Origin: Escherichia phage Mt1B1_P3
Reading direction: 5' to 3' (one strand)
DNA length: 40,313 bases
Sequence record: MT496969.1
Shown here: piece by piece, positions 1 through 40,313 of the stretch
How the letters are laid out: the number at the start of each line of letters is the position of its first letter
Numbering within the stretch: the first letter of the stretch is position 1
Translations under genes and position numbers: made by a program
Notes under the pieces: model-generated
Database searches by the model: none
The model's input: the letters and a program-made list of their open reading frames with translations, nothing else
What the model was told of the DNA's origin: nothing

Positions 1-202
1 AGAGACTCAAAGAAGACCTATAGCCTCTACCTATCGTCCTTCCATAAGCCATAGCCTAGACCTATCGTTGACCTGAAGTCCTGACCATCGGTCCAACCTT
101 ATGACAGACTGGCTGTGACTGCAAGGAGTAGTAACGGGTAGGGCCTTTGGTCTGGACTTAAAGAGGGCCTATGGGGAGACTTGAGGTTCTTGAACTGTGA
201 GA
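1..202. repeat. Left direct terminal repeat (DTR)
   Basis: Bases 1-202 recur at 40112-40313; the window ends inside the repeat, so DTR is at least 202 bp. Typical of T7-like linear genomes. Confidence 0.85.
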
Positions 203-240
203 TGTGGTCTCAAACTTTTGGTCCAAAACTCATCGTCACT

Positions 241-285
241 ACTGTAGGCCACAGCCACTGTAGGTCAAGGACCGTAGGTCAGGCG
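241..285. repeat. Short ctgtagg(t/c)ca-type repeats just inside the left DTR
   Basis: actgtaggcca...actgtaggtca...accgtaggtca in tandem-like array; same core (ctgtagg) as the array near the right DTR. Confidence 0.5.
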
Positions 286-441
286 ACACTAGGATAGACC
301 AATAAGTAGGATGACCCTAAGTGAGCTTCTCTTAAGGTGTTACCTAAAGTCCTTGACTACAGTAGCTAAGGTCAGTAGAGTGGGTCTTTATCCACGTACT
401 GACCTTAGGTCTTCCGCTCATGAATCGTTACCATGATTGCG

Positions 442-600
442 TTAATTACACTGAGACACCAGAGAACATACGAGAGTCTCGACCCACCCGACCCACTGAC
501 TTCCAGCAGTAACGCCAGCAGCAAGTAGAACAGCAGCAAGAAACCTGTATGTAGCTCGATTGGTCGCCAGAGCTTTAAGTACAGCTTTGGTCTTTGCCAT
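442..600 (-). CDS. 19.5: gp19.5-like small protein (52 aa)
   Basis: Hand translation MAKTKAVLKALATNRATYRFLAAVLLAAGVTAGSQWVGWVETLVCSLVSQCN; TYRFL and VCS motifs and position after the rightmost phage promoter match T7 gp19.5; AGGAGG 10 nt upstream of ATG. Confidence 0.55.
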   Translation of the reverse strand: MAKTKAVLKALATNRATYRFLAAVLLAAGVTAGSQWVGWVETLVCSLVSQCN

Positions 601-780
601 ATGCTACATACCTCCTGTATCTATGGTCGGTGACTATCTGTATTGGAGGGATTATGATTAATATCACCCTCCTTCCATCGGTGCAAGCCTTAGGTAAGAA
701 CTCGGAGTCTGCCTCCTAAGGTCTTGCATAAAGTCTGCATATGTATATTCACTACAGTAATACTATAAGTAACCGGGGGT

Positions 781-803
781 CTTCCCTATAGTGATAGTTA
801 AGT
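781..803 (-). promoter_or_regulatory. Phage RNAP promoter (phiOR-like), TSS about 786
   Basis: Minus strand ACTTAACTATCACTATAGGGAAG; matches the 10-copy consensus; lies between gene 19 and gene 19.5 as phiOR does in T7. Confidence 0.6.
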
Positions 804-897
804 CCAAACTCCTTGTAAAACAGTAGGTTAGACTGGTAGTAACTATAGGTTACTAACTGCTTATTAATTCAGTTTTCGCCTATAGTTATTCATTCAG

Positions 898-2661
898 CTA
901 GTGGAACGTAACGTAGGACCCTAGTCCCAGCTCGTCGTCCGTATCGTGAGTTACCCGGACCCCATTGTCCCAGAACTCCGTGTGGATGGACTCGAAGCCT
1001 TTCCGTGGGTTCTCCATCTGTTCCTCCAGCCACTCCTCAGTGACTTCACGTTCGCCTTTGTTGGCATCCTTCGCCATAGACTCAACGAAGAACTGTACAC
1101 CGATAGCCAGCGCATCAAGTCGGTCATCGTGTGCCAATGCTCCACGTTCACGAGAGATACGTGTCATCTGGTAGAAGAGAGAATAGATAGGGTTACGAAC
1201 ACCATCCTTATCAGAGGCAGACTGGTAATCTTGGACGATAGCAGCAGCGTTGACGATAAGTCGGTGAGACCCCATGATAGGCTCCAGAACGTCACAGATG
1301 CGTAGTTCCTTCTGACCCTTACTCTTCACTTCAGTTACAGCAGCAGGATGAATACGGGAAGCTACAGGCTTGAATAGCTCAAGGTACATACCATCACCGA
1401 AGTTACCCTCAATGACGTATTCGTTTACCTTCCACTTACGACCAATCTTAGCCAAGGCTTCCAGCGTAGAGTCTTCATAGCCACCTCGCATACCGCCAAC
1501 TTCCATAGCGAAGATGTAGCCGTTTAGCTGGTACAGTACCGCATAACCTGTTTCATCCTTACCACGACCACTAGGGTCAATGACCAGAATCTTCTGGGTG
1601 TACGAACTGAAGGCAGAACCTACAGTCTGATACGTGTGGTATGAGTCACCCATGAGTCCAACGTTAGGAACGTCCTCACGCTTGTTCTGAGGGTTAGGAA
1701 GCCATTGGTAGACCATTGGGCTAGACGCTGGGTCCAAGTCTGCTACGATAAGGTCACGGAGCTTCAGAGGGTACTTCTCGGCATCACTCAGGTTAGGGTT
1801 AAGCATGAATTGTAGAGCGAAGCCAGCTTTACCATAGGACAGCTCACGTTCCTTCAGGTCCGTATCATCGAATCGTACTTCATCGGTAGGACGCCAGTAG
1901 AAGGACTCAGGGTCCTCTTCAAGCTCTGCCTGAAGCATAGGAGCCAGACGGTCTCCGTAAGACTGCCAGTCCTTCTTATCGCGTGGGTAGCGAGCGGGCC
2001 AGATGGTAGTGGTATATCCACGACCTTCCAGCTCACGATACAAGGTCATCTCGTTCTGAGGAGTACCCAGATAGATGATTGTACCTCCCGGCTTCAGGAT
2101 AGCGTCGAACTCTTTCACAAGCTCTGACAGACGGTCTCGTGCAGCCTGAGTCGCTGAGTTGTTCGGAACCTCCACGTCATCGGCAATCAGGATGTCAGCA
2201 CGACTACCAGTCAACTGACCAGTGATACCAACGGACTTAACCGAAGGTGAGTGATCTGGCTTGGCTGGTCCAACGTCGAAGCTGATAACAGCATCTCGCT
2301 GCCCCTGCTTAGGTTTAAGTTCCTGAAGCTGAGGCATGAGGTCGATGATTCGCTTGATGAATATGGAGTTCGCATCTGCTCGTTCCTTTGAGGCCGACAC
2401 AATCATGAACTTCAAGTCTGGGTTGTTCCACAGTTTCCATACCACGAATGCGCACGTTATGAATGACTTCCCGATACCACGGAACGCCTGTAGGATGAAA
2501 CGCCTGTTGTCCCCAGCCGATAGTTTCTTCGCCATGTCAATCTGACAGCGAGTCGGGACTGGTAGTGACAGGGCTTTCCACAGGACGAACAGGAAGAACA
2601 CGAAGTCTGCCTTCATACGGGCAGTCATTAGCGCCTGACGCGCCACTAAATCTTTACTCAA
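898..2661 (-). CDS. 19: Terminase large subunit (DNA maturase B)
   Basis: 587 aa; collinear with T7 gp19 ([26 protein letters not shown] Walker A-like, [12 protein letters not shown]). Start appears to be TTG overlapping the Rz stop (TTGA) with AAGGAGGT 7 nt upstream. Confidence 0.95.
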
Positions 2662-3107
2662 TGCGTCACCTCCTTATCTTGCTGCAAGGCTCTCACAGTG
2701 TCCTGAAGGGCCTTAATCCACTTGTCTCCTTTCACTCCGATGGCGATAAGACGTTTAGCATCTCGTTCGTCAAGTTCGGCGTAACCATCAATGACGCATC
2801 GACCGTCACTTTGCGTGGTTCCACTCGTTGGCTTGACTCGGATGCGCAGCCGCTTATTGTCAGACTGAAGGTCAGCAATAATCCTATCAGTGCTGCCTTC
2901 CAGCGAGGACATTTCGTCCTGAAACCGTTTGGACACTTTGTTGACTTCAGCTTGGACAGCAAGCCTTGTATCTTCCGATGCCTTAAGATTCGAGGTGTAT
3001 TCTTCATTGACCTTAGCCTCCCACTTATTGTTAGCGGTGTGGTAGCCACCAGCAAACATCACTGCTGCAAGTAACCACGGAGCCGCTCTCTTTAAAAATT
3101 CGAGCAT
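2658..3107 (-). CDS. 18.5: Rz-like i-spanin (gp18.5)
   Basis: 149 aa, N-terminal TM segment ([14 protein letters not shown]) followed by charged coiled-coil region; position and size match T7 gp18.5. Confidence 0.8.
2732..3007 (-). CDS. Candidate embedded Rz1-like o-spanin lipoprotein (gp18.7-like); start uncertain
   Basis: Alternate frame inside Rz encodes ...[25 protein letters not shown]...: hydrophobic stretch plus lipobox-like ISGC. No ATG/GTG/TTG close to the signal peptide; nearest in-frame ATG is at 3007. Confidence 0.4.
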   Translation of the reverse strand: MKNTPRILRHRKIQGLLSKLKSTKCPNGFRTKCPRWKAALIGLLLTFSLTISGCASESSQRVEPRKVTVDASLMVTPNLTNEMLNVLSPSE

Positions 3108-3165
3108 AGTTGCCCTCCCGGTTTATCAGATTTCACGTAGAGTCGCCTCCACTAGTTAGTGTTAA

Positions 3166-3205
3166 CCATAAAGGCCACTACATATAGTAATGACCTTGAG
3201 TCTAA
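3166..3205 (-). promoter_or_regulatory. Putative RNase III processing hairpin (R18.5-like)
   Basis: Conserved element ATAAAGGCCAC-N10-ATGACCTTGAGTCTA also at 26682-26719 and 33882-33921; imperfect stem AAGGUCA/UGGCCUU in minus RNA; located between genes 18 and 18.5 as in T7. Confidence 0.45.
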
Positions 3206-3208
3206 CAC

Positions 3209-3472
3209 TTATTGAACACCATACCCGGTGTCATTATCTTCTGTAGCTGAGAGCACCTTATCGTACTCTGCGTTCAGGGCCTCCATATCAGCGAGCGTCT
3301 TCTCGTCAACAGACACCTTGCTTAACACAAAGTTGTGACGAGCAAGCAGCTTCTCAATGGCGTTGTAGAGCTGAGGTGAACGCTTAGTGTCATCCCGCAG
3401 GTCTTGCAGCATGAGTCGAGCACGTTCAGTATCTAGCATTAAGAGGAACTTCTCTAAGTCCATCTGCGTCAT
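3209..3472 (-). CDS. 18: Terminase small subunit (DNA packaging protein A)
   Basis: 87 aa; size and position match T7 gp18 (89 aa); stop overlaps holin gene start. Confidence 0.8.
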   Translation of the reverse strand: MTQMDLEKFLLMLDTERARLMLQDLRDDTKRSPQLYNAIEKLLARHNFVLSKVSVDEKTLADMEALNAEYDKVLSATEDNDTGYGVQ

Positions 3473-3666
3473 GTTTTACCACTGCCTCCTTTAATCGTTT
3501 TGTAGACTAGCACACCAATCTGGACAACGGTGTACGCGATAGCTGCAACGTAGAACCATTCGTTCAGTGTAAGTCCGAAGAAGAACCGACTGGCACCATC
3601 AGCCGCAGCGGTCCCGACGATAGGAGAGGCTTTAAGGACCTCATTCTTGAAGTCTAACTCAATCAT
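3469..3666 (-). CDS. 17.5: Holin (gp17.5-like, class II)
   Basis: 65 aa with hydrophobic core (FFFGLTLNEWFYVAAIAYTVVQIGVLV) and charged C-terminus; T7 gp17.5 position. Confidence 0.75.
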   Translation of the reverse strand: MIELDFKNEVLKASPIVGTAAADGASRFFFGLTLNEWFYVAAIAYTVVQIGVLVYKTIKGGSGKT

Positions 3667-3777
3667 AAAACCTCCAGTTTAAAGCGGGTCGTCCGTGACC
3701 CAAAGTTGTTACCTTATGTTGTTTAGCGTGTAGTTAGCCTCTACCTCCACAACTTAATGGCAAAAGGGTTTTGTTTA

Positions 3778-6700
3778 TTACTTCTGTTCAAGAGCAGAAA
3801 GTCTGGCTTCGATTCTTTCCAGTTTTCTTCTCTGATAAGCGGCTTCAGCAAAGAAAATTCCGTCAGGCCGAACACCCCACTCCTCACCCTCTTCATGGAT
3901 AACCACCTCAGTGAATACAGGCTCTTCCGTAGTAGTGACATTACCCTCCTCGTCAGTGTGTTCAATGATTTCATTGTGCGAAAATACCGTATCGGTCATC
4001 CGTGGATACTTGTCATAGCACAGAACGGCATAACGACAATTCGTACTGTTTTCATCCATCAGACCGTGTGCAATGAATACATCACGAATTTGCTGAGCAA
4101 TAACCCCGAAGTGAATACGAGCATCATTGCCTTTCAGTTGAACAGCATCTAACCATTGATACATGATGTAGTGAACGTCACCCCAGGCATCTAGGAAAGC
4201 ATCATCAAAAACTACCGGCTCTGTTTTCTTCTCCCCATTAGAAGTAACAATAGGGTTGCTTCCGAGATATGCAGTTGTGAAACGGTTACTTGGTCCACCA
4301 AGCGCAATGACGTTATCGTTATAAGGCTTAACGTCAGCAGTCTGGAACAGATGCTCATCACCATTGTAAACTATTCGCCTTGAGTCTGTGTTATTTGCAC
4401 CATAAAGCGTAATCTGTGCGCCAGTCGTTGAACTGGTGCCTTCACCTCCGCAAAATATGGTGCGCTGCCCTGCCGGGTTATCAGTCGGTATAGACTTCCC
4501 GATAAACCCATATTCACCTTCCATTAAAACTTCAGAGCGAATGTTACTACTGGTGCTGGCTCTAAGGGTCACATGACCTAAACCCAAATCCCCTGTAAAT
4601 TCCATTGGTGCAGGAACAGTGCGAATCCCATTCGTATCAAAAAACACGGGAACAGCTCTGTTAGGTACAGCACCATACCTGAAATCACGGGAAACATGAT
4701 TGCTTGGGCCAATCTTCATTTTGTAGCAATACAAATCTGAGGGATGACCATCCGCTTTGAATGGGTCCTTCGCTGAGTTATCTCCATAGGTCCATGGGTT
4801 AAAATGGTCCTCTCCACCAAACATGTAGTAGATGTAATTATCCTTCACAACTACCGAACCAACACCTACACCTGAGTTAACTATTCCGCCCTGATAAATC
4901 TGGTCAGTGATGTTAACCCATTCAATATCATCTGCATTCCAATTGTTTACATTCAATCGTGCATAGAAGGTGCGAGGATAAGATGCCTTGTAACGATCAT
5001 CTGGTGCACCTGCTTCCCATTCATTTTCTGCACGTTCTGAACCAAACATAATAAGGTCATCCCCTACTTTAGCAAAAGGTAATGTAGTATGATGAACATT
5101 ATGTGGAAATCTCAGTGACTCCCAAGTCTGACCTATGTCTCTACTACGATGCAAAGAGCTACCTAGCCTATCCCCACGAGTGCCACGAGTGATAAGGTAT
5201 AATACACCGTCATAGTACTTTATGCACGGCTCTGACGCATCTGGTTCATACTCAGATGGTATCTGACGGCGAACATAACTAGATGGGCTATTGAAAGCGT
5301 CAGGGAAGTAGAAAAGCCCAACTTCGCGTGGAGCTACATCGCCTTGATGATAACCCATAACAAAGCCATTGTTATCAATAGTAGCAAAGCTATGCACCTC
5401 TGTGACACGAGGGATTAGACCAAGGTCTGTCTTACGCCATGGAGACTTATGGAAAGACGTACCCATGTGCCAATTCTTTCCAGCGTTATTCAAATCTGAA
5501 GTCTGCTGGTTGGGTGTAAGAACCGTGAAGTTGTCCTTATCTATTACGGTTGCAACAGTCATATCACCGGATACACCTGTTACCGCAGAATTAGAGAAGT
5601 TAACAAAATCACCCACGAATAGTCCGTGGTCTGGTACATGTATTGTTGCATATTGCTGATTTGCAGCTTTAGTGATACCACCAGTAAGATGCAGGCTACG
5701 AGACATGGGGCGATCCCATAATGCACAATTGGTTAATGCGTTCTTGGCTAAAGTACGTGTTTCAATCATGGCAAACAGACGGTTGCGACATACACCCATA
5801 CTCATACAGTGATAGTTCACTGTAGGGTAATCTGGATGCAGATCAGTTAGCCACTCTGGAGTAGACCATGTTTGACCATCATCACCAGACTTAACCCATG
5901 ATACATGCAGACGACTAACACCATGACGATCGCTACCCATGTAAGGTGCATATATCACATTATCATATACGAACGCTTTATCCTGAGGCCACGCATTGTA
6001 ATAAGGGGTGTCCGTTATTTTGAACAACTCACCCTGAACAAATTCCTCAGAGGCATAATAAAGAGGTTGTCCGGGAATGCGCTCATAAACGAAACGAGTG
6101 TTGATGAAGCGACTAATGTCAGGTAGGGATGTGACCTTATATGTCTTCCCATTGCCATTAATCTTTTGTCCAACCGGTATGTCGTTTAATGCGCTCGTTA
6201 ACGCTGCTGTATCATCAGTGACGCCATCACCTTTAGCACCCCAACCACGAACATCTTTTTCATCAAGCCAGCGTGCTCTATGTAATTCAGGGTAGAGTAT
6301 TGCCCCTTCAGGATTTGAAATCTGACTTCTTAAAGCAGCATCACCAACACTAACCCACGCACCTAATCCAATCCCACCGGAAGTTTCAGGAGTTGAACCA
6401 GCAGGAACGTTCTTTGGAAGCGTACCATCCCAGCGGTAATAATCACCATCCTCTTCCCATAGCAGGACCTCGCTCCATGTTGTAACGTTGTAGCCTTTCT
6501 CGAAGGAGCGACGGGTAATATAGCCAAGTCTACCAGCTTCCCTGATACTCTCAGCGATTCGTCGTGCTTCGTCCTCGCTATCCTTAGCGTTGCCAGCAGA
6601 GCTACTAGCAGCATCGGCATATTCCTTCGCTAAGTCAACCGTTTGGTCTCGACCTTCTTCTGCAATATGGATAGCCTGAAGCTCTGAATTAGTCAGGTCA

Positions 6701-6972
6701 CTAGCTGTCAACACTGAGCCATTCCTGAAGTCTACCACTAAGTCAGTTCCAGTCTGACGGTGAATACGAACGATGTCGAAACCTGATTGGTCAACCAACA
6801 TCTCAATCATCGTTGGATTAAGGAATCGGTAATCTCGACCAACTTCCAGTACACGGTTTAGGGTAGGGTTAGAGCTATTCACCAGCGTAACAACAATAAA
6901 CGTTCTGGCTAGGTAGTCGAACTCAATCCTGTACTGAGTGTTTCCTGAAGGGAATTGTGTAATCGTGGACAT
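3778..6972 (-). CDS. 17: Tailspike endosialidase (endo-N-acetylneuraminidase) with T7 gp17-like N-terminal adaptor and C-terminal intramolecular chaperone domain
   Basis: 1064 aa. N-terminus (FDYLARTFIVVTLV...DYRF...LVDFRNGSVLTASDL...IHIAEEGRD) aligns to T7 tail fiber N-domain; two Asp-box motifs SGDDGQTW and SRDIGQTW (sialidase beta-propeller); C-terminal GNDARIHFGVIAQQIRDV...AVLCYDKY resembles autocleaving chaperone domain of K1F endoNF. AGGAGG-CATA-ATG start. Confidence 0.93.
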   Translation of the reverse strand: MSTITQFPSGNTQYRIEFDYLARTFIVVTLVNSSNPTLNRVLEVGRDYRFLNPTMIEMLVDQSGFDIVRIHRQTGTDLVVDFRNGSVLTASDLTNSELQAIHIAEEGRDQTVDLAKEYADAASSSAGNAKDSEDEARRIAESIREAGRLGYITRRSFEKGYNVTTWSEVLLWEEDGDYYRWDGTLPKNVPAGSTPETSGGIGLGAWVSVGDAALRSQISNPEGAILYPELHRARWLDEKDVRGWGAKGDGVTDDTAALTSALNDIPVGQKINGNGKTYKVTSLPDISRFINTRFVYERIPGQPLYYASEEFVQGELFKITDTPYYNAWPQDKAFVYDNVIYAPYMGSDRHGVSRLHVSWVKSGDDGQTWSTPEWLTDLHPDYPTVNYHCMSMGVCRNRLFAMIETRTLAKNALTNCALWDRPMSRSLHLTGGITKAANQQYATIHVPDHGLFVGDFVNFSNSAVTGVSGDMTVATVIDKDNFTVLTPNQQTSDLNNAGKNWHMGTSFHKSPWRKTDLGLIPRVTEVHSFATIDNNGFVMGYHQGDVAPREVGLFYFPDAFNSPSSYVRRQIPSEYEPDASEPCIKYYDGVLYLITRGTRGDRLGSSLHRSRDIGQTWESLRFPHNVHHTTLPFAKVGDDLIMFGSERAENEWEAGAPDDRYKASYPRTFYARLNVNNWNADDIEWVNITDQIYQGGIVNSGVGVGSVVVKDNYIYYMFGGEDHFNPWTYGDNSAKDPFKADGHPSDLYCYKMKIGPSNHVSRDFRYGAVPNRAVPVFFDTNGIRTVPAPMEFTGDLGLGHVTLRASTSSNIRSEVLMEGEYGFIGKSIPTDNPAGQRTIFCGGEGTSSTTGAQITLYGANNTDSRRIVYNGDEHLFQTADVKPYNDNVIALGGPSNRFTTAYLGSNPIVTSNGEKKTEPVVFDDAFLDAWGDVHYIMYQWLDAVQLKGNDARIHFGVIAQQIRDVFIAHGLMDENSTNCRYAVLCYDKYPRMTDTVFSHNEIIEHTDEEGNVTTTEEPVFTEVVIHEEGEEWGVRPDGIFFAEAAYQRRKLERIEARLSALEQK

Positions 6973-7018
6973 TATGCCTCCTGTTATGAATTAAAGGAGA
7001 CCTATGGTAGCGCCTCCC

Positions 7019-7041
7019 GTTTCCTATAGTGATAGTTTAGT
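7019..7041 (-). promoter_or_regulatory. Phage RNAP promoter phi17, TSS about 7024
   Basis: Minus strand ACTAAACTATCACTATAGGAAAC immediately upstream of the tailspike gene. Confidence 0.65.
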
Positions 7042-10000
7042 CCTTGATGTGGATACCTTGCTCCTCAAACGTTCCAAGCAACAGCTTCTGGGTAATTGGG
7101 TCGTTCGGAACCAGTTCACGGAACGTATTATACATCCCGGTCATGTAGTCACGCTCGTTGACACGAGTATCCGCCTTGAGGTAGCCAGCCAAGTTGTAAG
7201 CCGAAGCGCCAACGTTAGCAGCATATCCGAAAGCTGGAACCTGCTCCAAGAAGTTACCAACAACATTCATCACAGGGCCACTTGTAGCTGCACCATACGC
7301 GATGGCACGTTCAGGCTTCTCTGTAGGCGAACGAGGTAGGATAGACGAACGGAGCATCTTAGTGTCCTCATACCCAGCGATGCCACCCAGAATGTTAGCT
7401 ACCCCAAGTGGTCCACCAAGATGTGAACTACGTGATAGAGCTGCATATCCAATCATCGTCGGGTCTAGAGCTTGCTTGAGGTAGTCACGGTCTCGACCAT
7501 CCTGCATAGCGTAAGCCTTGACGTGCGCCTGAGCCATGTAGTAGATACCAGCCAGACCCATAGACATCACAGTGGACAAGGCAGCGTCCATCGCTCGGTT
7601 GTTCTTCGTGGCGTTATAGAAGGTTCGCATGGTACGTCCATTGATGGACTTGATGACGAAGTTCTTAAACTGAAGGACAGTCTTAGCGAGAGGACCATAA
7701 GCCTTGGCGTCCATGTTGGACAGCTTGTGGGGCCGGAGTAACGTTTCGTCAGCGATGGTGTCACCCATACGCCATAGGTCCATAGCCCTTGGGTCCTGAC
7801 TGAACGCCTTCTTATCCTTGATGGTATACTTCCCGTCTGGACCACGAGTCACTGACTCACGGATTAGGGACTTAATGCCCTTCCACTGCTCGTCAGAGAT
7901 ACCAGCGGTCTTCAGCCAGCGGTCATCGAACTTACGCTTACTACCAGTCAGGCTATGCTCCACGATGTCAGACAGGAAGCCTTGACGTCCAGCATCTAAC
8001 AGGTAGTTGGTCGTACCGTTGAGGACTTTAGTGAACGGAGAGCGTACTGCAAGTTCGCCAGTGTAATACTTGGCAGTCCCCAGAGCTGTAGCTGCACCAC
8101 GACCGAGGTCACTGTAAGATCGCAGACGGTCAATGACATCCTGTTTAGACGGACGGATTGAGTCATCCAGCTCCTTACCAAAGATAACATTGTGCAGGTC
8201 CTTAATCTCTGAGGCCCCAACTTTCTTGTTACGGAAGGCTAGGTCACGGAAAATTGGGACTCCATGCAGCATTGCGCGAACGTTACCACGGGCCAGCATA
8301 CCACCAATCTCCGTTAAGTTCTGAACACCCATATAGGCATTCTTAGCGAAGAACGATAGGTCTGTCATTGTGCGCATCACGGCAGCGAAGGCTGCATCGT
8401 CAGCCCCATCACGTCGAGAACGACCAGTTAGAATCTTCAGTGTGTCACGCAAGGTAGATACTTCACCTTTCAACTTTCCGTCATCACCAGCCTTGTTCAT
8501 CATGGTCTCAACCAAGTCCTTCATTTCTTTCGTTGTCTTGCCTGTACCAGCCATAATAGCAATGTCACCATTAACTCGACGGTTGTATGCCGGGACAATC
8601 TTGTCCATGTCCCACTCACGCAGGTTGTTGACACTGAAGGTCTGACCGTTAGGCAGGACGATTGACATATCGCTATCGAACAGGTTACGAGCCTCAAGGA
8701 AGCTGTTGTTCTCCAGACCAACCAGACCGTTGATGTTCTCTTCCATTACGGATGAACGTTCGAACTGCTCGGTGTGGGAGATACCGTAAGCCTTATCGTT
8801 GGCGTACTTATCGACCGCAGCCGCAAGCCCTTCTGGAGTCAACGTAGGGTCAGACTCTAAGAGTGCCTCGTCCACGCGTTTCTTGACTTCAGGTCGAGAC
8901 GCATAGCTGGTCAACCATGACTTCTTGATGGCCTCCTGCAACGCCTCTGGACTCCCAAGCTCCTTGGTGTACAGCTCCTTCATCTGTTTGCTATACACAT
9001 GAGGGACGTAGGTTCCCTTGAAGCGGCTACCCGGAAAGATAGACTGAGCATCTGACCGACCAAACATAGCTGGGTTCTCCATCATCTCACGCTTGGCGTC
9101 AAACTGGTTCTTCAGTAGGTCATAGACTTTAAGTTCTCCCGGAGTCAGTTCAGCCTTCAGGTTTCCGCTGCCATCTTCGATAGCCATAGACACGCGCTGG
9201 TAGATGTCCTGACGGAATGCTCCAGAGTCTCGCCAGAATGCTGTCTGGAAGTACGGGTCCTTTAGTGCCTCAGTAACCGCATCGTCGATGTCGTTGTAGA
9301 ACCGATGGTCCACAGCACGAAGCCTCTCGAACACGTCTGACGCAGTTGTCCCTATTTTACCTGAGGCCCCAGACTGCATACCAGTCGGTGAACGTACTAA
9401 GTCAGCAGCTACTCCACGAATCTCAGGGTTATCAGACCGAAGCAGCTTCAGGCCAATCTCGGTAAGTCCACCAAGGTTCACACCAGCAGCGGCACGTTCT
9501 GGCTCAATCACTTCGTCGAAGACTTGACGTGTCTTAGGGTTCAGAGGGTTCTCACCAATCAGGATTGAACCATCTTCTAATCGTACACTTCCCGGCTCAT
9601 TAGGAACGTCAGCGAACTTAACGCCTTGATGACTAAAGGTCTGCTCACCTTCCTGAATAGGAAGACGAGACAGGTCCTGACCATCAACGTTACGAGCGGT
9701 CTCACGAGCTTCCAGACGTGTAGCTGGGCCAGCAAACTCATTAGTGTTGCGACCTAAGGCTCTGCCTAACCCATCAGCGATGGCAGTCATACCACCACCA
9801 AAGAGAGCACCACCAAGGATAGCTTCAGCCACATGAGCATCCCCACCAGCCACTGAGGTACGGGCCATCTCTGATACACCAGCAAGTGCTCCAGATTGAG
9901 CAGCCACGGTGAACATCTTGTTGACTAGCTTCGCACCTTTGCCAACCTGTCCAGCGATAGGAACATAGGTCAGCGGGTCTACACCAGCACCAATCACACC

Positions 10001-10924
10001 AGCTGCTAGCTGAGCACCAGTCCCAGCCTTGGCCTTCTCTTGGTCCAACTTCTGGTTCTCAAGCGCCAAGTTAATAAGCTCAGTCAGGTTCTGAGGAGAG
10101 CCACCCGTAATGACACCGTAATACTGAGGGAGAACTCCAGCGTTACGAATCTGGTCCAGCTCCTCACGAGACCACTTATGGTTGTTCCAGCGGGTAGGGT
10201 TGAACACATCGCCAATGACATCAAGTGAGTCCTCGGTCTGACCAGCGCGGATAGCCACGCCGACCATAGAGTTCTTCACTTCAGCTTCTGTAGCCGCGCC
10301 GAAACCGAACCACGTAGAGCGATCCTCTCGTTCCTGCATGGTCTCGCCAGTAGACTTATAGAACATCTCACCGAACGATTCGTTGGGAGCTTCAGGTGCT
10401 TGACCCTCAATGTTTAGACCAGCAGCGGTCGGAAGGTTCTCACCCAGAGCTACTTTAGGTTTAGCCTTGAGTCCTTCCGTGAGTGCGTCAAATACGTTAG
10501 CGCTTACTGGTGGAGTCTTTGGGCTAATGCCGTTAAGTGCTCTTTCGACTCCCTTCTGATAGACTTCAGGATTGTACCGGGAGCCTGTCTCATGGAAGCT
10601 AATAGCTTGCGCCAGAGCAGACAGGGTGTCAGGGTTCGATAGGTCGAGACTCTGGGTAGCTGGAATACCAGTTGCAGCCACCACTGAGTCAATATAAGCC
10701 TTAGTGTCATTCTCGTTAGGAGGCGCCCATCTGTTGATAATCTTCTCGATGGAGTCATAACCTTGGCGACCGTAGGACAGCAGGTTTTTACCTAAAGCTC
10801 GGACGCCAGACTCTGGACTATCGAAGGTGACGAAGGCGCCATCATCTCCAGTCATTCCTTCCCATTGGTCCTTACTTACCCGTATATTACCAGGATTGTT
10901 ATTGCGAATACCACGAGTCGCCAT
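7037..10924 (-). CDS. 16: Internal virion protein D (gp16) with N-terminal lytic transglycosylase-like domain
   Basis: 1295 aa, size and position of T7 gp16 (1318 aa); N-terminal region typical of gp16 muralytic domain. Confidence 0.92.
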   Translation of the reverse strand: MATRGIRNNNPGNIRVSKDQWEGMTGDDGAFVTFDSPESGVRALGKNLLSYGRQGYDSIEKIINRWAPPNENDTKAYIDSVVAATGIPATQSLDLSNPDTLSALAQAISFHETGSRYNPEVYQKGVERALNGISPKTPPVSANVFDALTEGLKAKPKVALGENLPTAAGLNIEGQAPEAPNESFGEMFYKSTGETMQEREDRSTWFGFGAATEAEVKNSMVGVAIRAGQTEDSLDVIGDVFNPTRWNNHKWSREELDQIRNAGVLPQYYGVITGGSPQNLTELINLALENQKLDQEKAKAGTGAQLAAGVIGAGVDPLTYVPIAGQVGKGAKLVNKMFTVAAQSGALAGVSEMARTSVAGGDAHVAEAILGGALFGGGMTAIADGLGRALGRNTNEFAGPATRLEARETARNVDGQDLSRLPIQEGEQTFSHQGVKFADVPNEPGSVRLEDGSILIGENPLNPKTRQVFDEVIEPERAAAGVNLGGLTEIGLKLLRSDNPEIRGVAADLVRSPTGMQSGASGKIGTTASDVFERLRAVDHRFYNDIDDAVTEALKDPYFQTAFWRDSGAFRQDIYQRVSMAIEDGSGNLKAELTPGELKVYDLLKNQFDAKREMMENPAMFGRSDAQSIFPGSRFKGTYVPHVYSKQMKELYTKELGSPEALQEAIKKSWLTSYASRPEVKKRVDEALLESDPTLTPEGLAAAVDKYANDKAYGISHTEQFERSSVMEENINGLVGLENNSFLEARNLFDSDMSIVLPNGQTFSVNNLREWDMDKIVPAYNRRVNGDIAIMAGTGKTTKEMKDLVETMMNKAGDDGKLKGEVSTLRDTLKILTGRSRRDGADDAAFAAVMRTMTDLSFFAKNAYMGVQNLTEIGGMLARGNVRAMLHGVPIFRDLAFRNKKVGASEIKDLHNVIFGKELDDSIRPSKQDVIDRLRSYSDLGRGAATALGTAKYYTGELAVRSPFTKVLNGTTNYLLDAGRQGFLSDIVEHSLTGSKRKFDDRWLKTAGISDEQWKGIKSLIRESVTRGPDGKYTIKDKKAFSQDPRAMDLWRMGDTIADETLLRPHKLSNMDAKAYGPLAKTVLQFKNFVIKSINGRTMRTFYNATKNNRAMDAALSTVMSMGLAGIYYMAQAHVKAYAMQDGRDRDYLKQALDPTMIGYAALSRSSHLGGPLGVANILGGIAGYEDTKMLRSSILPRSPTEKPERAIAYGAATSGPVMNVVGNFLEQVPAFGYAANVGASAYNLAGYLKADTRVNERDYMTGMYNTFRELVPNDPITQKLLLGTFEEQGIHIKD

Positions 10925-10928
10925 TATG

Positions 10929-13211
10929 TTACTCCTTACCGATTAGTACGTTTGCGATACCCTCCAATGAGACGTCATTGTACATCCCTCCGCGCTTCTC
11001 GATGTTGGCCTCTCGGTCAGCTCGACGTTTGTCACCGGCAGCTTTGGTCCCGACGATACGCGCTCGCTTGTTAGCGTCACGTTCTGCCTGAGCGTATGCG
11101 GCATCTTGTGCCTTCTGCTGTTGTTCGCGGTAGAGTTTACCTACAAGTTCTTTATCGTAGCGAATACGAATAGTACCTGTAGCGTCTTGGAGGAAGATAG
11201 AGCCATTCTGTTCAACAACGGACAACTGAGAGTTCACTACCCAAGGGTTGGCATTAATGAGCTGCTTACGAGCGGTGTCGATAATGTCTCGACCAGCCTG
11301 CCACGACTCTGGGTTATCCCCTACCATAAGCTGGTGCTTTGACACCATGCCGATGGACTTACCGTCAGAACCTTCAGACTGGAACGTTACGGTGTTCTCA
11401 TTCAGCCAGCGTTGAGTCTGCTGCGTTGCAGCGTCAGCGTTACCTGTACGATAGTACCATGAGTCCCAGACCTTACGAGCACTTGAGTCCAGAGACGTTG
11501 GGAGGCGAGACAACTGGGTGTTCTTGGAGTCGTTCTTCAACTCCTGCCACGCCTTGTCTGACTCCATGCGCATCTCACGGCTTTGACTTGCAGCTTGCTT
11601 ATCAGCTTCAATCATCGTCTGAGGGTCCAGACCCATCTTGTCCATCTGGTCGAACGTAGAGAACAACTGAGCTTGGTCAGGATACAGAGCAGCGAAACTT
11701 GAAGGGTCCTGAGTGTAGGCACGACGAAGAGACTCGAAGCGTTGCATCTTGTCTGGGTCGTACTGTCCACGGATGACAGCAGCTTGCCACTCACCAGCAG
11801 CGTCCTGAGTAAGAGTCTGGAAGGCATTACGGAACGGACCGTTGTTAGTGTCAGCTCTTAACAATGCCACCTTCTGGGCGTCCTTAGCAGCCTCAGGGAT
11901 GTCCATCTGGTCAATCTGCTGTAGCTTAGAAGACGCATAGTTGTTCATGTCTGAACGCTTGAACTCTCCTGTGGCTTCAGAGACCGGAAGGTCCTCATAG
12001 TTGGTGGACACGTTGTCTCCAGCCAGACGTCGCTGATAAACTTGGTCAATGACAAGTTGCTTGTTCTGGGTCTGGATTAACTTCGTGTTCTCCTTCGCCT
12101 GTTCAGCAGACTTACGCTTTACCGCTTCCAGTAAGCTGGCTTCGGCATTAATAAGCATCTGACGCTGAGGTGTGAGTTCTTCACCCGGTTGAAGCAGGTT
12201 GTTCTGCTCCTTGAGTTTCTGAATCTGGGCAAGACCGATGGTTGGGTCGTCCTGAAGAATCGCAGACTGAACGCCTAACGCTAAGTCTTCCTGATACTTA
12301 GCCACCAGCTTGTACTCAGTTCCTTGTGCCTCAACAATAGCAGCGTTGAAGACATCAGGTCCTACAATCTCTTCGACTGTAGCATCCACACCGTTAAGTG
12401 TGATTCGCTCGCCTCGTACTTGCTGTAGGAAGTTTGAGCCGCCTGACTTCTGGATTGCGTCACGTACAGTCTGGGTAATGACCTCACGCGCTCGCTGGTC
12501 CGAGGGGATAGCAGCAGTAGTCAGTCCGTCACGAAGGTAGGTCATGAATGTCTTGCCAGACTCAGGTGAACGCATCAGGTCGCCATCGTTCAGGAATGAG
12601 TTCATCTCAATACGGGTGTTCAACATTGCTGTCTCTTCAGACTGCTTGCTGAAATACTTATTGAAAGACCCATAGATAGCTATGTTGCGGTCTGTGATGT
12701 TATCGTTGAACCCACGCTGGAAGAACTCGTCTGTAGGGTTAATACCCGCCTCTTCAGCATAGGACTTAGCGGCGTCCTGAAGTCGCTGGTGGCGATACTC
12801 TTCCATGTCCTGACGTGTACGGAACTCACCGTTCTGAATCTTAACGTTAATCTCGTCGTCTACAGCAAAGGCAGCATTACGACCAGTCTTGACTCGAAGT
12901 GCTTCCATAGCGTAAGGGTCATCCTGATACAGCAATGTGCCGTTCTGGATAGCCTCACGTCTTTGCTGAGGTGTCAGTTTACGGATAATCTCGTTAGACC
13001 GCTCGTCAGCTCTGGTCTTCTCCTCGTCCTTGAACTGCTTGTACAATCCAGTCCCAGACTCAACGAAGTTGGTCAACGCACGAGCCAGACCGGAGTCACC
13101 AGTTGGAGCCTGAACGCTGGCTGCTTGATAGTTGACGGCGATAGTTTTACCAGGCGCTCTGCCACGACCCATAGTCCGATTAGCCAGAGCTGATTCAATA
13201 TTACTAGCCAT
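10929..13211 (-). CDS. 15: Internal virion protein C (gp15)
   Basis: 760 aa vs T7 gp15 747 aa; position between gp14 and gp16; GGAGG RBS. Confidence 0.88.
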   Translation of the reverse strand: MASNIESALANRTMGRGRAPGKTIAVNYQAASVQAPTGDSGLARALTNFVESGTGLYKQFKDEEKTRADERSNEIIRKLTPQQRREAIQNGTLLYQDDPYAMEALRVKTGRNAAFAVDDEINVKIQNGEFRTRQDMEEYRHQRLQDAAKSYAEEAGINPTDEFFQRGFNDNITDRNIAIYGSFNKYFSKQSEETAMLNTRIEMNSFLNDGDLMRSPESGKTFMTYLRDGLTTAAIPSDQRAREVITQTVRDAIQKSGGSNFLQQVRGERITLNGVDATVEEIVGPDVFNAAIVEAQGTEYKLVAKYQEDLALGVQSAILQDDPTIGLAQIQKLKEQNNLLQPGEELTPQRQMLINAEASLLEAVKRKSAEQAKENTKLIQTQNKQLVIDQVYQRRLAGDNVSTNYEDLPVSEATGEFKRSDMNNYASSKLQQIDQMDIPEAAKDAQKVALLRADTNNGPFRNAFQTLTQDAAGEWQAAVIRGQYDPDKMQRFESLRRAYTQDPSSFAALYPDQAQLFSTFDQMDKMGLDPQTMIEADKQAASQSREMRMESDKAWQELKNDSKNTQLSRLPTSLDSSARKVWDSWYYRTGNADAATQQTQRWLNENTVTFQSEGSDGKSIGMVSKHQLMVGDNPESWQAGRDIIDTARKQLINANPWVVNSQLSVVEQNGSIFLQDATGTIRIRYDKELVGKLYREQQQKAQDAAYAQAERDANKRARIVGTKAAGDKRRADREANIEKRGGMYNDVSLEGIANVLIGKE

Positions 13212-13222
13212 TAGTCCTCCTC

Positions 13223-13810
13223 TTAGCTATGACCTGTAGGTGTGCCTTTAGCAGCACTAATTGGTGCAGCACCACCAGAGCTGGACGCTCCAGAGATTGC
13301 CTTACCAGCGGCGTAACCTTGCATCCCGGCGTTAGCAACATTAAGTGCATGAGCCAGTGGGCTGGTCTTGATGATTTTACCTTGACCACGGATAGCAGAC
13401 TTGGTGTTCTCAATGTTGGCGATACGGTTCCCGAAGATAGCCGCATAGTCGCGGTTGTAACTTTCGGTAATCCCTGCTCGCTCCTTGACTGTATCTCCTG
13501 CGACCTGACGTTCAATCCTGTCCATAGAGTTACCTTCCAGACCGGACTCAGCTACCGCAGCTCTGACCATACCCTGATTGCGGATACCGTTGAGCGTGGT
13601 CTCTGTCAGTTCAGCCATCTGCTGCTCCTTCAGGTCTCGCTCCTGCATCTTCAGGTTGGCGTCAGAGTAGTTCATCTGCTTAACCATTTCCTGAGACTGT
13701 CGGTTCTGAGCGTCAATTGCTGCACCTTCAGCCTTGGCCTGTTGGGATGCGGACATAGTGGCGCCAGCTACAGACATGATACCTAGACCGATACTTACTG
13801 GCTCGCACAT
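13223..13810 (-). CDS. 14: Internal virion protein B (gp14)
   Basis: 195 aa vs T7 gp14 196 aa; position; AGGAGG RBS. Confidence 0.85.
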   Translation of the reverse strand: MCEPVSIGLGIMSVAGATMSASQQAKAEGAAIDAQNRQSQEMVKQMNYSDANLKMQERDLKEQQMAELTETTLNGIRNQGMVRAAVAESGLEGNSMDRIERQVAGDTVKERAGITESYNRDYAAIFGNRIANIENTKSAIRGQGKIIKTSPLAHALNVANAGMQGYAAGKAISGASSSGGAAPISAAKGTPTGHS

Positions 13811-14265
13811 ACGTCCTCCTTAGAGATAGTGAATAGTTGAAAACGCTCACCAGTTACTGGGCTTACAGTCCAATCATCATGGAATTTAGCCCCAAGCAAC
13901 TTCAAGAATTTAATGTGAGACTTATTGCCTGACCACACGTAGTTCCAGATGGTCCCGTATTGGTCTAACATTAAGTCCCTGTACTCAGAGATACGCTTTA
14001 TGAACTCCCGCTTCTCTTTAGGTCTCAGCTTATAGACAAGACCAGAAGTCAAGAACCATACGTTATCCCCTTGGTTTCCACCATAAGCAAACACTTCGCC
14101 TACACCGTTCGTTAAAACCACAGATGATGGAGATAGGTGCTTAAGCAGTCTTTCAGAGAGACCAACGGTTGACCCATAGTTTGCTTTGCACTCATTAACA
14201 TCATCTGCTGAAAGATGCCACAGAAAGTAGTGGACATCTGGTTCCGTAGCCTTGCGAATATACAT
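13795..14265 (-). CDS. 13: Internal virion protein A (gp13)
   Basis: 156 aa; position downstream of phi13 promoter; GGAG RBS. Confidence 0.75.
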   Translation of the reverse strand: MYIRKATEPDVHYFLWHLSADDVNECKANYGSTVGLSERLLKHLSPSSVVLTNGVGEVFAYGGNQGDNVWFLTSGLVYKLRPKEKREFIKRISEYRDLMLDQYGTIWNYVWSGNKSHIKFLKLLGAKFHDDWTVSPVTGERFQLFTISKEDVCASQ

Positions 14266-14294
14266 AAAGTCTCCTTATAACCTTAAGGGCCTAT

Positions 14295-14317
14295 AGTCCC
14301 TATAGTGATAGTTAAGG
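14295..14317 (-). promoter_or_regulatory. Phage RNAP promoter phi13, TSS about 14300
   Basis: Minus strand CCTTAACTATCACTATAGGGACT; embedded between 12-bp perfect inverted repeats (14285-14296 / 14323-14334). Confidence 0.65.
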
Positions 14318-14341
14318 TAAATCTATAGGCCCTTCAATAAG

Positions 14342-16699
14342 TTAGACGGAACGAGCTTTCTTAGCGTATGACGCCTCCCAGCCACATCCAACGATTGACA
14401 CTGGGGTAGGATAGTCGGACTCTAAGGTTAGACTCGTGGTTAATGCGTTACCATTCATAGCGAAGCGATACTGCCCGTCACCAATGTTAGTAGTCCCTAT
14501 GGTCTGCTGACCAAGTGTGTACCCATTAAAGGTGTTAACGAACTCTCGCTCACCGTTTCTGACAATGAGTCTCAGAGCGCCAGTGTCCTTGTAGTTGACC
14601 CAAGCCCGACGAAGCTGTAGACGACCAGTGTCTTCAGACTGAGTGCCACTATCATCTTCAATCTTAATCAGGAACCGTGAGAACTTGTAGGACATCAGAT
14701 AGGGCCGCCCGATGAACACTGTACGTCCTGACCAATCGCCGTTGAGGGTAATCACAGTAGAGATACTGGTCAAGTCCCCAAGGTCCAAATAAGCACCCTG
14801 ACTGTCAATCAGATAGTACCGACCGGGAGACGGAGCATTACCACCATAAGCAGCACCAATGTCAACCGTAGTCTTATATGTGTCAGCATTAAACGAGCCA
14901 ATTGGGATGACCATAGACACCTTGGAGTCAACGTGGAGTCTATACGGCTCTGATGGAAAGTCAGTTGCCTCCTTGATGAACTTAAGGTGCTCAAGGTCCA
15001 CGCCGCCTTGGTGCTGACGAACAATGAACATGGTAGAGCCAATCGACGCAGACGCCAGAATCTTATCAGCTTTAGGGAACTCCCAGTGAGACCAAGAGGC
15101 TTGAAGCTGTACGCCGTCCTTAAACAAGAACTTGTAGAGGTAGATTCGGTTGTATGCACCTGTAGAGTTGACGCAGATGTAGTTCTCAGTCCCTGTTCCC
15201 TGAATGTCAAACACCCCGTTAGGGATATAGGATAGTACGTGACCAGTGGTATCATCGGCATCCTTCACGTCAGACACATCTGCTACAGCGAAGTATCGCT
15301 TAATGCTGGTGAATGACCCACGAGGCGCTGAGAAGAAGACTGAGCGTCCTACAGCGAACGGTCTGGCATTATCTCCTAAGGCAAACTCTGAGCCTACATC
15401 AAGCTGGATAGACTTCGAGGTAAGGACCCCTGAGCTTGTCATCACGAACTGCACTTCATCTGACCAAAGTAGTAGCTGCTCGCTAAACGGAACGGCATAC
15501 TTAAGGATTGAGATTCTAGGGTGACTTACAGCTACATCAATAGGGTCATCATCACTCAGTGTCGCCACACTCTTAGGGAAGAACGCAAAGTAGCTTGCTG
15601 AACGGCTCATGATTACGTTCTCGCCTGACAAGAACCCTAGCCTGTTCCTGTAGAAGAACACATCGTTAATCGTAGCATCCACGAAGCTAGGCATAGGGCT
15701 TGTGTCATCATTACCAGCACCACGCTTAGACCAGTCCAGAGCCTTGAACTCAAAGGAGCCATCAGATTGTCGTACCAGAGCGTGTGGCATTGTGGTGTTA
15801 TCGAACCCAGTGACAACTCCCGGCTCCACTGTCTCCTTCCACGTCTTAGTGTTGGAGTCATACATCACGTAGTATTCATCGGCGCTACTGTTTGTCTCAC
15901 CTTGAATCTTAATGATATACCCATTAGGAGCGGCAAGAGGTAGTTTAGAGATTGTCTGCACAGTGTCTAGGACTGGGCTTATTAGCTGGTTAGCGTAGCC
16001 ATCCTCCGTCTCCACTGAGTTAATATCGGTCCCTGAAGGAGCTGTGATTAGCAGGAATCCAGACCCAAGGTCAAACGTGAAGGTAGGGTAGGCAGTAACA
16101 AGAAGGTCTCTCAGAGCTGCACCAATGGCTTGAGCGTCCACCTTAGGCGGGTCATTCTCGGCATCATTACCTGCTGGTAGCTTATGCGAGACCTTAACGC
16201 CACCGTTGATTCCCACCTTAAGGGTTCGACCATACTGTCCACCACGTAGGTTAATTAAAGCTCGTGCTTTGCGGTTATAACCAGAGTGTGACTTCTCGCT
16301 TCCACCTTTGACGACAACCTTACGGTTAACGACGAACGTATAGTCTGCCACGGTAACGACACGGATGTCATCTCGTGGGTTGGAGGACTTAACGTAGTCT
16401 ACCGAACCTGACACTGCGTATTGATTACCACTCAAGTCAACTACCTGAATGTTTGACCCATTGAACACGATGTAATACTGCTCCTGCTCATCACGGTTAA
16501 TCAGGTGGAACTTAGGGTTGCTTCCAACGTCGATGTTAAGACGTCGCTTGAAGACTGTAGGTGGGCGCTTCTGGAGGCCATCACTCTCGGATGACCAGCA
16601 GTTAACTTGTGCTTCGCCTTGGTCTGAGAACCTCAGTATGTCTGGCTGCTGGCTAATACCACCTTTAAGGTTCTTGATTGATTGAGTAATTAGTGGCAT
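14342..16699 (-). CDS. 12: Tail tubular protein B (gp12)
   Basis: 785 aa vs T7 gp12 794 aa; AAGGAGGG RBS. Confidence 0.93.
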   Translation of the reverse strand: MPLITQSIKNLKGGISQQPDILRFSDQGEAQVNCWSSESDGLQKRPPTVFKRRLNIDVGSNPKFHLINRDEQEQYYIVFNGSNIQVVDLSGNQYAVSGSVDYVKSSNPRDDIRVVTVADYTFVVNRKVVVKGGSEKSHSGYNRKARALINLRGGQYGRTLKVGINGGVKVSHKLPAGNDAENDPPKVDAQAIGAALRDLLVTAYPTFTFDLGSGFLLITAPSGTDINSVETEDGYANQLISPVLDTVQTISKLPLAAPNGYIIKIQGETNSSADEYYVMYDSNTKTWKETVEPGVVTGFDNTTMPHALVRQSDGSFEFKALDWSKRGAGNDDTSPMPSFVDATINDVFFYRNRLGFLSGENVIMSRSASYFAFFPKSVATLSDDDPIDVAVSHPRISILKYAVPFSEQLLLWSDEVQFVMTSSGVLTSKSIQLDVGSEFALGDNARPFAVGRSVFFSAPRGSFTSIKRYFAVADVSDVKDADDTTGHVLSYIPNGVFDIQGTGTENYICVNSTGAYNRIYLYKFLFKDGVQLQASWSHWEFPKADKILASASIGSTMFIVRQHQGGVDLEHLKFIKEATDFPSEPYRLHVDSKVSMVIPIGSFNADTYKTTVDIGAAYGGNAPSPGRYYLIDSQGAYLDLGDLTSISTVITLNGDWSGRTVFIGRPYLMSYKFSRFLIKIEDDSGTQSEDTGRLQLRRAWVNYKDTGALRLIVRNGEREFVNTFNGYTLGQQTIGTTNIGDGQYRFAMNGNALTTSLTLESDYPTPVSIVGCGWEASYAKKARSV

Positions 16700-16708
16700 A
16701 GGCCCTCC

Positions 16709-16936
16709 TTAAATCATACTCATTAGGACGTATCCCTCAGCGATGTCACCAACGTCAGCAATGTGGACAACCTTACGTGCTACCTGTTGTCCAGTATACC
16801 CGTTGTCCCACTCATTCAGGATAAGCCAATCGCCAACCTTAAAGTCCCGGTCGTTAAGTCTCAGCTCTGCTGTCTTTAGACCTAGTTGTACCGGACCAAA
16901 GTGCTGGCGGTGAATCTTCAGGTTGTGACTAGCCAT
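16709..16936 (-). CDS. Small ASCH/PUA-like (DUF3850-like) protein inserted between tail tubular genes
   Basis: 75 aa MASHNLKIHRQHFGPVQLGLKTAELRLNDRDFKVGDWLILNEW...: HxLKIxxxxFxxVxxGxKTxExRxNDRDxxVGDxLxLxEW pattern typical of DUF3850. ATG overlaps gp11 stop (TAATG), GGAGGG RBS. No T7 counterpart at this position. Confidence 0.75.
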   Translation of the reverse strand: MASHNLKIHRQHFGPVQLGLKTAELRLNDRDFKVGDWLILNEWDNGYTGQQVARKVVHIADVGDIAEGYVLMSMI

Positions 16937-17502
16937 TAGTCCCTCCCGATGTCAGACATCATGTTGTAGCGACCAGTGTCCATCTCGTACTCCATAACCT
17001 GCTGATAGAGTTCTGCTTCCTGCTCACGAAGGTATAGCTCTGACTCTGGGCTACCGAAGAACTTAGCGTTGAACTCACGGCTAGCTTTAGTGACGATGTA
17101 GTCCCTGAAGACCACAGGCATCTCGGAGAATGGCTTCATCTCCACAAGCTCTACCGTGATGGGGTCGGTGAAAGTGGTTGACTGAGTGGATAGGTCGTAC
17201 AGGTATCCACCCATGTTGCTGTAGTAGCTGGTGGCCCCAGCGGTCATTACGCGAAGGTATGACGGCAAGAATCGAATCCTATTGTCTTGGACATCAGGTG
17301 TCAGGACAGCAGCTTCATTGATATTAAAGTTCCAGCCTTTAGCTTGGACCTGACGATTGACACGATGCAGGATACGTTGAGCGTTCGAGACGTCAGCGTT
17401 CCCCTCGTCAAGCTGTAGGACTGCTGGTTCACCGATAGCAGCTAACATATCGTTGATGGCGTCTAAGTCATCGTTAGCATTCAGTGGAATGTATTGAGCC
17501 AT
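16936..17502 (-). CDS. 11: Tail tubular protein A (gp11)
   Basis: 188 aa; aligns with T7 gp11 (DAINDMLAAIGEP..., NAQRILHRVNRQVQAKGWNFN). Confidence 0.93.
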   Translation of the reverse strand: MAQYIPLNANDDLDAINDMLAAIGEPAVLQLDEGNADVSNAQRILHRVNRQVQAKGWNFNINEAAVLTPDVQDNRIRFLPSYLRVMTAGATSYYSNMGGYLYDLSTQSTTFTDPITVELVEMKPFSEMPVVFRDYIVTKASREFNAKFFGSPESELYLREQEAELYQQVMEYEMDTGRYNMMSDIGRD

Positions 17503-17618
17503 AGGTTTACTCCTTAACGGTCATAGGCGCTAGACGGTGAGCTGGACAGCAGGTACGCCCAGAATAAGACGAATAGTGCTAACCCTGTGTAAATAAGGAC
17601 CATAGTACCTCCTTAAGC

Positions 17619-17654
17619 AAAAAACCCCTCAAGCACCCGAAGGCACCCAAGGGG
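17619..17654 (-). terminator. Tphi-like terminator downstream of the capsid gene
   Basis: Minus RNA CCCCUUGGGUGCCUUCGGGUGCUUGAGGGG followed by UUUUUU; near-identical architecture to T7 Tphi (AACCCCTTGGGGCCTCTAAACGGGTCTTGAGGGGTTTTTTG). Confidence 0.8.
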
Positions 17655-17660
17655 TTTCAA

Positions 17661-18835
17661 TTAGTTGTTGGACTCAGCCAGTTTAGCGGCCCTGTTCGCA
17701 GCACGAGTACGCGCAGCTTTCTGTTGAGGAGTTAGAGTCTCCTCTTCAGGTGCAGCCGCTACTGTAGCGACGTTAGGTTGGCTAAAGGTGCTTACGCCGC
17801 TGGGCTGAAAACCAGTGCGCCAGCCGCTTCAGGACGCAGACCACCGTGACCCATAGCGTATTTACCAACAATCAGGTCGCCCTGAGCATCTACGTCACGG
17901 TCACGTTCCAGCGCCAAGTCACGCAGCTTCACAGTACCCACAGCAGAACGGTGAGAGAACAGACCAACAACGTTGTCCATAGCAACTTTAACGTCGCCAG
18001 TAGCAGTTGCCGGGAATGCGTGTTTCTGACCGGAAGCGATAGAGATGCCATCGTCACCACGAGTCTCACCAGCGCCACCCTGTACCAGATGCGGAACTTC
18101 AACAACAACGAAGCCCATCACGTTACGGATGTTACCAGTCTCTGGGTCAATCAGCGCAGCATAGTTAGCAGCGTTCGGCATCAGAGCCGCTAGGATTGCA
18201 GAGTAGTTGTCCGGCGTGGTGTAGAAGTAACGGTCGCCAGCAGGAACGTAGTTGGAGGTCAGCTTCGCACGAGCAATGGTCAGTTGACCAATGATTGCTT
18301 CACCCAGTTTAGCCGGGGTGTTGAGGTCAGCTTTCTTGCCAACTTCCAGTACTGACGCAGTGCCCAGACCCACGATGTTCTCGTTGGATGCAGCCGGTAG
18401 GTTACACAGGATCGCCATTTCAGCCAGCACCGCACCATCAGCAGCGATAGCCAGAGCTTCGCCCAACTGGTTGGAATACTCGCCAGCCACGTCGTAGTGG
18501 TTCATCGCGTCTTCAATGTCGAAAATCATCACATCGGCAGTCAGCAGACCATCAATGGTAATCACTTTCTCGGTATGTTTGATACCTTTACGCTTATCGG
18601 ACAGTCGCTCACCCGGAGCCAGATACACACCAGAGGTGCGACCCATGACCGGGAACTGAGCAGACTTACCGTTCTGAATGGTACGGACAATATGCTTGTC
18701 AGCAGTTACAGAGCGGCGAGTGAATGCGGTCAGGACTTCACCAGCAAATACCTTCAGGAACAACGCCAGAGCGTCTGAACTGGATTTGCCTTTACCTTGG
18801 TCTGTACCAATTTTCTGACCCGGAACGTTTGCCAT
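17661..18835 (-). CDS. 10B: Minor capsid protein 10B via -1 programmed frameshift near codon 343
   Basis: Slippery G GUU UUC (plus-strand 17807-17813) 4 codons before the 10A stop, as in T7; -1 frame stays open for about 47 codons (…QPSGVSTFSQPNVATVAAAPEEETLTPQQKAARTRAANRAAKLAESNN) and stops 7 nt before Tphi. Confidence 0.6.
17792..18835 (-). CDS. 10A: Major capsid protein 10A
   Basis: 347 aa, highly similar to T7 gp10A throughout (DKLALFLKVF-like N-terminus, ...AKYAMGHGGLRPEAAGA); GGAGA RBS as in T7. Confidence 0.97.
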   Translation of the reverse strand: MANVPGQKIGTDQGKGKSSSDALALFLKVFAGEVLTAFTRRSVTADKHIVRTIQNGKSAQFPVMGRTSGVYLAPGERLSDKRKGIKHTEKVITIDGLLTADVMIFDIEDAMNHYDVAGEYSNQLGEALAIAADGAVLAEMAILCNLPAASNENIVGLGTASVLEVGKKADLNTPAKLGEAIIGQLTIARAKLTSNYVPAGDRYFYTTPDNYSAILAALMPNAANYAALIDPETGNIRNVMGFVVVEVPHLVQGGAGETRGDDGISIASGQKHAFPATATGDVKVAMDNVVGLFSHRSAVGTVKLRDLALERDRDVDAQGDLIVGKYAMGHGGLRPEAAGALVFSPAA

Positions 18836-18937
18836 ATGATAATTCTCCTATTCAATTGAAAGATAAAGTTTATTACTTACTGTATGCCCAATCCGTATGG
18901 ACTGAAGTAATAGGGAAACCTTGAGTCTATCTCTTGG

Positions 18938-18960
18938 TCTCCCTATAGTGATAGTTTAGT
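18938..18960 (-). promoter_or_regulatory. Phage RNAP promoter phi10, TSS about 18943
   Basis: Minus strand ACTAAACTATCACTATAGGGAGA; initiating GGGAGA identical to T7 class III promoters; directly upstream of capsid gene. Confidence 0.7.
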
Positions 18961-18961
18961 C

Positions 18962-19882
18962 CTACAGGCTTGAGGCAGCTACCTTAGCGCGAACTTCCAT
19001 AGTGTATTTAGCGTCACGCAGGTATCGCGGGTCACTCATGGCCTTAATCATGTCAGCCTTGGAGCTGAATGCTTCGGTCTGAGGAGCCTTAGGTGCGACC
19101 ACAGGTTTAGCCTGAGTGGTGATGGTACGCTGAGGTTTAACACCCACAGCTTTACCCAGAGTCTTGCCAGCCAGATTCAGCAGAGCTTTGGTAGTCGCAA
19201 TGTCCTTACGAACGATAGCAGCTTCCAGTGCTTCACGAGTTGATGGGTCGTTGGACTCAAGGTGTGACAGGATGCGATTAAACTGTTCAGCTCCGCCAGC
19301 GTAGCGAACCACACCAGCAGCATACTGTTCAGCCAGAGCTTCCTGACCACGGACAAACGAATCTACGAAACGCTTGGTGTAACCTGCTTCCTGCAACTTA
19401 GCGTAGGATGCGTCAGACAGCTTACCGTCCTTGGCGTATTCAGCCTTGATAGCGGTAATTTCATCAGCAGTGACCTTGCCGGCTTCTACAGCAGAAGACA
19501 CCATGTCGTCAAATGCAGCTTCGTTTTCATCCAGAGCGGTGACACTTTCGGTCAGCTCTTTAGGTGCATCACCAAGTTCTACGAACTCAGGTTGCTCACC
19601 ATCTGTCTCAGACTCTTCGTCATCTGACTCGTGGTCTTCTTCACCTTCAGTCTCTTCGACGTTTTCGTCTTCTTCGGTCGCCTCTTCGTTTTCGGCTTCC
19701 AGTTGCTTGAAGGTAATAGCGTCATCGCCATCACGAACAGCTACGTCCTGTTCAAGCATAGACTTCTGGTGTTCGTTCAGGTCCTCAACGGAACCAGTGA
19801 TTGCATTAGAGCTAACGCCGAACTCGGCATAAACTGATTGAGACATTAAGTCATTCTCCTTTAAGTCGTTAATAGGAAACAC
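18962..19882 (-). CDS. 9: Capsid assembly (scaffolding) protein gp9
   Basis: 306 aa, strongly acidic with Glu/Asp-rich tract; T7 gp9 is 307 aa at same position. Confidence 0.88.
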   Translation of the reverse strand: MFPINDLKENDLMSQSVYAEFGVSSNAITGSVEDLNEHQKSMLEQDVAVRDGDDAITFKQLEAENEEATEEDENVEETEGEEDHESDDEESETDGEQPEFVELGDAPKELTESVTALDENEAAFDDMVSSAVEAGKVTADEITAIKAEYAKDGKLSDASYAKLQEAGYTKRFVDSFVRGQEALAEQYAAGVVRYAGGAEQFNRILSHLESNDPSTREALEAAIVRKDIATTKALLNLAGKTLGKAVGVKPQRTITTQAKPVVAPKAPQTEAFSSKADMIKAMSDPRYLRDAKYTMEVRAKVAASSL

Positions 19883-19936
19883 AACAACCTGCCCTCCCGT
19901 TACGGCTGGCTATGCGTTCACTCACTCAAGTTGTGT

Positions 19937-19959
19937 TGTTCCTATAGTGATAGTTTAGG
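19937..19959 (-). promoter_or_regulatory. Phage RNAP promoter phi9, TSS about 19942
   Basis: Minus strand CCTAAACTATCACTATAGGAACA upstream of scaffold gene; overlaps the portal gene stop. Confidence 0.65.
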
Positions 19960-21523
19960 CTTGAGCCATGTCCTCACCAGCTCCCTGACCTACAGCAGCA
20001 CCCATGTTAGCACCAGCAGCACTAGCACCTTGGACAACTGCCTGTTGAGACGACTGCTCTGCCATGCGCTGAATCTTCTCGTCTTGCGTCAGGAGTAGGC
20101 CAGCGGTGTCGATGCCCAGAGCGTTCAGGAGTCGCAGCTTAAGGGTCGGCAAATTGATGTCCGGGTCCTGAGATAGCGGCTGAAGACCAGTCATCATGTT
20201 AACCGCCTGAGTCAGCTTCTCCAAGTCCTGACCACGGCCCAGAGCTTCCAGACCAGTTGAGACAGTAGGCTCTACCGCTTCTTTCGGAAGGTCAGGAATC
20301 ATGCCAGCAGACTGAAGTTGGTTCATCAGCACACGGACGATAGGTAACTGAAGCTCTTGTGACTGTACTGAATACACGCCACCTAAGGTCGCCTCCAGTT
20401 CGCCAGCAACATAACGAATCTCTTCGGCAGTGACTCGCTCGGCATTACGCTGAACAGCACTATTGAGAAGGAAGGCCCAGCCTAGACGTTGCTCGATAGC
20501 GTCAGCCACCGATTTAGCAATCGTAAAGTCCTGACCTTTCGTCAGTTGCAGAAAGTTGATGTCCTCAACGCGACCAGCCACGAACTCACCTGTAGCCGCC
20601 TTATTCAGACGACGAGGTTGCGTGATACCGTTCGGGTTAACGAGGCCCACCACTTTGGAGGCTACCTTAGCCATTTTGGTGATAGCTTCTGTAATCGTCT
20701 CCAGCGAGTTCAGGTCTCCCAGATACTCCTCGCAATAAGAGCGCCCATAGTCTTCACCGTCCAGTCGAACCATTCGTACCGGGATGTATGGACAGGCAGT
20801 CAGTGGGTAAGAACCATCGGTCCCTGCTACCTCAATGCCTTCCACTTCCTCGTAGCGTAGATACTCGTCGTCCTGACGGTAAATGTGCGTATACACTTCC
20901 AGCTCGGTGTCAGGCTCATAGTCGTCTGCGTTGAGTTGAGACTTCACGTCTTCCGGTAGAGCACTAAACGCTACCTTGTCGAGAGTCACAATCTGCAAGA
21001 TGTTACCGAACGCATCACGTTGAACAACGTAAGACACTAAGCGGTACATTCGCATGGGACTGTAGGTTCCCTGTTCAGGCTCTGGAATGTAGAGCAGACA
21101 GTTACCGGAGACTATAAGCTGCTTCAGAGCTTCGAACAATGGAACACGGAAACTGTTTGTCTCCATGTAGGCCATCAACACACGCTCGACCATAGCAAGC
21201 CCCTCGTCAACACGAGCAGCAGCCTCTGAGTCCTGACTCAAGGTCTTAGCCTCATATTCGGAGACTGTAAGTCGCATCCACGGTGACTGGGGGAATAATG
21301 CCAACATCAGCTTTGCAGCCAAGTTGTTCAAACATCGAGCACCTACAGCTTGCCACGGAGTGGTGTACTCAGTAGACGAGTTGTCGGACTCCTTAGGAAA
21401 CAGTGACGGGATAGTGACAGCAGCACAATTCTGAGCGCGTGTCTCATATGGCTGTCTACCGTTCTTCAGTCGGTCATAGACCGCTTTGGCCCCTTCAGCA
21501 GCGAACCCTTCACGTTCAGCCAT
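19955..21523 (-). CDS. 8: Portal (head-to-tail connector) protein gp8
   Basis: 522 aa vs T7 gp8 536 aa; position between gp7.3 and gp9. Confidence 0.93.
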   Translation of the reverse strand: MAEREGFAAEGAKAVYDRLKNGRQPYETRAQNCAAVTIPSLFPKESDNSSTEYTTPWQAVGARCLNNLAAKLMLALFPQSPWMRLTVSEYEAKTLSQDSEAAARVDEGLAMVERVLMAYMETNSFRVPLFEALKQLIVSGNCLLYIPEPEQGTYSPMRMYRLVSYVVQRDAFGNILQIVTLDKVAFSALPEDVKSQLNADDYEPDTELEVYTHIYRQDDEYLRYEEVEGIEVAGTDGSYPLTACPYIPVRMVRLDGEDYGRSYCEEYLGDLNSLETITEAITKMAKVASKVVGLVNPNGITQPRRLNKAATGEFVAGRVEDINFLQLTKGQDFTIAKSVADAIEQRLGWAFLLNSAVQRNAERVTAEEIRYVAGELEATLGGVYSVQSQELQLPIVRVLMNQLQSAGMIPDLPKEAVEPTVSTGLEALGRGQDLEKLTQAVNMMTGLQPLSQDPDINLPTLKLRLLNALGIDTAGLLLTQDEKIQRMAEQSSQQAVVQGASAAGANMGAAVGQGAGEDMAQA

Positions 21524-21534
21524 TCGTCACCTCC

Positions 21535-21786
21535 TTAAATAGAAATACCACCACCAGAGGTGCGAGAGACCTGAAGGCTCCGCTTACCTGAACGCTTCAC
21601 TTTCTTCTCATCAGATGCGGTTGCTTCGGTATCCACATCTTCCACTTTATCGTTCGGTACTTCCACTGGTGCTGCTGCTGGGGTCGGAGCCTCAACAACC
21701 TTAGGTGCATCGTCAGAGCCAAGACCCACTGTCCCTAACGTACTTTTCACCACTTTCTTGAAAGCCTTACTGATTGATTTACCCAC
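21535..21786 (-). CDS. 7.3: gp7.3-like tail/host-range protein
   Basis: 83 aa, Ala/Pro/Lys-rich low-complexity protein at T7 gp7.3 position. Confidence 0.65.
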   Translation of the reverse strand: MGKSISKAFKKVVKSTLGTVGLGSDDAPKVVEAPTPAAAPVEVPNDKVEDVDTEATASDEKKVKRSGKRSLQVSRTSGGGISI

Positions 21787-22201
21787 GGTTAATCTCCTTG
21801 TTCGTGCTAACGCACTTGGTTGTTACGATGTCTACCGACCCAGAAACATGCTTGACACGAGAATACCAGCCAAGACCCCACTGCTTGCACTCTTCGTCTA
21901 TGATGTGCCTGACAGTCTCAAGAACCTTGCGGGAGGACTGCGAGTCACGACGAATAGCGACGATTGAAAGGTCAAGACCGGGAGTCGGTCGGTGCCAAGA
22001 TGCGGTAGCCAGCATGTAGAGATACGCTACTGGTTGACCTGAGACATCGTAGATTGTGTACTCCTCACCGTCGAACTCGTCAGCCATACGGTAAGTATGA
22101 GCCTTGAAGTCCTCGAATGACTTGAAGTTAGACTGCCCGTCTTCCCAGAGGCGACAAGCGCACATGTGGCGGCCTTCGCGTGAGTTGAGATATGGTAGCA
22201 T
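21779..22201 (-). CDS. gp7-like protein (hypothetical)
   Basis: 140 aa ORF at the T7 gene 7 position (T7 gp7 is 133 aa); called on position and size only. Confidence 0.55.
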   Translation of the reverse strand: MLPYLNSREGRHMCACRLWEDGQSNFKSFEDFKAHTYRMADEFDGEEYTIYDVSGQPVAYLYMLATASWHRPTPGLDLSIVAIRRDSQSSRKVLETVRHIIDEECKQWGLGWYSRVKHVSGSVDIVTTKCVSTNKEINRG

Positions 22202-22205
22202 TGTC

Positions 22206-22430
22206 TTACCCCATGTTGACGCCAGAGTTACGCATAGCGCGACTTACTGACGATTTATCTTTAGGTGCAGACTCCTTCTTGACCTTCAGGTCTTTGATAC
22301 CTTTGGTCTCGTTGGTGCCCACGTCCGATTCAGCCCCGATGTCAACTGACGCAACTTCCTCACTCAGAGGTGCTGGTTCAGGTGCTTGGACCGAAGGCTT
22401 CGGAGTGCTAATCTTTGGACTGAAACACAT
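22206..22430 (-). CDS. 6.7: gp6.7-like head protein
   Basis: 74 aa beginning MCFSPKISTPK, matching T7 gp6.7 N-terminus MCFSPKIKTPK. Confidence 0.8.
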   Translation of the reverse strand: MCFSPKISTPKPSVQAPEPAPLSEEVASVDIGAESDVGTNETKGIKDLKVKKESAPKDKSSVSRAMRNSGVNMG

Positions 22431-22444
22431 AGTCCCTCCTACAG

Positions 22445-22717
22445 TTAATCAAACTGAACGGTATCTTTCAGCTCACGACGCATAGCAATCGCAGAGTCGA
22501 GAGTGTCAGAACAATACTGGAGACCCTTGATGAACCCGGCAATGAACGCATCGCTGTAGCCCTGCTGCTTGAGGAGACTGATAGCTCCCATCTTCTCAGC
22601 GTAGCTTGCGTTGAACAATACGTGCAGAAACTGGATGGCAGACTGGGAGATGTTCGGGACATCAAGTCTTTCTTCCTGTAACTGCTTAACAACGTTTTCA
22701 ATAGCATTAATCGCCAT
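22445..22717 (-). CDS. 6.5: gp6.5-like protein
   Basis: 90 aa at the T7 gene 6.5 position downstream of phi6.5. Confidence 0.65.
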   Translation of the reverse strand: MAINAIENVVKQLQEERLDVPNISQSAIQFLHVLFNASYAEKMGAISLLKQQGYSDAFIAGFIKGLQYCSDTLDSAIAMRRELKDTVQFD

Positions 22718-22778
22718 CTTGAATCTCCTCTTTAAGTTAAGACTAAAGTCTATCTTATAGTCATATCTTAGGTCCTAA

Positions 22779-22801
22779 AGTCCCTATAGTGATAGTTTAG
22801 T
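22779..22801 (-). promoter_or_regulatory. Phage RNAP promoter phi6.5, TSS about 22784
   Basis: Minus strand ACTAAACTATCACTATAGGGACT. Confidence 0.65.
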
Positions 22802-22927
22802 GTTTCACCTATGGATGACTGTGGGATTAATAGGATATGACTATCGGTTAGACTCAGTGTTTAGGGCGGTTGTTCGACCCGAACCACTTGTACATGCAGT
22901 AAAGGGCCAGAAGTCCTGCCCAGTAGA

Positions 22928-23794
22928 TTACATGGGTGGTGTCCACAGGATGACCTCCTTGGACTTAGGGTCATAGTCGGAGGCTCGACAAATACGAGCG
23001 ACCTGAGCTTGGACCAGAAGTTCCTCCTCGGTCATCCCAGCTTTAGCAGCCAGAGTAACCATGCAGTCCCACAGCGTCATGTCTTCACGCTTTGGATACT
23101 TCTTCCACTCAGTCTTAATCTGGCCTTTGTTCTTGCCAGTCTTAAGCTCACGGCTCTCCTGCACGAAGTAGTACGGCTCGTCAAGGAACACACGAGTGGT
23201 GTCCTCACCCATCCCCGGAATCCCGCCATAGCCATCTGTAGTGTCACCCTTGATGGTCTGCTCCATGTGCCAGTAGTCTGCCTCGGCAGTCGTATGACTC
23301 AGTATTTCACCAGTGGTTAACCAGAAGAACTCACAGTTTGGGATGGTCTTGAAGTCCTTGTCACAGGACACCAGAACCGCATGGTCACATCCGACAATCT
23401 GAGGTCTGGTCCCGATGATGCCCATACAGTCATCACCCTCAAGCGTAGGACGCAGGAAGCTGTTGAACCGTGGGTCAGCCATCACTTCGGCTACGAACTT
23501 CTTGTAACCTACAGGCTTGCGAGAACCTTTACGGTTGGCCTTATAGGTAGGCAGGATGGACTTGCGCCAGTTCTCATCATCGGTGAAGCACATCACAATC
23601 TTAGCGTCTTTCCACGCCTTGCGCTTCTTAACGATTTCAGCGATGGTGTTCTCAAGGATACGACGAGCCTTGGCGTGGTCGCAGATAAGGGTATAAATAT
23701 CATCGCCCCAGTCTGTCTCGTCCTCGGCAGCAGCCATAGAAGAGAAGACCAGATAGTCACCATCCAGAACCAGAGCTATTTTCTTCTCTGACAT
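22928..23794 (-). CDS. 6: 5'-3' exonuclease gp6
   Basis: 288 aa; aligns with T7 gp6 (LVxDGDxLVF, CDHAKARxILE, KANRK, CDKDFKTIPNC, WDC...KAGMTEE); AGGAGG RBS. Confidence 0.95.
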   Translation of the reverse strand: MSEKKIALVLDGDYLVFSSMAAAEDETDWGDDIYTLICDHAKARRILENTIAEIVKKRKAWKDAKIVMCFTDDENWRKSILPTYKANRKGSRKPVGYKKFVAEVMADPRFNSFLRPTLEGDDCMGIIGTRPQIVGCDHAVLVSCDKDFKTIPNCEFFWLTTGEILSHTTAEADYWHMEQTIKGDTTDGYGGIPGMGEDTTRVFLDEPYYFVQESRELKTGKNKGQIKTEWKKYPKREDMTLWDCMVTLAAKAGMTEEELLVQAQVARICRASDYDPKSKEVILWTPPM

Positions 23795-24012
23795 TATGCC
23801 TCCTCAACGATGCAAACTGAAGAGAAGGCACGTACCGTTTCGACTTCCTCGGTCATTCCCTTCCAGCGGATATACGTCTCGTGTTTGATGGCTACCGACT
23901 TTGGCATTACCCGGGCTACTTCCCCTATACGCATAGCGTATGACTTACCAGCTAGGCAGAAAGCAACTTTTTGACCTACCTTAAGTTCTCGGCCTGATAC
24001 GTCTTGACTCAT
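23794..24012 (-). CDS. Hypothetical basic protein at the gene 5.9 position (not gp5.9-like)
   Basis: 72 aa MSQDVSGRELKVGQKVAFCLAGKSYAMRIGEVARV...; GGAGG RBS; coupled ATGA/TAATG overlaps on both sides. Unlike acidic T7 gp5.9. Confidence 0.65.
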   Translation of the reverse strand: MSQDVSGRELKVGQKVAFCLAGKSYAMRIGEVARVMPKSVAIKHETYIRWKGMTEEVETVRAFSSVCIVEEA

Positions 24013-24218
24013 AGACAGCCTCCGTGTTGGTTCAGGAACTTGGTGCCTTCAGCAGTAATCTCCCACGCACCGTTGTTACGCCCATCCATAGACAGGCAGC
24101 TTAGATGTCCACGACTCGCAGCCTCAGCCACAAGTGCAGCGTTATTGCGCACATAGTTGGACTGGAAGGTCTTCGGGCAGGACTTAAGGGCCGCTAGGAC
24201 CCGTAAGTATTCACTCAT
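24009..24218 (-). CDS. 5.7: gp5.7 homolog
   Basis: 69 aa; close to T7 gp5.7 (KSCPKTFQSNYVRNNAxLVAEAASRGH). Confidence 0.88.
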   Translation of the reverse strand: MSEYLRVLAALKSCPKTFQSNYVRNNAALVAEAASRGHLSCLSMDGRNNGAWEITAEGTKFLNQHGGCL

Positions 24219-24487
24219 TGCTTGAACCTCGTGCTGATATTGTAGACCTCTTGCAACTTGTCTTTCAGTTGTGACGCCAGAATAGACTTCAGGTGCAGCT
24301 CAATAGCAGCTTCGACCCCATGCTCTACAGCAGTCTCTACCAGCTTCCGTGCCATGCCATCCAGTTTCTCACCGGAGACATAAGCCTTGGTAATCTTCAC
24401 CAGCTCAAGAACGTATGACTCCACGTCCTCAGGCGTAAAGACAATCTTCATGTCAAACTTACAGGTCAGGCGTTTGGTCATAGCCAT
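24215..24487 (-). CDS. 5.5: gp5.5-like protein (H-NS binding in T7)
   Basis: About 90 aa starting MAMTKR (T7 gp5.5-like N-terminus); ATG at 24487 overlaps DNAP stop (TAATG) with AAGGAG upstream; track ORF starts at an upstream GTG. Confidence 0.65.
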   Translation of the reverse strand: MAMTKRLTCKFDMKIVFTPEDVESYVLELVKITKAYVSGEKLDGMARKLVETAVEHGVEAAIELHLKSILASQLKDKLQEVYNISTRFKQ

Positions 24488-26658
24488 TAGTGACACTCCT
24501 TCCACGTTGGTCCAATCTTACCTTCGGTATCAAGGACACATTTAAAGTTATAGAACTCACCCACCTTACGCATAGCAAGTTGAGCAATCTTGACGACTTC
24601 TTCGGCAATCTCCTGAGTACGACACGCAATCTGTAGCTCATCGTGAACCCAAGCCATGTACGCAAAGTCACCTTCCCAGCCGTGAACATACCCGGCATCT
24701 TCGAGCATACGTTCAGTCTCGACAATCCAGTGCTTACAGACTACCGCACCATCGCCTTGAAGTAAGGCGTTAAGTGCTGAGTGTGGAGACCGGATGTGGA
24801 TACGCCGACCATCAAGTCCACGCAACCAACGGCGTTTCCACTTGACGATGTTCTCTCCGTCCACCCACTTAGAGTCTGAGATTAACGTATCACTCACAGC
24901 TTCCCTGAGGTCCTTGATGGCTGGTGTGCCCTCAATGAATTTCTTCATGAGAGCTGAACCTTCCTTCTTACCACCGCCAACTATCAGTCCAATCTTCGCG
25001 GCCCCTGCACCATACAGGAACGCATAGATGAACGTCTTAGCGTTATTACGGAAAGCATCATGGTCGTGGCTCGACTTGTCGCGTGGGACGTTAGGTGCTA
25101 ACCCAGCGTTTACTGCGTTGGCCCAGTGTATGTCCCCTTCGACCACAGTCTTCGCATAGTCTCCACCATCAAACGGAGCCGCTCGGTTCCCTAGACAACG
25201 AAGCTCAAGACCTGAAGCATCCACGCCTACTTGAATCCAAGGGTCTGGCTTACCATCCGTCTTGTTCCAAGCTGCACCGAAAGCACCACGGCAAGTCTCA
25301 CCGTATGGAGCACCGTTAGCCGGGACTTGAGCCATGTTTGGTGAACTGTGAGTCGCACGTCCGGTTACTGCCCCGCATGGGTTTATTGAACCGTGCATAC
25401 GTCCGTCTGGACCTACAAGTTTCAACCATGCGTTCTTACCTTCAGCAGCCTGACCGATGCGCTTCTGGACTACCAGATACTCACGGACCAGCTCTACGCA
25501 AGCCTGAGCCTCTTCGTCTGGCAACTTAACGTGTTCTAACGTCTCGTCATCGACCACAGGTTTCCCGGTGTCAGTGAAGTCCACAGGCTCCCAGCCACGC
25601 TCCATCAGAACTTTCGCTAAGTGGTCCCCGCTTCCCGGATTGAACTCAACGTAAGTGATAGGTGTGAATGGTGCTCCCTCCATCGTGTCTCGCGTATCGC
25701 GTTCACAAGGTTCAAGACCTAAGCGTTGAGCTTTGTTCTTCGGCTTCTTAAAGATGCCACCGACCTTAGGATACACGACTCTCGGATACTTCGGAAGGTC
25801 CTTGCCTGTACGTGGGTGCTTGAAGAACTCCTTTCCGCCCTTTGGTGCGTACCAGCTACCGAAAGTCGAACGCAGCTTGTCCAGCAACTCTGCACGTTTG
25901 ACGGTGAGTTCACGATATAAGCCTTCGACCATCTCGGTGTTCATCGGATAGCCGTTACGCTCCATCTTCGCACAGGTCCACGCAGCATCGTGTTCCAGAC
26001 GCAACGCATAAATCTGGTCGAAAGCGAACTGTTCAGACTGGAAGTAATACTTGTCAGTCAGGAACTTCTTGAACAACGCCAGTGTGACCACAACGTCTTG
26101 AACGTTATAGTCCAGCATCTCCTGAGACGGGAACAACCATTCGTCCCCAGCCTTATATTCGATACCTTCAGCCTTGCATTTGGCAACGTAATCGTGTTTG
26201 TACTCACCCTTCATCTCACCGAGACGATAGCCCCAAGCCTCAAGAGACTGACGTCCCATCATACTAGGTGGCAGACGACCAGATTTCACTGCGCCCATGT
26301 CTGAGAACTTAATGTTTGGATACATCAAGCGGCCCAGCACCAAGGTATCAATCATCTTGTGTTTCGGGAAGTTAAAGCGTTTCCCAAAGTACAGACGTTT
26401 CAGCTTGTCTATAGCAGGGACGTCATAGTTGATACCGTTATGGAATACCAGCATACCATCAGGTGATGCGGCAATCTCTTCCACTTTATGAACATACTCT
26501 TTGAAGCCACCGACGATACCGACCATCGGAGCTACCCCATACTTAAGGGTCTCATTCGACTCGGCGTTAATCAGGACCCCACAGTGAAACTGGGAGACTG
26601 TATCAAGGAGACCGTTGGTCTCGATGTCAGAACCCCAGATACTCTTAAGGTCAAACAT
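24487..26658 (-). CDS. 5: DNA polymerase gp5
   Basis: Collinear with T7 DNAP (DIETNGLL, FHNGxxYDVPA, GKPxPKYPR, GDFAYMAWVHDE, LDTEGKxGP). Start placed at ATG 26658 (MFDL...) with GGAGG RBS; track start 26694 is an upstream GTG. Confidence 0.96.
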   Translation of the reverse strand: MFDLKSIWGSDIETNGLLDTVSQFHCGVLINAESNETLKYGVAPMVGIVGGFKEYVHKVEEIAASPDGMLVFHNGINYDVPAIDKLKRLYFGKRFNFPKHKMIDTLVLGRLMYPNIKFSDMGAVKSGRLPPSMMGRQSLEAWGYRLGEMKGEYKHDYVAKCKAEGIEYKAGDEWLFPSQEMLDYNVQDVVVTLALFKKFLTDKYYFQSEQFAFDQIYALRLEHDAAWTCAKMERNGYPMNTEMVEGLYRELTVKRAELLDKLRSTFGSWYAPKGGKEFFKHPRTGKDLPKYPRVVYPKVGGIFKKPKNKAQRLGLEPCERDTRDTMEGAPFTPITYVEFNPGSGDHLAKVLMERGWEPVDFTDTGKPVVDDETLEHVKLPDEEAQACVELVREYLVVQKRIGQAAEGKNAWLKLVGPDGRMHGSINPCGAVTGRATHSSPNMAQVPANGAPYGETCRGAFGAAWNKTDGKPDPWIQVGVDASGLELRCLGNRAAPFDGGDYAKTVVEGDIHWANAVNAGLAPNVPRDKSSHDHDAFRNNAKTFIYAFLYGAGAAKIGLIVGGGKKEGSALMKKFIEGTPAIKDLREAVSDTLISDSKWVDGENIVKWKRRWLRGLDGRRIHIRSPHSALNALLQGDGAVVCKHWIVETERMLEDAGYVHGWEGDFAYMAWVHDELQIACRTQEIAEEVVKIAQLAMRKVGEFYNFKCVLDTEGKIGPTWKECH

Positions 26659-26681
26659 GGTTAATCCTCCGTTTAGTCTAA

Positions 26682-26719
26682 TCATAAAGGCCACTCGCTG
26701 TGAATGACCTTGAGTCTAG
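26682..26719 (-). promoter_or_regulatory. Putative RNase III processing hairpin (R4.7-like) upstream of DNAP
   Basis: Second copy of ATAAAGGCCAC-N-ATGACCTTGAGTCTA element. Confidence 0.45.
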
Positions 26720-26721
26720 AC

Positions 26722-28601
<1,880 letters not shown>

Positions 28602-28648
28602 TCACTCCTTAATCACAAATGCGAACAAAGGGACAGGACTAATTGTCC

Positions 28649-28671
28649 CATCCCTAAGGTGATAGTTTAGG
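28649..28671 (-). promoter_or_regulatory. Variant phage promoter upstream of gene 4, followed by 5' hairpin
   Basis: Minus strand CCTAAACTATCACCTTAGGGATG (two changes at -4/-3 vs consensus); transcript would begin with GGGACA-N8-UGUCCC hairpin (plus 28630-28649). Confidence 0.5.
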
Positions 28672-28882
28672 CTTTGAAGAACTGAGCCAACTGGTCAGCT
28701 TTGGTATCAGCCTGACGAGCCTTCATTCCAGCTTCCAGTGACGCGATGGTCAGCTTGTCAGCCAGAGCAGCAGCATCAGCCGCACCGTCCGCATTCTTCT
28801 TTTCTACCTTTCGTTCCAGTACCGCAGCACGACGATACCCACGCACCACCAGACGACCAAGAAATTCGATAATTTTAATCAT
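28667..28882 (-). CDS. Hypothetical 71-aa protein (Ala/Lys-rich, predicted helical)
   Basis: MIKIIEFLGRLVVRGYRR...ADAAALADKLTIASLEAGMKARQADTKADQLAQFFKA; ATG with AAGGGAG RBS; occupies the slot of T7 gene 3.8 but unrelated to HNH endonuclease. Confidence 0.6.
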   Translation of the reverse strand: MIKIIEFLGRLVVRGYRRAAVLERKVEKKNADGAADAAALADKLTIASLEAGMKARQADTKADQLAQFFKA

Positions 28883-28906
28883 TTGGTTGTTCTCCCTTAG
28901 AGTTTA

Positions 28907-29365
28907 TTAACCACGGTCGGAAGTGACCAGTTCATTGGTAGACAGCCAGCGTTGCAAGTCAAAACTTGGACACGCCTTAGGTGCTACGTCATGGTGTGCT
29001 TTGATTTCTGCCTGAGGATACAGGACCTTCAGGTCAGCCAGCTTGTTGCGCAGGGAGTTCATCTGGGCTGGAGTGAAGTTAGCTTCAAACTGACCCTTAG
29101 CGTCAATTCCACCTACAAGGCAGACGCCTACTGACCGGGAGTTCCAATCCTTAACGTGTGACCCTACGACATTTACCGGGCGACCCTCTTCCACAGTACC
29201 ATCACGCTTGATGATAAAGTGGTAGCCTACATCCAGCCAGCCTTGCTGCTTGTGCCACATACGGATGGTCTCTACCCCGATGTCCATCTCTGGCTTGGTA
29301 GCCGAACAGTGCACGAAGATAGCGTCAGTCCGGGACCGTGGGTTGAACTGTACCTTACTTACCAT
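28907..29365 (-). CDS. 3.5: Lysozyme / N-acetylmuramoyl-L-alanine amidase gp3.5
   Basis: 152 aa; near-identical blocks to T7 lysozyme (DAIFVHCSATKP, WLDVGYHFIIKRDGTVE, VGVCLVGGID, KACPSFDL, NELVTSDRG). Confidence 0.96.
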   Translation of the reverse strand: MVSKVQFNPRSRTDAIFVHCSATKPEMDIGVETIRMWHKQQGWLDVGYHFIIKRDGTVEEGRPVNVVGSHVKDWNSRSVGVCLVGGIDAKGQFEANFTPAQMNSLRNKLADLKVLYPQAEIKAHHDVAPKACPSFDLQRWLSTNELVTSDRG

Positions 29366-29825
29366 TGTACACCACCAGTTCTACTACCACAAGATTCAGA
29401 TGTGACTGGAAGCGCTGTGCGTCAGTCGTGTGCATCTGTAGCCGCTTGTGGTTGAATACGTGAGAGTTGCTAATCTTCACGTACACTTCGTCAGGCTTAC
29501 CGTGGACGATGAACGTCTGGCCTACACCAATCTTGTTGATGGTCAGGACTTCACGTTTAACGGTGACAGGAGGGACGCTTGAGGCTGGTAGGACCTGAGG
29601 TTTATCCTCTACGATTTCCTCAAGATTTTCGTTTACAACCCACGCCCCCCACATACCATCAGGCTGAGTGTTATGACCTGCTGCTCCGTGTTTGTATGTG
29701 CCACGCTCAGTGGATTCCACCAGAGTATGTCCGTTTGATGGTGCAGGGTCTTTCGCACATTTCGTAACGATAGTGCCTTTAGGCCACCCGTAGCCACTAA
29801 CCTTAAGTCTATATTTCTGAGTCAT
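29355..29825 (-). CDS. Hypothetical 156-aa protein inserted between endonuclease I and lysozyme
   Basis: ATG overlaps gp3 stop (TGATG) with AAGGAG 7 nt upstream; 3' end overlaps lysozyme start by 11 nt. No recognised motif. No T7 gene at this position. Confidence 0.7.
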   Translation of the reverse strand: MTQKYRLKVSGYGWPKGTIVTKCAKDPAPSNGHTLVESTERGTYKHGAAGHNTQPDGMWGAWVVNENLEEIVEDKPQVLPASSVPPVTVKREVLTINKIGVGQTFIVHGKPDEVYVKISNSHVFNHKRLQMHTTDAQRFQSHLNLVVVELVVYNGK

Positions 29826-30277
29826 CACTTAACTCCTTTCTTCTTGGGGATGAGGATACCTGAAGGCAGACGTACAGTCGCCTCTTTCAGCCACTCAACC
29901 GGGATGAACTTATCGGCATACTTATAGCCATTCTTTTCACACCATGCGCCATACGTGGTCGGAGACCCTTTGTATAGCTTGGAGCGGGAACTTGAGAACA
30001 CGAACCGGATGTCTAACTCTGGGTGCTGTTCTCGTACCAGAAGGTGCTTCTTACGGTCATCACTATCGAAGATACCTTTGGTCTCCACGATGATACCGTT
30101 AGGAAGGATAAAGTCTGGTGTATACTTGTGGTCGGAAGCCGGAATCACATAGTTGATATAATGGCTTTCGTACTCCGCTTTGACGCCATTCTGTTCCAGC
30201 CACTGCTGGTTCTTGGCTTCAAGTCCAGAGCGGTAGGCACCCACAGAGTGCCCCCGTTTTGCAGACCATTGGGCCAT
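29825..30277 (-). CDS. 3: Endonuclease I (Holliday junction resolvase) gp3
   Basis: 150 aa; aligns with T7 gp3 (GAYRSGLE, YVIPASxHxYTPDFxLPNGIxVETKG, DDRKKHLLxREQHPELDIRxVFSSSRxKLYKGSPT). Confidence 0.96.
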   Translation of the reverse strand: MAQWSAKRGHSVGAYRSGLEAKNQQWLEQNGVKAEYESHYINYVIPASDHKYTPDFILPNGIIVETKGIFDSDDRKKHLLVREQHPELDIRFVFSSSRSKLYKGSPTTYGAWCEKNGYKYADKFIPVEWLKEATVRLPSGILIPKKKGVK

Positions 30278-30975
30278 TAGAAGTCGTAATCGCCACCAGA
30301 GTTGGAGTCGTCACCACCTTCGGAACCATCGTCACCGAAGTCATCGTCACCGAAGTCACCATCGGTTGACGCTTTGTAGCCAGTACCGAGGTCTTCATCA
30401 TCACCCCAGCCACCATCGCCACCAGCACCATCACCTTTCCATTCCTTCAGTTCTACCAGAAGGCAGGACTCAAGCTGGAGCTTAACGCTTGCACCAGTCG
30501 CAGCGTTCCACTTGAACGGCAGGACTTTAAACTTGACCTTCAGCTTTGAGCCAGCGCCAATATTCGGGACGTCACGGATTAACTTAGCATCGGTGTCGTA
30601 GAACCGTAATACGATAGGCTCTGACTTGCCGTCTTTAAGGTAAGACGCAAAGCATTTAAACTTAAGGGTAACAGTACCGTCACCATTCTCAATCCACGGC
30701 ATGTCGCCTTCTCGTGGTTCAATAGGCTTCTTGCCACGCTGAACCTGAGGTGGGTTCTTCTCGTGGTCTGCGAGTGCTTTCGCATACGCATCGTCGTGAA
30801 TCTTCTGTAAGACATCAATCATCTTACGGACCTTAGGGTTGCTCAGGTCGAAAGTCAGGTTAACCTTATGCTCACCACGCTCGTTAAACTTGGTGTCTGC
30901 TTTGTTCAGCCATGCGTAAGGCTCAACGATACCAGATACCGGAGTGGTGAAAGTCTTCAGTTGCTCTTTAGCCAT
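30277..30975 (-). CDS. 2.5: Single-stranded DNA-binding protein gp2.5
   Basis: 232 aa (same as T7 gp2.5); acidic C-terminal tail ending in Phe (…GGDDSNSGGDYDF). Confidence 0.95.
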   Translation of the reverse strand: MAKEQLKTFTTPVSGIVEPYAWLNKADTKFNERGEHKVNLTFDLSNPKVRKMIDVLQKIHDDAYAKALADHEKNPPQVQRGKKPIEPREGDMPWIENGDGTVTLKFKCFASYLKDGKSEPIVLRFYDTDAKLIRDVPNIGAGSKLKVKFKVLPFKWNAATGASVKLQLESCLLVELKEWKGDGAGGDGGWGDDEDLGTGYKASTDGDFGDDDFGDDGSEGGDDSNSGGDYDF

Positions 30976-31014
30976 TGGTGTACATCTCCTAATTTAAAGT
31001 TACGAACTGGACGT

Positions 31015-31037
31015 CTGTCCTACAGTGATAGTTTAGG
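31015..31037 (-). promoter_or_regulatory. Phage RNAP promoter phi2.5, TSS about 31020
   Basis: Minus strand ACCTAAACTATCACTGTAGGACAG (one change, -3 G). Confidence 0.6.
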
Positions 31038-31191
31038 TCTCAGGACGAATCCGTCCGACAACAAAACCAGCGTCCTCATACTCTTGGGACTTCAGGGTAG
31101 CCTCTTCAAGAGACTTTGCGTACACCGGAACCTCGAAGGACTGAACTCGACCCTCAAGCTCCACGATGTATTTCTTCTCAACCTCGGTCAT
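31033..31191 (-). CDS. 2: gp2-like inhibitor of host RNA polymerase
   Basis: C-terminal block [14 protein letters not shown]...[11 protein letters not shown] matches T7 gp2 (SFEVPIYAETLDEA...AGFEVTRVRP). Start chosen at ATG 31191 (AAGGAG RBS); in-frame upstream ATG 31209 and GTG 31269 possible. Confidence 0.75.
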
Positions 31192-31278
31192 AAACCGCGC
31201 TCCTTCCATTGGTTGTATAACGTAATGTAGTCCGGGTTGAGAGTCTTCTCGTACATCTCCCGGCACCACTCACTAGGT

Positions 31279-31506
31279 TTAAGCATATCTGTTCACCATT
31301 ACACAGTCGTCAGAATGGTCATACTCCTCTACCTTAATAATAATACTAGGAGTCTTCGTATAAGCAAACGGTAGGAGGTCATAGTCACAATATTCGCTGT
31401 GTCCTAATGAGAACTCTAACATACCCTTACGCAGCGCCTTATATGCTCGATAAAACCTGAGTGATCTACGCTTCACCCCTACAGCTTTAAGTTCTTCATA
31501 CGTCAT
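31279..31506 (-). CDS. Hypothetical protein (gene 1.8 position)
   Basis: 75 aa ORF, ATG start overlapping end of gp1.7; no recognised motif. Confidence 0.55.
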   Translation of the reverse strand: MTYEELKAVGVKRRSLRFYRAYKALRKGMLEFSLGHSEYCDYDLLPFAYTKTPSIIIKVEEYDHSDDCVMVNRYA

Positions 31507-31936
31507 AGCACTTACCTTTATGCAGGTCGAACAGCTCCTGATAGAAGGCCGCTTTGTTTAGGTCCTTCTCCATAGTTGCTAGCTCTGACTTCTTACCAGC
31601 TCGGAGTCGATACTTCAGGACGTTACCCATGCAGAACCCACGTAACTCGCTGACAGTCATTGACCGAGCGATAATCTCAATGGATTCCACACCGTCAAAG
31701 ACCTGATAGTGAGATGGCTTACGGACGCTATCTTCCTGACCTATGGTTGTCGGCTCGGACTGCGCCTGCTTGGTAATACTTAAGGAACTAATGGAGTGAG
31801 TGAGTGGTTCAGATAAACGGGGCCACTTAACAACAGCCACATGCTCATTCTTAACCACTATCACCTTGCCACAGGAGCGTCCCGTGTGGGCTTCAACTGG
31901 TCCAACATAGTTAACTGTATCCCCCACCTTAACCAT
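31496..31936 (-). CDS. 1.7: gp1.7-like protein (DUF3310-type, putative nucleotide kinase)
   Basis: 146 aa; C-terminal PSHYQ...IEIIARSMT...GFCMGNVLKYRLRAGKK...MEKDLNKAAFYQEL pattern characteristic of T7 gp1.7 family; strong GAAGGAGGTGA RBS. Confidence 0.65.
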   Translation of the reverse strand: MVKVGDTVNYVGPVEAHTGRSCGKVIVVKNEHVAVVKWPRLSEPLTHSISSLSITKQAQSEPTTIGQEDSVRKPSHYQVFDGVESIEIIARSMTVSELRGFCMGNVLKYRLRAGKKSELATMEKDLNKAAFYQELFDLHKGKCYDV

Positions 31937-32189
31937 TGATCACCTCCTTCACGAACTCAATAAACAGACGAACGCGAGGCCACTTGGTGTATACCACAGG
32001 TACGTCGGTCTCACGCTTTTGGCGAGCCTCTTCAGCTTTGCCGGGAGTAATCAGAGCATAGACTGTAGGTGACAGCTTAACGGCCTTCCCGAAGTATCCC
32101 AGCTTCTCGTTGCGCTTAATGCAAGCGAACGGGTTGTTAGACAGGTGGAAGGTATCGGTATAACGGTTGAACATTAAGTTCTTAGACAT
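31929..32189 (-). CDS. 1.6: gp1.6-like protein
   Basis: 86 aa (T7 gp1.6 is 88 aa) directly downstream of phi1.6; AAGGAGA RBS. Confidence 0.65.
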   Translation of the reverse strand: MSKNLMFNRYTDTFHLSNNPFACIKRNEKLGYFGKAVKLSPTVYALITPGKAEEARQKRETDVPVVYTKWPRVRLFIEFVKEVING

Positions 32190-32213
32190 AGAGTCTCCTT
32201 AGGTTGTTGATGG

Positions 32214-32236
32214 TTGTCCTATAGTGATAGCTTAGG
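32214..32236 (-). promoter_or_regulatory. Phage RNAP promoter phi1.6, TSS about 32219
   Basis: Minus strand CCTAAGCTATCACTATAGGACAA. Confidence 0.6.
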
Positions 32237-32321
32237 GTCTAGCTGGTGGCCAAGACGATAGCTTGCTAGCACAAAGCAAAGAAACCCAGCAGTCCGCTAA
32301 GACCACTGGGTTGAAATTTAG

Positions 32322-33398
32322 TTAACTCTTAACAGTTGGGTTATCTTCCGTTCCGCGCCAGCACTTGAAGCTAGGGTGACGAAGGGAACCATCTGGGAAC
32401 CGCTCCATGAAGAGGACTTCGCACTGCCAGCCTTCGTATGGGTTGATCTTCTCGGTCCCATCCTGAATAACCACATGGCCACCAGCCAAGGTATAACCAC
32501 TAGATTCAGCGACGTTAGCTGTGAACTCGTTCTTCTGTTCTTCAGTCAGACCACAAGCATTAACTACCATTCCGTCCTCCAGCAGAACCTCGAAGCCGAT
32601 GACCTTACCTTCGTTAGCCTTACCCGGAGTCCCCCACACGAGTCCGCATACGGTCCCGTCGATGGTATCCTCAGGCTTCATTTTCCACATGCCTGACTTC
32701 TTGCCACGCTTCCACTTACCCAGCGGGTCTTTGACTACCAGACCCTCATGTCCTTCCAGACGCTTCTCTTCGTACAGGGAGTTGAGCGACTCAAGGTCAT
32801 AGACCGTGTGTGACTCAGACAGAACCCAGTCGATTTCCGGGAAGTATTTCTGGAGGAGAGGGACGATAGCTTCAGCCTTCAGGCGTGTGACGCTATGGAT
32901 AGGACCTTCGGCTTTCGGGTCAGCAATGGTTGTCATGTCTACGACACCGTATACCACAACCTGAAGTCTTGACCGGGCTGCCCAGAACGGGACCTTCTTA
33001 CCACGCCACGGATAGCATTCAGCGAACTCCTCGTTGTTAGGCTTCAGCCACTTCGTGCGGATGAGACCTGAGGAGGTGTTGAAGTCTACACCTTTGACCA
33101 TGACCTCGCCATCAATCATCATGCCCACACCTTCGTAGCCAGCTTGACGCAGGAACCATCGCCAGTCAGCTTGTGTCCACGCATTCCCTAACTCAGAGTT
33201 CATCCACTCCAAGGCTGGAAGAGGTTTAGACTCACGGCTCAACCAGTAGGTCTCACCTTCACGCAGGACCGGGAGATTCAGTCGCACACCGTCGTACTTC
33301 ACTTCAGCTTCCAGAGACCCGGCTGCTTCCAGTGCCTTCTTAACGCCAGACTCAGAGTAATCTACAGCGCGGTGCGGGTTGGTTTTAATAGTTGTCAT
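32322..33398 (-). CDS. 1.3: ATP-dependent DNA ligase gp1.3
   Basis: 358 aa from ATG 33398 (MTTIKTNP..., cf. T7 MNIKTNP); adenylation motif KYDGVR; ATG overlaps gp1.2 stop. Track start 33413 adds 5 residues. Confidence 0.95.
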   Translation of the reverse strand: MTTIKTNPHRAVDYSESGVKKALEAAGSLEAEVKYDGVRLNLPVLREGETYWLSRESKPLPALEWMNSELGNAWTQADWRWFLRQAGYEGVGMMIDGEVMVKGVDFNTSSGLIRTKWLKPNNEEFAECYPWRGKKVPFWAARSRLQVVVYGVVDMTTIADPKAEGPIHSVTRLKAEAIVPLLQKYFPEIDWVLSESHTVYDLESLNSLYEEKRLEGHEGLVVKDPLGKWKRGKKSGMWKMKPEDTIDGTVCGLVWGTPGKANEGKVIGFEVLLEDGMVVNACGLTEEQKNEFTANVAESSGYTLAGGHVVIQDGTEKINPYEGWQCEVLFMERFPDGSLRHPSFKCWRGTEDNPTVKS

Positions 33399-33661
33399 TA
33401 TGCTTTGCTCCATGTGTCGATATGGTCAGCGAGACCGTTGAGGTAGTTGGTTGCAGTATTATACAGCACGTCTTCATCGTAGTGTGTGAAGGTCTCAAGC
33501 GCGAAGATGTTACCAGCTCGGTCCTCCACCCTGAGTCTCATGCACTCTTGGCGTGACACATGGTCTTGAAACTCCTGAGATATAACAGCGAAGTCTAACT
33601 GGTAGAGCCTGTTACACGCTGCTCTGAAAGCGTTGAGGTTGCCACTATAAAGTCGGCCCAT
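33398..33661 (-). CDS. 1.2: gp1.2 (inhibitor of host dGTPase in T7)
   Basis: 87 aa; MGRLYSGNLNAFRAA...CMRLRVEDRAGN...HYDEDVLYN closely matches T7 gp1.2. Confidence 0.9.
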   Translation of the reverse strand: MGRLYSGNLNAFRAACNRLYQLDFAVISQEFQDHVSRQECMRLRVEDRAGNIFALETFTHYDEDVLYNTATNYLNGLADHIDTWSKA

Positions 33662-33665
33662 TTGG

Positions 33666-33845
33666 TTATGCTCCTACGAAGTATTTCTCTTGGTTGACCA
33701 GAGAGTCTTTACCTTCAGCATTACGGAAAGCGCCTTTGACACCACCACCACGCTTGGTCTTGTTCAGCTTGCGTCCATTCGGGATGTAGTCTTCAGTCTG
33801 CTGACGTTCACGAATGCGCTCGAAGTTGATAGTGTTCTGATACAT
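33666..33845 (-). CDS. 1.1: gp1.1-like small basic protein
   Basis: Hand translation MYQNTINFERIRERQQTEDYIPNGRKLNKTKRGGGVKGAFRNAEGKDSLVNQEKYFVGA (59 aa); GRKLNKTKR block as in T7 gp1.1. Below the 60-aa track cutoff. Confidence 0.7.
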   Translation of the reverse strand: MYQNTINFERIRERQQTEDYIPNGRKLNKTKRGGGVKGAFRNAEGKDSLVNQEKYFVGA

Positions 33846-33881
33846 GTGGTTAAATCTCCAGTAGTGTTTATTTAAGGTTAA

Positions 33882-33921
33882 TCATGAAGGCCACGACTTT
33901 GAGTCATGACCTTGAGTCTAA
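33882..33921 (-). promoter_or_regulatory. Putative RNase III processing hairpin (R1.1-like)
   Basis: Third copy of ATGAAGGCCAC-N11-ATGACCTTGAGTCTA element, in the leader of the phi1.1 transcript. Confidence 0.45.
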
Positions 33922-33941
33922 TCCTATAGTGATAGTTTAGG
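33919..33941 (-). promoter_or_regulatory. Phage RNAP promoter phi1.1, TSS about 33924
   Basis: Minus strand CCCTAAACTATCACTATAGGATTA. Confidence 0.65.
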
Positions 33942-34016
33942 GTTAACCTCTTCTGCGTTGGATTAAAGTGAATACTGCGAGTGCTCCTAGCCACAAGGCC
34001 AGTGACTGTAGGTCTG

Positions 34017-34232
34017 TCATTTGGCCTGCTCCAGCTTGGACACTGCGTCCTTCAGGTACTTCTCGTGGCTGGACTCGACCAGATCTACAAGAGTCTTGAA
34101 CGGGATGTTAAGCTGCTTGGACATCTTGGTCGGGATGACCGTGGTCTTCACCAGACCCGCGCCATTGTGTTCTGTTACGGTCACGATTTGAGTCCCACCA
34201 TTAACGCCAGTATGCTTGTGTGCAAATTTCAT
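34017..34232 (-). CDS. Hypothetical protein (71 aa) between RNAP and gene 1.1
   Basis: ATG with AAGGAG RBS; no recognised motif; no counterpart in T7 at this position. Confidence 0.6.
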   Translation of the reverse strand: MKFAHKHTGVNGGTQIVTVTEHNGAGLVKTTVIPTKMSKQLNIPFKTLVDLVESSHEKYLKDAVSKLEQAK

Positions 34233-34244
34233 AGCTCTCTCTCC

Positions 34245-34475
34245 TTATCTAATTCTAGGGAATGACGGATACTGAGTGCGCTCGTCTTCCATCCACGCGT
34301 TAAGCACTTCATCAATCGAAGCTATAAGGTTGTACTCGTTAGGTTGAATCCACCCAGTCACACCAGCTTGTAGTCTGTCTCGGAGAATGACTAAATCCTT
34401 ATAAGTAAGCTCTACATGGCAACGCCCCGACCCATCGTTGAATGCCTTGTTGTGTGCTACAAGTTTCATTGACAT
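34245..34475 (-). CDS. Hypothetical protein (76 aa) immediately downstream of RNAP
   Basis: ATG with AGGAG RBS 16 nt after the RNAP stop; no recognised motif. Confidence 0.6.
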   Translation of the reverse strand: MSMKLVAHNKAFNDGSGRCHVELTYKDLVILRDRLQAGVTGWIQPNEYNLIASIDEVLNAWMEDERTQYPSFPRIR

Positions 34476-34490
34476 ATACTTCTCCTGCTG

Positions 34491-37172
34491 TTACGCGAAT
34501 GCAAAGTCTGAAGACAAGATGTCTTCGATATTCAGTTTACCTTTCTTCGGAAGCTCAGGCAACTTGTCGCGCTGGCTCTCGTGAAGCTGGTATTCAAACT
34601 GCTCGTAGAAGTCAAGCAGCACATCGTTATCGCGGTAGGTCTCGACCATCGTCTCACGGACGCCACGGAACAGATACTCAGCGTCAGCCGGGATGGTCCC
34701 GAAGCTATCGTGAATCACTGCGAAGGACATCACGCCATACTTGCGGTGCGTGTGGACTACAGTCTTGCGTAGGTGGCTACCATCTTGTGAGTGGACGAAG
34801 TTCGGGCTAATGCCTGACTCCTGCTTGTGCTTGTCCAGCTCTTTCTTCGTGCCTTTGTTGACCGTAGGCTGAAGGTTGAATGACCCTAAGAACATCAGAT
34901 TCAGACGAGTGGTATCCTTCTTGCGGTATTCCTGCCAGACCGGGAAACCATCAGGTGTTACCCAGTGTACCGGAAGGCAAGGCTTCAGTATTTCTCCAGT
35001 CTTCTTGTCCTTCACTTCAGCAGCCAGCAGCTTGGCAGCACCCTGAAGCCACTTCATCGCGTCAACCGCAGCAACTACGGTCACGCTCACAGCTTCCCAA
35101 ATCATCTTAGCCATGAAGCGGGACGCTTGGCTTGGTTCGGTGAACATAGCGCCAGACCCTGAGTCAATCGCCGGCATCACGATGTCCTCATAAACTTGGT
35201 CTGCGAAGCCGTACTCTTTCGACCCATAGGCCAGAGTCATTACTGAACGCTTAGTGACCTTGCGTGACATGCCGTAAGTCAGCCACTGCCGGGCCAGCTC
35301 TCGTGTCCCCAGCTTGAGGCGTTCGGTAATCTCACCAGTTTTCTTGTCCTCGTGAGTTACCATCTCGTTGTCTGTGCCGTTAACCAGCAGGACTTTAAGC
35401 TCTTCCTCAATGCGGTCGGACACGATTCGGTAGATGTCTTGGACCTTACCGGAAGGCGTTAGGTTTACTGCATGTCCACCTATGTGATCACGAAGCATCG
35501 CGCTAAAGTGCTGAATCCCTGAGCATGACCCATCGAACGCTATCGGTAATGAGCAGGAGTAAGACAATCCGTGGTGCATTACACCAGCATACTCGAAGCA
35601 GAACGCAAGGAAGCAGAACGGAGAGTCTAACTTGCCCCACCACTCAATGCTATCCATCGGTGCCTTAGCAGCAGCCATAATGTTGTCGTGGTTGTCTTCC
35701 ACCCACTTGATGCGCTCCTCGAAGGTGACTTTATCAACACCCGCGCAGTTTGCACCATGGACCTTCAGCCATTTGAAACCGTCAGCACCAATAGGCTTAC
35801 CGACTGCCAGAGTAAGGAGACCTTTCTGCATGTCGTTACCCTGAGGGTTGAACATCGGAACAGCGTAGACGCGCCCACGCCAGTCCATGTTGTACGGGAA
35901 CCAGATGGCCTTGAACTGAGAGAACTTGTTCGCTTGGTTAACGATAAAGCTCAGTGACAATCTTCGCGACTGTCGGGCCTTCTCGCGGCGATAGATACCA
36001 GCAGCAGCCTTCTTCCATGCCTTGAGTTCCTCCTCAGTCTCACCCGCATAGTCTTCAGGCTTCAGTGGCTCCATCTGAGGGATGTCATCAATAGGCGTGT
36101 TGTTCAACTTCTCGACCATGTTCACCACGTCCAGTACCTTCTTGTTCACTTTCCAAGGTGTATTCTGGATGATATTCACAGCGTCATAGACTTCAGGCAT
36201 GTATACGTCTTCATAACGTGCCACCGCTGATTTAGACCCTAAGCGAATCAGGGGTAGCGGTCTGCGACCTTTGGCCCAGTACCCACCACCTACGACACCA
36301 GTCCACGGCTTAGGTGGAACGACGCAAGGCTGGTAGACTGGAGCTATACCCGCAAGGCTGAATCCTCGTTGTGCCATCTTCTTGACCCAGAAGTCTGACA
36401 GGTGGACCATCTCTACGTCAGCCGCTGCATTGCCAGCACCGTACCGCTTAAGCTCGACCAGTTGTGTTGACTGGATGACAATCTCAAGCATCTTGATGCC
36501 AACGTGGACAGCCTCTGTAGGACTCCAAGTTCCCCACGCATCTTCCAGTTGGCCTTGCTCCAGCATGGATGTCTCGACCGCTTGCATGTAGGCTTTCTTG
36601 TAGGACGCCCCGGCCCGCTTATTCAGGTTATCAGCTATCGCCTTCTTGAAGTGCTCTTTCTCTTTGTCACGGATGCGACCGAAGCGGATTTCGTCCTCAA
36701 GTGTGCGACCTATCGCGGAGGCCATCGGTGTAATCGGTATCCCTTCAGGCTTTACCAGCTTGGAGAGTATGACCTTCAGTATGATGACCGCAGCAGACTC
36801 GCAAGGGATACGCAGAGAGCGGTCCTTGACGGCCTTCTCTTCGGTGCTTAACATGGTGAACGCTACGCTAGGACGAGAGGTTGAAAGCTTCCCGTCTGGA
36901 CCTTCATACCACTCCCTGACGGCTTGCGCAATCTTAGGAACCAGAGTCTGCATCAAAGGCTTGGCGACCTGATTGTCTGCCAGTTCCCCGCGCTCAGTCT
37001 GTCGCTCAAGGTTTTTGATGAAACGTCGCTCGCCTTCAGTGTATGCCTCATGCTCAAGCTGAAGCTGCTTGACTGCAAGGTCCTTCCCGTAGTGGTCAGC
37101 CAGCAGGTTAAACGGCTCAATGGCGTTCGACACATCAGAGAAGTCGTGTTTATCAATAGAGATGACGCTCAT
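34491..37172 (-). CDS. 1: Single-subunit DNA-dependent RNA polymerase (T7 RNAP family)
   Basis: 893 aa; collinear with T7/T3 RNAP (KNDFSD...PFNxLADHYG, WFPYNMDWRGRVYAVPMFNPQGNDMxKGLLTLA, FDGSCSGIQHFSAMLRD, VMTLAYGS, IHDSFGT, C-terminal SDFAFA). Confidence 0.98.
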   Translation of the reverse strand: MSVISIDKHDFSDVSNAIEPFNLLADHYGKDLAVKQLQLEHEAYTEGERRFIKNLERQTERGELADNQVAKPLMQTLVPKIAQAVREWYEGPDGKLSTSRPSVAFTMLSTEEKAVKDRSLRIPCESAAVIILKVILSKLVKPEGIPITPMASAIGRTLEDEIRFGRIRDKEKEHFKKAIADNLNKRAGASYKKAYMQAVETSMLEQGQLEDAWGTWSPTEAVHVGIKMLEIVIQSTQLVELKRYGAGNAAADVEMVHLSDFWVKKMAQRGFSLAGIAPVYQPCVVPPKPWTGVVGGGYWAKGRRPLPLIRLGSKSAVARYEDVYMPEVYDAVNIIQNTPWKVNKKVLDVVNMVEKLNNTPIDDIPQMEPLKPEDYAGETEEELKAWKKAAAGIYRREKARQSRRLSLSFIVNQANKFSQFKAIWFPYNMDWRGRVYAVPMFNPQGNDMQKGLLTLAVGKPIGADGFKWLKVHGANCAGVDKVTFEERIKWVEDNHDNIMAAAKAPMDSIEWWGKLDSPFCFLAFCFEYAGVMHHGLSYSCSLPIAFDGSCSGIQHFSAMLRDHIGGHAVNLTPSGKVQDIYRIVSDRIEEELKVLLVNGTDNEMVTHEDKKTGEITERLKLGTRELARQWLTYGMSRKVTKRSVMTLAYGSKEYGFADQVYEDIVMPAIDSGSGAMFTEPSQASRFMAKMIWEAVSVTVVAAVDAMKWLQGAAKLLAAEVKDKKTGEILKPCLPVHWVTPDGFPVWQEYRKKDTTRLNLMFLGSFNLQPTVNKGTKKELDKHKQESGISPNFVHSQDGSHLRKTVVHTHRKYGVMSFAVIHDSFGTIPADAEYLFRGVRETMVETYRDNDVLLDFYEQFEYQLHESQRDKLPELPKKGKLNIEDILSSDFAFA

Positions 37173-37240
37173 ACTTAAAGTCCTTGTTATTAGTCTTTCA
37201 CTTAGAGTCTCTTTGGTCTTTCACTTGTAGTCTTAGACCT

Positions 37241-37263
37241 TTAGTCCTAAAGTGATAGTTAAG
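37241..37263 (-). promoter_or_regulatory. Degenerate phage-promoter-like sequence upstream of the RNAP gene
   Basis: Minus strand GACTTAACTATCACTTTAGGACTAA: upstream half matches consensus, but -3 and +3 deviate; functional status unknown. Confidence 0.3.
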
Positions 37264-37269
37264 TCATAA

Positions 37270-37530
37270 TCACTTGCATATCAGTTGGTTAGCGTGGAGA
37301 TGGCTGAAGTCACCATTGGTCGTGTGCTTGATGGTTGACCGTTGGTCCATCGCCTTCCAGCCTGAGACTAAAAGTTTACCATCGTCAGTGATCGGTCGTC
37401 CACCATACGCCAGACACATCAGTTCGTACTCATGGCCCTCAGCCTTCATGCGGCGATGTAAGAACTCGTCACGCTGTATTTGCTCTATACGGCTACGGAT
37501 AGATGGCTTGTTAATGTATACTGTTTTCAT
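37270..37530 (-). CDS. Early hypothetical protein (86 aa)
   Basis: ATG overlapping stop of upstream ORF (TAATG); no recognised motif. Confidence 0.55.
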   Translation of the reverse strand: MKTVYINKPSIRSRIEQIQRDEFLHRRMKAEGHEYELMCLAYGGRPITDDGKLLVSGWKAMDQRSTIKHTTNGDFSHLHANQLICK

Positions 37531-37727
37531 TACAGTTTGCTCCCAATAGTTGCTATATCCCAGACGTTCGCTAAGTTGCGCATGAATCGTCCGTTAGGTT
37601 GACGTACAGTCCAGCGGCCCAGACGTACATAGTTTAATTTGTATACTCTATGCGCTTTATTGATGTCTCTCACCAGCACGTAGGCGATAAGTCCATAGCC
37701 TATGGCTATCAATAGTGCAAGACTCAT
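37530..37727 (-). CDS. Early hypothetical small membrane protein (65 aa)
   Basis: N-terminal hydrophobic helix MSLALLIAIGYGLIAYVLV followed by basic region; weak RBS. Confidence 0.5.
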   Translation of the reverse strand: MSLALLIAIGYGLIAYVLVRDINKAHRVYKLNYVRLGRWTVRQPNGRFMRNLANVWDIATIGSKL

Positions 37728-37835
37728 AGTGATTTCCGTTTAATACAGTCGTATATCCCCCAAGCTATCAGAAAGATGACCGGAGATAAGCATACCAAAT
37801 GTCCAACACTCATAGTTAACCTCTATCAATTTAAG

Positions 37836-37888
37836 TGGTAATCTTTGAGGCCACCTATCAGTCGATGACCTCTCGTCTATCACTCAGC
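37836..37888 (-). promoter_or_regulatory. Putative RNase III processing hairpin (early region)
   Basis: AAGTGGTAATC...GAGGCCACC...GATGACCTCTCGTCTATCACTCAG; same family as elements at 38270, 39066, 39386. Confidence 0.45.
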
Positions 37889-37902
37889 TAGGCCTTACAC
37901 GG

Positions 37903-38250
37903 TTACACTTCCACCGATACAGTGGTCATCTTGCTTACAGTCAGCCCACCAGCAAGCTCAACCGCATAGCGTATCGCCTCCTCTTTGGACTTGAAGTCCT
38001 TTCCTGCAAGGTGGTAAATATCACCTGTTATTACCTTAGAAGGCCGGCGACTCACCGCAATGGCGTTTTCCATGGCAAGCTCACCACGGATATACTGAGT
38101 AAACCAGCGCTTCACCGAACTCGTTCCCACCCCGAACTTTTGGGCGGTTTCAGTCACCCTATCCATAACTCCCTCAGGCAGAGAGGTGTAGTAGTTAACA
38201 ACGTTGAGTTTAAATGCTACCGAGAATACATTGCGAGTTTTAGCAGTCAT
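37903..38250 (-). CDS. Early protein with transposase-type helix-turn-helix N-terminus (115 aa)
   Basis: FSVAFKLNVVNYY...TETAQKFGVGTSSVKRWFTQY resembles the IS3/IS911 OrfA HTH signature (FSxEFKLxVV...G.S...V..W..Y); GAAGGA RBS. Confidence 0.65.
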   Translation of the reverse strand: MTAKTRNVFSVAFKLNVVNYYTSLPEGVMDRVTETAQKFGVGTSSVKRWFTQYIRGELAMENAIAVSRRPSKVITGDIYHLAGKDFKSKEEAIRYAVELAGGLTVSKMTTVSVEV

Positions 38251-38269
38251 TATTCTTTCCTTCTGTAGT

Positions 38270-38328
38270 TATCAAGTGGTAATCACTCAGGCCACCATGT
38301 AGATGACCTGTAGTTTAACACTCAGTAC
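38270..38328 (-). promoter_or_regulatory. Putative RNase III processing hairpin (early region)
   Basis: Minus RNA can pair CAGGUCAU with GUGGCCUG (8 bp incl. G-U) around a 7-nt loop, flanked by imperfect lower stem. Confidence 0.45.
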
Positions 38329-38352
38329 CCACCTGTCAGCGTTATGGTCAGG

Positions 38353-38520
38353 CTATGGTAAATATTTCTTGTCCTCAGCGTGTAGGCTGTCGTGTATGCG
38401 CTTGCGTCTCCTGTAGACCACTTTCAAGAGGCGCATAGACTCCTCGTGGTTTAATCTCCCGGTCTTGACCATAAGCCGGGCGTTGGTGACGTGGTGCTGG
38501 CAGAGACCATAAGTTACCAT
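38353..38520 (-). CDS. Small early ORF (55 aa), hypothetical
   Basis: Hand translation MVTYGLCQHHVTNARLMVKTGRLNHEESMRLLKVVYRRRKRIHDSLHAEDKKYLP; ATG overlaps Ocr stop (TGATG), GAGGAGG 10 nt upstream. Confidence 0.4.
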   Translation of the reverse strand: MVTYGLCQHHVTNARLMVKTGRLNHEESMRLLKVVYRRRKRIHDSLHAEDKKYLP

Positions 38521-39050
38521 CACTCGCAGTCCTCCTCAGCAGCCTCAGGATCGAACACTACGTTATCGTTGATGTCTTCGACCTGCATGTGAAAACCTTC
38601 CTCATAGAGTTCTTTTGCACATGCAATAGCCTCGCAAAGTGATACAGCTGCCTCAATTATCTCGCCTGTTCTAGTGTCAACTACCCAATATTCAGCCTTT
38701 TCGTCCTCCTCTTCAGCCTTTTCGTCTTCCTCTTCAGCCTCAAACCAGACCACCTCAGAGCTATTAGACACATCGTTATACAGTGCCTCATAGATGCGAG
38801 CTTGTAGTATACGCGTTACGTCCTTGGTCTCAGGCATCAGCCCAGAGTCTTCGAACTCATTGTCAATACCATCAGCAGCCATCACCGTGTAAATCTCGTG
38901 GTAATAATGCGGAACATTACCGTCTACGACCTCATGCAGCGCATCACTGTAGTCATCGCCTTCAGCTATTTCGTCGCACTGAATACGCTCATTGAACAGC
39001 TCAACGGTTGCAGCCAGCAGCTCATAGTATGCGTTAGCGTTACGTTCCAT
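38520..39050 (-). CDS. ocr: Ocr-like DNA-mimic anti-restriction protein (gp0.3) with C-terminal extension
   Basis: Core [47 protein letters not shown] matches T7 Ocr ([46 protein letters not shown]); 176 aa vs 117 aa in T7, with duplicated EEDEKAE and about 55 extra C-terminal residues. Confidence 0.9.
   Translation of the reverse strand: [176 protein letters not shown]
38690..38740. repeat. 21-bp tandem duplication inside ocr (encodes EEDEKAE x2)
   Basis: cagccttttcgtcctcctctt / cagccttttcgtcttcctctt adjacent copies on plus strand. Confidence 0.8.
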
Positions 39051-39065
39051 AGTTATATCCTCTCA

Positions 39066-39124
39066 GTTGTTAGTGACTATCAGTCAGGCCGCTATAAGTC
39101 TAACGACCTGTAGTTAATCACTCT
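39066..39124 (-). promoter_or_regulatory. Putative RNase III processing hairpin (R0.5-like)
   Basis: GTTAGTGACTATCAGTCAGGCCGC-loop-ACGACCTGTAGTTAATCACT; imperfect long hairpin between first early ORF and ocr. Confidence 0.45.
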
Positions 39125-39378
39125 CAGTTAGCGAAATAAGGAGCTGAGACGCCCGCTGTAGGACTCACGGTTATCTGCGAATCTATCAGGTAGGTCTCGT
39201 TGTCTATGCGCACAGTATCTATGCTGTAGTTGCTGAACGGCTTGCTTGAGACCTTGCGCACTACCACACGGTGACGCGCTCCTGTCATCTCTTTAAGCTG
39301 AATCCACGCATAACCTTTAGTGTTCACGAATACTTCATTGTGATTAGTGATTGTGCTTAAGTGTTTCATAGTGTTCAT
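39124..39378 (-). CDS. First early ORF (84 aa), hypothetical
   Basis: Open frame fills the interval between two RNase III-like elements upstream of ocr; no obvious Shine-Dalgarno; no recognised motif. Confidence 0.45.
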   Translation of the reverse strand: MNTMKHLSTITNHNEVFVNTKGYAWIQLKEMTGARHRVVVRKVSSKPFSNYSIDTVRIDNETYLIDSQITVSPTAGVSAPYFAN

Positions 39379-39385
39379 CCGTTAA

Positions 39386-39449
39386 GTTAGTGACTATCAG
39401 TCAGGGCCTTCAGATGTAGACTCAAAGGCCCTGTAGTTAGTCGCTATCT
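39386..39449 (-). promoter_or_regulatory. Putative RNase III processing hairpin (R0.3-like) in early leader
   Basis: Perfect 8-bp inverted repeat AGGGCCTT (39403-39410) / AAGGCCCT (39425-39432) with 14-nt loop, flanked by imperfectly complementary arms. Confidence 0.5.
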
Positions 39450-39678
39450 GCGTACATTAAGAGTTTATCCAGATTGTTAAAGAGCATTGTTGGCTGTCCA
39501 ACTCGGGGTATTGCGTAGTTCCCAACGTTCTCTGTTACCGCGCTATAGGTAGTAACTTAGTATCCGACAATCAGACCTTCTTCACTCGGTGAAGCCCGGC
39601 CCCTCAATTTACTCTTAGTGAGGCGGTTAGAGTGTACCTGCTACCAATTCCGTGGTGGCGTCTTACTGCTTTAGATTC

Positions 39679-39708
39679 ATAATACTTTAATTATATACTT
39701 CTTGTCAA
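39679..39708 (-). promoter_or_regulatory. Candidate host sigma70 early promoter
   Basis: Minus strand TTGACA (plus 39703-39708) then 18 nt then TATTAT (plus 39679-39684); correct orientation for early genes. Only one of the expected multiple early promoters could be picked out by eye. Confidence 0.35.
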
Positions 39709-39999
39709 CTACTTTCTGTCGGTTGCCTGTTGTTCGTATGTCTTACAGGCTGACTACTTAACCGGACCGGACCGGCGTCTTCACTATCCGGTTGTTGCCG
39801 TGTCGTGTTGACGGAAGCTATTAGGCCATATCCTTGACCTATAGTCAATAGGTAATTTGAAATAATACTGATTAAGCTATCGTCGGCCTCATGGTGTAAG
39901 AGGATATAGTCTTTGACTAACATGTCTTGGACCTTAAGTCTATAGCTCTGTGTCTAGTAACTGTAGATCTATGACTGTAGGTGTTGGTGTCTTATGGTT

Positions 40000-40076
40000 G
40001 AGACTGTAGGTTAGTGAGACTGTAGGTTAGTGAGACTGTAGGTTAGTGAGACTGTAGGTTAGTGAGACTGTAGGTG
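40000..40076. repeat. Tandem 16-bp repeats (gagactgtaggttagt x4.8) adjacent to right DTR
   Basis: Four exact copies plus a partial one, preceded by a degenerate copy at 39971-39983. Confidence 0.9.
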
Positions 40077-40111
40077 TAGGACGTAATGTTATACTATAAC
40101 ACTATACAGAT

Positions 40112-40313
40112 AGAGACTCAAAGAAGACCTATAGCCTCTACCTATCGTCCTTCCATAAGCCATAGCCTAGACCTATCGTTGACCTGAAGTCCTGACCATC
40201 GGTCCAACCTTATGACAGACTGGCTGTGACTGCAAGGAGTAGTAACGGGTAGGGCCTTTGGTCTGGACTTAAAGAGGGCCTATGGGGAGACTTGAGGTTC
40301 TTGAACTGTGAGA
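40112..40313. repeat. Right direct terminal repeat (DTR)
   Basis: Identical to bases 1-202. Confidence 0.85.

Follow-up and report, generated by a model that had tools for sequence, protein, structure and literature searches.

In the class I region of T7 (genes 0.3, 0.4, 0.5, 0.6, 0.7 and 1), RNase III hairpins are located between the modules. The kinase T7K, the product of gene 0.7, is responsible for a broad anti-defence phosphorylation (PMC13645617), and Gp0.4 prevents FtsZ from polymerising (Kiro et al. 2013, as cited in PMC9372555; PMC13423816). The toxicity of Gp0.4 is abolished by alanine at V15, V22, W28, M32, L35 and Y39 (PMC13423816). Infection by K1F leads to filamentous cells with multiple Z-rings; the authors of that study could not identify the inhibitor and reported that BLAST did not reveal anything similar to gene 0.4 in K1F (PMC9372555).

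The window analyzed here, i.e. the whole stretch of 40,313 nucleotides, is a complete Kayfunavirus genome. Over its whole 3.1 kb and with the 115-aa gene included, the early region is 98.5-99.1% identical to those of MT1B1P3 and ASO2B. This region represents the class I (early) operon of a phage of the T7 family, namely a K1F-like Kayfunavirus. Our reading as a whole, namely a K1F-like class I operon which is divided into hairpin modules, lacks the optional kinase and encodes a gp0.4-like 55-aa protein, is held with good confidence.

Gene content of the early region

The original prediction had placed Ocr and ORFs of 84, 55, 115, 65 and 86 aa between the leader and the RNA polymerase gene. Their sizes and limits were confirmed on the minus strand (Table 1). 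The description of five unassigned ORFs was correct only in part: the ORFs exist and none of them is a kinase, but the 55-aa ORF probably belongs to the gp0.4 family, the 65-aa ORF has a homologue in T3 gene 0.6 and the 115-aa ORF has a predicted HTH. Nor is the genome as unusual as had been implied. K1F has a layout that differs only in its variable slots, ASO2B, which is 99.1% identical, has an identical ORF set that is already deposited and annotated, and the presence or absence of the kinase is a polymorphism within the genus. The early gene architecture is already known, K1F having been in GenBank since 2005. A sixth small ORF of 29 aa was omitted from the earlier ORF list.

Table 1. Features of the early region and its boundaries, in the order of transcription (window coordinates)
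Feature	Position	Strand	Remarks
Predicted sigma-70-type early promoter (TTGACA-18-TATTAT)	39679-39708	-	11/12 consensus matches; leader, upstream of first early gene
RNase III-type hairpin h1	39386-39448	-	-27.2 kcal/mol, z -4.4; upstream of 84-aa gene
84-aa early protein, K1F gp0.2 family	39124-39378	-	first operon gene; phrog_10124, E 7.6e-41
RNase III-type hairpin h2	39069-39125	-	-23.3 kcal/mol, z -4.2; upstream of ocr; direct repeat of h1; aligns with T3 R0.3
Ocr DNA mimic, 176 aa	38520-39050	-	PF08684, E 2.4e-30, 105.4 bits vs cutoff 25, residues 7-99
55-aa protein, K1F gp0.35 family	38353-38520	-	ATG 38520; listed as 56 aa from GTG one codon upstream
RNase III-type hairpin h3	38272-38325	-	upstream of 115-aa gene; 81-87% direct repeat with h4, flanking 115-aa module; near-identical to T3 R0.5
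115-aa accessory early protein	37903-38250	-	N-terminal transposase/Brinker-type HTH and ~50-aa C-terminal domain
RNase III-type hairpin h4	37832-37887	-	junction where relatives hold kinase module
29-aa hydrophobic peptide ORF MSVGHLVCLSPVIFLIAWGIYDCIKRKSL	37724-37813	-	GAGG Shine-Dalgarno; ATGA overlap with next gene
65-aa membrane-anchored protein, K1F gp0.37	37530-37727	-	hydrophobic N-terminus; phrog_2385, E 1.9e-31
86-aa protein, K1F gp0.38	37270-37530	-	just upstream of gene 1; phrog_7066, E 3.9e-38
Gene 1, T7-type RNA polymerase, 893 aa	34491-37172	-	62.6% identity to T7 gp1, 93.5% to IMM-002 polymerase; downstream region boundary

That the small ORFs are real is borne out by their homologue counts, by matches of four of the five to phage protein families (PHROG, E 1e-25 to 1e-41) and by substitutions which, relative to related phages, are biased to synonymous changes in the 55-, 115- and 65-aa ORFs. 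It is very improbable that some or all of them are untranslated and that the region consists mostly of regulatory RNA. This explanation draws on the weak Shine-Dalgarno sequence of the 84-aa ORF, on the unimpressive synonymous-to-nonsynonymous counts of the 84- and 86-aa ORFs among close relatives (the synonymous bias is weak for both, with mild purifying selection in the former) and on two ORFs annotated in relatives which lack coding constraint. Of the latter two, the 72-aa 'gp0.1' ORF (39705-39923) has indels and nonsynonymous changes far exceeding synonymous ones, and a 47-aa GTG ORF (37740-37883) shows three synonymous vs 15-18 nonsynonymous codon changes. On the other hand, besides the synonymous bias mentioned above, stop/start overlaps of the coupled type were found, as well as Shine-Dalgarno sequences for Ocr and the 55-, 115- and 29-aa ORFs. 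For the 84- and 86-aa ORFs, coding is suggested by distant homologues, which share 34-50% identity with the 84-aa protein in unrelated N4-like phages, and by 24 invariant columns in the alignment of the 86-aa family.

The 84-aa protein has homologues in 118 phage records, among them those of N4-like podoviruses and of a phage of 151 kb; gp0.2 is a mobile gene which is also present in N4-like phages. Ocr is 58-60% identical to T7 Ocr, but its match to PDB 1s7z (1.3e-26) covers residues 8-117 only; the window protein possesses a C-terminal extension of ~58 aa that is missing in T7 Ocr. This extension occurs in 70 phage records, in every case as an Ocr tail. The window Ocr has one 7-aa acidic repeat more than K1F Ocr. 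The reading frame and the hydrophobic character of the 29-aa ORF are conserved in SH3, 216Ecol046PP and SFPH2 (71-83% nucleotide identity), and its slot is occupied by a 55-aa protein with two TM segments in K1F and Esher7. By position, this membrane ORF is the analogue of T7 gene 0.5.

The 65-aa protein, with homologues in 217 phage records, is by its sequence a homologue of T3 gene 0.6 (42.9% identity over 63/65 aa, E 5.6e-10 in a blastp search of a four-protein database). Both proteins have 65 aa, an N-terminal hydrophobic helix and the motif TVR(Q/E)xNGRF, and both genes follow an RNase III site; T3, however, continues with 0.65 and 0.7, the window with gp0.38. Identity with the MreB inhibitor gp0.6 of T7, suggested by the label '0.6' in some records, was rejected as neither blastp nor tblastn gave a match to gp0.6A, and the two proteins belong to separate PHROGs (8393 for gp0.6A and 2385 for the 65-aa ORF). 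The 86-aa protein has homologues in 125 clusters, most of which stem from contigs of ~40 kb; a Pfam domain is absent from all of them. Its invariant columns (41 sequences, 62-92% identity) include H69, and H77, H79 and C85 are nearly invariant; the AF2 model, with a pLDDT of 53, cannot be relied on.

The 115-aa protein is most likely a DNA-binding protein. Its N-terminal ~60 residues resemble IS3 OrfA and Brinker-type HTH domains, with weak matches to BrkDBD (E 4e-4, 20.6 bits vs cutoff 23.4) and HTH_Tnp_1 (14.0 vs 24.1), and the homologue P0025 passes PF01527 (HTH_Tnp_1; 27.6 vs cutoff 24.1). A three-helix bundle (residues 11-23, 31-39 and 43-54) was predicted by AF2 with a pLDDT of 76-88 for the block, for which the best PDB folds in Foldseek, all of them weak, were homeodomains, TnsB and TnpE (E 0.3-1). 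What separates the protein from these families is the lack of a transposase catalytic domain and a C-terminal domain without a match to known folds or families. An IS3-family transposase was rejected, there being no DDE domain and an NCBIfam IS3 match of 14 bits vs cutoff 160, restricted to the N-terminal 46 profile positions; the UniProt name 'Transposase' on homologues is an over-annotation. The protein has 29 homologues, and no more than 25 phage records contain it. In 23 homologues, residues 66-115 are near-invariant, and the C-terminal domain has accumulated 16-18 synonymous vs 4-5 nonsynonymous codon changes.

The missing kinase and the h4 junction

The claim that the early region lacks a gp0.7 kinase was corroborated: a gp0.7-type kinase is absent from the window in every frame. 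The best tblastn hit of T7 gp0.7 against the window had an E value of 3.6. Six diverse gp0.7 kinases were combined into an HMM and compared with all 849 stop-to-stop six-frame segments; the best hit had an E value of 1.3 (4 bits), while the leave-one-out control recovered the IMM-002 kinase at 3e-62. No kinase family (phrog_2828 / phrog_15752 for T7 gp0.7) turned up when the early ORFs were scanned one by one with Pfam and PHROG. Alignment by hhalign of the 55-, 115- and 86-aa families with a kinase alignment including full-length T7, T3, Berlin and Katbat yielded probabilities of 0.1-0.7%, and the C-terminal shut-off domain of gp0.7 (residues ~243-359) was not matched as a free-standing domain by any of these three families either. 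Between ocr and gene 1 there is no ORF of kinase length (~230-aa domain), the longest besides Ocr having 115 aa. Since the window is free of the kinase, it is without T7K-type broad anti-defence phosphorylation (PMC13645617).

A diverged, split or frameshifted kinase might be suspected somewhere in the genome, for instance in the small ORFs, because LM33_P1 carries the label 'Phage protein kinase' on its Ocr gene, because the Ocr-tail match in IME177 falls under a 'protein kinase' annotation and because the 65-aa ORF gave a blastp match to gp0.7 residues 270-293, which is weak and at chance level (E 0.03, six-protein database). The LM33_P1 label is an annotation error as it sits on the Ocr gene. 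Moreover, the biggest ORF of the region is the 176-aa Ocr, and the homology searches proposed for each small ORF were run and did not disclose a diverged kinase. With six-frame HMM, tblastn, Pfam and PHROG searches and the profile-profile comparisons of the 55-, 115- and 86-aa families all negative, the chance of a hidden kinase is practically negligible, and at the level of sequence this explanation is already refuted.

The kinase is an optional module whose presence or absence is polymorphic in Kayfunavirus. GW1, SFPH2, Dev2 and IMM-002, the last with a polymerase 93.5% identical to that of the window, harbor a 244-aa gp0.7-type kinase whose gene precedes that of the gp0.37 homologue; GW1 and SFPH2 have it in the interval from the 115-aa gene to h4. 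In this slot the window has only 7 nt and the hairpin. At an identity of at least 80%, the kinase is found in about 44 records. T7 gp0.7 (T7K) and its Kayfunavirus homologue (IMM-002 gp06, GW1 gp13) have their counterpart in the window only as a genomic slot at h4 with flanks that are 85-93% identical. In the homology comparison with GW1 and SFPH2, the breakpoints excise precisely the kinase ORF: window positions 37890-37839 correspond to the GW1 sequence just past the kinase stop, and 38359-37898 to the part that ends where the kinase begins. The SFPH2 kinase is flanked by two copies of the h4-type RNase III-type hairpin; 216Ecol046PP has one hairpin and neither module. Recombination between two hairpin copies, as they exist in SFPH2, would produce precisely the arrangement found in the window.

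The breakpoints are observed, while the direction of the event, loss of the kinase or a lineage that never gained it, has to be deduced. There is somewhat less than an even chance that the lineage never carried the kinase and that GW1, SFPH2 and Dev2 belong to a lineage which acquired the module by insertion at the hairpin. The kinase is also missing in K1F, 216Ecol046PP, LM33_P1 and many others. Furthermore, the Kayfunavirus kinase shares no more than 31% identity with T7 gp0.7, is devoid of the C-terminal shut-off domain and lies upstream of the 0.6-like gene, in contrast to the T3 kinase, which is located downstream of gene 0.6. Nothing decisive speaks against such a gain, as loss and gain predict identical breakpoints and as the duplicated hairpins of SFPH2 fit an insertion that carried a hairpin and a substrate for deletion alike.

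The 55-aa protein and candidate effectors

According to its sequence, the 55-aa ORF is probably a diverged homologue of T7 gp0.4, the FtsZ inhibitor. Comparison of the two families by hhalign gave an E value of 3.7e-5 and a score of 27.9 over 46 columns (probability 71%), while 200 column-shuffled controls reached a mean score of 8.9 and a maximum of 17. Blastp revealed 36.6% identity across 41 aa (33% overall). The PHROG matches are reciprocal, T7 gp0.4 matching phrog_5058 (9e-5) and the 55-aa ORF phrog_7202 (0.02), and the precomputed domain assignments place PF26807 (Gp0.4 family) on every gp0.4 relative as well as on P0029, a chimera of the gp0.35 type. The start codon overlaps the ocr stop (TGATG, 38520-38522) behind the Shine-Dalgarno sequence GAGGAGG; in T7, the end of 0.3 and the start of 0.4 overlap likewise at base 1278. 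The two proteins have similar lengths (55 vs 51 aa), the same place after ocr and a YGL motif in common. Five of the six FtsZ-interface residues of Gp0.4 are identical (V11, V18, M29, L32 and Y36) and are conserved in 13 family members. The position of T7 W28 is taken by His in the window and by His, Tyr or Asn across the gp0.35 family. In addition, the C-terminal tail of the window protein is basic, and the gp0.35 family has retained neither C24 nor the invariant F26 of the T7 family.

Most likely, by analogy with T7 gp0.4, the 55-aa protein would bind to the polymerisation surface of FtsZ and block division. Alternatively, it may be a gp0.4 relative with a changed target, and the K1F-type division block may be due to the 29-aa peptide, gp0.37 or gp0.38. 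The targets of small early phage proteins change readily, and the replacement of W28, the lack of conservation of F26 and C24 and the low overall identity could be explained in this way. Yet the family-wide identity at five of the six validated FtsZ-interface positions, which contrasts with only one identical residue among six CapRel-facing positions, as well as the conserved location, the translational coupling to ocr and the finding that K1F blocks Z-ring function (PMC9372555) make a changed target rather unlikely. An FtsZ inhibitor related to gp0.4 would provide a lead: gp0.35 as the division inhibitor of K1F that could not be identified by the authors of PMC9372555. The six CapRel-facing positions were taken from PMC13423816; the surface of T7 Gp0.4 sensed by CapRel-Ebc (A12, T14, L16, S19) is entirely different in the window protein. 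The gp0.4-like protein may retain FtsZ binding while remodelling the surface sensed by CapRel-type proteins.

Apart from this surface, conserved early proteins of the kinase-less lineage might have assumed part of the anti-defence or host-shutoff role of the T7 kinase. Taken jointly with the remodelling of the CapRel surface, this reading is improbable. Candidate effectors may be the 115-aa protein, which combines the HTH with a near-invariant C-terminal domain, the mobile 84-aa gp0.2 and the 86-aa gp0.38 with its His/Cys motif. If it were true, early proteins replacing the kinase would represent new effector types. As a general remark, it holds that host-takeover or anti-defence functions are worth seeking among early genes.

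Hairpins, expression and comparison with known early regions

A scan for sigma-70 promoters detected seven sites vs 4.6 +/- 2.2 expected, which is near chance, and only one strong promoter. The position of this promoter coincides with the 3' end of 'gp0.1', the non-coding ORF. The hairpins h1 to h4 and the T3 sites R0.3, R0.5 and R1 have a consensus structure in common, in which 11 of the 19 pairs show compensatory changes and which comprises a lower stem, an internal loop and an upper stem of ~10 bp and is located between early genes. In a wider context, h3 and h4 have z scores of ~-1.4 and are little better than shuffled sequence. No Rfam family matched the hairpins. By analogy, they are putative RNase III processing sites of the T7/T3 type, at which cleavage would be expected.

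As in T7 and T3, host RNA polymerase would read the operon from the leader promoter(s), and the hairpins would cut the early transcript into modules. These would contain, in order, gp0.2; Ocr and the 55-aa ORF; the 115-aa HTH protein; the 29-aa peptide, the 65-aa protein and gp0.38, coupled by ATGA overlaps; and gene 1. Ocr would counter restriction. The T7 proteins gp2 and gp5.7 inhibit the RNA polymerase of the host; homologues with 47% and 77% identity, respectively, are encoded later in the genome and could stop host transcription without a kinase.

The closest counterparts of this operon are those of K1F and other Kayfunavirus phages (ASO2B, MT1B1P3, SH3), which are likewise kinase-free and have in common the order gp0.2, long-tailed Ocr, gp0.35, gp0.37, gp0.38 and gene 1. 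K1F differs in that it is devoid of the 115-aa gene and that the two-TM protein in the slot of the 29-aa ORF is its gp0.36. With the class I region of T7, the window shares Ocr and, behind it, a small protein with a start codon that overlaps the end of ocr, a hydrophobic peptide with a stop codon that overlaps the beginning of the following gene, gene 1 in the last position and RNase III-type hairpins (annotated in T3) which separate the modules. What distinguishes it from T7 is the absence of gp0.7 and of any sequence similarity to T7 gp0.5 or gp0.6, a gp0.4 relative that is only ~33-37% identical, the extra gene gp0.2 upstream of ocr and the additional HTH and gp0.38 genes.

Gene content of the early region

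All long ORFs of the window lie on the minus strand. With its initial 202 bases recurring at its end (202-bp direct terminal repeats, 1-202 and 40112-40313), the window represents a complete linear T7-like genome read from the right end. The small ORFs of 84, 55, 115, 65 and 86 amino acids as well as the gene for the DNA mimic Ocr were recovered within the limits proposed in the original prediction, and the annotation of Escherichia phage ASO2B contains the same six genes. By megablast, the leader and early region matched 248 phage records. Kayfunavirus MT1B1P3 (98.5% identity over 100% of the query) and ASO2B (99.1% over 96%) were the best of these; a further match was K1F (91.5% over 73%), whose counterparts are named gp0.2, 0.3, 0.35, 0.37 and 0.38. 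For the RNA polymerase, identity is 62.6% with T7 gp1 and 93.5% with the polymerase of Kayfunavirus IMM-002. The region represents an early operon of the K1F type, the gene content of which has already been deposited and annotated; that this architecture has been known since K1F is based on GenBank records.

Features of the early region and adjacent gene 1
Feature	Position	Strand	Remark
Hairpin h1	39386-39448		related direct repeat, intergenic
84-aa ORF (gp0.2)	39124-39378	-	
Hairpin h2	39069-39125		related direct repeat, intergenic
Ocr, 176 aa	38520-39050	-	
55-aa ORF (gp0.35)	from ATG 38520, ends 38353	-	
Hairpin h3	38272-38325		related direct repeat, intergenic
115-aa ORF	37903-38250	-	
Hairpin h4	37832-37887		related direct repeat, intergenic
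29-aa ORF	37724-37813	-	hydrophobic
65-aa ORF (gp0.37)	37530-37727	-	
86-aa ORF (gp0.38)	37270-37530	-	
Gene 1, RNA polymerase	34491-37172	-	

Four of the five small ORFs matched PHROG families of unknown function (E 1e-25 to 1e-41), while the PHROG scan gave no family for the 115-aa ORF. A comparison with seven relatives revealed an excess of synonymous changes in the 55-, 115- and 65-aa ORFs, and 24 columns are invariant among the 41 sequences of the 86-aa family. The 84-aa ORF, the first gene of the operon, has homologues near the left end of the N4-like phages EC1-UPM, pSb-1 and SP5M (34-50% identity), in the 151-kb phage nepoznato (75%) and in PGT2, a distribution suggestive of a mobile early gene. 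Scans of all ORFs with NCBIfam and PADLOC yielded nothing meaningful. Two further ORFs were rejected. In a 72-aa ORF (39705-39923, minus strand), annotated as gp0.1 in relatives, nonsynonymous changes far outnumber synonymous ones and indels occur, and a 47-aa GTG ORF (37740-37883, minus strand) matching phrog_36394 revealed 3 synonymous versus 15-18 nonsynonymous codon changes. Both are probably not genes. The former overlaps the early promoter region, the latter hairpin h4.

The stretch of the GTG ORF contains, in another frame, a 29-aa ORF (MSVGHLVCLSPVIFLIAWGIYDCIKRKSL) that was overlooked in the original prediction. A GAGG Shine-Dalgarno sequence lies ahead of this ORF, whose stop codon and the start codon of the 65-aa gene overlap as ATGA, an arrangement by which it is predicted to be translationally coupled to this gene. 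Its frame and hydrophobicity are preserved in SH3, 216Ecol046PP and SFPH2, even at 71-83% nucleotide identity, and it is missing from the gene lists of these three phages and of ASO2B. In K1F and Esher7, the same slot is occupied by a 55-aa protein with two transmembrane segments (gp0.36), while T7 possesses the 47-aa hydrophobic gp0.5 at the equivalent position.

The gp0.7 kinase and the modules of the operon

The lack of a gp0.7 kinase, the kinase/host-shutoff protein of T7, was confirmed, as no diverged kinase was found by BLAST or HMM searches. The best tblastn match of T7 gp0.7 in the window had an E-value of 3.6. In the HMM search, a model of six divergent kinases of the gp0.7 type (T7, Berlin, Katbat, IMM-002, Cd1, Cota) gave at best E 1.3 and 4 bits among all 849 stop-to-stop segments in six frames, while a leave-one-out model recovered the IMM-002 kinase with E 3.4e-62. 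When the 55-, 115- and 86-aa families were compared profile to profile with the kinase alignment, in which the C-terminal shut-off domain was included, the probabilities were 0.1-0.7%. At sequence level, a hidden kinase is ruled out by these three approaches. A detached shut-off domain was likewise rejected, for gp0.38 by a negative hhalign result and for gp0.37 by a blastp match at chance level only.

The genome encodes, further on, homologues of gp2 (47% identity) and gp5.7 (77%), which in T7 inhibit the host RNA polymerase. By contrast, tblastn searches of the whole window (E <= 1e-3) gave no homologue of the H-NS antagonist gp5.5, the RecBCD inhibitor gp5.9, gp4.5, gp1.1, gp4.3, gp4.7, gp5.3, gp7 or the homing endonucleases of T7. 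The Ser/Thr/Tyr content, determined as a check for the depletion reported for early proteins of kinase-bearing phages, was 0.166 in the window, 0.160 in K1F, 0.166 in GW1, which possesses the kinase, and 0.121 in T7.

Within the genus, the kinase is an optional module bordered by RNase III-type hairpin repeats; its presence is polymorphic, and its absence is normal for the lineage of the window. The Kayfunavirus IMM-002 has the order SAMase, 106-aa ORF, 244-aa kinase, gp0.37 homologue (74% identity), endonuclease VII, gp0.38 homologue (66%) and gene 1. A kinase of this type, at an amino-acid identity of at least 80%, was detected in approximately 44 phage records including Dev2, GW1, SFPH2, ESh23 and SFP21A/B. 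In GW1, the kinase starts two bases after the end of the 115-aa gene. Window positions 38359-37898 are 91% identical to GW1 in an alignment reaching the kinase start, and the sequence aligned to 37890-37839 begins at the kinase stop. As the alignments stop and resume at these two points, it is precisely the kinase ORF that sets the window apart from GW1. Two copies of hairpin h4 flank the kinase of SFPH2, and recombination between such copies would generate the arrangement without kinase. 216Ecol046PP has one hairpin and lacks both the 115-aa gene and the kinase. It may be that the module was lost from the lineage of the window, or that it was gained by the other lineage.

All four intergenic hairpins contain the core ACAGGTC...GGCCT of the RNase III sites annotated in T3 (R0.3, R0.5 and R1). 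RNAalifold folded the four window and three T3 sequences into one consensus structure (lower stem, internal loop, upper stem) with compensatory changes in 11 of its 19 pairs. Compared with shuffled sequence, folding is much more favourable for h1 (z -4.4) and h2 (z -4.2), but not for h3 and h4 in a wider context (z about -1.4); Rfam gave no family for the region or the hairpins. Three of the four are annotated as rho-independent terminators in ASO2B. This function was rejected because of the missing T-tract, the failure of a terminator scan to detect them and the likeness to the T3 sites. We infer that the hairpins are RNase III processing sites splitting the early transcript into modules and that they also act as homologous sequences at which modules are swapped.

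Hairpin h3 contains, a short distance before the 115-aa gene, a weak sigma-70-like match (38312-38339, minus strand; CTGACA-16-TAAACT with an upstream TG); in ASO2B, a promoter is annotated directly next to the gene start, shortly downstream of this match. The match, which is within chance expectation, could be an own promoter of the 115-aa module. T7, for comparison, has the minor promoters B and C. In the leader, a 16-nt unit is present five times in tandem (39999-40078; TGAGACTGTAGGTTAG on the plus strand).

Since the architecture is ordinary for K1F-like phages, the finding by itself changes nothing, and the unusualness implied in the original prediction was not borne out. K1F-type phages serve in therapy and engineering. 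The practical value lies in gp0.35 as a candidate division inhibitor of K1F and in a natural comparison of phages with and without the kinase. The latter protein is dispensable for T7 under standard conditions and has been described as a broad anti-defence weapon (PMC13645617). Near-isogenic pairs (the window phage, ASO2B or SH3 versus GW1 or SFPH2) could reveal its contribution on wild hosts.

Ocr and the proteins of 115, 65 and 86 amino acids

Compared to T7 Ocr (117 aa), the protein of the window has 176 residues, with an extra segment of approximately 58 amino acids after the acidic tail (38520-38700). This segment had no match among solved structures and occurs in 70 phage records, invariably as Ocr tail. 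The 7 residues by which it differs in length from K1F Ocr are explained by a 21-nt tandem duplication at 38691-38732 (EEEDEKA twice). In LM33_P1 (LT594300), the Ocr gene (gp3) is mislabelled 'Phage protein kinase', and in IME177 (MZ398247) a match to the Ocr tail carries the label 'protein kinase'.

The 115-aa protein was found in only 25 phage records. Its 60 N-terminal residues gave sub-threshold matches to Brinker and IS3-type HTH domains, one homologue clears the Pfam threshold for HTH, and AF2 predicted three helices in this region (pLDDT 76-88). Foldseek, run against PDB and BFVD, gave no fold for the C-terminal domain and found nothing beyond HTH look-alikes and the protein's own homologues, which in UniProt are misleadingly named 'Transposase' (A0A345AV87). 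The last 50 residues are near-invariant among 23 homologues, while identity of the HTH part drops to 45-60%. As the C-terminal region differs from GW1 and SFPH2 by 16-18 synonymous and 4-5 nonsynonymous codons, the constraint is on the protein; the AF2 model of this domain is of low confidence.

In-frame chimeric early ORFs exist in relatives (Dev2 gp0.2, i.e. P0028, and P0029, P0019 and P0194). The C-terminal domain of the 115-aa protein is joined to the N-terminus of the SAMase in Dev2, where the product is misleadingly named 'SAM-dependent methyltransferase', and to that of gp0.35 in P0029, while P0194 combines the gp0.35 N-terminus with the gp0.37 C-terminus. The chimeras look like deletions between early genes, and the recurrent survival of the 115-aa C-terminal domain beside the kinase may be meaningful.

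The 65-aa protein is 42.9% identical over 63 residues to the T3 gene 0.6 protein, which is also 65 aa long and likewise has an N-terminal hydrophobic helix. This relationship explains the '0.6' labels in the K1F, Dev2 and IMM-002 records. An assignment to T7 gp0.6, an MreB inhibitor, was rejected for want of sequence similarity, so that nothing can be inferred on MreB. The 86-aa gp0.38 is conserved beside gene 1 (125 clusters). Its AF2 model (pLDDT 53.5) was too poor for a fold search and a PDB profile search gave chance matches only. Within the C-terminal motif IKHTTxGDFSHLHANPLICK, H69, H77, H79 and C85 are invariant or near-invariant in the family and could form a putative metal-binding site.

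The 55-aa ORF and T7 Gp0.4

Two of the five ORFs described as unassigned can be assigned to families already named in T7 or T3 (gp0.4 and T3 gene 0.6). The 55-aa ORF is 36.6% identical to the FtsZ inhibitor gp0.4 of T7 over 41 residues (blastp). Its start lies at the ocr stop codon (TGATG), in the same manner as that of gene 0.4 in T7, which coincides with the last base of gene 0.3. It matched phrog_5058 strongly and phrog_7202, the T7 gp0.4 family, weakly; T7 gp0.4 in turn matched phrog_5058 at 9e-5. Precomputed matches to PF26807, the Pfam family of T7 gp0.4, were present on all 43 T7 gp0.4 relatives and also on the chimera P0029 with its gp0.35-type N-terminal part. Alignments of gp0.35 (13 sequences) and gp0.4 (21 sequences) matched over 46 columns by hhalign (E 3.7e-5, score 27.9), compared to a mean of 8.9 (sd 2.0, maximum 17) for 200 column-shuffled controls.

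A 2026 study reported that the toxicity of T7 Gp0.4 is abolished by a single alanine at V15, V22, W28, M32, L35 or Y39, that the escape variants W28L and L35P lost FtsZ binding, and that A12, T14, L16, S19 and R23 face the CapRel-Ebc sensor (PMC13423816). Of the six FtsZ-facing positions, five hold the same residue in the 55-aa ORF (V11, V18, M29, L32, Y36) and are conserved throughout the family, in which the W28 position is held by His, Tyr or Asn. By contrast, only K36 is identical among the residues probed for CapRel contact (A12, T14, L16, S19, R23, K36). Judged by sequence, the evidence points to gp0.35 as a diverged gp0.4. GenBank record PP328844 already tags its own copy 'similar to gene 0.4 protein', and a literature search found no mention of a link between gp0.35 and gp0.4.

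For K1F, whose gp0.35 is 86% identical to the 55-aa ORF, a 2022 study described filamentous cells with about four Z-rings and a block of FtsZ-dependent division upon infection. Its authors reported no BLAST similarity to gene 0.4, described K1F as lacking this gene and concluded that it must possess a novel, unidentified inhibitor (PMC9372555). K1F gp0.35 is the obvious candidate for this inhibitor.

Follow-up and report, generated by a model that had tools for sequence, protein, structure and literature searches.

T7-group early regions hold genes for host takeover and anti-defence, such as those for Ocr, SAM lyase and the gp0.7 kinase, and most of the small accessory genes in them have no assigned function. 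To our knowledge, none of the T7 class I genes encodes a DNA-binding-type protein. T7 Gp5.7 has been described as wHTH-like (PMC5569994). A gene for a 115-aa protein with a transposase-like helix-turn-helix (HTH) at positions 37903-38250 of the window, by which we mean the whole 40,313-nt stretch of Escherichia phage Mt1B1_P3 DNA analyzed here (MT496969.1), brings a DNA-binding-type protein to such a region and raises the question of where this protein comes from and what it does. We describe a new combination at this locus: an HTH of the transposase type fused to a portable, hitherto undescribed domain, encoded in a dispensable early cassette that is delimited by RNase III-type hairpins.

The gene and its genome setting

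The ATG-started ORF is real and lies on the minus strand. The original prediction placed it at the right coordinates and left its strand and the C-terminal half of its product undescribed; the two peptides that it quoted, FSVAFKLNVVNYY and AQKFGVGTSSVKRWFTQY, are both found in the product. It had also framed the locus by T7, which was misplaced: the phage is K1F-like (Kayfunavirus), with ~99% identity to ASO2B and MT1B1P3. Specifically, over positions 37000-40313 identity amounts to 98.6-99.1% with Kayfunavirus MT1B1P3 and with Escherichia phage vB_EcoA_ASO2B, and to ~92% with K1F across the common parts. Gene order in the window runs right to left, and the early (class I) genes are those at coordinates above the RNA polymerase (RNAP) gene; they encode a gp0.2-like protein, an Ocr homologue, a gp0.35-like protein, the 115-aa HTH protein, a tiny ORF product, and gp0.37-like and gp0.38-like proteins. 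The features of this setting are as follows.

34491-37172, minus strand: T7-type RNA polymerase gene
37724-37813, minus strand: 29-aa hydrophobic ORF (MSVGHLVCLSPVIFLIAWGIYDCIKRKSL) with a GAGG Shine-Dalgarno sequence, directly after the downstream hairpin (hairpin B, below)
37903..38250, minus strand: CDS of the HTH gene, an accessory class I (early) gene; 115 aa, 12.7 kDa, pI 9.6
38258..38262, minus strand: Shine-Dalgarno sequence AAGGA, 7 nt before the ATG of the HTH gene, read from the sequence
38520-39050, minus strand: Ocr homologue, 176 aa

Several side observations concern the neighbors. The Ocr homologue has a ~55-aa C-terminal extension past its acidic tail (YWVVDTRTGEIIEAAVSLCEAIACAKELYEEGFHMQVEDINDNVVF…; 38523-38690), which is common to K1F and pO2 and is lacking from T7 Ocr and from the Ocr of Klebsiella phage VLCpiA3d. 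Relative to K1F it also carries a 21-nt tandem duplication (EEEDEKA twice; repeat at 38691-38732). The 29-aa ORF stands in place of K1F gp0.36 (56 aa, membrane-like), its stop codon overlaps the gp0.37 start (ATGA), and the same small ORF is found in IMEP24. The 47-aa, GTG-started version returned by the ORF finder (37740-37883; phrog_36394) crosses hairpin B and is probably over-extended. Finally, T7-type single-subunit RNAPs are labelled 'N4-like RNA polymerase' in RefSeq NC_007636, NC_031123, NC_023558 and others, which is an annotation-propagation error.

The N-terminal half is a transposase-type HTH

Alignments and structure prediction divide the protein into three parts.

38086..38250, minus strand: N-domain, aa 1-55, basic three-helix HTH of the IS3-OrfA/HTH_Tnp_1/Brinker type
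38035..38085, minus strand: linker, aa 56-72 (GELAMENAIAVSRRPSK), low-confidence model (pLDDT ~52); from alignments and AlphaFold2
37906..38034, minus strand: C-domain, aa 73-115, with a beta-hairpin (79-86), a helix (89-99) and a beta-like tail; family-specific

Searched on its own, the window protein reached no Pfam family at gathering score (GA). Its best match was BrkDBD (20.6 bits, E=4.2e-4; GA 23.4), followed by HTH_Tnp_ISL3 (16.8 bits), HTH_28 (16.6 bits) and HTH_Tnp_1 (14.0 bits, E=0.062; GA 24.1). However, HTH_Tnp_1 was matched at E<=0.01 by 8 of 13 diverse family members (best 3.5e-10, 40.4 bits), and two relatives score above its GA (P0025 at 27.6 bits and P0041 at 40.4 bits). Of the two Pfam families that had been suggested for this protein, HTH_Tnp_1 and HTH_28, neither is thus assigned to the window protein itself, and HTH_Tnp_1 is reached through its relatives. 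Precomputed Pfam annotation also gives PF01527 to five family clusters. When 5.8e9 proteins were searched with a profile of the N-domains, bacterial OrfA proteins of the IS3 type, 97 aa in length, were recovered at E=4e-5 to 8e-4; these, in which an HTH is followed by …LKRENARLQKEVEILKSAAAFFAKE, we take to be canonical IS3-family OrfA proteins. Against the PDB, a profile of the whole family matched the Brinker DNA-binding domain (2glo, E=0.0022) and the transposase-like Cgl2762 (2jn6). NCBIfam gave weak IS3, IS66 and IS630 HTH matches only, and the single kind of match in PHROGs was weak and to transposase.

AlphaFold2 predicted three helices in the N-domain (residues 11-23, 31-39 and 43-54) with a pLDDT of ~90, so that the absence of an HTH fold, which the original prediction had named as a point against itself, is not what the model gives. 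Foldseek placed TnpE (2rn7) first among PDB structures and homeodomains after it, all of these matches being weak (E>=0.5). The domain has a pI of 10.1 and a net charge of +4.5, and it is basic in four other members as well; W49, in the recognition helix, is invariant across the family alignment. As judged by the Pfam matches of the family and by the N-domain and PDB profiles, the N-terminal half belongs to the HTH_Tnp_1/Brinker group at the domain level, by transitive homology, and is a remote homologue of IS3-family OrfA, HTH_Tnp_1 and the Brinker DNA-binding domain. The IS3-OrfA-type HTH that had been proposed for the N-terminus is therefore upheld. Brinker (PF09607, 2glo), the top sequence match in both Pfam and the PDB, has the same helix pattern, but it is a eukaryotic repressor and the score of the 115-aa protein lies under the Pfam threshold; this likeness reflects the common transposase-type HTH.

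The protein is not part of an insertion sequence

The HTH resembles that of IS3 OrfA proteins (PF01527; IS911 OrfA and P0048-P0052) in the motif R-x-[YF]-[ST]-x-x-FK-[IL]-x-x-V … A-x-x-[FL]-G-V-x-x-x-[ST]-[VL]-x-x-W, and the proteins agree in having a basic, three-helix HTH within a whole length of ~100 aa. The suggestion that the gene is a domesticated IS fragment is nevertheless not supported. Identity to real OrfA proteins is 25-29%. No heptad-leucine region was found in residues 56-115, where an OrfA-type leucine zipper would lie; its place is taken by the linker and the unrelated beta-hairpin/helix domain, whereas the true OrfA P0048 has …LKRENARLQKEVEILKSAAAFFA. Downstream of the gene there is no transposase ORF or DDE-type OrfB but an RNase III-type hairpin and the 29-aa ORF, and the locus contains neither a -1 frameshift site nor terminal inverted repeats, the flanking repeats being direct. 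The gene is, furthermore, encoded in the early operon of a strictly lytic phage. Because zipper, frameshift site, OrfB and inverted repeats are all absent, the 115-aa protein is not an IS3 OrfA in the functional sense, and on its sequence it is neither a transposase nor part of an IS element. Its likeness to OrfA reflects ancient common ancestry of the HTH, with no recognizable recent capture.

A related proposal is a domesticated IS3 OrfA that serves as decoy or regulator, either by binding to the inverted repeats of IS3-family elements in the host or by titrating the transposase of these elements. The 97-aa OrfA proteins are indeed the nearest non-phage relatives of the N-domain, and orthologues have been auto-named 'Transposase' in UniProt. 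However, the zipper that mediates the OrfA-OrfAB interaction is missing by comparison with P0048, the identity is as low as stated above, and the two N-domain clades of the family (dN 0.77, ~37% identity) are hard to square with one fixed IS target; nor would a 15-minute lytic cycle evidently gain from such an activity. We regard this proposal as highly improbable.

The linker and C-domain are the most conserved part of the protein

Residues 56-115 are close to invariant in Kayfunavirus and are the most conserved part of the protein. Of the nine residues that are invariant throughout the family, five (G56, L58, N62, A63 and P70) are in the linker; with Y79, F86 and A96 they make up the positions outside the HTH that do not vary between genera. 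The AlphaFold2 model of this half is moderate (pLDDT 50-78; 68 for the C-domain) and has a further short helix at residues 60-67. The C-terminal tail, LTVSKMTTVSVEV, has an alternating pattern and is unstructured in the modelled monomer though near-invariant, as would suit a strand that pairs with a partner.

Searches with the C-terminal half returned no Pfam family, the best match being DUF2188 at 13.9 bits, and among 1.84 billion representative sequences they returned only family members and spurious repeat proteins. The similarity to DUF2188 (PF09954) is a weak local match at the beta-alpha motif DFKSKEEAIRYAVELAGG, seen in four scanned members (E 0.06-0.15); it amounts to 13-14 bits against a GA of 22 over ~20 residues, and DUF2188 is itself without known function. 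As far as these searches reach, the C-domain belongs to no described family.

Several other candidates were considered and rejected. LRR/repebody matches, the only ones that phmmer gave for the whole protein in the PDB, are artefacts that sum 16-residue matches of NYYTSLPEGVMDRVTE to LRR repeats, and BNR, cadherin-like and antifreeze beta-roll proteins owe their phmmer scores against the C-domain to repeated short words (VTGDIQHLAG) and are not homologues. The IMEP24 Ocr fusion described below and a common S..EAI..A.EL pattern prompted a comparison with the ~55-aa extension of K1F-type Ocr, which gave a BLASTP E of 4.3 and an HMM score of 3.8 bits in a different register. A KS.EEA and AG..V.[RK] pattern likewise prompted a comparison with Gp2, the host-RNAP inhibitor; it was rejected at the sequence level, with HMM scores of 0.3 bits (T7 Gp2) and 3.0 bits (window Gp2) against a 99th percentile of 4.1 bits for shuffled controls, and with the register off. 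The xLSLx of the linker resembles the beta-clamp-binding motif QL[SD]LF, but the key Q and F positions are not conserved (E/L/I and S/D/E).

The two halves have different histories

We estimated dN and dS separately for the N- and C-terminal halves by the Nei-Gojobori method. For the window and pO2, the N-half had a dN of 0.77 and a dS of 1.6, the C-half a dN of 0.10 and a dS of 0.57. Among close relatives the silent-site pattern was reversed, dS being higher for the C-half (0.3-0.8; omega_C 0.05-0.12) than for the N-half (0.08-0.15). Across informative pairs omega_N was 0.14-0.56; omega_C was 0.04-0.2 for most pairs and 0.46 for one. With dN/dS thus below 1 in either half, purifying selection acts on the N-half and, most strongly, on the C-half, and the substitution pattern marks the HTH gene as a real gene under selection. 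The HTH half falls into two clades; the pO2-type N-domain is ~37% identical to that of the window, and its clade has an eight-residue insertion. Since the two halves differ in dS, they have different histories, which points to recombination at the conserved linker. The lower conservation of the HTH half counts against reading the protein as a DNA-binding accessory protein, because the usual pattern in transcription factors is the reverse.

The C-terminal half occurs without the HTH

Other architectures point to the portability of the C-half. In IMEP24 it is fused in frame after Ocr residue 128, with the junction at an AIA microhomology (L004 1275-1835). In Cronobacter phage Dev2 it is preceded by 45 residues with a weak match to the N-terminus of a T3-type SAM lyase (L003 759-1076), in P0029 by the N-terminus of gp0.35, and in P0019 by yet another N-terminus; P0030 (56 aa) consists of little besides the C-domain. 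An extra N-terminal domain or second HTH is present in Pectobacterium phage JJY1 and P0041. Phimunavirus Phoria keeps HTH and linker and has a different C-terminal region.

These variants bear on an alternative in which the protein is an HTH-effector fusion in the manner of AcrIIA1 or the Aca-Acr proteins: linker and C-domain would bind a conserved host protein, of defence or housekeeping, and the HTH would merely tether the protein to DNA or autoregulate early transcription. Retention of the C-domain in frame without the HTH is unexpected for a mere HTH dimerization module, unless the deletions are recent. The C-half is portable, alone or in fusions, and much more conserved than the HTH; the differing dS of the halves and the recombination at the linker fit the same picture, as do the host-takeover and anti-restriction genes next door and the invariant linker, which is modelled as disordered, as expected of a binding motif. 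Both N-truncated variants recovered by frame-blind tblastn are in frame, which at 2/2 is suggestive and not significant (p ~1/9). On the other hand, each HTH-less variant is a singleton cluster, so that these variants may be recent, unselected deletions and the low dN/dS could predate them. The protein also shows no likeness to known anti-defence or defence proteins (nothing in PADLOC, the weak transposase match in PHROGs), and the C-domain model is of low confidence. We consider this the most serious alternative, possible if somewhat unlikely. Its stronger form, in which linker and C-domain (~aa 56-115) make up a portable effector with which T7-group phages target the host and the IS3-type HTH is an exchangeable targeting or autoregulatory head, is in our judgment doubtful; such an effector would work with or without the HTH and would have been repeatedly re-fused to early proteins, including Ocr.

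RNase III-type hairpins flank the gene

The HTH gene is flanked by a 55-nt direct repeat (38274-38325 and 37833-37887). Read on the coding strand, both copies fold as hairpins in which an internal loop separates a lower from an upper stem. The elements relevant to early expression are listed here.

38257..38330, minus strand: hairpin A, upstream, RNase III-type; by fold and alignment with T7 R0.3/R0.5/R1
37818..37892, minus strand: hairpin B, downstream, RNase III-type, common to K1F; by fold and alignment with T7 R0.3/R0.5/R1
39679..39708, minus strand: best sigma-70-type early promoter candidate, TTGACA-18-TATTAT, 11/12, the presumed start of the early transcript; by consensus scan only

The T7 hairpins used for comparison are those in the intergenic regions upstream of genes 0.3, 0.5 and 1, which we take to be the mapped sites R0.3, R0.5 and R1 (Dunn and Studier 1983). 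The RefSeq T7 feature table has no entries for R0.3, R0.5 and R1. Window and T7 hairpins have the consensus AGTGATAAACTACAGGTCATC…GGTGGCCTGAATGATTATCACTTA in common, and a covariance model was built from four window and three T7 hairpins. Hairpin A scored 73.7 bits against this model, of whose training set it is a part. The model found hairpins on either side of the orthologue in pO2, Penshu1, SFPH2 and SH3 (54-71 bits) and around the IMEP24 fusion gene, again on both sides; loci from more distant genera had a hairpin on one flank only or on neither. Rfam gave no match in 37000-40313. Like T7 R0.3, R0.5 and R1, the flanking hairpins lie at intergenic positions, align with them and adopt the same fold, and cleavage is predicted. 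Sequence and predicted structure place them in the T7 RNase III site family, and the RNase III-like brackets noted originally turn out to be T7-type hairpins on both flanks, here and in the four other Kayfunavirus carriers.

No phage-RNAP promoter core (CACTATAGG) was found upstream of the RNAP gene, and the data support a location of the HTH gene in the early region predicted to be transcribed by host RNAP. Given T7-type RNase III hairpins on both flanks, it is reasonable to infer that the host-RNAP transcript would be cut by RNase III into a monocistronic mRNA. Here, RNase III hairpins delimit exchangeable single-gene cassettes in T7-group genomes.

Further matches to the covariance model occur on the minus strand at 3141-3217 (52.9 bits), 26661-26729 (44.0) and 33865-33933 (32.4) and are presumably counterparts of the T7 class II/III-region sites. 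A weak sigma-70-like match overlaps hairpin A (38312-38339, minus strand; CTGACA-16-TAAACT with a TG extension, 9/12) and may be due to chance; in the ASO2B record another weak promoter is annotated just upstream of the gene start, with a 2-nt overlap. The T7 minor E. coli promoters B and C occupy comparable inter-hairpin positions.

The gene is a dispensable accessory with a conserved position

The protein or part of it is encoded in 25 of 50,697 phage records, and the surrounding early region is matched by 248. Thirteen phage records contain orthologues with 91-100% identity, and orthologues in other genera show 45-57%. Clustering at 90% identity divides the family into 34 clusters, and at 50% it leaves ~10 representatives. 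All carrier contigs long enough to judge are ~40-kb Autographiviridae genomes, and at least five genera or lineages have the two-domain architecture in common.

K1F and most relatives lack the HTH gene. The segment missing from K1F has GCTGAG microhomology at both edges:

37889..38373, minus strand: 485-bp segment with the extended 3' end of gp0.35, hairpin A and the HTH gene; from a blastn map and alignment

A natural disruption of the ORF was also observed in P0046, an ENA metagenome contig from a close relative, in which a frameshift leaves a 45-aa copy ending …AQKFGWGRVR before the stop. Absence from K1F and most relatives and the frameshift in P0046 indicate that the gene is dispensable. 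The original prediction had counted absence or disruption in relatives against it; both occur, and they mean that the gene can be spared and not that it is functionless.

The same facts could be taken to describe a functionless passenger, a decaying ORF between RNase III sites that is heading for loss, and several N-terminal deletions add to that impression. However, both halves are under purifying selection, at a dS of 0.3-0.8 within Kayfunavirus and at saturation between genera, and the two-domain architecture has been conserved over the breadth of lineages given above, which makes a passenger very unlikely.

In nearly all carriers examined, the gene has an anti-restriction gene (for Ocr or a SAM lyase) on one side and the gene for the gp0.7 kinase or for RNAP on the other, a position conserved in Kayfunavirus, Foetvirus and two metagenomic lineages. 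The exception is the Przondovirus VLCpiA3d, a Klebsiella phage in which it is the first annotated gene, upstream of Ocr. In five lineages it is directly upstream of the kinase gene (SRT7, Dev2, SFPH2 and the contigs P0039 and P0041; loci L005, L003, L012, L021 and L023), with a gap of 2-37 nt in SRT7, Dev2, P0039 and P0041 and of 92 nt, including the downstream hairpin, in SFPH2. The window/K1F lineage has no gp0.7-type kinase.

Proposed function

Our preferred reading, held tentatively and at a little under an even chance, is that the gene encodes an early DNA-binding accessory protein whose linker and C-domain supply dimerization or partner docking. Host RNAP would transcribe the gene from sigma-70 promoters at the left end, and RNase III would cut at the two flanking T7-type hairpins to give a monocistronic mRNA with hairpin B as its stabilizing 3' end. 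The HTH would then bind a site in host DNA or in the early region of the phage, while linker and C-domain would mediate dimerization, or docking to a conserved partner, via the exposed C-terminal strand. The protein would thereby act as an early accessory regulator or host-takeover factor and would fill the slot of T7 genes 0.4-0.6, just ahead of the 0.7 kinase.

Annotation, significance and known systems

Our literature searches found no functional study of this protein family, and the part of the SH3 genome paper available to us (PMC4925675) contains no functional information on the orthologue. Existing labels for orthologues are 'hypothetical protein', 'Transposase' (UniProt) and 'SiR5 protein' (a TPA name). 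Dev2 gp0.2, a SAM-lyase N-terminal fragment joined to the C-domain, is wrongly labelled 'SAM-dependent methyltransferase' in RefSeq, and the Ocr-C-domain chimera of IMEP24 is recorded as 'DNA mimic ocr'. The 'Transposase' and 'SAM-dependent methyltransferase' labels mislead safety screens of therapeutic phages, as no transposase is encoded at this locus. The C-terminal domain, being small, portable and strongly conserved, is a sensible candidate for pull-down experiments and defence-panel screens.

HTH-effector fusions are found among phage counter-defence proteins, AcrIIA1 and the Aca-Acr fusions being examples. Aca repressors are described in a published account (PMC9410906). The 115-aa protein has no sequence or fold similarity to AcrIIA1 or the Aca-Acr fusions, but like them it combines a small N-terminal HTH with a C-terminal module that is separable and is also found in proteins lacking the HTH, a likeness to be taken as analogy only. 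If linker and C-domain do form a portable effector, the protein would be a lytic-phage analogue of the Aca-Acr fusions, aimed at a conserved enterobacterial protein or defence system.

Follow-up and report, generated by a model that had tools for sequence, protein, structure and literature searches.

The ocr gene of Escherichia phage Mt1B1_P3 appears to encode a K1F-type long Ocr, in which a DNA-mimic core like that of T7 carries a tethered acidic module that has been lost repeatedly and is a putative binder of host defenses; we put the probability of this reading as a whole at about 0.8. Ocr is a textbook DNA-mimic anti-restriction protein that is also known to set off several "anti-anti-restriction" systems, and mechanistic work on it has dealt almost exclusively with the 117-aa protein of T7, the one other homologue that we found to have been tested being SP6 Gp5, against BREX and PARIS. 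Our literature search, which combined Ocr with K1F, Kayfunavirus, gp0.3, and homologues, returned no description of an extra domain or a long form and no paper on a domain that changes the anti-defense spectrum. Genome announcements label the 169-aa protein "DNA mimic ocr" without comment (e.g., PMC8861465).

The ocr gene and its surroundings

The window, meaning the whole 40,313-nucleotide stretch of DNA that was analyzed (MT496969.1), is the complete genome of a K1F-like phage of the T7 family, genus Kayfunavirus, in reversed orientation. Over 801 bases around ocr, its identity is 100% to Kayfunavirus MT1B1P3, 99.6% to vB_EcoA_ASO2B, and 91.9% to K1F, and its late region is 98.8% identical to that of ASO2B. 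The gene is a single frame at 38520-39050 on the minus strand, with an ATG start and without a frameshift or internal stop, and its product, which bears a net charge of -42, is 100% identical to the "Ocr protein" of Escherichia phage vB_EcoA_ASO2B. A sequence-only reading of this DNA had called the product an Ocr homologue with a conserved DNA-mimic core, and our searches bear this out: Pfam ocr (PF08684) matches aa 7-99 (E=2.4e-30; 105.4 bits against a curated cutoff of 25), T7 Ocr (PDB 1s7z) was recovered in a search of PDB sequences (E=1.3e-26), and the PHROG 2568 profile, "ocr-like anti-restriction," spans aa 1-154. The gene and its parts are as follows.

38520..39050, minus strand: ocr (gene 0.3) of a K1F-like Kayfunavirus, 176 aa, stop TGA at 38520-38522 (open reading frame list, PF08684, PHROG 2568)
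38739..39050, minus strand: DNA-mimic core, aa 1-104; three helices (7-25, 35-59, 75-95), then NSSEVVWFE; net charge -19
38889..38891, minus strand: codon TAC of Tyr54, which aligns with T7 Ocr F54 (dimer interface, PARIS-escape site)
38691..38738, minus strand: acidic linker, aa 105-120, 16 aa, net charge -9, predicted disordered (pLDDT <50 for aa 109-117)
38691..38740, no strand assigned: 21-bp tandem repeat, 2.4 copies, of which K1F has one unit fewer (Tandem Repeats Finder, repeat search, alignments)
38703..38742, no strand assigned: upstream copies of the 19-nt repeat flanking the module (38703..38721 and 38724..38742), inside the acidic tract (repeat search)
38547..38690, minus strand: accessory module, aa 121-168 (YWVVD...VVFDP), beta-beta-alpha-beta-beta, net charge -9 (AlphaFold2 models, conservation)
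38529..38547, no strand assigned: downstream copy of the imperfect 19-nt direct repeat flanking the module (repeat search)
38523..38546, minus strand: C-terminal acidic tail, aa 169-176 (EAAEEDCE), whose ...EDCE end is common to same-clade short forms (alignments of long and short forms)

A small gene of 55-56 aa (38353-38520, minus strand) adjoins ocr downstream. The ocr stop and its ATG share bases (TGATG), an overlap that points to translational coupling of the two genes, and homologues in the same position carry a new Pfam family, PF26807 (Phage_T7_GP04). The early genes are flanked by hairpins, each with an internal bubble, at 39051-39130 and 39379-39460 (minus strand). They are conserved and stable (-24 and -27 kcal/mol, z = -4.4), have CUACAGG...CCUGACUGAUAGUCAC as a recurring motif, and resemble T7-type RNase III processing sites; the ASO2B annotation calls them terminators, and an Rfam scan of 37000-40313 gave no match, hairpins included. 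Upstream of the early promoters, at ~39990-40070 and close to the left end of the genome, a 16-nt unit (GTTAGTGAGACTGTAG) occurs in about five tandem copies, an array that recalls the short repeat arrays adjoining the T7 terminal repeats.

The DNA-mimic core and residue 54

AlphaFold2, run on the monomer with a 120-sequence alignment, predicted core helices at 7-25, 35-59, and 75-95, in keeping with the helical fold of T7 Ocr. The core also keeps the acidic block that corresponds to T7 aa 59-91, with D60, D63, E65, E67, D68, E74, and D77 aligning with acidic residues of T7 Ocr, and mutation has shown this central block of T7 Ocr to be essential for activity (PMC3439906). Since T7 Ocr99, a truncation ending at residue 99, keeps full activity against EcoKI (PMC3439906), the anti-type-I activity of the window protein should not depend on residues after about aa 100. 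Homology strongly suggests that the window Ocr inhibits type I restriction. Its core (aa 1-104) would almost certainly dimerize and occupy the groove in which type I restriction-modification enzymes bind DNA, and it probably blocks BREX likewise. Beyond the core, the two proteins part: in T7 Ocr (gp0.3, PDB 1S7Z; 117 aa), helix D runs into the acidic tail (…DLLNEYLEEVEEYEEDEE), whereas the window Ocr diverges after about aa 95 (NSSEVVWFE) and continues with a 16-aa linker, the 48-aa module, and an EEDCE tail.

In the window Ocr, a tyrosine takes the place of T7 F54, while L82, the other dimer-interface residue that we aligned, is conserved. Among the homologues found with the HYY..I motif, residue 54 is Phe in 182 and Tyr only in the window protein and the identical ASO2B protein. 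F54 of T7 Ocr lies in the dimer interface and contacts AriA, and the F54V change lets T7 escape PARIS and EcoR22I (PMC9122126, PMC10802264); AriA captures Ocr as a monomer, binding F54 and L82 of the dimer interface (PMC10802264).

One explanation of the long form is that the module, as a bulky tethered domain, and the acidic linker prevent Ocr from being captured by sensors (PARIS AriA, Ronin, or EcoR22I-type) while leaving restriction inhibition intact. Ocr is indeed a known trigger of PARIS, Ronin, and EcoR22I (PMC9122126 and PMC10802264 among the sources), the unique F54Y at the PARIS-escape and AriA-contact residue suggests pressure on sensing, and an arms race would fit both the presence/absence polymorphism described below for the module and the fast evolution of its exposed helix. 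However, AriA binds the Ocr monomer at F54 and L82, which are far from the C-terminus along the sequence, and a linker that ranges from 2 to 21 aa does not point to a precise steric block. We consider such shielding unlikely.

Distribution of the long form

The sequence-only reading had treated the length of the protein and its C-terminal extension as unusual. The extension is there, with the sequence it quoted but a length of 56 residues (aa 121-176) rather than 55, and both extension and length turn out to be standard in K1F-like phages. K1F gp0.3 (YP_338090.1), at 169 aa, is colinear with the window protein over its whole length, with 96% identity and one 7-aa indel as the only difference in length. 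It shares its two-part architecture with the Kayfunavirus "Ocr-like" proteins (PHROG 2568) and with the window protein, and its neighboring genes are the same; K1F gp0.3 has one EEDEKAE unit and F54, whereas the window protein has two units and Y54. In a search of 5.8 billion proteins, at least 119 clusters (90% identity) contained proteins of 162-179 aa from an intact open reading frame, and query coverage was 98-100% for 118 of these 119 long clusters, with P0112 at 89%.

A tblastn search with the last 56 residues alone matched 70 phage records. Where these are correctly annotated, the matched feature is an Ocr or antirestriction gene; the other records are mislabeled or unannotated. Any Ocr-like match was found in 572 phage records, 73 of which cover at least 80% of the long protein. 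In several GenBank phage records, the same ocr gene is labeled "protein kinase," "Phage protein kinase," or "N4-like RNA polymerase"; such kinase and polymerase labels (records under hits H35, H37, H49, H50, H54, H63/H111, H131, H144, and H145) look like propagated misannotations of gene 0.3.

A divergent clade of modules, with 35-40% identity over the module and the same place in Ocr, is carried by Stenotrophomonas phage IME15, several Aeromonas phages, Escherichia phage Ebrios, and Kosakonia phage Kc166A, and Ebrios is classified in Teseptimavirus, T7's own genus. Among 66 Ocr loci from IMG/VR, the only long forms were three of the Kayfunavirus type and one of the divergent IME15 type (L047, 173 aa). 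Judging by these records, the long form is the standard architecture of K1F-like phages and no peculiarity of Mt1B1_P3. The sequence-only reading had allowed for an extension that is standard in characterized Ocr proteins; standard it is, but in the literature that we searched its carriers are functionally uncharacterized.

Structure, conservation, and relatives of the accessory module

The module comprises about 48 aa between the acidic tract and the conserved ...EEDCE tail. In the AlphaFold2 model, aa 121-166 form a confident beta-beta-alpha-beta-beta unit (block pLDDT 85-88), the linker is of low confidence (pLDDT <50 for aa 109-117), and a second model, of aa 96-176 alone, gave the same unit (pLDDT 85-89 over the two models). 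The added C-terminal domain that had been proposed from the sequence is thus predicted to be an autonomous fold on a disordered linker. Six residues (V123, A141, G152, V157, E158, and P168) are invariant across both the Kayfunavirus clade and the divergent IME15/Ebrios type.

Selection was estimated by Nei-Gojobori pN/pS on a set of 13 long genes of Kayfunavirus, drawn from phage records in GenBank. The core (aa 1-104) gave 0.16-0.20 and the whole module (aa 121-168) gave 0.38-0.45. Within the module, the value was 0.42 for strands 1 and 2 (aa 121-136), 0.91 for the helix region (aa 137-153), and 0.11 for the C-terminal hairpin with its DP motif (aa 154-168). By inspection, the variable helix positions lie on a face expected to be exposed and fall into a few discrete allelic classes. 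Between these classes, the net charge of the module varies from about -4 to -9 by hand count, which argues that its role is not simply to add more DNA-like charge. Together, these findings show that the module is a real, constrained protein domain under purifying selection, with one fast-evolving surface.

No in-frame ATG, GTG, or TTG occurs at the junction of linker and module, so an internal translation start for the module is unsupported. A metal site at C144, H154, and C175 was considered and dropped, since the IME15/Ebrios clade lacks these residues. In the Kayfunavirus/Klebsiella-phage clade (L010-L046; window aa 174-176), long and short forms alike have a conserved cysteine in the acidic tail (...EDCE, ...EDCDD, or ...GCND); it is absent from the tails of T7-type and IME15-type Ocr.

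Searches for relatives of the module returned little. With the module as query against 1.84 billion representatives, phmmer gave one match, a spurious cadherin-like protein with V.D.NDN repeats, and no standalone homologue. Two profile searches recovered only fragments of ocr (P0122, P0123, and P0124, the last being a core-deleted remnant) and no standalone module, although their sensitivity for embedded domains is doubtful since they missed known long Ocr proteins too. A tblastn search of phage genomes found no standalone homologue either; the module alone gave nothing significant against Pfam, PHROGs, or PDB sequences, and Foldseek gave no match at E<1e-3 against BFVD. A weak Pfam match to MA3 (E 0.02, below the cutoff) was dismissed. 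Several uncharacterized phage proteins of 45-65 aa, none of them annotated, superpose on the module at 1.4-2 Å, which is generic similarity among small alpha/beta folds. At the level of sequence, the module is an orphan.

The ClpS core, T4 Dmd, and AcrIF9 resemble the module in fold only, with 8-20% identity, no Pfam or PDB sequence match, and scores in the range of generic fold similarity. ClpS (PF02617), the N-degron adaptor, was rejected because its ~80-aa beta-alpha-alpha-beta-alpha-beta core has a different topology: the module matches about half of it, and the two helices that build the N-degron pocket have no counterpart. The T4 Dmd antitoxin, an inhibitor of the RnlA/LsoA toxins, was also set aside, the module showing no sequence or profile similarity to it. 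We assign the module to no known family.

These searches bear on a further suggestion of the sequence-only reading, that the long frame is ocr fused to a second, once-independent early gene, and on the alternative that it is an artifact of a frameshift or read-through joining two genes. The autonomous fold predicted for the module would suit a fusion, and one set of contigs does have ocr as a 117-aa and a 59-aa open reading frame. This split (L006, 2167-2680; also L007 and L008; Logan SRR33193082-84), however, comes from a +1 insertion of a G into a GGG run at the opening codons of the module, in an otherwise normal long gene. The module was found only within Ocr or broken ocr fragments, and since no free-standing copy of it emerged from phmmer, the two profile searches, or tblastn of phage genomes, fusion to a second early gene is without support. 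A sequencing frameshift is excluded by the frame being intact here and in at least 119 clusters. Moreover, the ...EEDCE tail follows the module, which shows that the module was inserted within the acidic tail of Ocr and not appended after it as a gene would be. Taken as a whole, an origin by fusion or artifact is highly improbable.

Gain and loss of the module

We aligned the long form with three short forms from its clade, those of PE3-1 (110 aa), Klebsiella phage Pkp-1 (114 aa), and P0120 (114 aa). The short forms are 92-93% identical to the window protein through ...VVWFEAEE, and the core and acidic tract of PE3-1 and Pkp-1 are like those of the window protein, but the module is absent. Pkp-1 and P0120 end in ...EEDCE and PE3-1 stops within the acidic tract (...AEEGDE), whereas the long form ends in ...AAEEDCE. 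The DNA on either side of the module is near-identical in long and short genes.

The module is flanked by imperfect 19-nt direct repeats, 38529-38547 being 79-84% identical to 38703-38721 and 38724-38742, and the short-form junctions (FEAEEDCE or AEESDEEDCE) are what a deletion between such repeats would give. In a neighbor-joining tree of the core, built from 186 non-redundant sequences, short forms are single leaves inside long-form clades, and Fitch parsimony requires at least 14 state changes; the number of independent losses is approximate since the tree rests on ~105 highly similar residues, is shallow, and ignores recombination. The short forms in the genus look like deletions between the flanking repeats, scattered over the core tree, and the module is clearly a facultative, accessory part of the protein.

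Other routes to altered forms were also seen. The +1 G insertion in L006-L008, whether natural or introduced in assembly, leads to an Ocr without the module, and in P0112 a deletion fuses the module to the downstream gp0.4-like gene. In L086 (3001-3174; also L087 and L088), a 57-aa remnant joins 11 N-terminal Ocr residues to the second half of a Kc166A-type module, with the core deleted. This remnant recurs in three unrelated samples, which suggests selection for the loss of Ocr in some hosts. A T7-type Ocr of 140 aa (L057, IMGVR_UViG_638277131) has its acidic tail replaced by an unrelated 32-aa sequence, probably through a deletion that fused gene 0.3 to a downstream frame.

A passenger domain that is nearly dispensable would also fit the frequent loss of the module and the pN/pS near 1 of its helix. 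The module would then be near-neutral, or would stabilize or solubilize the protein without a target of its own, and long and short forms would be functionally equal. Repeated loss of the module while the gene is retained, the activity of T7 Ocr with nothing past aa 99 (PMC3439906), and the value of ~0.9 for the helix all suit such a passenger. Against it, two divergent clades and several genera have kept the module along with its invariant residues, its hairpin is strongly constrained (pN/pS 0.11), and long forms outnumber short forms in the Kayfunavirus clade of the protein search. We regard the passenger explanation as somewhat unlikely.

The acidic linker and its 21-bp repeat

The sequence-only reading had described a single 176-aa frame with a repeat-expanded acidic tract, in which a 21-bp repeat encodes EEDEKAE twice. 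The open reading frame list, Tandem Repeats Finder, and the codons themselves agree with this description. The repeat at 38691-38740 has a period of 21, 2.4 copies, 96% matches, and a score of 93, and its codons (GAA GAG GAA GAC GAA AAG GCT / GAA GAG GAG GAC GAA AAG GCT) give EEDEKAE twice. The expansion amounts to one 7-aa unit relative to K1F gp0.3, and since K1F lacks exactly one unit, the repeat is no chance occurrence but a true indel polymorphism.

The acidic tract that separates VVWFE from YWVVD spans 2-21 aa over the long family, with little sequence conservation; clusters P0001 and P0007 have 16-aa tracts like that of the window, and the acidic tails of T7-type Ocr proteins are equally variable. 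From these comparisons, we read the 21-bp duplication as one length state of a slippage-prone, length-tolerant linker, a minor polymorphism, and the extra EEDEKAE unit is probably of little consequence. The duplication could instead be adaptive in itself, with a longer acidic linker tuning reach or adding DNA-like charge. The extra unit does contribute five acidic residues and one basic residue, and comparable 16-aa tracts exist in at least two other clusters. However, the linker varies over its whole range without a conserved sequence, T7-type tails vary just as much, and a repeat that is 96% perfect points to a recent slippage event. An adaptive duplication is thus very unlikely.

A proposed function for the module

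We propose that a disordered poly-acidic linker tethers the ~48-aa acidic module to the core, with the ...EEDCE tail that is usual in the family coming after the module. The GAA/GAG-rich repeats that encode the linker would expand and contract by slippage, and since the same acidic repeats flank the module, recombination between them would remove it cleanly, making it a facultative part with a history of many losses. In T7 Ocr, the dimer interface contains F54 and L82, and aa 59-91 are central (PMC3439906, PMC10802264), which suggests that the C-terminus points away from the center of the dimer. By these published T7 data, one module would sit at each tip of the dimer.

What the module might do there is a more tentative matter. 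We lean toward a tethered, independent second binding surface for a host protein in or alongside the defense complexes that Ocr targets, which is possible rather than probable. In such an arrangement, the module would add avidity or broaden the range of defenses countered; the conserved beta-hairpin would serve as a constant contact or structural core, and the fast-evolving exposed helix as an arms-race surface. This tethered-binder reading is favored by the unconstrained length of the linker, the autonomous fold, the repeated loss, and the combination of a conserved hairpin with a fast-changing helix. The unconstrained linker in particular argues for a tethered autonomous module and not a rigid extension of the mimic.

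It is also conceivable, if rather doubtful, that the module is a previously unrecognized anti-defense domain that neutralizes a second host system or disarms Ocr-sensing systems such as PARIS, Ronin, and EcoR22I-like enzymes. If so, about one in seven Ocr-encoding phage genomes (about 80 of the 572 searched) would carry a bifunctional counter-defense protein, whose second function comes and goes by repeat-mediated deletion.

A considerable group of natural Ocr proteins has an extra conserved domain that has apparently gone unexamined. The group includes those of K1F-like phages employed against pathogenic E. coli and, with Ebrios, one from T7's own genus. If the module alters which defenses are blocked or triggered, this would bear on host-range prediction and phage-therapy design and would add a small anti-defense fold; if it has no measurable effect, it would be a well-documented case of a fast-evolving early gene that gains and loses a module through repeats. 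In either case, what remains of interest is a widespread, conserved, and recurrently lost accessory domain on a model anti-defense protein, together with an F54Y change unique to this lineage.

Follow-up and report, generated by a model that had tools for sequence, protein, structure and literature searches.

The phage genome analysed here contains seven imperfect two-stem hairpins between its genes which, judged by analogy to phage T7, are very probably T7-type processing signals for the host RNase III. This reading, already put forward in the initial annotation, is supported computationally by a covariance model trained exclusively on T7 sites, by the architecture and positions of the hairpins, by the proximal-box rules of RNase III recognition, by strand specificity and by covariation, with cleavage itself expected from homology. 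The window, i.e. the whole stretch of 40,313 nucleotides, is a complete genome of a K1F-like phage (T7 family, Kayfunavirus) read in reverse. This assignment follows from the collinearity of its minus-strand ORFs with the full T7 gene order from 0.3 to 19 (tblastn against T7), from an exact direct terminal repeat of 202 nt (1–202 and 40112–40313) and from the finding that all long ORFs in the window are located on the minus strand (ORF survey). RNA elements must therefore be judged on the minus strand. The early region is 98.6–99.1% identical to those of the Kayfunavirus phages MT1B1P3 and vB_EcoA_ASO2B and ca. 92% identical to that of coliphage K1F. Just inside the left end of the genome in gene orientation, a 16-nt unit, GAGACTGTAGGTTAGT, is repeated in five tandem copies (40000–40079). 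A consensus scan revealed, as a pattern match only, a sigma-70-type promoter on the minus strand (39679–39708; TTGACA-18-TATTAT, 11/12 positions), which is the probable start of an early polycistronic transcript extending through the four early hairpins to gene 1. This near-consensus promoter directly follows a 72-aa ORF termed 0.1 (39705–39923), an arrangement that puts the ORF ahead of the main early promoter.

The T7-only model was constructed from the sites R0.3, R0.5, R1, R1.1, R1.3, R4.7 and R18.5 and applied unfiltered to both strands of the whole window. The T7 sites were taken at the ten RNase III cleavage coordinates attributed to Dunn & Studier 1983; the T7 records NC_001604 and V01146 carry no annotated RNase III features. 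Seven of these ten sites share the motif ACUCAAGGUC...GUGGCCUUUAU followed by GAU, or a close variant of it, and fold like the elements of the window. The search yielded exactly seven matches, all on the minus strand, with scores of 34–56 bits and E values between 3e-11 and 1e-5, the next match scoring 17.3 bits (E 0.16). T7 R6.5, which was outside the training set, was also recovered. A second model (R2), built from 77 matches in 13 genomes, found the same seven elements at 56–70 bits, no other significant match and no extra canonical member. Against the 4227 families of Rfam, the whole window including the seven sites gave no match (cmscan, gathering thresholds). All seven recurring elements listed in the initial annotation are present, each within about 2 nt of the place given there. 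Three further partial motif matches were discarded: those at 29797–29811 (coding) and 39928–39942 (upstream of gene 0.1) were matched by neither model, and that at 18915–18929, inside the leader hairpin of the phi10 transcript, produced a weak, non-significant match.

All seven hairpins lie on the minus strand, and their scores below refer to the T7-only model unless stated otherwise. Ra (39385–39448; 34.0 bits, E 1e-5; 56.3 bits with R2) is located upstream of gene 0.2 and opens the series of RNase III-type hairpins in the early transcript; it folds with −26.3 kcal/mol (z −4.15), and its upper stem contains the GGG/CCC pairing of T7 R0.3. Rb (39068–39125; 40.0 bits, E 3e-7; z −3.70) has its start at the gene 0.2 stop codon and lies 31 nt upstream of gene 0.3 (ocr). 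Rc (38271–38325; 51.4 bits, E 4e-10; z −3.35) is placed between gene 0.35 and an ORF of 115 aa, and Rd (37830–37887; 36.2 bits, E 3e-6; 60.7 bits with R2; z −2.35) between this ORF and the group formed by orf29, 0.37, 0.38 and gene 1. Re (33870–33928; 47.8 bits, E 3e-9; z −3.71) follows gene 1 and precedes a small gene-1.1-like ORF and gene 1.2. Directly upstream of Re is a phage RNA-polymerase promoter, TAAACTATCACTATAGGATTA (33919–33939, minus strand; seven matches versus none expected in a promoter consensus search), whose +1 position (ca. 33924) falls within the 5′ arm of that hairpin's lower stem. Rf (26670–26726; 49.9 bits, E 9e-10; z −3.61) directly precedes gene 5, which encodes the DNA polymerase, and Rg (3154–3212; 56.0 bits, E 3e-11; z −6.26) is found between gene 18, encoding the terminase small subunit, and gene 18.5. 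The intergenic placement claimed at the outset thus applies to 7/7 sites, which occupy the 8.8% non-coding fraction of a genome that is 91% coding on the sense strand. The only large ORF overlap occurs at Rf, where the ORF of gene 5 is extended upstream to a GTG codon and a small ORF ends in the hairpin.

The hairpins agree with the canonical T7 sites in their two-stem form, the asymmetric 4/5-nt internal loop, the motif described above, the strand and the intergenic placement. The early subtype also occurs in T7: the upper stem of Rc, CAGGUCAUC/GGUGGCCUG, exactly matches the one in R1. The upper stem of Rf is the same as in T7 R1.1, and Re, Rf and Rg, the three late sites, differ only minimally from T7 R1.1, R0.5 and R18.5. 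By position, Rb corresponds to T7 R0.3 in preceding gene 0.3, Re to T7 R1.1/phi1.1 (phi1.1A) in following gene 1 and overlapping the +1 of a phage promoter, Rf roughly to T7 R4.7 before gene 5, and Rg to T7 R18.5 between 18 and 18.5. Differences are concentrated in the early region, where T7 has five sites and the present phage four, at partly different gene boundaries. An R1-like site directly upstream of gene 1 was not found in the window with either model. T7 R1.3 is also without an equivalent in this phage because genes 1.2 and 1.3 overlap.

The sequence motifs on which the initial annotation was based are only partly uniform. The late motif holds for the three sites for which it was claimed, its first half ATAAAGGCCAC occurring at 3168 and 26684 and, with one mismatch, at 33884, and its second half ATGACCTTGAGTCTA being exact at 3190, 26704 and 33906; when up to three mismatches are allowed, ATGACCTTGAGTCTA has 14 matches versus 1.4 expected. 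The early motif fits fully at 39066 and 39386, partially at 38270 and only loosely at 37836. Exact copies of its first half, GTGACTATCAGTCAGG, are confined to 39073 and 39390, the second half, GACCTGTAGTT, is present at 38305 and 39105 and, with one mismatch, at 39428, and the elements at 38270 and 37836 possess a different lower stem, AAGTGGTAATC. The proposed division into an early and a late element type therefore survives at the level of subtypes, but not as two separate kinds of element: since a single model built from T7 recovers both, they constitute one family. Within this family, three subtypes can be distinguished by the 5′ and 3′ sides of the internal loop, ACUC/UAUGA, ACUA/ACUGA and ACGA/AAAGA, and all seven sites fall into the 4-nt/5-nt loop columns of the T7 sites. 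An ACUA loop combined with a C-G pair at proximal-box position pb3 is found in three of the four early sites here and in T7 only at R1; the combination of an ACGA loop with a G-C pair at pb3 in Rd was not seen among the T7 sites; ten matches of the same subtype exist in relatives.

The imperfect stems with internal loops that had been anticipated are formed by 7/7 elements on the transcribed strand, each consisting of a lower stem of 9 bp, an asymmetric internal loop and an upper stem of 9–11 bp. The minimum-free-energy folds contain 19–21 pairs per site arranged in two stems, as in the T7 sites. In the initial annotation, folding energies no better than those of shuffled controls had been named as the result that would speak against the hairpins; all seven fold better than their shuffles (z −2.35 to −6.26), with only 0–2 of 200 dinucleotide shuffles being as good in each case, so that this objection falls away. 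Six of the seven hairpins are 6–13 kcal/mol more stable on the sense than on the antisense strand (e.g. −23.3 versus −10.8 kcal/mol for Rb), an excess due to G.U pairs; Ra, which has no U.G pairs, is equally stable on both strands. The same bias is visible among the 77 matches in 13 genomes, where the sense strand is more stable in 74/77 with a mean difference of −7.5 kcal/mol. In each of the 13 genomes, the matches are confined to one strand, whose identity with the gene strand was established for the window, T7, the annotated relatives and four minus-strand genomes from annotation and blast orientation.

The alignment of the 77 sequences has 93.5% of its cells paired, compared with 73.2% in column shuffles (none of 500 reaching the observed value) and 20–47% when the partners are slid against each other; because the alignment had been fitted to the model, its pairing is somewhat inflated, a bias that the slid controls share. 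Changes on both sides of a pair, i.e. compensatory changes, were detected in 16 of 19 pairs. Positional orthologues of Re, Rf and Rg exist in all twelve other genomes scanned, T7 included, while the number of early sites in the scanned genomes ranges from one to five. The core hairpin of Rg is present in 535 phage records and unannotated in 60 of 60 that were sampled.

The substrate rules deduced by Pertzev & Nicholson (PMC1540722) describe a helix of 11 bp above the scissile bond with a preference for G-C at pb1, A-U or U-A at pb2 and A-U at pb3, strong inhibition by G-C and C-G at pb2, a weak pb4 pair and a distal box of U-A/U.G. In the window, pb1 is G-C and pb2 is A-U in 7/7 sites, and the position of the catalytic antideterminant, pb4, is unpaired or weak in all of them as part of the internal loop. 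At pb3, the late sites Re, Rf and Rg carry A-U and the early sites Ra–Rd carry C-G or G-C, as does T7 R1, which is listed among the T7 RNase III cleavage sites. The 64 distinct matches in relatives comply in the same manner, pb1 being G-C in 64/64 and pb2 A-U in 61, U-A in three and never G-C or C-G. The distal box is composed of UG+UA in Rb, Rf and Rg, UG+CG in Rc and Rd, UG+GC in Re and UA+UA in Ra; it is non-discriminating, as the T7 sites themselves vary alike (CG+UA, UG+CG).

On this basis, cut positions can be predicted by analogy. The cut coordinates of all eight T7 matches fall into one alignment column, which agrees with the geometry of the minimal R1.1 substrate (µR1.1), 11 bp plus a 2-nt 3′ overhang (PMC1540722). 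Transferred to the window, this column predicts cuts after nucleotides 39399 (Ra), 39082 (Rb), 38285 (Rc), 37844 (Rd), 33884 (Re), 26684 (Rf) and 3168 (Rg), where the coordinate denotes the last nucleotide of the upstream product; the cut in Ra would accordingly be placed between 39399 and 39398 on the minus strand. Relative to the preceding stop codon, the hairpins Rb, Rc, Rd, Rf and Rg start at −5 to +27 nt, Re at 88 nt and Ra at 256 nt, and the leaders remaining after the predicted cuts have a length of 20–60 nt with the Shine-Dalgarno sequence included. The early units delimited in this way comprise gene 0.2, genes 0.3 and 0.35, the 115-aa ORF, and orf29, 0.37, 0.38 and gene 1 together with two small ORFs. 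The sites thus do separate units, as had been proposed, but the notion that each early ORF is individually bracketed by them is only roughly true.

We propose the following scenario, in which the cleavage, the place where it occurs and its consequences for RNA stability and translation are all conceived in analogy to T7. E. coli RNA polymerase in the early region and the phage RNA polymerase in the rest of the genome would synthesize long polycistronic transcripts of the minus strand. Each signal would span about two helical turns, composed of the 9-bp lower stem, the 9–11-bp upper stem and the internal loop with 4 nt on its 5′ and 5 nt on its 3′ side. This quasi-continuous helix is expected to be bound by the RNase III dimer, which would recognize in the upper stem both the G-C and A-U pairs of the proximal box and the U.G/U-A pairs of the distal box. 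Owing to the internal loop, only the 3′ strand would be cut, at a point 2–3 nt beneath the upper stem. The complete upper hairpin would thereby remain as the 3′ end of the upstream product and shield it from 3′-exonucleases; in T7, a protective 3′ hairpin is likewise kept on the upstream RNA (PMC3867540). The downstream RNA would begin with a leader of 20–60 nt preceding the next start codon, in which the Shine-Dalgarno sequence would no longer be sequestered by the lower stem. The T7 early precursor contains five RNase III signals, out of ten in the genome, and T7 growth is possible without RNase III; by analogy, the sites of the present phage therefore probably tune expression and are not essential.

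A further difference from T7 concerns the stimulation of the enzyme. The gene 0.7 kinase of T7 phosphorylates and stimulates RNase III, and no homologue of it was found in the window (tblastn, E<1e-5). By comparison with T7, processing in a phage devoid of this kinase would rely on the unstimulated host enzyme.

Apart from the canonical family, several hairpins are associated with phage promoters. An imperfect hairpin of about 21 bp (22745–22855, minus strand; z −4.56) carries the phi6.5 promoter (22779–22799) in its loop, an arrangement also found in T7 R6.5. Its score with the R2 model is not significant (10.9 bits, E 5.4); it is kept in nine relatives and exhibits two compensatory changes in ENT2. 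Such a structure would form in read-through transcripts only. Similarly, a 12-bp stem, AAGGGCCUAUAG/CUAUAGGCCCUU (14283–14335, minus strand; z −3.28), encloses the phi13 promoter (14295–14315) and resembles the promoter-in-loop layout of T7 R13; a compensatory change from G-C to U-A is present in LI10P1, and there is no significant match with the models. The phi10 transcript starts with a 5′ hairpin, GGGAGACC-N15-GGUUUCCC (18912–18942, minus strand; z −5.45), whose stem is identical to that of T7 R3.8, and a 5′ hairpin of the phi9 transcript (19870–19941, minus strand; z −1.8) has a stem of 14 bp and a large loop. The phi6.5, phi13 and phi10 hairpins are thermodynamically significant and conserved but do not match the canonical model significantly (E 2–7), and we consider them as candidate, non-canonical RNase III targets solely in the sense of a lead.

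A few features count against the interpretation of the seven canonical hairpins as RNase III signals, namely the non-optimal pb3 pairs of the four early sites, the equal stability of Ra on both strands together with its missing U.G pairs, and the lack of a 0.7 kinase homologue. This interpretation has to be weighed against other roles of stable stem-loops. In the record of ASO2B (MZ726794; 99% identical), the equivalents of Rb, Rc and Rd at 1060–1095, 1860–1892 and 2298–2333 are labelled 'rho-independent terminator; WebGeSTer', and the stems are indeed stable and G+C-rich at the top, a stable G+C-containing intergenic stem-loop being what they share with intrinsic terminators. The latter, however, are devoid of the lower stem and internal loop present here. 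Moreover, none of the stems is followed by a T-run, the sequences on their 3′ side being UGAUAGUCAC, UGAUUACCAC and similar, and a lenient terminator scan of 33500–40313 reported none of the hairpins in that region. All four early hairpins precede the essential RNA polymerase gene 1, and no promoter-like match lies between Rd and this gene, so that the host polymerase must read through them, and the same motif is found inside late operons just ahead of genes 5 and 18.5. As the elements match T7 cleavage signals and not terminators, a termination function is almost certainly not what they serve, and the labels in the ASO2B record are probably misannotations given that a U-run is missing. It is also conceivable that the hairpins bind RNase III or block exonucleases uncleaved and thus act merely as stabilizers or regulators, to which the deviation from the optimal A-U pair at pb3 in the four early sites would be compatible. 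The same C-G pair at pb3, combined with the same upper stem as in Rc, is nevertheless found in T7 R1, and the late sites hardly differ from their T7 counterparts. Because the position of the catalytic antideterminant is unpaired or weak in all seven sites, we judge a binding-only role to be highly unlikely.

Another explanation would place the primary role at the DNA level, the palindromes and repeats serving as recombination joints for early-gene cassettes and the RNA hairpin being incidental. The 3′ arms of Ra and Rb in fact form an exact direct repeat of 20 nt, GTTAGTGACTATCAGTCAGG (39386–39405 and 39069–39088, plus strand), with gene 0.2 (39124–39378, minus strand) in between. SH3, PE3-1 and TH20 possess only one site, a hybrid, in place of Ra, gene 0.2 and Rb, its junction being located within the 20-nt repeat. 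Gene 0.2 together with one hairpin thus behaves like an indel arising from recombination between two processing sites. In addition, blastn comparison of 37000–40313 with nine related genomes, which are not independent samples, placed 31 of 106 homology-block ends (29%) no more than 15 nt away from the four early hairpins, the hairpins covering 10.7% (ca. 11%) of the region. Intergenic spacers are, however, the expected cassette boundaries anyway. Furthermore, the G.U pairs render the structures strand-specific, as expressed by the sense-strand excess in 74/77 matches, and the pairing of the RNA is kept by compensatory changes. A primary function in the DNA thus appears extremely improbable, and a DNA-level role is more fittingly regarded as a by-product that accompanies the RNA function than as its replacement.

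Taking the hairpins as RNase III signals, we may still ask whether they have acquired such an additional use. The 115-aa ORF (37903–38250, minus strand; no PHROG match), flanked by Rc and Rd, is a cassette of the early region; it is present in SH3 and ASO2B, whereas K1F carries gene 0.36 in its place. We speculate, with considerable reservation, that the hairpins are also portable cassette junctions whose 20-nt arms allow recombination, so that early genes could be moved in and out per processing unit, and that number and sequence of the sites are shaped by a trade-off between processing, exchange and immune detection. The palindrome of a T7 RNase III site triggers, as DNA, the Lamassu DdmABC defence (PMC11707656), and such sites may therefore carry a cost. 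If the speculation were true, a newly acquired early gene would arrive ready for excision as its own stabilized mRNA.

The known mechanism is not changed by these findings; RNase III cutting of long T7 mRNAs into stable units is a well-known feature of T7 that is unannotated here. A literature search for RNase III processing in K1F or Kayfunavirus phages, which did not cover the K1F genome paper, retrieved no relevant paper. The analysis primarily corrects the annotation, since the elements are unannotated in all of the sampled records and called terminators in the closest annotated relative, a label which would mislead models of early expression in K1-specific therapeutic phages. It also offers seven testable predicted cut positions and a covariance model for finding such sites across the Studiervirinae. 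In evolutionary terms, T7 and K1F-like phages have retained a common architecture of RNase III processing, although the latter lack the 0.7 kinase, and the exchange of early-gene cassettes seems to be marked, and may be mediated, by the sites.

Follow-up and report, generated by a model that had tools for sequence, protein, structure and literature searches.

What a perfect 16-bp tandem array does beside the terminal repeat of Escherichia phage Mt1B1_P3, and how many units it really contains, are the two questions raised by this locus. Both were addressed using the complete record MT496969.1 (40,313 nt, hereafter the window), which is 93–99.8% identical to Kayfunavirus records including that of K1F (K1F-like phages, Studiervirinae, T7 group). 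These relatives align to the window on the opposite strand, starting from their position 1, and the phage promoters of the window (a 10-copy family) appear in reverse complement form: relative to the conventional T7 map the window is thus written in reverse complement, and the array that a preliminary description of this DNA had placed at the right end is the canonical left-end, SRL-type array (Table 1). The genome is T7-like and exhibits exact direct terminal repeats (DTR; TR) at conserved ends, as expected where SRL/SRR-type arrays occur. Its canonical start is TCTCACAGTT, as in K11 (TCTCACAGTT), with TCTCACAGTG in T7; the junction at the canonical TR end reads GAGTCTCT / ATCTGTAT in Mt1B1_P3 and GTGTCCCT / ATCTGTTA in T7, and K1F has a TR of 179 bp with a boundary homologous to the Mt1B1_P3 TR end.

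Table 1. Features at and around the terminal repeats of Mt1B1_P3 (window coordinates).
Feature	Position	Strand	Remarks
DTR, left copy (canonical right TR)	1..202		202 bp, 100% identical to 40112-40313
SRR-type set, 4 heptamers in one orientation	242..293	-	Canonical CCTAGTG, CCTACGG, CCTACAG, CCTACAG; nearest 39 bp upstream of canonical right TR
Phage-RNAP promoter, phiOR-like position	784..810	-	Member of the 10-copy family containing CTATAGTGATAGTT; T7 phiOR at equivalent place
Two distal non-tandem heptamers, 14 bp apart	39961..39981	-	CTGTAGG at 39975 intact; CTGTAGA at 39961 degenerate, intact in most relatives
Tandem array, SRL-type, canonical left end	39999..40075	-	4.8 x 16 bp; unit on minus strand CCTACAGTCTCACTAA
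AT-rich near-palindrome	40084..40104		TAATGTTATA / TATAACACTA; between DTR and array; some relatives only
Sigma-70-like promoter candidate, points into array	40093..40121	-	TTGAGT-17-TATAGT with TG (extended -10); consensus match only
ATCTGTA, abuts DTR	40105..40111	-	Counterpart of T7 class II pause/termination motif ATCTGTT, 6/7 positions
DTR, right copy (canonical left TR)	40112..40313		202 bp, 100% identical to 1-202; reverse complement begins TCTCACAG, as T7, K11

Tandem Repeats Finder returned the array as the sole strong one in the window, with a period of 16, 4.8 copies, 100% matches and a score of 154, and the longest perfectly periodic run at this place is exactly 77 bp. The exact 16-mer GAGACTGTAGGTTAGT is present in four copies at 40000–40063, and a partial copy of 12 nt comes after them; if as many as three mismatches are allowed, the 16-mer is matched six times, against 0.48 matches expected. 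In canonical orientation the unit consists of ACCTACAGTC and a 6-nt spacer. Thus, the tandem 16-bp array reported beside the right DTR is confirmed, whilst its placement needs correction: a start at 39971 takes in a separate heptamer (39975–39981) and an 18-nt spacer, and instead of lying immediately inside the DTR the array is separated from it by 36 bp. No open reading frame of at least 25 aa overlaps 39999–40075 and no gene is annotated over the array in the relatives examined, so that the non-coding position expected of SRL/SRR-type arrays is the one found; with a strong sigma-70 site at 39708–39679, the array lies between the TR and the early host promoters. The RNA fold of the array is no better than that of shuffled sequences (z +1.35), the Rfam scan of the window gave no matches and the tRNA scan none: a structured RNA family is ruled out by the combination of no Rfam match and no stable fold. 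A CRISPR array is likewise ruled out, since the units are contiguous, identical and without unique spacers. As for promoters within the array, ACTGTAGG resembles the ACTATAGG of the phage promoter in reverse direction and was rejected by eye, the upstream part of the consensus being missing; no consensus match was found there for a leftward host promoter similar to A0 of T7.

The existence of the array and the number of its units need to be considered separately. After rotation and reverse-complementing, the independent record OZ035815.1 (Kayfunavirus MT1B1P3) matches the 40,111-bp unit of the window at every base except for an additional 48 bp, equal to three units; judged from this alignment, MT496969.1 and OZ035815.1 evidently represent one phage, recorded with 4.8 and with 7.8 copies. 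According to our own calculation, a k=77 de Bruijn assembly given a 125-bp array would output at least 77 bp, and the array in the window is 77 bp long, which is the shortest array that such a graph could give. The three-unit difference between the records together with the agreement between 77 bp and the k=77 collapse length makes 4.8 copies a lower bound. In another Kayfunavirus, described in 2026, a SPAdes contig broke inside a 15-bp version of the array (AACCTACAGTCCTAC) and local coverage dropped 12.7-fold at 85 bp downstream of the DTR (PMC13298934). On this evidence there is a serious chance, in our judgement only slightly short of even, that the figure of 4.8 is a short-read collapse of an existing array whose true number is 7.8 or heterogeneous in the stock. 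Against an effect of assembly stands real variation apart from this pair of records: K1F, whose publication dates from 2005, has the array with 1.7 copies, and the Mt1B1_P3 unit occurs in runs of nine different lengths. Comparison among the relatives, the check proposed in the preliminary description, gave perfect runs of 25 to 125 bp (1.7–7.8 copies), and the copy number is thus variable; the assembly artefact that had been named there as a possible refutation applies to the count, given the three extra units of OZ035815.1, and not to the array. The array itself is real and the count of 4.8 cannot be trusted. Kayfunavirus assemblies break or collapse at this array, which calls for caution with copy numbers, genome lengths and "ends" published for the genus. 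A further record, OR594184.1 (SHAK9454), marked circular and "UNVERIFIED", apparently has the TR region in duplicate around the junction, suggestive of an artefact of assembly or circularisation at the junction locus.

Heptamers of the same kind also occur beside the other TR copy. Their starts on the plus strand are 242 and 258 (CTGTAGG), 272 (CCGTAGG) and 287 (CACTAGG), with spacings of 16, 14 and 15, at 40–90 bp inside the DTR. At least three CYKTAGG within 50 bp were obtained in 0/300 first-order Markov simulations of the genome, placing this left-end cluster beyond chance: the ctgtagg-type repeats previously claimed just inside the left DTR are indeed there, as four heptamers on one strand. 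In total, six CTGTAGG are found at the right end and four heptamers at the left end (two of them exact CTGTAGG), all on the plus strand, and same-orientation direct copies of one motif are hence located inside both TR copies, the arrangement expected of SRL/SRR-type arrays.

For the Kayfunavirus comparison, 15 genomes were aligned by their TR boundary, and ATCTGTAT directly after the TR is invariant in 15/15. ATCTGT follows the TR in T3, K11, SP6 and gh-1 too, T7 has ATCTGTT there, and the K11 record labels its positions 180–188 "concatemeric junction". ATCTGT is known from the concatemer junction of T7 as its class II pause/terminator (bioRxiv 10.64898/2026.02.12.705533); a class II pause motif between TR and array, as expected of SRL/SRR-type arrays, is therefore present in Mt1B1_P3. 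E. coli RNAP has also been reported to use the T7 junction element as an extended -10 promoter (bioRxiv 10.64898/2026.02.12.705533), and the sigma-70-like candidate of Mt1B1_P3, straddling the TR boundary and ATCTGTA, forms a parallel. In the remainder of the TR-to-array stretch (40076–40111), 8/15 genomes, Mt1B1_P3 included, carry the palindrome; most others (such as K1F, LM33P1 and SHAK9454) exhibit in its place a run of CCATAAG/CCATAGG-type repeats that look like degenerate relatives of the heptamer. On the far side of the TR, the phiOR-like promoter would, in concatemers, drive transcription across the heptamers and the TR. A strong hairpin was also observed at 360–412 on the minus strand, with this promoter on one side and the heptamers that precede the canonical right TR on the other; its 12-bp arms (CCTAAGGTCAGT / ACTGACCTTAGC, canonical orientation) are kept across relatives.

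Regular direct repeats adjoining an AT-rich palindrome could also be read as an iteron-type replication origin with the repeats as initiator binding sites, and secondary origins of T7 lie near the genome ends. This is the least probable of the explanations considered here and very unlikely. To our knowledge, replication in the T7 group starts from phage-RNAP promoters and involves no Rep-type initiator; about half of the relatives lack the palindrome, the annotations of relatives show no initiator gene beside the array, and no phage promoter adjoins the array, with none of the 10-copy family found between 37271 and 40313.

The TR of T7 is flanked by short repeats, which we take to be those named SRL and SRR; both arrays were reportedly described by Dunn and Studier in 1983. 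Side by side, position, orientation and motif of the two loci match, in agreement with the earlier suggestion that the position of the array mirrors that of the T7 arrays. The T7 left end begins TCTCACAG and its TR is followed at once by ATCTGT; an array of direct-repeat heptamers then lies in a non-coding stretch ahead of the early host promoters, upstream of the other TR copy the heptamer recurs, equally oriented, in a smaller and irregular set, and the top strand is strongly G-poor after the TR. The differences concern detail: the heptamer is CCTAAAG in T7 and CCTACAG in Mt1B1_P3 (1/7 positions); T7 contains ~13 imperfect copies (CCTAAAG or a one-base variant) at 12–13 bp, as compared to perfect 16-bp tandem units in Mt1B1_P3; three CCTAAAG lie within the 160-bp TR of T7, whereas no exact CCTACAG occurs in the TR of Mt1B1_P3; the pause motif ATCTGTT of T7 is ATCTGTA in Mt1B1_P3; and no phiOL-type phage promoter follows the Mt1B1_P3 array. 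As far as sequence comparison can establish homologous loci, the Mt1B1_P3 array is the Kayfunavirus counterpart of the T7 short-repeat arrays flanking the TR. The role of the T7 arrays in concatemer processing is itself a long-standing proposal and not a demonstrated function. Other members of the T7 group carry their own motif after the TR and ATCTGT (T3 CCTAAAG, SP6 CCTTAGT, K11 ACCTGAGG, gh-1 CCATAGG): SP6, K11 and gh-1 depart further from CCTAAAG than Mt1B1_P3 does, and the heptamer is thus lineage-specific. Our literature search returned nothing useful on the SRL and SRR names, on pacB/pacC or on the heptamer, the key T7/T3 packaging papers of 1983–1997 not being among the matches.

Within the genus, an array is present at the equivalent position on the canonical left side in 15/15 Kayfunavirus genomes. 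The unit types are CCTACAGTCTCACTAA and CCTACAGTCTAACCAA, together with the 15-bp units CCTACAGTCCTACAA and CCTACAGTCTAACTA; 15-bp units are found in ZG49 and PDP21P1, for example. In vB_EcoA-Sparklingdew (Kayfunavirus), the repeat shares the CCTACAGTC core and the location just inside the DTR, but has a 15-bp unit (AACCTACAGTCCTAC) with another spacer (PMC13298934), and that study treats it as an assembly feature without a link to the T7 arrays. Downstream of the array, the 15 genomes have two extra heptamers, of which one is degenerate in a few genomes; on the upstream side of the other TR copy, the set of four heptamers hardly varies among 13 relatives. A scan of IMG/VR for three CTGTAGG at 16-bp spacing returned only GA2A and unrelated contigs, and did not help in surveying copy number. 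Throughout the 15 genomes, a core of A-CCTACRG-T-C is constant and spacers and copy number vary. This was quantified on 48 distinct site contexts for the flanks that had not been imposed by the search: position -1 is A in 43/48, position +7 is T in 47/48 and position +8 is C in 34/48, with spacers below 0.7 bit and unit lengths of 15 or 16 bp, so that the element is recognisable from these alignments as approximately ACCTACRGTC.

Such conservation bears directly on the possibility that the array is a neutral minisatellite, namely a slippage-prone, functionless duplication in the non-coding stretch beside the TR, with the shared heptamer reflecting common descent. The units within the genome are 100% identical, pointing to recent amplification, copy number ranges from 1.7 to 7.8 between close relatives, and the TR-to-array stretch has been swapped wholesale in some genomes, all of which would suit neutrality. 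Nevertheless, A-CCTACRG-T-C is kept across unit types, in the two distal sites and in the four sites beyond the TR, and distant lineages retain a short repeated motif at the equivalent place. A kept core with free spacers favours constraint on a core of the size of a binding site over a purely neutral satellite, and we thus regard neutrality as an unlikely, though not negligible, explanation.

Taken as a whole, the explanation that we consider best, and probably correct, is a Kayfunavirus version of a T7-type array with an inferred docking role and a drifting copy number. The anatomy of the locus, its conservation among relatives and its match to T7 are direct observations. The docking role is a more tentative component, argued by analogy and to our mind possible without being the likelier outcome: the direct-repeat 10-mers may serve as redundant, multivalent docking sites for the DNA-maturation/packaging complex at the concatemer junction. 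Repeated terminase-recognition elements are known from the R sites of lambda cosB and from the hexamers flanking the P1 pac cut site. In these systems, too, several short direct repeats flank the site at which the concatemer is cut, which is the analogy behind the preferred explanation; the packaging strategy differs (here exact DTR ends with a duplicated TR), there is no sequence relation, and binding is only proposed for Mt1B1_P3. In a concatemer the order would be phiOR-type promoter, hairpin, 4 x ACCTACRGT, 39 bp and TR (202 bp), and after the TR it would continue with ATCTGTA, 36 bp, n x (ACCTACAGTC + 5–6 nt), 2 heptamers and the early promoters. The docking protein would most likely be the oligomeric small terminase gp18 (window 3209–3472, minus strand) together with gp19 (898–2661, minus strand); the complex would assemble at the junction, at the site of pausing by the phage RNA polymerase, and would determine where the DNA is cut so that every packaged genome regains a complete TR. 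The units, being perfect tandem copies, could grow or shrink in number through slippage or unequal exchange, and were function to need only a threshold number of sites, copy number would drift, as seen in its range of ~2 to 8 in relatives.

Several lines of evidence are consistent with docking. The junction anatomy is the same as that of T7 base by base, the position of the array is shared by the 15 Kayfunavirus genomes, the unconstrained flanks of the core are conserved in the 48 site contexts where the spacers are not, all sites on either side of the TR have one orientation, and the array is non-coding, unstructured and without an Rfam match. Moreover, a short motif of its own is found at this place in each of T3, SP6, K11 and gh-1: T3 and T7, which share CCTAAAG, have gp18 proteins that are 93% identical and interchangeable (PMC3276506), and Mt1B1_P3, which differs in its heptamer, has a gp18 only 52% identical to that of T7. 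This last argument is weak, since divergence runs in parallel across all proteins (for gp19, identity to the T7 protein is 65%). In T3 and T7 the RNAP-lysozyme complex is reported to pause at the junction, engage gp18/gp19 and start maturation, and packaging specificity to reside in gp19 and the DNA near the ends (PMC3276506). These two phages tell each other's DNA apart through gp19 (PMC3276506) and do so despite a shared heptamer, hence the heptamer is not the determinant of specificity, which counts against docking. The same is true of the period: 12–13 bp in T7 and 15–16 bp in Kayfunavirus leave no common helical phasing. A range of 1.7 to 7.8 copies also implies little constraint on dose. 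Finally, deletions in T7 plasmid packaging reportedly revealed (Chung and Hinkle, 1990) that hardly any sequence on the right-hand side of the TR is needed, a result which would make the left-end array dispensable for packaging. The literature searched contained no binding or deletion data and no demonstrated function for any TR-flanking array of the T7 group.

A more specific form of the docking proposal, somewhat less probable again and on balance doubtful, is that gp18 loads sequence-specifically onto the ACCTACRGTC repeats to either side of the TR, with the heptamer of each T7-group lineage matched to its own gp18. If true, the T7 short-repeat arrays would gain a function and the left-end array would be a naturally hypervariable dosage locus for packaging initiation. 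The recognition of the concatemer junction and the regeneration of full TRs in T7-like phages are still poorly understood (PMC13595956), and Kayfunavirus offers natural test material: the 10-mer core is invariant, while the spacers vary and the copy number runs from 2 to 8 among otherwise near-identical genomes.

The base composition of the locus invites one further reading. The stretch 39993–40112 (canonical 202–321) is the most C-skewed 120-nt stretch genome-wide on the canonical strand, with a skew of -0.69 compared to +0.07 overall; skew after the TR is also seen in T7 (-0.49, first 180 nt), K1F (-0.39) and phiKMV (-0.30). If transcribed by host RNAP from the junction promoter, a top strand so rich in C and poor in G, free of RNA structure (z +1.35) and faced by the sigma-70-like candidate, could form a Rho-loading (rut-like) or insulating leader before the early promoters, and the reported promoter activity of the T7 junction with E. 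coli RNAP would be in keeping with this. We nonetheless consider such a transcription element very improbable: the skew is weak in T3, SP6 and gh-1 and absent in K11, it is a trivial consequence of the composition of the motif, and the heptamers beyond the TR are left unexplained.

The preliminary description had also connected the array to hairpins of the early region. Two stable hairpins are found on the minus strand, at 39062–39125 (z -4.5) and 39380–39447 (z -5.5); they share the 20-mer GTTAGTGACTATCAGTCAGG, each has an internal loop, and they look similar to the sites at which RNase III processes the early mRNA of T7. CTGTAG is literally present in each (39108 and 39431), although this hexamer occurs 65 times in the genome and the link to the array thus carries little weight. 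Kinship between hairpins and array was rejected, given that only this common hexamer is shared and that the wider resemblance is lost with the other unit variants; the link is probably a coincidence.

Words related to the heptamer show an uneven distribution across the genome. CTGCAG (a PstI-type site) is absent from the whole window, and CTACAG is found 30 times on the coding strand of open reading frames, compared to 9.6 +/- 2.9 in synonymous-codon shuffles; for CCTACAG the corresponding values are 12 and 2.9, with the reverse orientation enriched more weakly. Site avoidance alone does not account for an excess at the synonymous level. As CCTAAAG is not enriched in the open reading frames of T7, the genome-wide excess of the heptamer is not general to T7-type arrays. 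Elsewhere in the window, a 21-bp tandem repeat (38691–38740; 2.4 copies, 96% matches) lies inside an open reading frame of 176 aa (38520–39050, minus strand) and would encode a repeated 7-residue stretch. A 1064-aa tail protein is encoded at 3778–6972 (minus strand), at the position of a tailspike; it looked like the K1F endosialidase tailspike and is a candidate only, which, if of this type, would imply specificity for the K1 capsule.
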